Part shown: positions 1-64,000 of the stretch, one piece after another
How the letters are laid out: every line of letters starts with the position of its first letter
How positions within the stretch are numbered: position 1 is the stretch's first letter
From: Escherichia coli
Lineage (GTDB): Bacteria > Pseudomonadota > Gammaproteobacteria > Enterobacterales > Enterobacteriaceae
DNA length: 64,000 nt
Assembly (NCBI RefSeq): GCF_016026235.1
Contig: NZ_CP065613.1
Direction: 5' to 3' (one strand)
The notes under the pieces: generated by a model
What the model was told of the DNA's origin: nothing
Databases searched by the model: none
The model's input: the letters and a program-made list of their open reading frames with translations, nothing else
Translations under genes and position numbers: made by a program

Positions 1-2733
1 ATATGCCTGATGATGCGAACGTCCGACGCGACCGCGTAACTGGTGCAGCTGCGCCAGACCGAAGTGATCCGCGCGTTCAATGATAATGGTGTTGGCTGTC
101 GGGATGTCGATCCCGGTTTCGATAATGGTTGTACAAACCAGCACGTTGAAACGTTGATGATGGAAATCATTCATCACCCGTTCCAGTTCGCGCTCGCGCA
201 TCTGCCCGTGACCGATGGCGATCCGCGCTTCTGGCACCAGTTCTGCCAGCCGTTCGGCGGCTTTCTGAATGTTTTCCACATCATTGTAGAGATAATAAAC
301 CTGTCCTCCGCGCAAAATTTCACGCAGGATCGCCTCCCGGACCACCAGGCTGTCATACTCACGGACAAAGGTTTTAACTGCCAGACGACGGGCGGGCGGC
401 GTGGCGATAATCGACAGGTCACGCATTCCGCTCATTGCCATATTCAGCGTACGTGGGATCGGCGTTGCAGTAAGCGTCAGAATATCCACGTTCGCGCGCA
501 TCGCTTTAATACGCTCTTTATGACGCACCCCGAAGCGGTGTTCTTCATCGACAATCAGCAGGCCTAAATCTTTAAACTTGACGTCACTTTGCAGCAGTTT
601 GTGCGTACCGATCAGAATATCGATTTTCCCTTCCGCCACTTCCGCAAGGATTTGCGTCTGCTCTTTGGCGCTGCGGAAACGGGAGATCATTTCGATACGT
701 ACCGGCCAGTTGGCGAAACGGTCGCGGAAGTTGTCGTAATGCTGCTGCGCGAGAAGGGTGGTAGGCACCAACACCGCCACCTGCTTGTGGTTATCTACTG
801 CCAGGAAAGCGGCGCGCATCGCCACTTCTGTTTTACCAAAGCCAACATCGCCGCACACCAGACGATCCATTGCCAGCGGCTGACACATGTCGCTAAGTAC
901 CGCATTAATGGCCTGCGCCTGATCCGGCGTGGTTTCAAACGGGAAGCTGTCGCAGAACAACTGATACTGCTCACGATCGTGTTTAAACGCGAAGCCCTCT
1001 TTGGCGGCGCGTTGCGCGTAGATATCCAGCAATTCCGCCGCCACATCACGCACTTTTTCCGCCGCTTTCTGCCGCGCGCGTGACCACGCATCGCCGCCAA
1101 GTTTATGCAGCGGGGCGTTTTCTTCCGCGCCACCTGCGTAACGGCTAATCAGATGCAGTGACGACACCGGAACATACAGTTTGGCGTCGTTGGCATAGGT
1201 GAGCATCAAATACTCGCCAGTAATGCCGCCCGCTTCGAGCGTGGTCATTCCGGCATAGCGCCCGACACCGTGCTCCAGATGGACCACCGGCTGACCAATA
1301 TGCAGCTCCGCAAGGTTACGGATCAGTGTATCGGGGTTGATGGTGCGGCGAGAATCCTGACGACGGCGGGCAACACGTTCACCGAGCAGATCGCTTTCGC
1401 AGATCAGCGCCAGATTACGCACCTTATCGACAAAACCATGTTCGGCAGCGCCAATCATCAGATAACGCCCACGGTCGCTGGCTTCATCAAGACGCATAAT
1501 GCGTTGCGGAGCAATTTTAATTCGTGCGAGCAGTTCACCCAGCGCTTCACGGCGACCTTCACTTTCTACCGAGAACACCACCGGACCGTCGAAAGTCTCG
1601 AGGAACTTACGCAGCGCATCCAGCGGCGCTTTTTGTTGTGCCTGAACGGCCAGGTCTGGCAGTTTCTGGAAACCTAAATTGGCATTCGCGGCTTTTGTCG
1701 GTAAATGTTCAGTTTTTAGCTGCACCCGGGGCCAGTTTTTCAGCTCTGAGAAGAGCTCGTCCACCCGCAGCCAGAGCGATTGTGGTGGCAACAGCGGGCG
1801 CATCGGATCGACGCCGCGATTCTCAAAACGCGCCAGCGTGTCAGCCTGGAAACGTTCGGCACTGGTTTCCAGATCGCCAGTATTCACGAGCAAGGTATTG
1901 GCAGGGAAATAACTGAACAGCGGCGGCAGTGGTTCGCTGAAGAACAATGGCTGCCAGTACTCGATCCCGGCAGGTAATGTGCCTTTACTCACTTGCTGGT
2001 AAATATGTTCCGGATCGCGCTTCACTTCGAAGGTATCGCGCCACTGGCTGCGGAACAGTTCAATTGCCGCTTTATCGGTCGGAAATTCGTGCGCGGGCAG
2101 CAGATTGATCGCTTCTACTTCCTCCAGCGTGCGCTGGCTGTCGACGTCAAACACCCGCAGGCTGTCGATTTCATCATCAAAGAAATCAAGACGATAAGGC
2201 AGCTCACTCCCCATCGGGAAGAGATCCAGCAACGCGCCGCGCGTGGCGTATTCGCCGTGCTCCATCACCTGGTCAACATGGCGATAACCGGCGCTGTCCA
2301 GTTGGGTTCGTAATGCATCTCGTGACAGGCGCTGACCTTTTTTCATCACCAGCGCATGACCGTGGAGAAAACTGTGTGGGCAAACGCGCTGCATAAGCGT
2401 ATTCACCGGAACAATCAGTACGCCACGCTGCATCGTCGGTAGCTGGTAAAGGGTGGAAAGGCGCGAGGAGATAATGTCCTGATGAGGCGAAAAACTGTCG
2501 TAGGGAAGAGTTTCCCAGTCCGCCAGATTCATCACCATCTGATCGGTGAACTGGCTGATTTCATCATGCAAACGCAGAGCATTTTGCATATCTGGTGCAA
2601 TGAGTACCACCGGACCGGCGTGACGTTCGGCAATTTCCGCTACCAGCGTTGCACAGGCTGCGCCGGTTAACTCGCCCAGCAGACGCTGCTCACCCGCTTT
2701 GACGGGCAGCGTATAACGATATTGTTCAGGCAT
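1..2733 (-). CDS. mfd: transcription-repair coupling factor Mfd (partial, C-terminus beyond window start)
   Basis: Reverse complement from ATG at 2733..2731 reads [16 protein letters not shown], the Mfd N-terminus; minus-strand frame stays open to position 1; plus-strand ORFs here are short antisense fragments. Confidence 0.9.
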
Positions 2734-2860
2734 AACGGTTGTCAGATTCTCGTTAGGATATGCCTCAACATATGGGGGCATATCTCTGATAAGCAATGCT
2801 GTTCATTATCCGTAATCGACATGGTTTAGCAAATTGAATCGCCCCGGCTGGGGCGATGGT

Positions 2861-3934
2861 TTAACGAGAGTAACTGACGGCAGCGGGCAGTGAAGGCGGG
2901 GAGAACAACAGATCGCTGAATGCACGCTGTGAAAGTTTTCTTACCAGCAAGCCCGCAACAGTACAGATGAACAAACTGACAAAGGGATAAACCAGCAGGA
3001 GTGTCAGTTCGACTTGCGGCGACCAGCGTGCTGCGTTCATTTGCGCAAGCAGAGTTAAGCTGAATATTTCAACCAGAATGCGATGGGTGGTGTAGATAGC
3101 AATGGTGTTGGAGCCAATCACATTCAGCAGGCTGGTGGAGCGCATACCGAATCGTTGCTCGTATTGATAAAACAGCTTCATGATCACCACAATCGATACC
3201 AGCGACAACAGCAGCGAGATAGTAAACAACCAGGCACCGACCGCCAGAACGGTAAGCAAAGAAGCCATCAGCAGATGGCGGCGCAACGGCACCTCTTTAA
3301 CACAGGTCATTATTGTTGCGCCAAACCATGCGCCAAGGCTGTAATAAAGCAAATTGCGGATCACACTGTTCATTCCCCACCACGGCGTGGGAACGAAATT
3401 AACCGCCACACTCAGCAGTACAAACAAGGCGAATAGTGGCAGCGCCAGACGGCTAAAAATTTTACATACCACGAAATAGACAATTAACGCATACAGATAC
3501 CACAAGCTGGTGCTGGCGGTGATCATCCCGTGCAGGAACTCACCGGTGGAATCGGCATAAGCGGCATTGGAGGCATTGCTTAAATCGCGCTCAGGTGCCA
3601 GCCACTGGTTCAGCGCACTTAACGCCAGCCACTGCACCACGCCCCAAAGCGCCAGCACCCAGAAGATGTTCCAGATCCGTTTATCGAGACAATTTCCCCA
3701 CGGTACGCTGTCGATATAGCGGCGAATCAAATAGCCGGATATAAAGAAAAAAACCGGCATACGAAAGGGGGCAAGGTAAAGATTGAAATAGATCCAGCAT
3801 TTGCTCAGGACTTCCGATAACGGATGCTGAAAAGTGGTCAGATGCGGATAAAAGGTAATGACCGAGTGATAAATCACCACCAGACAAATACATAACCCTT
3901 TGATCTGGTTAATCCATAGCTCTTTTTGTTTCAT
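2861..3934 (-). CDS. ycfT: inner membrane acyltransferase-family protein YcfT
   Basis: 357-aa hydrophobic ORF, ATG confirmed at 3934..3932; position after mfd matches K-12 order. Confidence 0.85.
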   Translation of the reverse strand: MKQKELWINQIKGLCICLVVIYHSVITFYPHLTTFQHPLSEVLSKCWIYFNLYLAPFRMPVFFFISGYLIRRYIDSVPWGNCLDKRIWNIFWVLALWGVVQWLALSALNQWLAPERDLSNASNAAYADSTGEFLHGMITASTSLWYLYALIVYFVVCKIFSRLALPLFALFVLLSVAVNFVPTPWWGMNSVIRNLLYYSLGAWFGATIMTCVKEVPLRRHLLMASLLTVLAVGAWLFTISLLLSLVSIVVIMKLFYQYEQRFGMRSTSLLNVIGSNTIAIYTTHRILVEIFSLTLLAQMNAARWSPQVELTLLLVYPFVSLFICTVAGLLVRKLSQRAFSDLLFSPPSLPAAVSYSR

Positions 3935-4084
3935 CAGGACAACACGCTCTTTTTTAATTTACATGCGGTTGATCCTGCGGGTTATGACCCGAGGTGTAAT
4001 GGGTATCTGTCTGTATTGGATGATTTTTCAGATTAAGATCAGGCGGCAAGATTGATGATAAAACATGGCAATTTAGCCGATTGA

Positions 4085-7333
<3,249 letters not shown>

Positions 7334-7361
7334 AGGCAGTACATTAAAACAAGGAGCGGCA

Positions 7362-8273
7362 ATGTATTACGGGTTTGATATTGGTGGAACAAAAATTGCG
7401 CTTGGCGTGTTTGATAGCGGTCGGCAGTTGCAGTGGGAAAAGCGGGTGCCGACACCGCGTGACAGCTATGACGCATTTTTAGATGCAGTATGCGAGCTGG
7501 TAGCCGAAGCTGACCAACGTTTTGGCTGTAAAGGTTCTGTTGGCATCGGTATTCCGGGAATGCCGGAAACAGAAGATGGTACGCTGTATGCCGCCAATGT
7601 CCCCGCTGCCAGCGGTAAACCGCTGCGTGCCGACCTGAGCGCACGTCTTGATCGCGATGTACGCCTTGATAACGATGCCAACTGTTTTGCCCTTTCAGAA
7701 GCCTGGGATGATGAATTTACGCAATATCCACTGGTGATGGGGTTAATTCTCGGCACCGGCGTTGGCGGCGGGCTGATTTTCAACGGTAAACCGATTACCG
7801 GTAAAAGCTACATTACCGGCGAGTTTGGCCATATGCGTCTGCCGGTTGATGCGTTAACCATGATGGGGCTGGATTTCCCGTTACGCCGCTGCGGCTGTGG
7901 TCAAATTGGTTGTATCGAAAATTATCTATCAGGTCGGGGCTTTGCGTGGCTCTGGCAACACTATTATCATCAACCGTTGCAGGCTCCCGAAATTATTGCG
8001 CTTTATGATCAAGGCGATGAGCAGGCAAGGGCGCACGTTGAGCGTTATCTGGATTTATTAGCGGTTTGTCTGGGAAATATCCTGACCATCGTTGACTCTG
8101 ACCTGGTCGTCATTGGTGGTGGCTTATCGAATTTCCCGGCAATCACAACGCAACTGGCGGACAGGCTGCCTCGTCATCTCTTACCTGTAGCTCGTGTTCC
8201 GCGCATTGAACGCGCGCGCCACGGTGATGCGGGAGGAATGCGTGGTGCGGCCTTCCTACATCTAACCGATTAA
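7362..8273 (+). CDS. nagK: N-acetyl-D-glucosamine kinase NagK
   Basis: ATG at 7362 ([16 protein letters not shown]), 303 aa, ROK-family motifs. Confidence 0.9.
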
Positions 8274-8288
8274 ACAACAGAGGTTGCT

Positions 8289-9110
8289 ATGCTGTCGCGT
8301 CGGGGTCATCGGTTAAGTCGTTTTCGTAAAAATAAACGCCGCCTGCGCGAGCGTTTGCGTCAGCGTATTTTTTTCAGAGATAAAGTGGTGCCGGAAGCAA
8401 TGGAAAAACCAAGAGTACTCGTACTGACAGGGGCAGGAATTTCTGCGGAATCAGGTATTCGTACCTTTCGCGCCGCAGATGGCCTGTGGGAAGAACATCG
8501 GGTTGAAGATGTGGCAACGCCGGAAGGTTTCGATCGCGATCCTGAACTGGTGCAAGCGTTTTATAACGCCCGTCGTCGACAGCTGCAGCAGCCAGAAATT
8601 CAGCCTAACGCCGCGCATCTTGCGCTGGCTAAACTGCAAGACGCCCTCGGCGATCGCTTTTTGCTGGTAACGCAGAATATAGACAACCTGCATGAACGCG
8701 CAGGTAATACCAATGTCATTCATATGCATGGGGAATTGCTGAAAGTTCGTTGTTCGCAAAGTGGTCAGGTTCTCGACTGGACCGGAGACGTTACGCCAGA
8801 AGATAAATGCCATTGTTGCCAGTTCCCGGCACCCTTGCGCCCGCACGTCGTTTGGTTTGGCGAAATGCCACTCGGCATGGATGAAATTTATATGGCGTTG
8901 TCGATGGCTGATATTTTCATTGCCATTGGTACTTCCGGGCATGTTTATCCGGCGGCTGGGTTTGTTCACGAAGCGAAACTGCATGGCGCGCACACCGTGG
9001 AACTGAATCTCGAACCAAGTCAGGTCGGTAATGAATTTGCCGAGAAATATTACGGCCCGGCAAGCCAGGTGGTGCCTGAGTTTGTTGAAAAGTTGCTGAA
9101 GGGATTATAA
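8289..9110 (+). CDS. cobB: NAD-dependent protein deacylase CobB (sirtuin), long isoform; short isoform start near 8400
   Basis: 273-aa ORF with arginine-rich N-terminus and sirtuin core ([10 protein letters not shown]); internal Met at [13 protein letters not shown] corresponds to the known short isoform; 3' end appears shifted (see findings). Confidence 0.88.
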
Positions 9111-9123
9111 AGCAGGAAGCATT

Positions 9124-9152
9124 GCCTGATGCGCTACGCTTATCAGGTCTAC
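9124..9152. repeat. REP (repetitive extragenic palindrome) element
   Basis: GCCTGATGCGCTACGCTTATCAGGTCTAC matches the REP consensus pattern; lies between convergent cobB and potD. Confidence 0.7.
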
Positions 9153-9230
9153 AAGCGGACCACAATACCGACGAAAGAGCGGGATAAAACTTTACTGTCC
9201 TGACTCATTAGCCACATCCTTGCTAACTAA

Positions 9231-9260
9231 AAAACGGGCGGTAATACCACCGCCCGTTTG
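9231..9260. terminator. bidirectional rho-independent terminator between cobB and potD
   Basis: Hairpin CGGGCGGTAATACCACCGCCCG flanked by an A-run upstream and T-run downstream. Confidence 0.7.
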
Positions 9261-9265
9261 CTGAA

Positions 9266-10312
9266 TTAACGTCCTGCTTTCAGCTTCTGATAATACTCTT
9301 CATAAATGCTACTGGCTGCGCCAACGTCATTTTGCCATTCACCATTTTTAATGGTTTCAGCATCCGGGTAGAGCGTTTTATCGTTCGCCACTTCTGGGCT
9401 TAACAGCTTACGCGCCGCAAGGTTTGGCGTTGGATAACCGATAGTTTCGGCAACCTGTTTTGCCACATCCGGGCGCAGCAGGAAGTTGATCAATTTCAGC
9501 GCGCCTTCTTTGTTTTTGGCATTTGCCGGGATCGCCAGGCTGTCCATCCAGAATATGCCGCCTTCTTTCGGCCACACCACGTCAATAGGCGTACCCGCCT
9601 GGCGTGCAACGAAAGCAGAACCGTTCCAGATCATGCCGAGGTTAACTTCGCCTTCCATGTACGGGTTAGCCGGGTTATCGGAGTTAAACGCTGCGACGTT
9701 TGGCATCAGTTTTTTCAGCTCGTTATATGCAGCTTCAATCTCTTTCGGATCGGTGGTGTTACCGGAGTAGCCCAGCTTACGCAGCGCCATCTGGAACACT
9801 TCACGGGCATCGTCGGTCAACAGCAGGCTGCCTTTGTACTCTGGCTTCCACAGATCGGCCCAGCTGGTGACAGATTTTGGATCCACCGCATCACCGTTAA
9901 CACCAATCGCCGTCGCACCCCAGATATACGGAATGGAGTAATCGTTATTCGGGTCAAACGGCTTATTGAGCATGTCTGGATCGAGATTGCTGAAGTTCGT
10001 TAACTTCGACTTGTCGATCTTCTGGATCATCCCTTCTTTACGCATTTTATCGACGTAATAGGTTGAAGGAACCACCAGGTCATAGGCACCGTCTTTGTAC
10101 GTTTTCAGCTTGGCATACATGGTTTCGTTCGACTCGTAAGTCGAATAGATAACCTTAATACCGGTTTCTTTGGTGAACTGTTCAAGCAGTCCTGGCGGCA
10201 CGTACTCGGTCCAGTTGTAGAAATACAGCGTGTTGTTGTCATCGGCGTGAGCGGCGCTCATGCCCAGTGCCAGAGCACCCGCCGCGAGCAGGTGGCGTGA
10301 CCATTTTTTCAT
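9266..10312 (-). CDS. potD: spermidine/putrescine ABC transporter periplasmic binding protein PotD
   Basis: 348-aa ORF with signal peptide MKKWSRHLLAAGALALGMSAAHA; ATG confirmed at 10312. Confidence 0.93.
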   Translation of the reverse strand: MKKWSRHLLAAGALALGMSAAHADDNNTLYFYNWTEYVPPGLLEQFTKETGIKVIYSTYESNETMYAKLKTYKDGAYDLVVPSTYYVDKMRKEGMIQKIDKSKLTNFSNLDPDMLNKPFDPNNDYSIPYIWGATAIGVNGDAVDPKSVTSWADLWKPEYKGSLLLTDDAREVFQMALRKLGYSGNTTDPKEIEAAYNELKKLMPNVAAFNSDNPANPYMEGEVNLGMIWNGSAFVARQAGTPIDVVWPKEGGIFWMDSLAIPANAKNKEGALKLINFLLRPDVAKQVAETIGYPTPNLAARKLLSPEVANDKTLYPDAETIKNGEWQNDVGAASSIYEEYYQKLKAGR

Positions 10313-11103
10313 TTAACGTCCCCTGTGTTACCTTTCGTTTTATCACGAGCAATAAGCTGGCTGGCAATAACCATCACCAGCGACAGCACCAGTAATATGG
10401 TTGCCAGCGCGTTAACTTCCGGCGATACGCCGACTTTGACCATCGAATAAATTTTTAACGGCAGAATTTCATAACTCGGCCCGGTGACGAACGAAGAAAC
10501 CACCACATCGTCCATCGACAGGGTAAAGCTTAACACCCAGCCCGCCGCCACCGCTGGCATTGCCAGTGGCAGAATGATTTTTCGCAGAATGGTAAATTCG
10601 CTGGCACCGAGATCTTTCGCCGCTTCCAGCATTCGCACGTCAAAACCTTTCAGGCGCGAATACACCGTCACCACCACAAATGGCAGGCAGAAGGTGATAT
10701 GCGAGAACAGCAGCGACCAGAAGCCAAGCTGAATACCCAGCAGCATAAACAGCACCAGCAGCGAAATTGCCATCACGATATCTGGTGACATCATTACCAC
10801 AAACAGCATTCCGCTAACGAACGGCTTACCACGAAAGCGATAACGGTACAGTGCAACTGCCGTCAGTGAACCGATAAGAGTAGCAAACGTCGCCGAAAAC
10901 ACCGCCATTGTTAGTGAATGCTGCGCTGCCTGTAACAGGCTGTCGTTGTTCATCAGCAAGCTATACCATTTAGTGGTAAAACCCTGCCAGTTGATGCCAA
11001 AGCGCGAGCTGTTAAAGGAGTTCACAATCAAAATAATGATTGGGATATACAGGTACGCGTAGATAGCGGTCATAAAACCGCCGCGAAGCAGTCGACCGAT
11101 CAT
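10309..11103 (-). CDS. potC: spermidine/putrescine ABC transporter permease PotC
   Basis: 264-aa membrane ORF, 4-nt overlap with potD and potB. Confidence 0.92.
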   Translation of the reverse strand: MIGRLLRGGFMTAIYAYLYIPIIILIVNSFNSSRFGINWQGFTTKWYSLLMNNDSLLQAAQHSLTMAVFSATFATLIGSLTAVALYRYRFRGKPFVSGMLFVVMMSPDIVMAISLLVLFMLLGIQLGFWSLLFSHITFCLPFVVVTVYSRLKGFDVRMLEAAKDLGASEFTILRKIILPLAMPAVAAGWVLSFTLSMDDVVVSSFVTGPSYEILPLKIYSMVKVGVSPEVNALATILLVLSLVMVIASQLIARDKTKGNTGDVK

Positions 11104-11957
11104 TCGAGTTCCACCTTTTTATTCAGCAGACGAGAAGCGCGCCAGTAAACCAGCAACATCAGGCCCATTACGATAGTCAGCGTAATGCTGGTGGCTGCAC
11201 CAAACGGCCAGTCACGAATATTGAGGAACTGTACCTTGATGACGTTACCGATCAGCAGGTTTTTCGCACCGCCCATCAGGTCGGACACATAGAACAGGCC
11301 CATCGCTGGCAGCATCACCAGCAGACATCCGGCAATAATCCCCGGCATCGTCAGTGGAATAATGATACGGATAAAAGTCTGTAACTTGCTGGCACCGAGA
11401 TCGCGCGCCGCCTCAAGCAACGGCTTATCCAGTTTTTCGATACTGGAGTACAGCGGCATCACCATAAACGGCAGCAGAATGTAAACCAGACCGATAATCA
11501 CCGCACTGGGCGTGAACATGATACGGATTGGTGTGTCGATAACGCCCAGCCAGAGCAAAAACTCGTTGAGATAGCCTTTGGTGCTGAGGAAAATTTTCAG
11601 CCCGTAGATGCGAATCAGTGAGTTGGTCCAGAAGGGAACAATCAGCAGAAACAGCAGCAGCGGACGCACCTTGTGTGGCAGCTTCGCCAGAAACCAGGCA
11701 AACGGGTAGCCCAGCACCAGGCAGGCGAGGGTGGCGATCAGCGCCATATTCAGCGAGTGCAATAGCACTTCAAAATAGAGCGGATCGAGCAGACGTGTGT
11801 AGTTATCCAGCGTAAAGACCATTTTGACGAAACTGGCGTCGTCGCGGGTCAAAAAGCTGGTGCCAATGATCATCAGGTTGGGCAGAAAGACAAACAACAC
11901 AAGCCAACCGACAATAGTGACAATCACTACATTCTGGAACTTACTTGTGTTCTTCAT
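11100..11957 (-). CDS. potB: spermidine/putrescine ABC transporter permease PotB (longest ORF; annotated start may be the GTG at 11927)
   Basis: Membrane ORF in pot operon; ATG at 11957 overlaps the potA 3' end; the K-12 annotation as I recall it starts about 10 codons further in. Confidence 0.85.
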
Positions 11958-13077
11958 CAGCCAGTACGACCTCCCAGCTTTCTACCCAATTAATGGCCAT
12001 TTTTTGGTCGAGAGAGTGGTCAAAGTCAGGATCGTCTTCATTGAAGAATTCGCTGACCATCACCATCTTGCCATTTTCCAGTTCAACAACCGACTCCAGC
12101 GTCATGCCTTTGTAGTTACGCTCACGAACGTAACCAATCAGCCCTTCAGCGTGGTTGTCGTCGTTAATCTCTTCAACACGTAAGTCTTCCGGGCGCAGCA
12201 GAACATGCAGTTTTTGCCCCGGTTCTACGGCGAAGTTAACGTAGATATTACATTCGCGGCCTTCAACGTTGGCGCGTACGCGCTGCTCGTCGAGACGTTC
12301 GATAACAGTGGCGTTAAACATATTGATTTCGCCAATGAACCCGGCAACAAACAGGTTTTTCGGCTCTTCGTAGATTTCACGCGGCGTGCCGTCTTGCTCA
12401 ATGCGACCATCGCGCATCACCACAATCCTGTCTGACATGGTGAGTGCTTCTTCCTGATCGTGAGTCACGAAGACGAATGTAATGCCAAGCTTACGCTGTA
12501 ACGCTTTCAGCTCGTTCTGCATTTGCTTACGCAGTTTGTAATCCAGCGCTGAGAGCGACTCATCCAGCAACAACAGACGAGGCTTGTTAACCACCGCGCG
12601 AGCAATGGCGACGCGTTGCTGTTGACCACCAGAGAGCTGATGCGGTTTACGTTGAGCGAAGGTTTCCAGCTGCACCATCCGCAGGGCTTCCATCACGCGG
12701 GGCGTAATTTCAGCAGCGGGGGTTTTTTGCATGCGCAACCCAAAGGCCACATTTTCGAACACGGTCATGTGGGGGAAAAGTGCGTAGCTTTGGAAAACAG
12801 TGTTCACATAGCGGTTTTCCGCCGGAACGTGGGTGATGTCCTCGTTATCCAGCATGATGCGTCCGGAATCAACAGTTTCCAGACCTGCAATCAGGCGAAG
12901 AACGGTTGTTTTACCGCAGCCAGAAGGGCCAAGCAGCGTGAGGAACTCGCCATTGTTGATAGTCAGATCCAACTGGGGAATGACCTCTTTACCATCAAAG
13001 CATTTGCGAATTCCCGCCAATTGCACCAGCGGTGAAAGCGAACTCGGTTGTTTATTCAATTTTTTACTCTGTCCCAT
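11941..13077 (-). CDS. potA: spermidine/putrescine ABC transporter ATPase PotA
   Basis: 378 aa; Walker [10 protein letters not shown], signature [11 protein letters not shown] at 13077. Confidence 0.93.
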
Positions 13078-13326
13078 GTAAACGCAACGGATGGCTTACC
13101 GATGCGGGGTTTGTGGTTAACCACCTTGGTGACTCTTAATGAGGGCGGTAATTCTACGGCAAACCGCTTGAATCGCCAATCTTTGTTGTGAATTACTGGC
13201 TTAGCTTTATATTCATTAAGGTAATGCTGATAAATATTCCCGCTTGCAGGGGTAAAAGTGACCTGACGCAATATTTGTCTTTTCTTGCTTCTTAATAATG
13301 TTGTCACAAAAAGTGAGGGTGACTAC

Positions 13327-14556
13327 ATGGATAAACTACTTGAGCGATTTTTGAACTACGTGTCTCTGGATACCCAATCAAAAGCAGGGGTGAGACAGGT
13401 TCCCAGCACGGAAGGCCAATGGAAGTTATTGCATCTGCTGAAAGAGCAGCTCGAAGAGATGGGGCTTATCAATGTGACCTTAAGTGAGAAGGGCACTTTG
13501 ATGGCGACGTTACCGGCTAACGTCCCTGGCGATATCCCGGCGATTGGCTTTATTTCTCATGTGGATACCTCACCGGATTGCAGCGGCAAAAATGTGAATC
13601 CGCAAATTGTTGAAAACTATCGCGGTGGCGATATTGCGCTGGGTATCGGCGATGAAGTTTTATCACCGGTTATGTTCCCGGTGCTGCATCAGCTACTGGG
13701 TCAGACGCTGATTACTACCGATGGTAAAACCTTGTTAGGTGCCGATGACAAAGCCGGTATTGCAGAAATCATGACCGCGCTGGCGGTATTGCAACAGAAA
13801 AACATTCCGCATGGTGATATTCGCGTCGCCTTTACCCCGGATGAAGAAGTGGGCAAAGGGGCGAAACATTTTGATGTTGACGCCTTCGATGCCCGCTGGG
13901 CTTACACTGTTGATGGTGGTGGTGTAGGCGAACTGGAGTTTGAAAACTTCAACGCCGCGTCGGTCAATATCAAAATTGTCGGTAACAATGTTCACCCGGG
14001 TACGGCGAAAGGAGTGATGGTAAATGCGCTGTCGCTGGCGGCACGTATTCATGCGGAAGTTCCGGCGGATGAAAGCCCGGAAATGACAGAAGGCTATGAA
14101 GGTTTCTATCACCTGGCGAGCATGAAAGGCACCGTTGAACGGGCCGATATGCACTACATCATCCGTGATTTCGACCGTAAACAGTTTGAAGCGCGTAAAC
14201 GTAAAATGATGGAGATCGCCAAAAAAGTGGGCAAAGGGTTACATCCTGATTGCTACATTGAATTGGTGATTGAAGACAGTTACTACAATATGCGCGAGAA
14301 AGTGGTTGAGCATCCGCATATTCTCGATATCGCCCAGCAGGCGATGCGTGACTGCGATATTGAACCGGAACTGAAACCGATCCGCGGTGGTACCGACGGC
14401 GCGCAGTTGTCGTTTATGGGATTACCGTGCCCGAACCTGTTCACTGGCGGTTACAACTATCATGGTAAGCATGAGTTTGTGACTCTGGAAGGTATGGAAA
14501 AAGCGGTGCAGGTGATCGTCCGTATTGCCGAGTTAACGGCGCAACGGAAGTCGTGA
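13327..14556 (+). CDS. pepT: peptidase T (tripeptide aminopeptidase)
   Basis: Track ORF trimmed to ATG at 13327 ([19 protein letters not shown]); M20-family metallopeptidase. Confidence 0.9.
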
Positions 14557-14559
14557 TTG

Positions 14560-14700
14560 CCCGATGCGTATGTGGACTGCCAATTACCGGGATGAAACCG
14601 TTATATTGACACTGGTCCACATACTTATCGTGCCTACAGGCGTTCAGTGCATGTAGGCACGATAAGGCGCAATCAGCGCCGCATCCGGCTTAAATCCAAA
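14560..14700. repeat. REP-like palindromic repeat cluster between pepT and roxA
   Basis: Inverted repeats GTATGTGGAC/GTCCACATAC and GCCTACAGGCG...GCGCCGCATCCGGC in a convergent intergenic region. Confidence 0.5.
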
Positions 14701-14701
14701 C

Positions 14702-15823
14702 TTACCCTTCGAAGAACCAATACCCGCTATTGACCAGCGCCGCGAGCATCGCGAGGAATGACGGATCTTCCAGCGCATCGCCAAAATTCTCCGCAGTCAG
14801 CGCAATGTTGCTGGCGAGTGCATCCAGTGCCGGACGGTGCGGGGAATCGATCTTCTCACCATTGGCATACACGTCGTCGCCAATGCGCAATACGCGCAGA
14901 CCACCCAGGCGCACCAGCACATCACCTTGTTTCAGCGCATCGTAGATCTCATCTGGCTGATAAGGCGGCTCTGGCGGCGCGATATCCAGTTCATGACGTG
15001 ACTGGGATATAAACTCGCCAAACCATTGCTTAAAGTGTTCCGGCTGGTTGATCAATTCGAGCATCATCTCACGCAGTTTATCCATCTCTTGCGGCAGAAC
15101 ATCCGCAGGATGAGCGCGAGGTGGAACATCAGGATCGCTGTAGTAGTTGCCGCCCAGTTCACGTTGCAGCACATAATCGGCAAATCCACTAATCAGTTCC
15201 CGCGTATTTGGCGCGCGAAAACCCACGGAATAGTTCATCGCATTTTCCAGCGCGTAGCCTTCATGCGGGAATCCTGGCGGAATATAAAGAATATCACCAG
15301 GCTCCAGCTCTTCATCGATGATGGCTTCGAACGGATCGACCTGTAACAGATCCGGATGTGGGCAGTGCTGTTTCATTTGCAGCTTTTCGCCCACTCGCCA
15401 GCGACGACGTCCGGTACCCTGAATGATAAACACGTCGTACTGATCGAGATGCGGGCCGACGCCGCCGCCAGGTACAGAAAAAGAGATCATCAGATCATCA
15501 ATACGCCAGTCCGGTAGTTCACGGAACGGTCGCATCAGCGCGGCGGTCGGCTCATGCCAGTGGTTCACTGCTTGCACTAACAATGACCAGTTAGTTTCAC
15601 CGAGATGATCGTAGCTTTCGAACGGACCGTGGCTGACCTGCCATTTTCCATCCTGGTGACTGACCAGTCGACTGTCGACTTCGCTTTCCATCGCCAGACC
15701 CGCCAACTCGTCTGGAGAGATCGGGTCAATAAAATTATTAAAGCCGCGTTTTAACACCACCGGGCGTTTCTGCCAGTGACGTTCAAGAAAATCGGGCCAG
15801 TTAAGAGTGAGTTGGTATTCCAT
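14702..15823 (-). CDS. roxA: ribosomal protein uL16 arginine hydroxylase RoxA (YcfD), JmjC/cupin 2-oxoglutarate oxygenase
   Basis: ATG at 15823 (MEYQLTLNWPDFLERHW), 373 aa. Confidence 0.88.
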   Translation of the reverse strand: MEYQLTLNWPDFLERHWQKRPVVLKRGFNNFIDPISPDELAGLAMESEVDSRLVSHQDGKWQVSHGPFESYDHLGETNWSLLVQAVNHWHEPTAALMRPFRELPDWRIDDLMISFSVPGGGVGPHLDQYDVFIIQGTGRRRWRVGEKLQMKQHCPHPDLLQVDPFEAIIDEELEPGDILYIPPGFPHEGYALENAMNYSVGFRAPNTRELISGFADYVLQRELGGNYYSDPDVPPRAHPADVLPQEMDKLREMMLELINQPEHFKQWFGEFISQSRHELDIAPPEPPYQPDEIYDALKQGDVLVRLGGLRVLRIGDDVYANGEKIDSPHRPALDALASNIALTAENFGDALEDPSFLAMLAALVNSGYWFFEG

Positions 15824-15898
15824 GTTAAGCATCCACAGGCTGGTATCTGCAACCGATTATAACGGATGCTTAACGTAATGCGTGAAGTATGGACATAT

Positions 15899-17359
15899 TT
15901 ATTCATCTTTCGGCGTAGAATGCTGGCGACCAAAAATCACCTCCATCCGCGCACCGCCAAGCATGCTCTCTCCGGCGACGATTTTACCCTCATATTGCTC
16001 GGTGATTTCGCGGGCTACCGCCAGCCCTACACCTTGCCCAGGGCGTAAAGTATCAACCCGTTGACCACGGTCGAAAATGACCTCTCGCTTGCTTAATGGA
16101 ATACCGGGTCCATCATCCTCGACCACAATATAGAGATGCTCGTCGGTTTGCCTTGCAGAAATTTCGACAAACTCGAGGCAATATTTACAGGCATTATCCA
16201 GCACATTGCCCATCACCTCGACAAAATCGTTCTGCTCACCGACAAAGCTGATCTCTGGCGAAATATCGAGAGAGATATTGACCCCTTTGCGTTGATACAC
16301 TTTGTTCAGCGCCGAGGTGAGATTGTCCAGCAGTGGGGCGACCGGATGCAGCTCGCGGCTGAGCAATGTCCCGCCGCGCATACTGGCACGATGCAGGTAG
16401 TAGCCAATTTGCTGTGAAATGCGGCTGATTTGCTCCAGCATTACCGGTTCAGCATCACTGACGCTCATCTTTTCACTACGCAGAGAACGCAGCGTACTTT
16501 GCAGCACCGCCAGTGGCGTTTTCAGACTATGGGTCAGGTCGGTGAGCGTTGTACGATATTTGTCGTAACGTTCGCGTTCACTTTTTAACAATCGGTTCAG
16601 GTTTCGTACCAGACTGGTCAGTTCTCGCGTTGTGGCTGGATTGAGCAATTCGCGGTTATGTTCTTCCAGTTCGCGGACTTCTTTTGCCAGAGCTTCGATG
16701 GGGCGTAAACTCCACCAGGCGGCGACCCACAGCAGCGGGATCACTAACAGCAGATTGGCTGAGAGCACATAGATAAACCAGCTCCAGACCATATAGGAAC
16801 TTTTTAGCTCCACCGGAATGGTATCCACCACCACAATGGTTAACTTTGGCATCCGCGATGTTGCCGGGTAGACGTTTACCGCCACCGAGTGGGTCATCTC
16901 CGCGTCGTCATCATCTTCCCGCACTTCCTGCAACTGTTGCTGTATCGAATGATCTCCACTCAGCAAGAGGCTGGTATCGTTAACATCCGCTTCAATTTCA
17001 TGAAAACCATTCGATTTCAGCCAGTCAGGCTGGATCATCTTCATCAGCCAGGGCACGTCACGTTGCGCCCATAAAAGCTGCCCGTTCTCATCATAAATTA
17101 GCGTCATGGTGGGGCTTTGCTTGTCGATATTTTCGGGTAACTCGACATGCAACTTATTGTTTTCCCACTTCGCAAGGGTATAGAACAGATTGCTCTCGCC
17201 ACGTAACAGCCGAAACGTAGTTTTATCGAAACTGACGCTATAACCGATCAGCGCGACCATTCCGTAGGCAAGCGAAAGCACCAGTACTACCGCTGCCGTT
17301 GCCAACAGAAAACGTACCCGCAGCGAGAGCGGGAAAAAAAGACGCAGTAATTTTTTCAT
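15899..17359 (-). CDS. phoQ: sensor histidine kinase PhoQ
   Basis: 486 aa, [33 protein letters not shown], acidic periplasmic patch EDDDDAE, HisKA/HATPase motifs; ATGA overlap with phoP. Confidence 0.95.
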
Positions 17360-18030
17360 CAGCGCAATTCGAACAGATAGCCCTGGCCGCGAACGGTGGT
17401 AATCACTTCTTGGGGATATTGTGCCTGAATTTTTTTGCGCAGACGTCCCATCAGTACATCAATGGTATGGCTTTCCCGCAGCTCCGCATCCGGATAGAGT
17501 TGGAGCATTAACGAATCTTTGCTGACCACTTTGCCATTATTGCGTATCAACGTTTCCATAATGGTGTATTCGAACGCGGTCAGTTTGATCACTTCGTCAT
17601 TAATAGATAATTCACGGCGAGAGAGATCAACCTGAAACGGGGGTAGCGAAATGACCTGTGAAGCCAGACCGCTATTACGCCGCATTAATGCCTGCATTCG
17701 CGCCATCACCTCTTCAATATGAAATGGTTTAGTCACGTAATCATCAGCACCAGCACTTAATACTTCGACTTTGTCCTGCCAGCTTTCACGGGCGGTTAAT
17801 ACCAGAATCGGCAGTGAAACATCATTGCTACGCCAGCGGCGAATCAGTGACAGACCGTCCTCGTCTGGCAATCCGAGATCGACAATCGCAATATCCGGTA
17901 AATGTTCATTGAGATAATAATCGGCTTCTTTGGCATCTTCTGCATCATCGACCTGATGACCAGCATCCTGAATCTGAACTTTAAGGTGGTGACGTAACAA
18001 CGCATTGTCTTCAACAACCAGTACGCGCAT
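17359..18030 (-). CDS. phoP: response regulator PhoP
   Basis: 223 aa [40 protein letters not shown]; OmpR-family receiver plus winged helix. Confidence 0.95.
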
Positions 18031-18090
18031 TTTTATTTCTCCCTGTCTTAATTATTAAAATAGTGTAACGCGATTATGTGGTTATGGGGG

Positions 18091-18107
18091 TAAACATTAA
18101 ATAAACC
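18091..18107 (-). promoter_or_regulatory. PhoP box (direct repeat GGTTTA-N5-TGTTTA) in phoPQ promoter
   Basis: Reverse complement of 18091..18107 reads GGTTTATTTAATGTTTA, about 60-75 nt upstream of the phoP start; matches the known autoregulated phoP promoter architecture. Confidence 0.75.
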
Positions 18108-18197
18108 AGCGGGGAGGGGAGGTAAAGTGAAAAAATAAAAAGCGGATAATCTTAATAAGCAGGCCGGACAGCATCGCCATCCGGCACTGATACGAGT

Positions 18198-19571
<1,374 letters not shown>

Positions 19572-20213
19572 TCACAACTCCGGGGTTAAATGAGCAAGAA
19601 TTTGTTTTGCCTGAGTGGTCAGGCGATTACGAGAAAACATCAATTGCAGACGTCCGCCGCCGACCTGGTGCCAGAGCACGGCGGCGCGAATGCCTGCCAG
19701 CAGGGTTGCGCGAACTTTCGCCTGCACTTGTGGGCTTTGCAGTACAGCAGGGGAACCGGTGACCTGAATGCGCGGGCCAAGCGGGCTAATCACATCAACA
19801 TAGATAGCAGCCATCGCGCTCATCAGCGTTTCGGACTGTAAATCGAAGTGTTCGAGCTGGCGTTGCAGGCCGTTGATCCGGTTGCCCAGAGTGTCGAGCG
19901 CACCTTTCGCTGAGGAGAGTTTGCGCTCAAGCACCATCAGACTGAGTGTGTAGCGGGTTAATTCGGCGTTTAAGCCCTGGCGACTGCTGGCATTGAGCAC
20001 GCCGAGCAGGGTTTCCAGCCCGACGCGCAGGTTGGCTTCGCTACCGCCAAAAACCGCCAGCGTCGAGCTGGGGTTCATATCAATAATACTGTTGAGTGAG
20101 ACGTGTAGCGCATCGGCATCACAATGCCCCTGGTGAGCGAGTTGTTGCACCAGGCGTGCCGACTGACAAATACCGGCCAGGGCGAGGGTGATGTCATAGT
20201 AATTCTTTGCCAC
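19572..20213 (-). CDS. hflD: high-frequency-lysogenization protein HflD
   Basis: Track ORF begins at a GTG (20219); K-12-like start [10 protein letters not shown] is a GTG at 20213; 213 aa. Confidence 0.85.
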
Positions 20214-20248
20214 GTTCACTGCTTCCTTGTTTTAAGTAAAGATAATAA

Positions 20249-21870
<1,622 letters not shown>

Positions 21871-21879
21871 TTTGCATCC

Positions 21880-22533
21880 TTAATCTGTCACTTCTCGCCA
21901 TTCGCCATTAGCAAGATTATCCAAAGAGTAATCACCCATCGCATAGCGAATCAGTCGCAGCGTGGGGAAACCAACATGGGCGGTCATGCGGCGCACCTGG
22001 CGATTACGTCCTTCATATAAGGTGATCTTCAGCCAGCTGGTGGGAATACTTTTGCGTTCACGAATTGGTGGATTCCGCGGCCATAACCACGCAGGTTCGT
22101 CAACCAGCTCCGCGCCGGCGGGCAGGGTAGGGCCATCATTTAAGGTTACGCCATTGCGCAAGGCTTCAAGTGCGTCTTGTGTGGGAATACCTTCCACCTG
22201 CACATAATAGATTTTTCCGGTGCGTTTACCCGGCTGGGTTAAACGCGCCTGCAACGCGCCGTTATTGGTCAGCACCAGTAACCCTTCGCTATCGCGGTCA
22301 AGACGACCTGCTGCATAAACGCCCTGAACCGGGATGAATTCTTTTAATGTTTTGCGTCCGGCTTCATCGGTGAACTGCGGAAGAACATCGTAGGGTTTAT
22401 TGAACAGGATCACACGCGTGGGCTGGTTTTCAGGTTTACGCCTGGTAGAACGTTGCGAGCTGAATCGCTTAACCTGGTGATTTCTAAAAGAAGTTTTTTG
22501 CATGGTATTTTCAGAGATTATGAATTGCCGCAT
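21880..22533 (-). CDS. rluE: 23S rRNA pseudouridine synthase RluE
   Basis: 217 aa, RsuA/RluE-family motif [17 protein letters not shown]. Confidence 0.9.
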
Positions 22534-22705
22534 TATAGCCTAATAACGCGCATCTTTCATGACGGCAAACAATAGGGTAGTATTGACAAGCCAATTACAA
22601 ATCATTAACAAAAAAATTGCTCTAAAGCATCCGTATCGCAGGACGCAAACGCATATGCAACGTGGTGGCAGACGAGCAAACCAGTAGCGCTCGAAGGAGA
22701 GGTGA

Positions 22706-23956
22706 ATGGAAAGTAAAGTAGTTGTTCCGGCACAAGGCAAGAAGATCACCCTGCAAAACGGCAAACTCAACGTTCCTGAAAATCCGATTATCCCTTACAT
22801 TGAAGGTGATGGAATCGGTGTAGATGTAACCCCAGCCATGCTGAAAGTGGTCGATGCTGCAGTCGAGAAAGCCTATAAAGGTGAGCGTAAAATCTCCTGG
22901 ATGGAAATTTACACCGGTGAAAAATCCACACAGGTTTATGGTCAGGACGTCTGGTTGCCTGCTGAAACTCTTGATCTGATTCGTGAATATCGCGTTGCTA
23001 TTAAAGGCCCGCTGACCACTCCGGTTGGTGGCGGTATTCGTTCTCTCAACGTTGCCCTGCGCCAGGAACTGGATCTCTACATCTGCCTGCGTCCGGTACG
23101 TTACTATCAGGGCACCCCAAGCCCGGTTAAACACCCTGAACTGACCGATATGGTTATCTTCCGTGAAAACTCGGAAGACATTTATGCAGGTATCGAATGG
23201 AAAGCTGACTCTGCCGACGCTGAGAAAGTGATTAAATTCCTGCGTGAAGAGATGGGCGTGAAGAAAATTCGCTTCCCGGAACATTGTGGTATCGGTATTA
23301 AGCCGTGTTCAGAAGAAGGCACTAAACGTCTGGTTCGTGCAGCGATCGAATACGCAATTGCTAACGATCGTGACTCTGTGACTCTGGTACACAAAGGCAA
23401 TATCATGAAGTTCACCGAAGGCGCGTTTAAAGACTGGGGCTACCAGCTTGCGCGTGAAGAGTTTGGCGGTGAACCGATCGACGGTGGCCCGTGGCTGAAA
23501 GTCAAAAACCCGAACACCGGCAAAGAGATCGTCATTAAAGACGTGATCGCTGATGCGTTCCTGCAACAGATCCTGCTGCGTCCGGCTGAATATGATGTTA
23601 TCGCCTGTATGAACCTGAACGGTGACTACATTTCTGACGCCCTGGCAGCGCAGGTTGGCGGTATCGGTATCGCCCCTGGCGCAAACATCGGTGACGAATG
23701 CGCCCTGTTTGAAGCTACCCACGGTACTGCGCCGAAATATGCCGGTCAGGACAAAGTTAACCCAGGTTCTATTATTCTCTCTGCTGAGATGATGTTACGC
23801 CACATGGGTTGGACCGAAGCCGCAGACCTGATTGTTAAAGGTATGGAAGGCGCAATCAATGCGAAGACCGTAACCTATGACTTCGAACGTCTGATGGAAG
23901 GCGCTAAACTGCTGAAATGTTCAGAGTTTGGTGATGCGATCATCAAAAATATGTAA
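22706..23956 (+). CDS. icd: NADP-dependent isocitrate dehydrogenase
   Basis: 416 aa [41 protein letters not shown]-terminus ends [21 protein letters not shown] (the non-e14 form, see findings). Confidence 0.95.
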
Positions 23957-23977
23957 ACACTACATGTGTTAAATATT

Positions 23978-24008
23978 TAAACGGGCGTATAACACGCCCG
24001 TTGTTTTA
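23978..24008. terminator. rho-independent terminator shared by icd (+) and the iraM remnant (-)
   Basis: Hairpin AAACGGGCGTATAACACGCCCGTT followed by TGTTTTATTT. Confidence 0.75.
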
Positions 24009-24309
24009 TTTATGTGGATATTATTAATAGCATATCGAGCATATTTATATAAAACCCATTACTTGAGCCCATATGGGCATATTTTTATAATACAACTCTT
24101 ATGCAAACATTTATTTGTTATTTCGCTTTCTCCTGGAGGACACTCTTGACTGCTTTTGAGTAAACTCCATAAATTCTTGTTGAATGGTGCAATGTTATAA
24201 ATAGTTATAGGATATTCTTTATCCTTAAGGATAATACCAGGCTTAACCAGTGTAGGTAATGCTGCCAACTTACTGATTTAGTGTATGATGGTGATTTTAA
24301 GGTGCTTGC

Positions 24310-24585
24310 GTGGCTTCCATTTCCATCAGATGTCCTTCCTGCTCCGCTACTGAAGGCGTGGTGCGTAACGGCAAAAGCACTGCCGGACATCAGCGCTATC
24401 TCTGCTCTCATTGCCGTAAAACATGGCAACTACAGTTCACTTACACCGCCTCTCAGCCCGGTACGCACCAGAAAATCATTGATATGGCCATGAATGGCGT
24501 CGGATGTCGCGCCAGTGCACGCATTATGGGCGTTGGCCTCAACACGGTTTTACGTCACTTAAAAAACTCAGGCCGCAGTCGGTAA
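24310..24585 (+). CDS. insA: IS1 InsA (transposition inhibitor / N-terminal part of InsAB' transposase)
   Basis: 91 aa [39 protein letters not shown] (GTG start), zinc-finger motif; about 90 percent identical to the canonical InsA as I recall it. Confidence 0.9.
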
Positions 24586-25007
24586 CCTCGCGCATACAAC
24601 CGGGCAGTGATGTGATTGTCTGCGCTGAAATGGACGAACAGTGGGGCTACGTCGGTGCTAAATCACGTCAGCGCTGGCTGTTTTACGCGTATGACAGGAT
24701 ACGGAGGACGGTTGTGGCGCACGTCTTCGGTGAACGCACTCTGGCCACACTGGAGCGTCTTCTGAGCCTGCTGTCGGCCTTTGAGGTCGTGGTATGGATG
24801 ACGGATGGCTGGCCGCTGTATGAATCACGCCTGAAGGGAAAGCTGCACGTTATCAGCAAGCGTTACACTCAGCGCATTGAGCGACATAATCTGAATCTGA
24901 GACAACATCTGGCAAGGCTGGGACGGAAGTCACTGTCGTTCTCAAAATCGGTGGAGCTGCATGACAAGGTCATCGGGCATTATCTGAACATAAAACACTA
25001 TCAGTAA
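24504..25007 (+). CDS. insB: IS1 InsB (expressed as InsAB' fusion via -1 frameshift at the A6C motif 24561..24567)
   Basis: 167-aa ORF in the -1 frame overlapping insA; slippery TTAAAAAACTC present. Confidence 0.88.
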
Positions 25008-25615
25008 GTTGGAGTCATTACCACCAGTGTAAATATACTTCCAGGAGGAAGAAATATAGTAGATTGATACCAGATAATCATTTTCATATCACCCCATATG
25101 GCTGAAAAAGATATGCCGCATGTAGGTTGAATTACCGTGTCAATTACTACCCACTTCATTTGTTATGTCTTATCCCACGGTATTTAATATAGTTCATTTG
25201 GATGTTCATTTCTTTATTTTGCATATGAGTATATTACCCCTTCAAAAAATAAATTAATTAAAACGATTGCTTATATAAAACAAAATTTAAAGCAAGGAAT
25301 CTCAATGGATGTTAAACAAAATGAGATTTAGTGAAAACAATAAATTATTCACTTCGTTTTAGATTTGTTTAGCTATAATGTTATACATTCAAATGACTGA
25401 CCATCCTGTAATTAAAACATAGCCTTTATGCTACTTTGTGCCAATTTGCTAAACATTATGGTTGCCTTTTTATATAACGATAATAATGAATATAAGCATG
25501 ACATGAGAATAAGGTTTCAATTTTTGAGTTATATAGGAAAGGTTTAACCTGTTCCTGGCTAAAATACATATAACTGGATGATGACTAAACCAAAACACAT
25601 GTGCGTTAAGTATTG

Positions 25616-25645
25616 AAACGGGCGTATGGCACGCCCGTTGTTTTT
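25616..25645. repeat. second copy of the icd-terminator-like hairpin (direct repeat of 23978..24008)
   Basis: AAACGGGCGTATGGCACGCCCGTTGTTTTTAT, preceded by ACACATGTGCGTTAAGTATTG, similar to the sequence following the icd stop; no plus-strand gene upstream to terminate. Confidence 0.6.
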
Positions 25646-25854
25646 ATAAATATATTAAACGTTATGAAATAACGTATAGAAAGTCAAGTGATCACATTTC
25701 AAATATCAATTTGATAGTATTGGCCTGGTGATTATTTATGGGTAGCAATAAAAGGACAGTATTTATCATCCATAGGGATAGTCTCTGTACTTTTATTCCC
25801 ATTATGCTAATGCCTTACTGAATTATGAAGCATTTCTTAAGCATCCAACTTTAG

Positions 25855-26259
25855 CTAGATTAATGGTTTATTATTTTCTACATCTTCAATATATAAAAGC
25901 GTATTATCAATGGCGTAGTAACTGCGTTTGTTATGATTAACATCAGTAACCCAACGGAAAACGCCCGCGTCTGCCAGTGTTGAACAGTATTCCCGAAATG
26001 TAGATTTTCCGCAAATATGAAGCAATGCGGCCTCTTTTATTTTAGCAGGGTTCTTGGTCGTACTAACTTTTAACAGGTTCCTGGTTCCTCTTAATAACAA
26101 AACCGTGTCATCGTGAGTAATAATTCTGATGTTATCCGTAGCCAGATAATAAATGTAATGTGCAATACGGTGATGTTTTAATTCTGAATAAAACCAGGAG
26201 AAGTTTTGCTCTTTTCTCACTTGCTCAAACATCTTTTGAAAAACAACGACCTGATCCAT
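25855..26259 (-). CDS. ycgX: DUF1398-family protein YcgX
   Basis: 134-aa ORF, ATG at 26259; position upstream of bluR as in K-12. Confidence 0.8.
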   Translation of the reverse strand: MDQVVVFQKMFEQVRKEQNFSWFYSELKHHRIAHYIYYLATDNIRIITHDDTVLLLRGTRNLLKVSTTKNPAKIKEAALLHICGKSTFREYCSTLADAGVFRWVTDVNHNKRSYYAIDNTLLYIEDVENNKPLI

Positions 26260-26479
26260 CAGGATAATAACCTCTTGTTAGTTGTGAGACTGCGTAGTGT
26301 GCACGATCGGTTTTACCACTTCAATCTGGTCTGTTCTTTGGCTGTGATATGTACAGAGTGTGATAGAGGGATTACCTGAATTCTCCCGGTGAGCATTTTG
26401 CAACGGACCAGCTCCGGTACAAATGCTGTTGTGGGTTCAGATTATAACATTCTGTCTAAGGGGCAGGATAAAGGTGAAA

Positions 26480-27211
26480 TTAGGGGGCATGAAAGATGAC
26501 TTTATAACCTTGCTCACCCCAGTGTTGTAAAAGTTCATTTTGCCTTCTCGTTGGTGCCATGCCTGTCCAGACAATCAATGTTTGCGTCGGGAACAGTTCT
26601 GGGCGCGGTGATTCAATGGGATCAGCAAGAACAGAAATGTGCCATCCTGACAATGATAAACGCCATGCTTCCAGCCACAATCGTGCTCTCTCTTCAACAT
26701 TCCATGCCATCAGAATGGCTTCTTTACCGGGCTTACGGCGCATTTCGAAAAGCGAGGCTGCTGCGTATTCAATTAGTGCGCCGTCAAACATACTGCTCAT
26801 AATGCGGGAGGTGTTGTGATCAAGCACGAGACGCTGGCGAACAGGAAGGTAAACATGATTAATCAATTGATCTACTGGGTACTCTCGACCCAGTGAAATA
26901 ATTCTCGCGCGTAGTTTGGCAGGATTAGCCATACGAAGAATTGACATCATCTCTTCTTGCAGGCGGCTCCAGTCATCTTCCGTATCCTGGCTGGTGGTTT
27001 CCAGTAATGCTTTAACTTTGCCTACAGGGACGCCATTACTTATCCAACGCTTGATCTCTTCGATGCGTTGTATGTCTTCTTCATCAAAGAGTCGGTGTCC
27101 GCCTTCACTGCGCTGTGGTTTTAACAAACCGTAGCGGCGTTGCCAGGCCCGGAGAGTGACAGGATTAATCCCGCAACGTTCAGCAACATCACCAATGCTG
27201 TAATAAGCCAC
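26480..27211 (-). CDS. bluR: MerR-family transcriptional repressor BluR (YcgE)
   Basis: 243 aa, N-terminal Mer[37 protein letters not shown] start at 27211. Confidence 0.9.
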
Positions 27212-27405
27212 AATTCCTCCTTGCGGTCATAAATCTCCGTCGCCTGTACACGACCCAATAATACTTTGTACAATATACGCTAAAATTGTACAAAGTATAA
27301 ATAAGATTTCAGCTAAATTGGATGAAACATTATTTTTAATGTGGATTAAATTAAAGCATAACGTATTCATTTTCACGATGATTTACTGAAATCATGTGCT
27401 GAAAA

Positions 27406-28617
27406 TTATTTTTTTTCTGGCCACGCAACTGAAGGGATACCATTCAATTTAGCTTTAGCAAACAGATCCCCCTGAAACATCTCAATTCCTGCGGATTCAA
27501 GCCACATCCACTCTTCTGGTGTTGCCACGCCCATAGCAGAGACTTGAATTTCAAGTGATGTACAGCATTTTATGATCGCCTGAATAATTGCCTGCCGTGG
27601 TCCGCTTTTATGAACATTGGTAATCAATTCCTGACTGATTTTAATTCTGTCAGGCTGGAAGCGTGACAGGAGTAACAAACCAGCAAAACCTGCGCCAAAA
27701 TGATCAATTGCTACACTGATACCGGCAGCCTTTAGCGATTTAACCGCTTCGGCAAACTCATCAAACCGAGATATGACTTCACTTTCAGTAAATTCAACGA
27801 TGATTTGTTCAGGCACCAGAGCATTGGCCTTTATTTCATCAAGTAAAAAAGAGACTGCGTCAGGCTCGTTAACCAGGGTCATAGGTAATAGATTGATTGA
27901 AATCATTTTATCACCGAGCTCAAGTGCGTGTGCCATCGCGAATGCAAGCGCCTTACTTTTAAGATCCGCTGTGTAGATTTCCCCGTCTTTACGCTGCCCA
28001 ACCGCTATAGCTGACGGGCTGTCTTCATTTTTTTGCACAATGGCTTCAAAAGCGATTATCCGCCGCGATAAGGGATCAACAATAGGATGAAAGGCAAAGT
28101 GGTCGTTTATAGTTGGTGAAAGGGTACAGGAATCAAGTTCTTTATCAGATCTGTCAGCGATAAAAAGCCAGGAGTCTTCAGCAGGAATCTCGAAATAGGT
28201 TGATTGTTCGGTTGCAAGGACAAAAGTACGAAAAAATTGTAGCGCTCTGTCATCATAAGTTAGCTGAAATTTTGATGTGCCTTTGTCGAATACGGCCTGT
28301 AAAACGTCATCTCGCTCGTGTAGGCGTAAATCAAATAATTCCATTCCCGCTTTGCCAAAACGGCGAGCAGGCGCGTAATCGCACAGCAGCTCAACAATAT
28401 TATAGTGCCGTGGATCCTGGCATATAGCCCGATATATCATTTTAACCTGTTCTTCCGGACCTTCCAGAAGCTGGAAAAAATGAGAACCATTAAACAGTAA
28501 GATCCCTGTTACGTCAGACTGCATGTTCCTGCGATTTGCAATCGAAACCATTTCTTCGATTTTTTTGACAGGTTCGTCGTCACGTATATGGCTACGATAA
28601 ATAAGGGTGGTAAGCAT
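27406..28617 (-). CDS. bluF: blue-light sensor BluF (YcgF), BLUF domain plus degenerate EAL domain
   Basis: Track ORF trimmed to ATG at 28617 (MLTTLIYRSHIRDDEPV...), 403 aa; BLUF motif ILLFNGSHFFQLLEGPEE. Confidence 0.9.
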   Translation of the reverse strand: MLTTLIYRSHIRDDEPVKKIEEMVSIANRRNMQSDVTGILLFNGSHFFQLLEGPEEQVKMIYRAICQDPRHYNIVELLCDYAPARRFGKAGMELFDLRLHERDDVLQAVFDKGTSKFQLTYDDRALQFFRTFVLATEQSTYFEIPAEDSWLFIADRSDKELDSCTLSPTINDHFAFHPIVDPLSRRIIAFEAIVQKNEDSPSAIAVGQRKDGEIYTADLKSKALAFAMAHALELGDKMISINLLPMTLVNEPDAVSFLLDEIKANALVPEQIIVEFTESEVISRFDEFAEAVKSLKAAGISVAIDHFGAGFAGLLLLSRFQPDRIKISQELITNVHKSGPRQAIIQAIIKCCTSLEIQVSAMGVATPEEWMWLESAGIEMFQGDLFAKAKLNGIPSVAWPEKK

Positions 28618-28930
28618 TAACTGTCCAGGGTAATGGGAGTGGCGAGAGTAAGACGGTAACAGACATATCTTCCGGTGTCTTTCTTTTAATACCAAAACAT
28701 AACTGTTTCTTTGCATTGATAGAAAATGGAAAAAGTTGAACACGAGTTGGCGAAAAATCTTGTATAGTTTGTCAGTTAAATGATGCAATATGTTTTATCA
28801 TAACGTATTGTTTTATATGTATTAGCACTAATTGCAAAAAATTAATTTATCATTCTGTACACATATTTCGTACAAGTTTGCTATTGTTACCTCACTTAAC
28901 ATTGATTAACATTTTTAACAGAGGCGTAGC

Positions 28931-64000: not shown

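Follow-up and report, generated by a model that had tools for sequence, protein, structure and literature searches.

Two very probably independent and old polymorphisms in the cobB–potD interval of Escherichia coli: the cobB stop codon and a ycfZ-ymfA deletion

In E. coli K-12 MG1655, the genes are ordered cobB, ycfZ, ymfA and potD, and cobB and potD are separated by about 1.42 kb. The ycfZ and ymfA genes are inner-membrane genes of unknown function, which carry a TPM domain and DUF3592, respectively, and both are variable genes of the pangenome (PMC8788219, PMC10304320). The 3′-end of the MG1655 cobB reads GGATTA-AAAGCGGGAAGCATTGCCTGA, and its product is 279 aa long, ending in KGLKAGSIA. According to the summary in PMC12306157, a REP element located no more than 15 nt from a stop codon has been reported to stall terminating ribosomes and to lower expression (Liang, Rudd and Deutscher 2015).

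The present analysis concerns the same interval in a stretch of 64,000 nucleotides of an E. coli genome (contig NZ_CP065613.1 of the assembly GCF_016026235.1; hereafter, the window). Here, cobB ends differently from that of K-12, and ycfZ and ymfA are missing. Both variants are already known: they are present in annotated RefSeq genomes, and the ycfZ-ymfA deletion is a catalogued presence/absence variant of the pangenome. The features of the interval are as follows.

8289..9110, plus strand: cobB, an ORF of 273 aa encoding a Sir2-family NAD+-dependent protein deacylase
9108..9110, plus strand: TAA stop of cobB, regarded as ancestral (alignment with K-12, PI7, E2348/69 and others; the outgroup stops at the same codon)
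9109..9129, plus strand: untranslated stretch, read as KAGSIA and TGA in K-12-type alleles (sequence and comparison with K-12)
9124..9152, plus strand: REP element GCCTGATGCGCTACGCTTATCAGGtCTAC, also given as GCCTGATGCGCTACGCTTATCAGGTCTAC (pattern match; hairpin in the RNA fold)
9160..9165, no strand assigned: junction of the 1,287-bp ycfZ-ymfA deletion (the left homology ends at 9160 and the right one starts at 9165)
9165..9208, minus strand: ymfA stub, with its start codon at 9208–9206 and about 15 codons (about 14.7; 44 nt) (translations; alignment with the ymfA of PI7 and K-12)
9209..9231, minus strand: former ymfA leader and potD-ymfA spacer, kept (colinear with 5727–5750 of the K-12 locus L001)
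9232..9259, minus strand: intrinsic terminator of potD (terminator scan and RNA fold)
9266..10312, minus strand: potD, encoding the spermidine/putrescine-binding periplasmic protein and convergent with cobB (ORF; annotation of identical loci)

The cobB ORF of the window translates to a C-terminus of ...KLLKGL, followed by TAA at 9108–9110. Its product is identical to WP_000952736.1, which is annotated in FDAARGOS_943, O157:H7 SS52, PI7, 2017-02-2CC, O145:H28 and GF3-3; the two CobB forms have the RefSeq accessions WP_000952736.1 and WP_000952737.1. The SIR2 catalytic domain is complete: the Pfam profile PF02146 matches residues 48–221 over its positions 1–180 of 180 (E=4.3e-54). The CobB of the window and that of K-12 match over residues 1–273, and residues 39–273 of the former are therefore the same as in the solved structures of E. 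coli CobB (chains 6RXJ and 1S5P). In the alignments of archaeal Sir2 structures with CobB, the match does not extend beyond residue 273, and the crystal construct of 1S5P includes nothing after residue 274; thus, the six-residue tail of K-12 lies outside the conserved fold. As judged from the sequence, the CobB of the window is most likely a normal full-length enzyme.

The one-nucleotide difference between the cobB ends of the window and K-12 is real: T9108 is present in the window and absent from MG1655, and the alignment identifies it as the base that the K-12-type alleles lack. It had been proposed in the first-pass annotation that the removal of the T at about 9108 yields KAGSIA-TGA, and the sequence bears this out, since 9109–9129 then reads AAA GCA GGA AGC ATT GCC TGA. 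The allele frequencies were determined in 5,426 complete E. coli genomes by means of exact-word probes for the 3′-end of cobB, with the following results.

T-bearing 37-mer, window type: 1,852 genomes of 5,426
T-bearing 37-mer, E2348/69 (B2) type: 1,097 genomes of 5,426
T-bearing 37-mer, strain 536 type: 31 genomes of 5,426
K-12-type 36-mer, without the T: 1,702 genomes of 5,426 (about 31%)
none of the four probes matched: 744 genomes of 5,426

The T is carried by at least 2,980 of the 5,426 genomes (at least 55%), among them strains of phylogroup B2 (for example, E2348/69). The 744 genomes are unclassified owing to nearby SNPs, and the split between the 273-aa and 279-aa forms is therefore given only as bounds, but the conclusion on the direction of the change is independent of them. 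A few hits were to plasmid-labelled records (4 of the 1,852 hits for the window-type 37-mer, and one more for the E2348/69-type 37-mer), which could be pieces of the chromosome carried by large plasmids, or else replicons with a wrong label.

The direction of the change can be seen from the outgroup scan, in which one genome per species was used and which provided 80 cobB loci. Escherichia was represented by E. albertii, E. whittamii, sp. E1V33, sp. MOD1-EC7003 and two species representatives labelled as E. coli, with E. fergusonii not among them; the other genera included Citrobacter, Salmonella enterica (subsp. arizonae and diarizonae), Enterobacter, Kosakonia, Cedecea and Trabulsiella. CobB was found to be 272–276 aa long in all of the 80 species representatives and exactly 273 aa in 69, and it ends in KGL in 75 and in L-L-K-G-L in 71. 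The other Escherichia species read ...GGnTTA TAA... at the end of cobB, as in the window, and among the sequences read, the 279-aa form was found only in K-12-type E. coli. Since the lengths and the KGL ends are so uniform among these species, the stop of the window is regarded as ancestral. On this comparison, the window carries the ancestral and majority cobB stop, and the K-12 allele is a derived deletion of one nucleotide. Having lost one T of the ancestral TAA, the K-12-type alleles are translated for six more codons (KAGSIA), across the former intergenic DNA, up to a TGA, which is located at 9127–9129 inside the REP element (GCC-TGA-TGC).

The first-pass annotation had taken the opposite direction, namely, that the strain or the assembly of the window carries a 1-nt insertion that shifts the frame of cobB and removes six residues. 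This view has in its favor that the window does contain one T more than the K-12 reference, with a product that is six residues shorter, but it is almost certainly wrong. The same T, followed by the stop after ...KGL, recurs in the independent complete genomes counted above, and because thousands of independent assemblies share it, an assembly error is excluded. The identical protein is annotated in many RefSeq genomes, and the Sir2 fold ends at residue 273. The frame and the stop of the window cobB match those of every outgroup examined, and all the reference CobB sequences examined end in KGL, except that of the K-12-type E. coli allele. The C-terminus is accordingly full-length relative to the 80 species-representative orthologues, not that of a truncated pseudogene, and the outgroup comparison refutes the insertion and truncation reading.

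The cobB–potD intergenic gap of the window extends from 9111 to 9265, with the potD stop at 9266, and measures 155 bp, in agreement with the earlier estimate of about 155 bp. The REP element begins 13 nt past the cobB stop. A REP was defined here as an imperfect palindrome of about 30–35 nt with the pattern GCC(G/T)GATGCG...CTTATC(A/C)GGCCTAC, which folds into a hairpin, and the gapped search for this pattern gave one match, with one variant base, against 0 expected. A hairpin of 8 + 2 pairs is found in both the minimum-energy and the centroid folds. The fold energy of the 61-nt REP stretch is no better than those of shuffled sequences (z = −0.24), so that the fold by itself is weak evidence for a REP. 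E. coli genomes contain the canonical REP 30-mer at a median of 21 near-exact places each (range 7–46, undercounted in 1,551 records), and the hits listed fall in unannotated DNA. The element thus has both the palindromic hairpin pattern and the many dispersed intergenic copies of a REP. The long REP consensus, with 3 mismatches allowed, had no match in the window, because the REP at 9124–9152 is of the short-loop type. Its tail carries a rare T at 9148 and reads GGTCTAC, where GGCCTAC is usual; of the loci read, only the window and FDAARGOS_943 have this T. An identity of at least 99% to positions 8900–9500 of the window was found in only 11 of 5,425 genomes.

Downstream of the REP element, a second hairpin is formed at 9232–9259. 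On the minus strand, it consists of an 11–12-bp GC-rich stem (12 pairs in the terminator scan, 7 of them GC) followed by TTTTTT, its fold energy is −25.4 kcal/mol (z = −6.9), and it has the makeup of an intrinsic terminator for potD. On the plus strand, the stem is followed only by TTTG, which is a weak U tract. Since the T6 tail exists on the minus strand only, this hairpin is assigned to potD; whether it terminates in both directions is doubtful, and for cobB it would be weak at best. The earlier description of a REP and a shared terminator downstream of cobB therefore holds for the presence of both hairpins, but the word "shared" is generous. Farther along the potDCBA genes, the alignments of FDAARGOS_943, O157:H7 SS52, E2348/69, strain 317 and O145:H28 all stop at position 11125, slightly within the 3′-end of potB, and these five genomes carry a phage integrase and an excisionase after potC. 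The region 11100–11130 is a prophage attachment site, which is empty in the window. In the whole window, Rfam gave a single match at the gathering threshold, the sRNA C0299, at 43515–43593 on the plus strand (111.9 bits).

The absence of ycfZ and ymfA between cobB and potD was corroborated by tblastn, which found neither gene in the window. MG1655 has both genes there, and its cobB is thus not directly beside potD. The genomes bearing ycfZ-ymfA all align to the window up to 9155–9160 and resume at 9165, and the four bases CACA between the two homologies (9161–9164) match neither parent cleanly. Compared with PI7 (locus L004), a segment of 1,291 bp (2210–3500) is replaced by 4 nt, which is a net loss of 1,287 bp; correspondingly, the relatives with 99.0% identity span 21,287 bp, as against 20,000 bp in the window. 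In the undeleted strains, a BIME, which is a pair of REPs, precedes ycfZ. Of this BIME, the first REP and the beginning of the linker remain in the window. The rest of the linker and the second REP have been lost, together with all of ycfZ (with the TPM domain) and with ymfA (with DUF3592) from about codon 16 on. The left breakpoint is located 8–12 nt beyond the REP. The statement in the first-pass annotation that REPs often mark indel junctions is consistent with a REP adjoining the junction, but it holds only loosely because of this offset.

The left breakpoint is flanked by GGACGCAAT, just past the REP, and the right one by AGACCGAT, inside ymfA. The imperfect similarity of these two sequences fits illegitimate recombination or slippage, and the CACA filler leaves the crossover and the mechanism ambiguous within about 10 nt. 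We infer a single illegitimate deletion of 1,287 bp between these short imperfect repeats, which would have left the start region of ymfA as a 19-codon stub beside the potD terminator. The leftover ORF of the stub runs from 9208 to 9149 on the minus strand and reads MSQDSKVLSRSFVGIVVRL-stop, with its TAG within the tail of the REP. The stub is colinear with the 5′-end of the intact ymfA beside potD and is flanked by the same spacer and terminator. Its N-terminus reads MSQDSKVLSRSFVGI in the window and MSQDSKVLSRAFLGI in PI7, and the two agree at 13 of the first 15 residues. YmfA exists in deeply divergent allele classes: the YmfA proteins of PI7 and K-12 are only 75% identical (locus L004 3083–3544 and locus L001 5265–5726, respectively), although the neighboring YcfZ, PotD and CobB are 97–100% identical between the two strains. 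The stub of the window belongs to the PI7 class.

The deletion is widespread in E. coli. Positions 8900–9500 of the window are covered to at least 80% in one piece in 576 of the 5,426 genomes, and in nearly all of the others the coverage is split around the insert. The pan-genome distribution, to which the first-pass annotation had pointed, was obtained with a 36-mer specific to the junction, which occurs in 555 of the 5,426 genomes, always in a single copy, and these include O157:H7, O145:H28 and the commensal strain HS. The same junction, including CACA, is also present in 2017-02-2CC, the flanks of which are 97% identical, and in Escherichia sp. E1V33 (95%). Two subtypes are distinguished by the left flank: GCGGACC is found in the window, O157:H7 and E1V33, and GGGGACC in 129 genomes, 80 of which are exactly HS-like.

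The position of T9108 and the deletion junction are only about 55 bp apart, but all four combinations of the two variants exist.

273-aa CobB, ycfZ-ymfA present: PI7, E2348/69, strain 317
273-aa CobB, ycfZ-ymfA deleted: window, O157:H7, O145:H28, GF3-3
279-aa CobB, ycfZ-ymfA present: K-12, ECZP248
279-aa CobB, ycfZ-ymfA deleted: HS, BS-01

The two variants are therefore independent. HS has K-12-linked SNPs up to six bases from the junction. The possibility that the T difference and the deletion arose as one linked event is rejected by PI7 and E2348/69, which have the 273-aa form with the genes present, and by HS and BS-01, which have the 279-aa form with the genes deleted. We consider it very probable that the two variants are independent, old and naturally segregating polymorphisms of E. 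coli, and that neither is a lesion peculiar to the strain of the window. Neither would be expected to be of much weight for fitness.

For the order of events, the species-representative loci are informative. Within 5 kb of cobB, neither ycfZ nor ymfA was found outside Escherichia, and in 46 of the 66 non-Escherichia loci with both genes placed, the cobB–potD gap is shorter than 250 bp, usually 36–120 bp. Since ycfZ-ymfA are located between cobB and potD only in Escherichia, and cobB and potD are usually direct neighbors elsewhere, ycfZ-ymfA were probably gained in an ancestor of Escherichia and later lost, an order that is deduced from their absence near cobB in the other genera. The usual adjacency of cobB and potD outside Escherichia, together with the short arrangement in another Escherichia species, E1V33, would also suit the idea that the window retains an ancestral empty site, into which ycfZ-ymfA never entered and from which nothing was deleted. 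This idea is nevertheless highly improbable, because the ymfA stub is present: 44 coding nucleotides of ymfA, start codon included, and the leader before them are colinear with the ymfA of both PI7 and K-12. The window has also kept part of the BIME found ahead of ycfZ in undeleted strains, namely, its first REP and the beginning of its linker. If the site had been empty, the insertion would have needed to be fused in frame to a pre-existing ORF of 15 codons, and no ymfA stub was found in the cobB–potD spacers of the other genera.

A secondary deletion of ycfZ-ymfA might instead have happened several times, with a mechanism directed by the REP or BIME producing the same junction independently. 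The junction occurs on both cobB alleles, only 55 bp away, and within flanks that are 95–98% identical to the window; the left breakpoint is near the REP, and the locus has undergone other independent deletions, which would all be compatible with recurrence. We nonetheless judge recurrence to be improbable on account of the shared CACA filler bases: all of the 555 junction-bearing genomes have the same 28–36-nt junction word including CACA, which fits descent and recombination better, and the other deletions at the locus end at quite different points. A single deletion is thus the preferred reading. Descent and homologous recombination would then have carried the deletion allele into several phylogroups and also beyond E. 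coli, into at least one other species of the genus. The simplest history is that ycfZ-ymfA were gained, that one secondary deletion followed, and that the deleted allele was then moved by recombination.

Other decay alleles of this locus were observed. In JSMCR1 (locus L009, 4349–4784), a deletion of about 1.9 kb extends from inside ycfZ to inside potD, so that ymfA is gone and annotated pseudogene fragments of ycfZ and potD remain, with about 10 nt of overlap at the junction. E. coli E69 (locus L012, 5820–6410) is without ycfZ only, and its ymfA directly follows the BIME. In Escherichia sp. MOD1-EC7003 (locus L014, 5820–6410), two internal deletions have removed parts of ycfZ and ymfA. Together with the deletion found in the window, these independent alleles indicate that ycfZ and ymfA are dispensable.

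With respect to expression, the loss of the T in K-12 may be more than a neutral change of the tail, because the stop was moved into the REP hairpin and the alleles may consequently differ in the CobB level; we give this only a slim chance of being correct. If it were true, measurements of sirtuin-dependent deacylation in K-12 would be unrepresentative of the approximately 55–69% of E. coli that have the ancestral allele. Likewise, the loss of the second REP of the BIME together with ycfZ-ymfA could alter the stability of the 3′-end of the cobB mRNA. The functional effect of both variants is most likely nothing notable.

The two variants are ordinary variation and of little weight, and the useful result is the correction of the direction of the cobB change. 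The laboratory reference K-12 has the derived cobB allele, and the 273-aa form has been preserved in the window, in O157:H7, in B2 strains and in the rest of the Enterobacteriaceae examined. If K-12 is treated as the standard, the ancestral cobB would be wrongly flagged as a frameshift by pipelines or readers. The occurrence of one junction across phylogroups and in another Escherichia species offers an example of recombination spreading a deletion allele.

The comparison with the known systems can be made at four levels. Among E. coli strains, O157:H7, O145:H28 and GF3-3 resemble the window in having the 273-aa CobB, the 155-bp spacer, the deletion junction and the ymfA stub. GF3-3, from a guinea fowl, is the closest of the complete E. 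coli genomes in the collection searched over positions 1–20000 of the window (99.1%), and FDAARGOS_943 shows 99.98% identity over the 5.2 kb that extend as far as its prophage. O157:H7, O145:H28 and FDAARGOS_943 differ from the window in having a prophage at the 3′-end of potB (position 11125). K-12 MG1655 (b1120–b1123) shares the flanking genes lolCDE, nagK, cobB and potDCBA, which are 97–98% identical to those of the window, as well as the first REP and the potD terminator. Unlike the window, it lacks T9108, has the 279-aa CobB and keeps the second REP, ycfZ and ymfA (1,287 bp more). Relative to the genes with a REP near the stop codon described in PMC12306157, the cobB stop of the window, 13 nt upstream of the REP stem, lies within the reported distance. 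The cobB stop of K-12 lies inside the REP, a geometry that does not appear in that summary. In Salmonella, Citrobacter, Enterobacter and other Enterobacteriaceae, CobB is 272–276 aa long and ends in KGL in nearly all cases, as in the window. In most of these bacteria, cobB converges directly on potD, often with REP-like palindromes in between. Their spacers, usually 36–120 bp long and without a remnant of ymfA, appear to represent a site that was never occupied, whereas that of the window was probably emptied secondarily.

Follow-up and report, generated by a model that had tools for sequence, protein, structure and literature searches.

In Escherichia coli K-12, the prophage e14 is bounded by attL and attR sites represented by icd and the icdC pseudogene (Hill, Gray and Brody 1989, in the account given by PMC6379469), and the element was reported in 19% of 638 strains (PMC6379469). 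Another such junction is found at the far end of DLP12, where a 47-bp argU-like repeat is the relic att site of a grounded prophage (PMC6379469). The K-12 iraM gene has been placed on the e14 prophage, its relative iraL was described from UPEC strain CFT073, and B2 strains carry this paralogue at another site (PMC4045071).

The locus considered here lies in a window of 64,000 nucleotides of E. coli DNA, in which icd is followed by its terminator, by a short segment carrying iraM, and by a second copy of the terminator in front of ycgX. Judged from comparison with other genomes, the two copies are likely to be attL- and attR-type junctions, now worn, that were left when an ancient element entered the 3' end of icd in the manner of e14 and phage 21. 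The region is made up of the following features:

22706..23956, plus strand: icd (isocitrate dehydrogenase), intact, 416 aa (ORF and translation)
23793..24009, plus strand: exchangeable icd 3' cassette, the last ~160 nt of icd with the terminator, carried in attP of icd-targeting phages
23955..24007, plus strand: copy 1, predicted working icd terminator in the attL-type position, with its hairpin at 23980-24002 and a T run; also downstream of the convergent iraM
24010..24058, no strand: left end of the inserted segment, iraM 3' flank; in the alignment with L101, homology to the rare haplotype begins ~10 nt past the T run
24059..24254, minus strand: C-terminal part of iraM, the ORF translation matching residues ~45-107 of K-12 IraM
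24255..25022, plus strand: IS1 (ORFs, inverted repeats, target duplication)
25023..25159, minus strand: N-terminal part of iraM, ~44 codons (ORF), containing the second copy of the IS1 target duplication
25160..25592, no strand: AT-rich upstream (regulatory) region of iraM and right end of the segment, 72% identical to its rare-haplotype counterpart
25593..25644, plus strand: copy 2 in the attR-type position, hairpin at 25617-25639; putative relic of a displaced older icd terminator whose preceding icd coding part would have been deleted
25645..25854, no strand: chromosomal flank from copy 2 to ycgX, with the small ORF ymgL annotated in related genomes; abuts the single terminator in iraM-less strains
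25855..26259, minus strand: ycgX (DUF1398), first gene past the scar (ORF, phrog_413 match)

The first-pass annotation had described the ~50 bp after the icd stop codon as recurring at about 25595..25645 in the same orientation and with about 85% identity, and pairwise alignment bore this out. Copy 1, which begins at the icd stop codon, and copy 2 gave a 53-column gapped alignment with 84.9% identity (E = 3.6e-9, blastn within the window), both on the plus strand and in direct orientation, with an ungapped core of 43 nt at 88% identity. Copy 2 is distinguished by the diagnostic changes GTGCGTTAAGTATT and a loop ATGG, and the last 15 nt are identical between the two copies. As had also been noted, only AT-rich DNA with iraM and the IS1 lies between them, namely iraM on the minus strand, its upstream region and the insertion sequence, and without IS1 the segment amounts to 808 bp with 29.7% G+C versus 48.8% for the window. 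The IS1 element (768 bp), with insA and insB ORFs and terminal inverted repeats, is flanked by the 9-bp target duplication ACCAGTGTA at 24246-24254 and 25023-25031 and interrupts iraM after about codon 44; since it splits the gene, a full-length product is impossible, and iraM is inactivated in this strain. Neither an integrase nor an excisionase nor arm-type sites were found in the window, including beside the attL-type junction; no third, older terminator or icd fragment was found by blastn to the right of ycgX in the window; and upstream of copy 2 local alignments with icd were no better than shuffles, the sensitive blastn search returning only the 53-nt repeat. Considering that the window holds no integrase, arm sites or icd homology of this kind, the case for an integration scar rests on the comparison with other genomes.

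Among complete E. coli genomes, the iraM upstream region was present in 3932 of 5426 (~72%), and the empty form, with icd, one terminator and then the right flank of copy 2, was found in 1129 of 5425 (~21%). The survey of icd-downstream content suggested by the first-pass annotation therefore placed the edges of a presence/absence polymorphism exactly at the repeats, as is characteristic of attL and attR: the repeats bracket the insert, and unoccupied sites carry one copy with the same outer flanks. The empty site is exemplified by NU14, EC958 and CU37RT-2, in which icd has only one terminator behind it and the sequence continues directly into the right flank of copy 2; the known strains among the iraM-less ones examined belong to B2. 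Up to its last 15 nt, this single terminator resembles copy 1 and not copy 2. If the iraM-less strains were simply ancestral, their terminator should resemble copy 2, and hence a deletion or an exchange of the cassette is required: either recombination between the copies, inside the 15 identical nt at their ends, would have deleted the segment, or the site was never occupied and its terminator cassette was exchanged later. Other variants are haplotype L097, which has neither copy 2 nor its flank, and strain THO-015, in which a different terminator cassette is joined to the same ycgX-side flank. At the right edge of copy 2, an abrupt rise in divergence, as between foreign and orthologous DNA, was looked for and did not appear; the adjacent flank is itself 4-9% divergent between haplotypes.

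The left-hand copy is part of a cassette also present in icd-targeting phages. In phage 21 and related phages, the final ~160 nt of icd are found together with an identical 23-nt hairpin, host homology stopping at 24009, and the phage records matched the query only from ~137/142 to 353, which corresponds to window positions 23793/23798-24009. Prophage-bearing genomes split at the same point, ~23793/23798, and between strains icd shows 92-96% identity in its last 165 nt as against 97.2% in the rest, the 5' part, of the gene. In an O157 prophage the integrase comes right after the icd hairpin, and e14-type elements have either this hairpin or an analogous one (K-12 e14, TUM9812), followed by TTATCAAAA arm repeats. 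The right-hand limit of homology is the end of the terminator, after ...CCCGTTGTTTT, where element DNA begins, and this is the join nucleotide common to five partners: the iraM segment, the ycgX flank, the phage-21 arm, the e14 arm and IS200C. The first-pass annotation was right that e14 is absent from the window and that iraM of K-12 lies just beyond e14, immediately outside its right end. Its further statement that the icd 3' end here is native holds in part: comparison with the endings of K-12 icd and icdC showed that it differs from the e14 version, but its C-terminal Icd residues match the copy in phage 21 exactly, and in the proposed model this end would be element-borne, so that the icd-proximal end in the window is not demonstrably native.

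Copy 2 might instead be a terminator or insulator that was kept or locally duplicated for its function, for instance stopping minus-strand ycgX/ymgL transcripts or shielding the iraM promoter, with any likeness to an att site being incidental; we regard this as unlikely. Both copies were predicted to be Rho-independent (intrinsic) terminators on the plus strand, with a GC-rich hairpin of a 9-bp stem and a 5-nt loop running directly into a T run, and with folding energies of -17.6 kcal/mol for copy 1 and -15.3 kcal/mol for copy 2. The good predicted fold of copy 2 agrees with a function, as do its hairpin, intact in most haplotypes examined, and the single terminator that stands between the convergent icd and ycgX in iraM-less strains. 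Several observations argue the other way. The window's ORFs confirmed the earlier remark that copy 2 has no plus-strand gene ahead of it to terminate, and on the minus strand, where the hairpin is trailed only by TTTCAATAC, no terminator was predicted at copy 2. In K-12-type strains the copy 2 stem contains a mismatch that goes with a weaker predicted fold of -10.2 kcal/mol, haplotype L097 does without copy 2 and its flank altogether, and a function would leave unexplained the icd fragment that adjoins copy 2 in the rare haplotype described below. A retained function and a scar origin of copy 2 are nevertheless compatible and can both be true.

A little less probable still is a small self-contained islet whose att site consisted of the ~50-bp terminator region only, with the crossover in or just after the terminator and with no icd coding sequence ever duplicated. 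In its favor, the repeat starts at the icd stop codon in the window and in every main-haplotype strain examined, and the single copy of the iraM-less strains, like copy 1 up to the last 15 nt and then continued by the copy 2 flank, is exactly the product to be expected if the crossover lay at the terminator's 3' edge. All known elements at the icd site duplicate the icd 3' end, however, the segment has no associated integrase, and a rare haplotype (L101/L102, identical to E. coli N96; 19 genomes) retains more than the terminator. In the N96 type, icd and its terminator are followed by e14-like arm sequence, a 455-aa ORF, a trkG-like gene and a different terminator, and then by iraM', a ymgB-like gene, the upstream region, ~255 nt, the second terminator copy and ycgX. 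Compared with the window, iraM' is 79% identical at the nucleotide level and the upstream region 72%. The second copy of the N96 type has the TTAAGTATTGA signature in common with copy 2 of the window and is preceded by ...ATCAAGAATATGTTAA, the last icd codons, over 66 nt at 81.8% identity. The preceding 70 nt are collinear with icd, running from the phage crossover region to ...GCAATCAACGC, at ~62% identity and with several gaps; the global alignment score was 12 as against -10.9 +/- 4.1 for shuffles, a value attained twice among 5000 random genomic pieces and never among 5000 shuffles. From this collinearity, a 75-nt internal deletion in the N96-type icd fragment would follow.

The flank upstream of copy 2 in the window is homologous, in the alignment with L101, to the sequence that precedes the ~255-nt stretch of the N96 type; copy 2 of the window would accordingly owe its left edge to a later deletion. 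Such a ~255-nt deletion explains the shorter repeat of the window, which is terminator-only because the icd part would have been taken with it. The unit that an att repeat should comprise at this site, from a crossover ~160 nt before the stop codon to the end of the terminator, thus begins only at the stop codon in the window and is represented by a decayed icd fragment in the N96 type. Two candidates were set aside on the same ground: GATGATG before copy 2 is not decayed icd, the flank there being homologous to the right end of the N96-type iraM segment, upstream of the real icd remnant, and CATGTG after the stop codon, considered as a secondary integrase core site setting the left edge of the repeat, was made unnecessary by the deletion. 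The N96-type haplotype comes from E. coli itself (its bluR is 98% identical) and is not a clean outgroup. No int gene was found in it, only the arm sequence GTTAGCCTGCTAACGGTTATCAAAATTTTATCA beside copy 1, and its trkG-like gene (phrog_1916) is 90% identical to the trkG annotated in K-12; the e14-like arm and the trkG-like gene could belong to a later, separate integration whose right junction has been lost.

A chance likeness of two generic GC-rich terminator hairpins, which the common motif of hairpin and T run in the best-conserved part might suggest, is extremely improbable, considering that the similarity covers 53 nt including ~25 nt outside the hairpin on its 5' side (E = 3.6e-9), that the window has no further matches, that the copies coincide with indel edges and that the hairpin is rare elsewhere. 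The pattern AAACGGGCGTNNNNCACGCCCGTTGTTTT occurred exactly twice in the 64 kb and in none of 100 shuffles, even with 3 mismatches allowed. A scan of one genome per species for the 23-nt hairpin pattern returned 16 loci from 100,044 species. Seven of them lie at the icd end in Escherichia, Citrobacter and one contig labelled as a Sporosarcina MAG, on which an E. coli-type icd end is present; three are from Mangrovibacter, with no icd inside the flank taken, and the remaining six are scattered over unrelated taxa. A generic hairpin recurring at many unrelated loci, which the first-pass annotation had named as the result that would speak against its proposal, is thus not what the scan returned. 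Rfam gave only two sub-threshold chance matches.

These comparisons suggest the following course for an integration at icd. An icd-targeting element would have brought its own last ~160 nt of icd together with an icd terminator, recombination inside icd would have joined this copy to the gene, and the chromosome's original icd 3' end and terminator would have been displaced to the far side of the insert. Copy 2 would then descend from the displaced original end, the older chromosomal copy, and the icd-proximal end would be element-borne, the duplicated unit being the icd 3' end with its terminator, as for e14. The cargo near the right end of the element may originally have been the ymgB-like gene and iraM. 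In the main haplotype, to which the window belongs, deletions would have removed all content between copy 1 and the iraM 3' flank, the ymgB-like gene, and the ~255 nt with the decayed icd fragment, producing the present order of a terminator, 0.8 kb with iraM, and a terminator. Copy 1 may now end both the icd transcript and the convergent iraM transcript, and copy 2, although presumably a relic, may continue to halt transcription into or out of the regulatory region of iraM. As no integrase is present and copy 2 is truncated, the junctions are not expected to support excision by an integrase. Of the suggestion that att-type scars bound an iraM islet at the icd hotspot, the scars and the hotspot are supported by the indel edges, the phage attP, the phage relatives of IraM and the N96-type icd fragment; the islet itself would be the remnant of a larger element rather than a small element that had integrated as such.

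Through IraM, low magnesium, signalled by PhoP/PhoQ, is coupled to the stability of RpoS. Within the 34 IraM clusters, every named member comes from Escherichia, and homologs with 55-70% identity lie between the Q antiterminator gene and the holin gene of lambdoid prophages, once adjoining stx. A relative of IraM is encoded in 45 deposited phage genomes, mostly of Stx2 phages, and IraM matched phrog_4407 over its full length. With the NF007393/PF11183 models, K-12 IraM scored 172.6 bits and the N96-type IraM' 143.6 bits, both above the cut-off of 121. Comparison with phage-borne iraM loci detected DNA homology in the coding region only and none in the iraM flanks, and no donor phage was identified. 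YcgX likewise belongs to a phage-associated family, with a match to phrog_413 and DUF1398 genes in lambdoid prophages. From the sequence relationships, iraM appears to be a captured phage accessory gene, an origin that fits its AT-richness and patchy distribution. In outgroups, phage-type sequence directly follows the icd terminator in the E. albertii and Citrobacter representatives and probably also in E. whittamii and Escherichia sp. E1V33, and none of ycgX, bluR or iraM was found within reach of icd in these representatives. Citrobacter freundii has its bluR-bluF module elsewhere, and the YcgX relatives of E. albertii and Escherichia sp. E10V10 occupy unrelated loci or prophages.

These results correct the placement of iraM on e14 in PMC4045071, in that the gene lies outside e14, in what would be an older, separate remnant present in most E. 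coli with or without e14. The locus also offers a worked example of prophage decay, in which an integration would have shrunk to one gene between two short repeats and rare haplotypes keep the intermediates, and for icd-based typing and population studies it would be advisable to treat the last ~160 nt of the gene and the terminator as a phage-exchanged cassette. The advance is incremental, since integration in icd, duplicating the 3' end of the gene, is a mechanism familiar from 1989 onwards and the scar would be a degraded example of it. A broader proposal can be offered tentatively, with chances that fall somewhat short of even: successive phage integrations would be recorded in layers at the icd 3' end, each integration depositing a terminator beside icd and moving the previous one outward (in K-12 icd, e14, icdC with its terminator, iraM, the older terminator and ycgX), the PhoP-controlled RpoS stabiliser IraM would be a domesticated lambdoid-phage accessory gene from the oldest readable layer, and in every E. 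coli the icd terminator cassette would undergo continual exchange with the pool of phages. If true, with the family still residing beside stx in Stx2 phages, temperate phages may commonly tune the general stress response of their hosts.

Among the known systems, phage 21 offers one comparison. Its attP, comprising 165 nt of icd-like sequence, the terminator, the P1-P3 arm sites and int, has the same hairpin, right edge and C-terminal Icd residues as the window; the TTCCCCAAAA arm sites and int of the phage are absent from the window, where the iraM 3' flank takes their place. The phage iraM-like genes (phages 2851 and 1717, Stx2c) and iraL belong to the same family as iraM (PF11183, NF007393, phrog_4407), and the phage genes resemble it in being small, on the strand opposite to the late genes and in AT-rich DNA. 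They differ in being located not at icd but elsewhere in the genome, in intact or decaying prophages, with Q on one side and the lysis genes on the other, and in sharing 55-70% protein identity with it. A relic of the DLP12 type resembles the scar in that a short, partial 3' end of the target bounds decayed phage DNA, although the target of the scar is the end of a protein-coding gene with its terminator rather than a tRNA gene, and its decay has gone much further. With e14, the scar shares an insert in the 3' end of icd, direct repeats, a presumably element-borne end at icd, a displaced original and the same hotspot. Unlike e14, it has no integrase, excisionase or phage structural genes, carries 0.8 kb of cargo and, in the window, has a displaced copy without icd coding sequence; its repeats are 85% identical versus 92-95% for those of e14, the e14 terminator is a different, analogous hairpin, and the scar occurs in ~72% of genomes as against the 19% of strains reported for e14. 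The 0.8-kb islet would be an older layer beneath the e14 site, and in K-12 the two layers stand side by side in the order icd, e14, icdC with its terminator, iraM, terminator and ycgX.

The icd terminator occurs twice in this stretch, once directly after icd (copy 1) and again in the same orientation beyond iraM (copy 2), with the AT-rich iraM segment in between. The features, in window coordinates, are arranged as follows.

22706-23956, + strand: icd, intact
23955-24007, + strand: copy 1
23980-24002: icd terminator, a strong hairpin plus T run, 3' of the icd stop codon
24059-25159, - strand: iraM, interrupted by IS1 after about codon 44
24246-24254 and 25023-25031: 9-bp IS1 target duplication, ACCAGTGTA
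24255-25022: IS1, 768 bp, inside iraM
Between iraM and copy 2: AT-rich iraM upstream DNA, about 430 bp
25593-25644, + strand: copy 2, with its hairpin at 25617-25639
Between copy 2 and ycgX: flank of 210 bp
25855-26259, - strand: ycgX
Beyond ycgX: bluR and bluF

Since iraM is split by IS1, functional IraM is not made by the window strain; apart from IS1, the icd-iraM-ycgX stretch is 100% identical to the sequence of FDAARGOS_943, in which iraM is uninterrupted. The G+C content of the 808-bp iraM segment (IS1 excluded) is 29.7%, versus 48.8% for the window.

The first-pass annotation had proposed that the repeats are att-type scars and that iraM sits on a small ancient islet at the icd hotspot. 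Pairwise alignment confirmed the repeat itself, with 84.9% identity over 53 columns (E = 3.6e-9 within the window) and an ungapped core of 88% identity over 43 nt. With at most three mismatches allowed, the hairpin-plus-tail pattern was found at only two sites in the 64 kb and in 0 of 100 shuffles. Among 100,044 species, each represented by one genome, the 23-nt hairpin pattern occurred at 16 loci: seven icd ends (Escherichia, Citrobacter and one contig labelled Sporosarcina MAG, whose icd end is of the E. coli type), three loci in Mangrovibacter with icd not found within reach, and six in unrelated taxa. This rarity, with seven loci at the icd end, argues firmly that the repeat is not a generic terminator, and the objection that it might be one fails.

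The hairpin itself varies between copies and strains. The native icd terminator, whose loop is ATAA, is kept from Citrobacter to Escherichia. In the K-12-type copy 2 (locus L003, 2547-2569), both members of one stem pair are changed (G to A and C to G), non-compensatorily and leaving an A/G mismatch, and one pair is gained at the stem top through a change adjoining the loop; the predicted fold is -10.2 kcal/mol, versus -15.3 kcal/mol for copy 2 without those changes. The hairpin top of copy 1 is inverted in strains 20AH011 (L042 685-707) and KKa019 (L091 1089-1111), CGTGTTATACG replacing CGTATAACACG; the loop region there appears as its reverse complement, which is what template switching inside the hairpin would give.

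In phage 21 and about 30 related deposited phage genomes, the final ~160 nt of icd lead into the identical hairpin, and similarity of these phages to the chromosome starts at 23793 or 23798 and ends at 24009 of the window. The terminator of phage 21 is followed by arm-type sites and int, and this layout (icd end, hairpin, int) is seen in place in an O157 prophage; e14-type elements have an analogous hairpin, or in some cases the window hairpin, and then TTATCAAAA repeats. Across all terminators in the fetched loci, one junction nucleotide, after ...CCCGTTGTTTT, serves five partners, namely the iraM segment, the ycgX-side flank, the phage-21 arm, e14-like arms and IS200C. The left edge of the iraM segment thus coincides exactly with the start of element DNA in known lysogens.

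In several strains (FCI1, L041 716 and 2289; 20AH011, L042; KKa019, L091), IS200C sits at one and the same position, immediately downstream of ...CCCGTTGTTTTT, at each of the two terminator copies, equivalent to window 24007 and 25644; some iraM-less strains have it at their single terminator as well. These insertions point to the icd hairpin plus T run as a strongly preferred target, and paired IS200C copies constitute a second direct-repeat pair that could delete iraM.

The icd-iraM-ycgX sequence with IS1 taken out (1867 nt) served as the query for a survey of 5426 complete E. coli genomes. Matches were found in 5425, a single match covering at least 80% of the segment in 3841, and the iraM upstream region in 3932. 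In strains such as NU14, EC958, 83972 and CU37RT-2, which are B2 strains, iraM is absent and one terminator, after icd or icdC (the displaced icd end), is joined to the right flank of copy 2; this single-terminator form is present in 1129 complete genomes. The terminator repeats are therefore the edges of a presence/absence polymorphism, and the direct joining of a single terminator to the copy 2 flank indicates that the inserted or deleted unit is the 808-bp iraM segment plus one terminator copy. The empty-form terminator is copy-1-like (loop ATAA, GTGTTAAAT) up to its last 15 nt, which are common to both copies, and then continues into the copy 2 flank. The balance leans towards loss of the segment from iraM-less strains by recombination within these 15 nt. 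That the displaced copy is old is shown by the copy 2 signature common to the main haplotype (the form in the window) and the rare N96-type haplotype, and by how far the iraM segment has diverged (by as much as ~10% among main-haplotype genomes and by 21-28% between haplotypes), although both haplotypes come from E. coli itself (bluR is 98% identical). Alternatively, the iraM-less strains may represent a never-occupied site at which the cassette was exchanged. In O157:H7 Xuzhou21, the DNA after the icd terminator is a lambdoid prophage (L004 6300-12353) whose integrase is of the phage-21 type; iraM and ycgX were not found in this genome, the icd end being the sole match to the 1867-nt query, and the right junction of the prophage seems to have been deleted.

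Cassette exchange also bears on the icd 3' end, which had been called native. The K-12 protein ending given in the first-pass annotation was correct, and comparison of K-12 icd, K-12 icdC and window icd bore out that the window ending differs from that of K-12; the icd-proximal copy cannot be shown to be native. Identity between strains is 92-96% in the last 165 nt of icd versus 97.2% elsewhere in the gene. Over its 5' 1085 nt (22706-23790), window icd shares just 97.2% identity with K-12, with a B2 strain and with EC-10, which makes it an unusually divergent allele for an E. coli housekeeping gene. The iraM-less THO-015 (L043 2660-2720) carries a Citrobacter-like or phage-like terminator cassette (TTAAAAACGGTAACGGGCG...) on an ordinary ycgX-side flank, which is direct evidence that cassette and flank are exchanged independently. 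The icd-end variability and this cassette fit repeated exchange with phages.

The N96-type contigs L101 and L102, together with L097, were reached via YcgX relatives. Over 6.4 kb, L101 and the complete E. coli N96 genome are identical, and this form occurs in 19 of the 5426 genomes. Its content between icd and ycgX (L104, E. coli N96, 2530-9090; also L097, L101 and L102) is as follows.

Left part: icd, terminator, e14-like arm sequence, 455-aa ORF, transposase fragment, trkG-like gene, different terminator
Right part: iraM', ymgB-like gene, homologue of the iraM upstream region, ~255 nt, second icd terminator copy; then ycgX, bluR and bluF

At the nucleotide level iraM' and iraM are 79% identical, the iraM' product belongs to NF007393, and the upstream homologue is 72% identical. 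The ymgB/ariR-like gene apparently forms an operon with the divergent iraM; the 455-aa ORF is without assigned function. The trkG-like gene gives a full-length match to phrog_1916 and shares 90% identity with the gene annotated as trkG in K-12 genomes, a gene of the Rac prophage; the trkG-like gene and the e14-like arm could derive from a later, separate integration.

The second terminator of this haplotype shares the diagnostic TTAAGTATTGA with window copy 2 and is preceded by the last icd codons ...ATCAAGAATATGTTAA, 66 nt aligning at 81.8% with window 23942-24007. Farther upstream, 70 nt are collinear with the part of icd that stretches from the phage crossover region as far as ...GCAATCAACGC, with a global score of 12 versus -10.9 +/- 4.1 for shuffled sequences; a score of 12 was reached by 0 of 5000 shuffles and by 2 of 5000 random genomic pieces, taken from a pool that included icd itself. 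Taken together, these stretches represent a decayed 3' fragment of icd, internally shortened by 75 nt, at the expected attR position. Because the upstream flank of window copy 2 is homologous to the L101 sequence preceding the ~255-nt stretch, the left edge of copy 2 is probably secondary, the icd remnant having been deleted from the main haplotype. Also missing from the main haplotype, relative to L101, are the ymgB-like gene and all DNA separating copy 1 from the 3' flank of iraM, and in the L097 variant copy 2 and its adjoining flank are missing.

The IraM family (PF11183, NF007393) comprises 34 clusters, all named ones from Escherichia, and IraM matches phrog_4407 end to end. Relatives with 55-70% identity lie in lambdoid prophages between the Q antiterminator and holin, on the opposite strand; one of 70% identity stands directly beside the Shiga toxin A/B genes, before the downstream late gene (L009-L011, GCA_039832115.1 and relatives), and one is on a virulence plasmid. 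Among deposited phage genomes, 45, most of them from Stx2 phages, encode a full-length relative of ~65% identity, and some of these records already carry an iraM annotation. YcgX (DUF1398, phrog_413) belongs to a phage-associated family, and lambdoid prophages carry a ycgX-type gene downstream of their lysis genes, with the order and orientation relative to the iraM-like gene that the chromosome shows. DNA similarity to phage-borne loci was not found beyond the iraM coding region, and no donor phage was found. The iraM cargo appears, from its relatives, to be of phage type.

These results suggest a history in which an element of the e14/phage-21 kind would have entered icd in an ancestor of today's E. 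coli (or related elements would have done so more than once), supplying its own icd end and terminator and carrying the ymgB-like gene and iraM as cargo near its right end. The original icd end and terminator would have been displaced outward, copy 2 being the survivor, and subsequent deletions would have led to the reduced form seen in the window. The proposal of att-type scars around an iraM islet is thus supported with refinements: the islet would be what deletions left of a larger element, whose repeat once included the icd end, and the icd end next to it cannot be shown to be native. The significance is moderate, since the result would settle where a well-studied regulator gene came from and where it lies.

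The two copies are accordingly supported, on sequence comparison, as strongly decayed relic junctions of an icd-integrating phage, a kind already known. K-12 would then comprise two layers, in the order icd, e14, icdC plus terminator, iraM, older terminator and ycgX. A published account (PMC4045071) says of iraM in K-12 that it 'is found on the e14 prophage'; this placement is imprecise, because the K-12 order puts iraM in the older layer outside e14.

Follow-up and report, generated by a model that had tools for sequence, protein, structure and literature searches.

[quoted passage not shown] The product is an anti-adaptor that protects RpoS by binding to RssB (PMC8483737, PMC9496106). On an osmotic upshift, PhoQ induces iraM about 20-fold, and a strain from which iraM has been deleted shows a longer lag and a slower recovery (PMC5740661). 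The crystal structure of the IraM-RssB complex reveals a folded unit of residues 1-78 in IraM, made up of a beta-barrel, a hairpin and a helix. RssB is contacted by residues 4, 6, 22, 26 and 42 (cluster I) and by residues 13, 14, 18, 30 and 75 (cluster II), with further contacts from cluster III (61-64) and from Pro66. When produced alone, IraM 1-78 is insoluble (PMC10844676).

Two published systems resemble the locus described below. The first is IraL, a paralogue of IraM in CFT073 and Shigella, which like IraM is a member of the PmrD-like anti-adaptor family and binds RssB; in CFT073 its gene sits on an island at potB (PMC4045071). The second is a disruption of iraM itself: the insertion sequence ISApl1 interrupts the gene in an mcr-1-positive E. 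coli clone of ST-617 (PMC5404521).

Here we describe an IS1 insertion that probably kills iraM. It lies in a 64,000-nucleotide stretch of E. coli DNA, which we call the window. A reading made from the letters alone (the sequence-only reading) had proposed that an IS1 splits the gene while phoPQ remains intact nearby. How well does this proposal hold, what kind of IS1 is it, and how unusual is such an event? We identify the interrupted gene and the element, compare the locus with its empty counterpart in close relatives, survey complete E. coli genomes for similar insertions, and weigh the consequences for RpoS. The coordinates are collected in Table 1.

Table 1. Positions of the features discussed, in window coordinates; for other genomes, the equivalent position in the window is given.
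Feature	Position	Strand	Evidence or remark
phoQ, PhoQ 486 aa, full length	15899-17359	-	957.3 bits, cutoff 497
phoP, PhoP 223 aa, full length	17359-18030	-	479.8 bits, cutoff 336
PhoP box GGTTTATTTAATGTTTA in phoP promoter	18091..18107	-	
iraM 3' fragment, gene nt 129-324, residues ~44-107 plus stop codon (24059-24061)	24059..24254	-	translation, tblastn
Target-site duplication ACCAGTGTA, 9 bp, left copy	24246..24254		
IS1, IS1F-type, 768 bp	24255..25022	+	gapless alignment to K-12 IS1F and IS1A
IS1 left terminal inverted repeat (IRL)	24255..24277	+	repeat search, alignment
insA, 91 aa, GTG start like K-12 insA1	24310..24585	+	IS1 and zinc-binding domain models
insB, open frame of 167 aa	24504..25007	+	NF033558 profile match
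AAAAAAC (A6C) slippery site, -1 frameshift giving InsAB'	24561..24567	+	
IS1 right terminal inverted repeat (IRR)	25000..25022	+	repeat search
Target-site duplication ACCAGTGTA, 9 bp, right copy	25023..25031		
iraM 5' fragment, gene nt 1-137, residues 1-46	25023..25159	-	translation, tblastn
iraM upstream region (promoter), uninterrupted	25160..25560	-	95.3% identical to K-12
IS1 in iraM, AL.H8	24150		
IS1 in iraM, 21AR0133	24170		one flank lost, prophage sequence on that side
IS1 in iraM, NT1F25	24225		
IS1 in iraM, HCP6S3_I1	~24229-24237		simple insertion, target duplication GGATAATTC
IS1 in iraM, STEC388	~24248		

The interrupted gene and the inserted element

Deleting positions 24255-25031, that is, the element and one copy of the flanking repeat, restores a minus-strand open reading frame of 324 nucleotides. 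Its two halves join to a protein of 107 residues, as the sequence-only reading had claimed. The restored protein matches the NCBIfam model NF007393 ('anti-adapter protein IraM') over residues 1-107 with 168.4 bits, above the cutoff of 121, and it matches PDB entry 8TWD (IraM residues 1-78) with E = 3.7e-45. The IraM annotated in E. coli FDAARGOS_943 has exactly this sequence, which is also that of WP_001312752.1. Intact proteins of this same sequence appear in 1,477 blocks of a public gene-position index and carry Pfam PF11183 (PmrD). K-12 IraM (YcgW/ElbA) is likewise 107 residues long and agrees with the restored protein at 99 of them; the differences are I4V, N24D, P45L, S48P, H63N, D70N, K87E and N95K. 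One of these, His63Asn, falls in RssB-contact cluster III.

As the gene now stands, it is broken after codon 46. On the minus strand the junction reads ...TTT ACA CTG GTG / GTA ATG ACT CCA ACT TAC TGA, and the reading frame at 25159..25001 encodes IraM 1-46 followed by VMTPTY, 52 residues in all. On the other side of the element, the 3' fragment is in frame with a 69-residue open reading frame that begins at a TTG codon (24268) inside IRL. We found no promoter-like site reading outward from IRL, nor does an obvious Shine-Dalgarno sequence precede this TTG, and neither the 52- nor the 69-residue junction frame is recorded as a called gene. The longest frames derived from IraM hold 46 and 64 native residues; neither provides an uninterrupted coding sequence for the roughly 78-residue folded core. 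Because the coding sequence is split after codon 46, the iraM locus is a pseudogene and not a functional member of its family. No second iraM-like open reading frame was detected in the window by tblastn.

The element has the structural features of the IS1 family: it is 768 bp long, its imperfect terminal inverted repeats span about 23 bp and start with GGT(A/G)ATG, insA overlaps an insB frame to which an A6C motif can join it by a -1 frameshift, and the target is duplicated over 9 bp. Perfect direct repeats of ACCAGTGTA abut both of its ends, where the sequence-only reading had placed them; two fixed positions would share an exact 9-mer by chance with a probability of about 4e-6. The termini, GGTAATGCTGCCAACTTACTGAT at the start and GGTAATGACTCCAACTTACTGAT at the other end, are imperfect inverted repeats that agree at 20 of 23 positions and do not differ from those of IS1F. 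The boundaries proposed earlier for the 768-bp element hold.

Which IS1 is it? In gapless global alignments the copy matches K-12 IS1F at 763 of 768 positions (99.35%) and K-12 IS1A at 700 of 768 (91.15%). The latter figure agrees with the earlier estimate of roughly 90 percent identity to canonical IS1; the former places the copy in the common IS1F type. In PGAP annotation, copies close to it bear the name 'IS1-like element IS1F family transposase'. Copies 100% identical to it occur in many E. coli genomes, and 3,926 records hold it at 99% identity or more.

The coding parts are in good order. InsA is 94.6% identical to K-12 InsA1 and InsB is 91% identical to K-12 InsB1, and the InsB part matches NF033558 (IS1 family transposase) with 147.9 bits against a cutoff of 100. 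A simulated -1 shift at the A6C site yields an uninterrupted InsAB' fusion of 232 residues without a stop. The transposase genes run antiparallel to iraM. The copy is complete and looks competent for transposition. It is the only IS1 in the 64,000 nucleotides, so the insertion is a simple one and not part of a composite element; a composite transposon was ruled out for this reason. A Shigella origin of the DNA was also considered, but the window has this single IS1 and shows no other sign of one.

The empty site, its neighbourhood and phoPQ

What did the locus look like before the insertion? In 12 complete E. coli genomes the locus, annotated as iraM, is uninterrupted and 100% identical to the reconstructed empty site of 667 bp, and ACCAGTGTA is present there once. 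FDAARGOS_943, one of the 12 and the best match to the window, has an intact iraM and an empty site. It differs from the window at three positions in the 13.1 kb to the left of IS1 and at one in the 1.4 kb to the right, and identity is 99.9% over 25 kb on the right. It differs also in carrying an extra prophage at potB/potC, whereas potABCD is uninterrupted in the window. Because near-identical relatives retain the intact sequence that preceded the insertion, the insertion is recent, on the time scale of that lineage, and private to it. No IS1 at the same site and in the same orientation was found among 5,426 complete E. coli genomes, and an exact 37-mer spanning the left junction had no match in metagenome contigs.

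The surroundings of the insertion are undisturbed. The genes rluE, icd, iraM, ymgK, ymgL, ycgX, bluR and bluF follow one another in the K-12 order with the e14 prophage left out; unlike in K-12, iraM lies directly beside icd and e14 is absent. Both flanks of the element are collinear with K-12 and with FDAARGOS_943. The gene forms a monocistronic unit convergent with icd, and the icd terminator (23980-24002) is intact. With a G+C content of 34%, iraM contrasts with the 49% of the window, and the insertion most likely reflects the taste of IS1 for AT-rich, dispensable DNA. An Rfam scan of the window returned C0299 only, which is unrelated. We also considered a copy of iraL in the window. None was detected by tblastn, and the potABCD operon is uninterrupted and has no potB island; an iraL within the window was thereby ruled out.

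The sequence-only reading had further claimed that phoPQ and its PhoP box are intact, and this holds. Both genes are full length, and PhoP and PhoQ differ from their K-12 counterparts by one substitution each. The region upstream of phoP, with the PhoP box, equals that of K-12 save for a length difference of one nucleotide at its distal end. When the window was searched for the PhoP-box consensus with at most one mismatch, this box and one other site, with one mismatch (36981-36997), were found. None lay upstream of iraM at that threshold. The region upstream of iraM holds only degenerate PhoP-box-like matches, with two or three mismatches, that are indistinguishable from chance.

IS1 insertions at iraM in other genomes

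A megablast search of the 5,426 complete E. coli genomes places iraM in 3,937, leaving 1489 (about 27%) that lack it. Most carriers have it whole: at least 80% of the gene is found in one piece in 3,913 of the 3,937, and at most 24 (at most 0.6%) have a fragmentary iraM. An IS1 lies within about 1-2 kb of the gene in 37 genomes in the same orientation as in the window, and in 26 in the opposite one. Mapping the junctions in 12 such genomes gave seven distinct sites outside the coding sequence, one overlapping the stop codon. Three of the seven are simple insertions with 9-bp duplications and three have adjacent deletions that reach pdeG, ymgA or ycgH; at the last, in EC590, IS1 adjoins a remnant of ISVsa5 on its right side.

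At least five further complete genomes of E. coli have an independent IS1 site inside the iraM coding sequence (Table 1), and at all five loci PGAP annotates partial 'anti-adapter protein IraM' pseudogenes. Only one of these, in HCP6S3_I1, is a simple insertion. It was the one apparent single-piece match to a query in which the IS1 had been inverted, but junction mapping placed its site about 17 bp away, with a target duplication of its own. When the window is included, four of the six insertions in the coding sequence fall within 24225-24254.

Is this more than chance would give? If insertions were random and independent, about four would be expected in 324 bp across 5426 genomes, a rough figure that takes the median genome to have about 11 IS1 places. 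As expectation and observation agree in order of magnitude, we see no clear enrichment and do not claim an IS1 hot spot.

A probable null allele and its predicted consequences

We favour the reading that one simple transposition of an IS1F-type IS1 into iraM at codon 46 produced a null allele, and we give it a probability of about 0.8. It is the best reading because the break lies within the folded core of 78 residues and because even that core is insoluble by itself. The PhoP-driven iraM promoter would then yield at most a peptide of 52 residues, of which the last six are encoded by the IS. Once PhoQ/PhoP is activated, by low Mg2+, by acid through EvgAS-SafA or by osmotic upshift, RssB would no longer be sequestered, and in each case RpoS would still be delivered to ClpXP. 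No change is expected for IraP and IraD, the other anti-adaptors, or for the remaining controls on RpoS. From the published K-12 work we infer, reasonably in our view, that PhoPQ-dependent stabilisation of RpoS is lost: the sensing system PhoPQ is present and its RpoS output branch would be cut. The genes rpoS, rssB and mgrB, and any iraL paralogue elsewhere in the genome, lie outside the window.

Could the fragments still do something? The 52-residue peptide might bind the receiver domain of RssB, or the 69-residue frame might be expressed from the end of IS1. The N-terminal part does keep cluster I (residue 4 being Val here) and four of the five cluster II residues, 13, 14, 18 and 30, and the C-terminal half is in frame with the TTG in IRL. 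Truncation at residue 46, however, removes beta-strand 6 (cluster III, 61-64), Pro66, Leu75 and about 40% to half of the barrel, while even the longer 1-78 construct is insoluble alone (PMC10844676). The TTG has neither an outward promoter-like site nor an obvious Shine-Dalgarno sequence to serve it, and PGAP calls comparable alleles pseudogenes. We regard residual activity as very improbable. We think just as little of the idea that the insertion acts on its neighbours and not on IraM, by IS1 read-out or polarity on ymgK, ymgL, ycgX or icd. Elsewhere IS1 in this interval is linked to deletions of ycgX, bluR, bluF, ycgZ-ymgAB and pdeG, but the insertion in the window is a simple one with its target duplication and with both flanks collinear. 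The convergent, monocistronic arrangement of iraM and the intact icd terminator also speak against it, and transcription out of IRR would be antisense to ymgK, ymgL and ycgX. That the assembly merely misplaced an IS1 copy in iraM is scarcely credible. Such elements are often misassembled in short-read data, but here both ends of a full-length IS1 are present and the sequence runs unbroken through each junction; moreover, misassembly would leave no exact 9-bp repeat of a sequence that is single-copy in relatives.

A different kind of alternative accepts the same structure and holds that the loss of iraM was selected, as it lowers RpoS together with its cost, for example in cells with hyperactive PhoQP (mgrB loss) or in favour of nutritional competence. 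An mgrB knockout regains its fitness when iraM or rpoS is deleted (PMC10746255), and the ISApl1 insertion in iraM is fixed in the ST-617 clone (PMC5404521). The survey adds at least six independent IS1 insertions in the 324-bp coding sequence, four of them within 30 bp, and the large share of genomes that lack iraM. Yet the same survey shows a number of insertions not clearly above the roughly four expected, and very few carriers with a fragmentary gene. The window allele occurs in no other genome searched, and mgrB and rpoS lie beyond the window's limits. On balance we consider selection unlikely. A bolder version is more doubtful still: that iraM-ymgK-ymgL-ycgX is a true IS1 hot spot, at which lineages adaptively prune both the PhoPQ-IraM-RpoS branch and, through adjacent deletions, the BluR/BluF-YcgZ-YmgAB-PdeG biofilm module. 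Were it true, iraM loss would compensate for over-accumulation of RpoS, for instance after antibiotic-selected changes in mgrB or PhoQ, and the window would be a fresh example with FDAARGOS_943 as its near-isogenic iraM+ comparator.

The null-allele reading predicts a specific defect: with phoPQ intact, the strain should show no rise of RpoS triggered by PhoQ/PhoP in low Mg2+, in mild acid via EvgAS or on osmotic upshift. Together with FDAARGOS_943 it forms a natural near-isogenic pair for gauging the contribution of the IraM branch in E. coli other than K-12. More generally, because iraM is accessory, AT-rich, often absent and repeatedly hit by insertion sequences, the PhoP-RpoS coupling of K-12 should not be assumed for every E. 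coli. The insertion reveals no new mechanism; it is one more case of a known pattern.

How does the locus compare with the systems already described? The gene at icd is of the iraM type. IraL is 58.9% identical to IraM, is expressed by sigma70 in log phase and is encoded on the potB island (PMC4045071). The inserted element is nearest to IS1F of E. coli K-12 MG1655 (NC_000913.3 4518472-4519239), which is likewise 768 bp long and five substitutions away, with the same inverted repeats, insA/insB layout and A6C frameshift site. The two differ in genomic location and in insB, which is open in the window but annotated as a pseudogene (insB7) in K-12. The five other genomes with IS1 in iraM resemble the window in that the element lies inside the coding sequence, 0-100 bp from the window insertion. 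In those five, however, the IS1 has the opposite orientation, belongs to other isoforms (91-95% identical to the window copy) and sits elsewhere in the gene. One flank is missing in four of the five: in three an adjacent deletion has removed it, and in 21AR0133 prophage sequence lies on that side. The ISApl1 disruption in ST-617 is again a natural one with a predicted loss of RpoS protection under Mg2+ starvation, although ISApl1 is of the IS30 family, makes a 2-bp target duplication and is found in another lineage (PMC5404521). Given these direct precedents, some published and others found in public genomes, inactivation of the AT-rich accessory gene iraM by IS1 is an ordinary, recurrent event: the allele is new and its kind is known.

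Position of iraM beside icd

Placement of K-12 iraM 'on the e14 prophage' (PMC4045071) is difficult to reconcile with the gene order of the window. Here icd is followed directly by iraM (22706-24060), and both the e14 prophage and the icdC pseudogene are absent. Because icd adjoins iraM without either element, iraM belongs to the chromosomal flank, in contrast to that earlier account, and not to e14.

The segment from iraM to ymgK, about 817 bp long and 30% G+C once IS1 is subtracted, is bracketed by an imperfect direct repeat, both copies of which are likewise present in FDAARGOS_943, the closest relative, whose iraM is intact. The icd terminator hairpin (AACGGGCGTAT..CACGCCCGTTGTTTT) is contained in this repeat. 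Such an arrangement resembles a scar left where something inserted long ago at the 3' end of icd. The iraM region (23792-24267) is 93.3% identical to K-12, against 98-99% for the surrounding genes; the window's IraM differs from that of K-12 by eight amino-acid changes, among them H63N in an RssB-contact cluster.

Features of the window and their coordinates
Feature	Coordinates	Strand	Description
Direct repeat	23965-24007 and 25602-25644		43 bp, imperfect (88%), either side of iraM-ymgK
ycgH	32747-35409		Autotransporter gene; two ORFs, 157 and 721 aa
C0299	43515-43593	+	sRNA, Rfam RF00119, 111.9 bits
Leucine-rich-repeat protein ORF	53005-54414	minus	469 aa; encoded by segment absent from K-12
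Genes past ymgE	59755-64000		TonB-dependent receptor (663 aa), ModD, methyltransferase-like protein, ABC ATPase

IS1 junctions around iraM in other genomes

At least 12 distinct IS1 junctions map in or around iraM in other complete E. coli genomes (window-equivalent 24057-26226; equivalent loci L002-L004, L010-L013 and L020-L024). A left junction at about 25502 is common to two different IS1 isoforms, at L010 and L012. Several of these cases are IS1-bounded deletions, which have removed ycgX, bluR, bluF, ycgZ-ymgAB or pdeG, or have reached ycgH. In the window ycgH appears as two ORFs and is therefore probably a pseudogene, as it is in K-12.

Gains and losses elsewhere in the window

At potB/potC, FDAARGOS_943 carries a lambdoid prophage that contains IS66 and ISSso6 (14590-31001 of its locus, L009), whereas the window has no insertion at that point (about 11112). 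This prophage site is the 'potB island' site, the position of iraL in CFT073. Between cobB and potD the window lacks ycfZ and ymfA (9111-9265), which take up about 1.3 kb in K-12; this is an arrangement also found, as single-piece matches, in some other E. coli genomes. An Rfam scan of the whole window gave no match other than C0299.

The window parts from K-12 past ymgE, and the genes encoded there apparently form a metal or siderophore uptake island. A further segment of 1.9 kb (53078-54978) is not in K-12, where a remnant of IS1414 occupies the corresponding position. The leucine-rich-repeat protein that this segment encodes resembles the corresponding repeat part of the type III effectors SlrP and SspH2 but does not extend to their full length.
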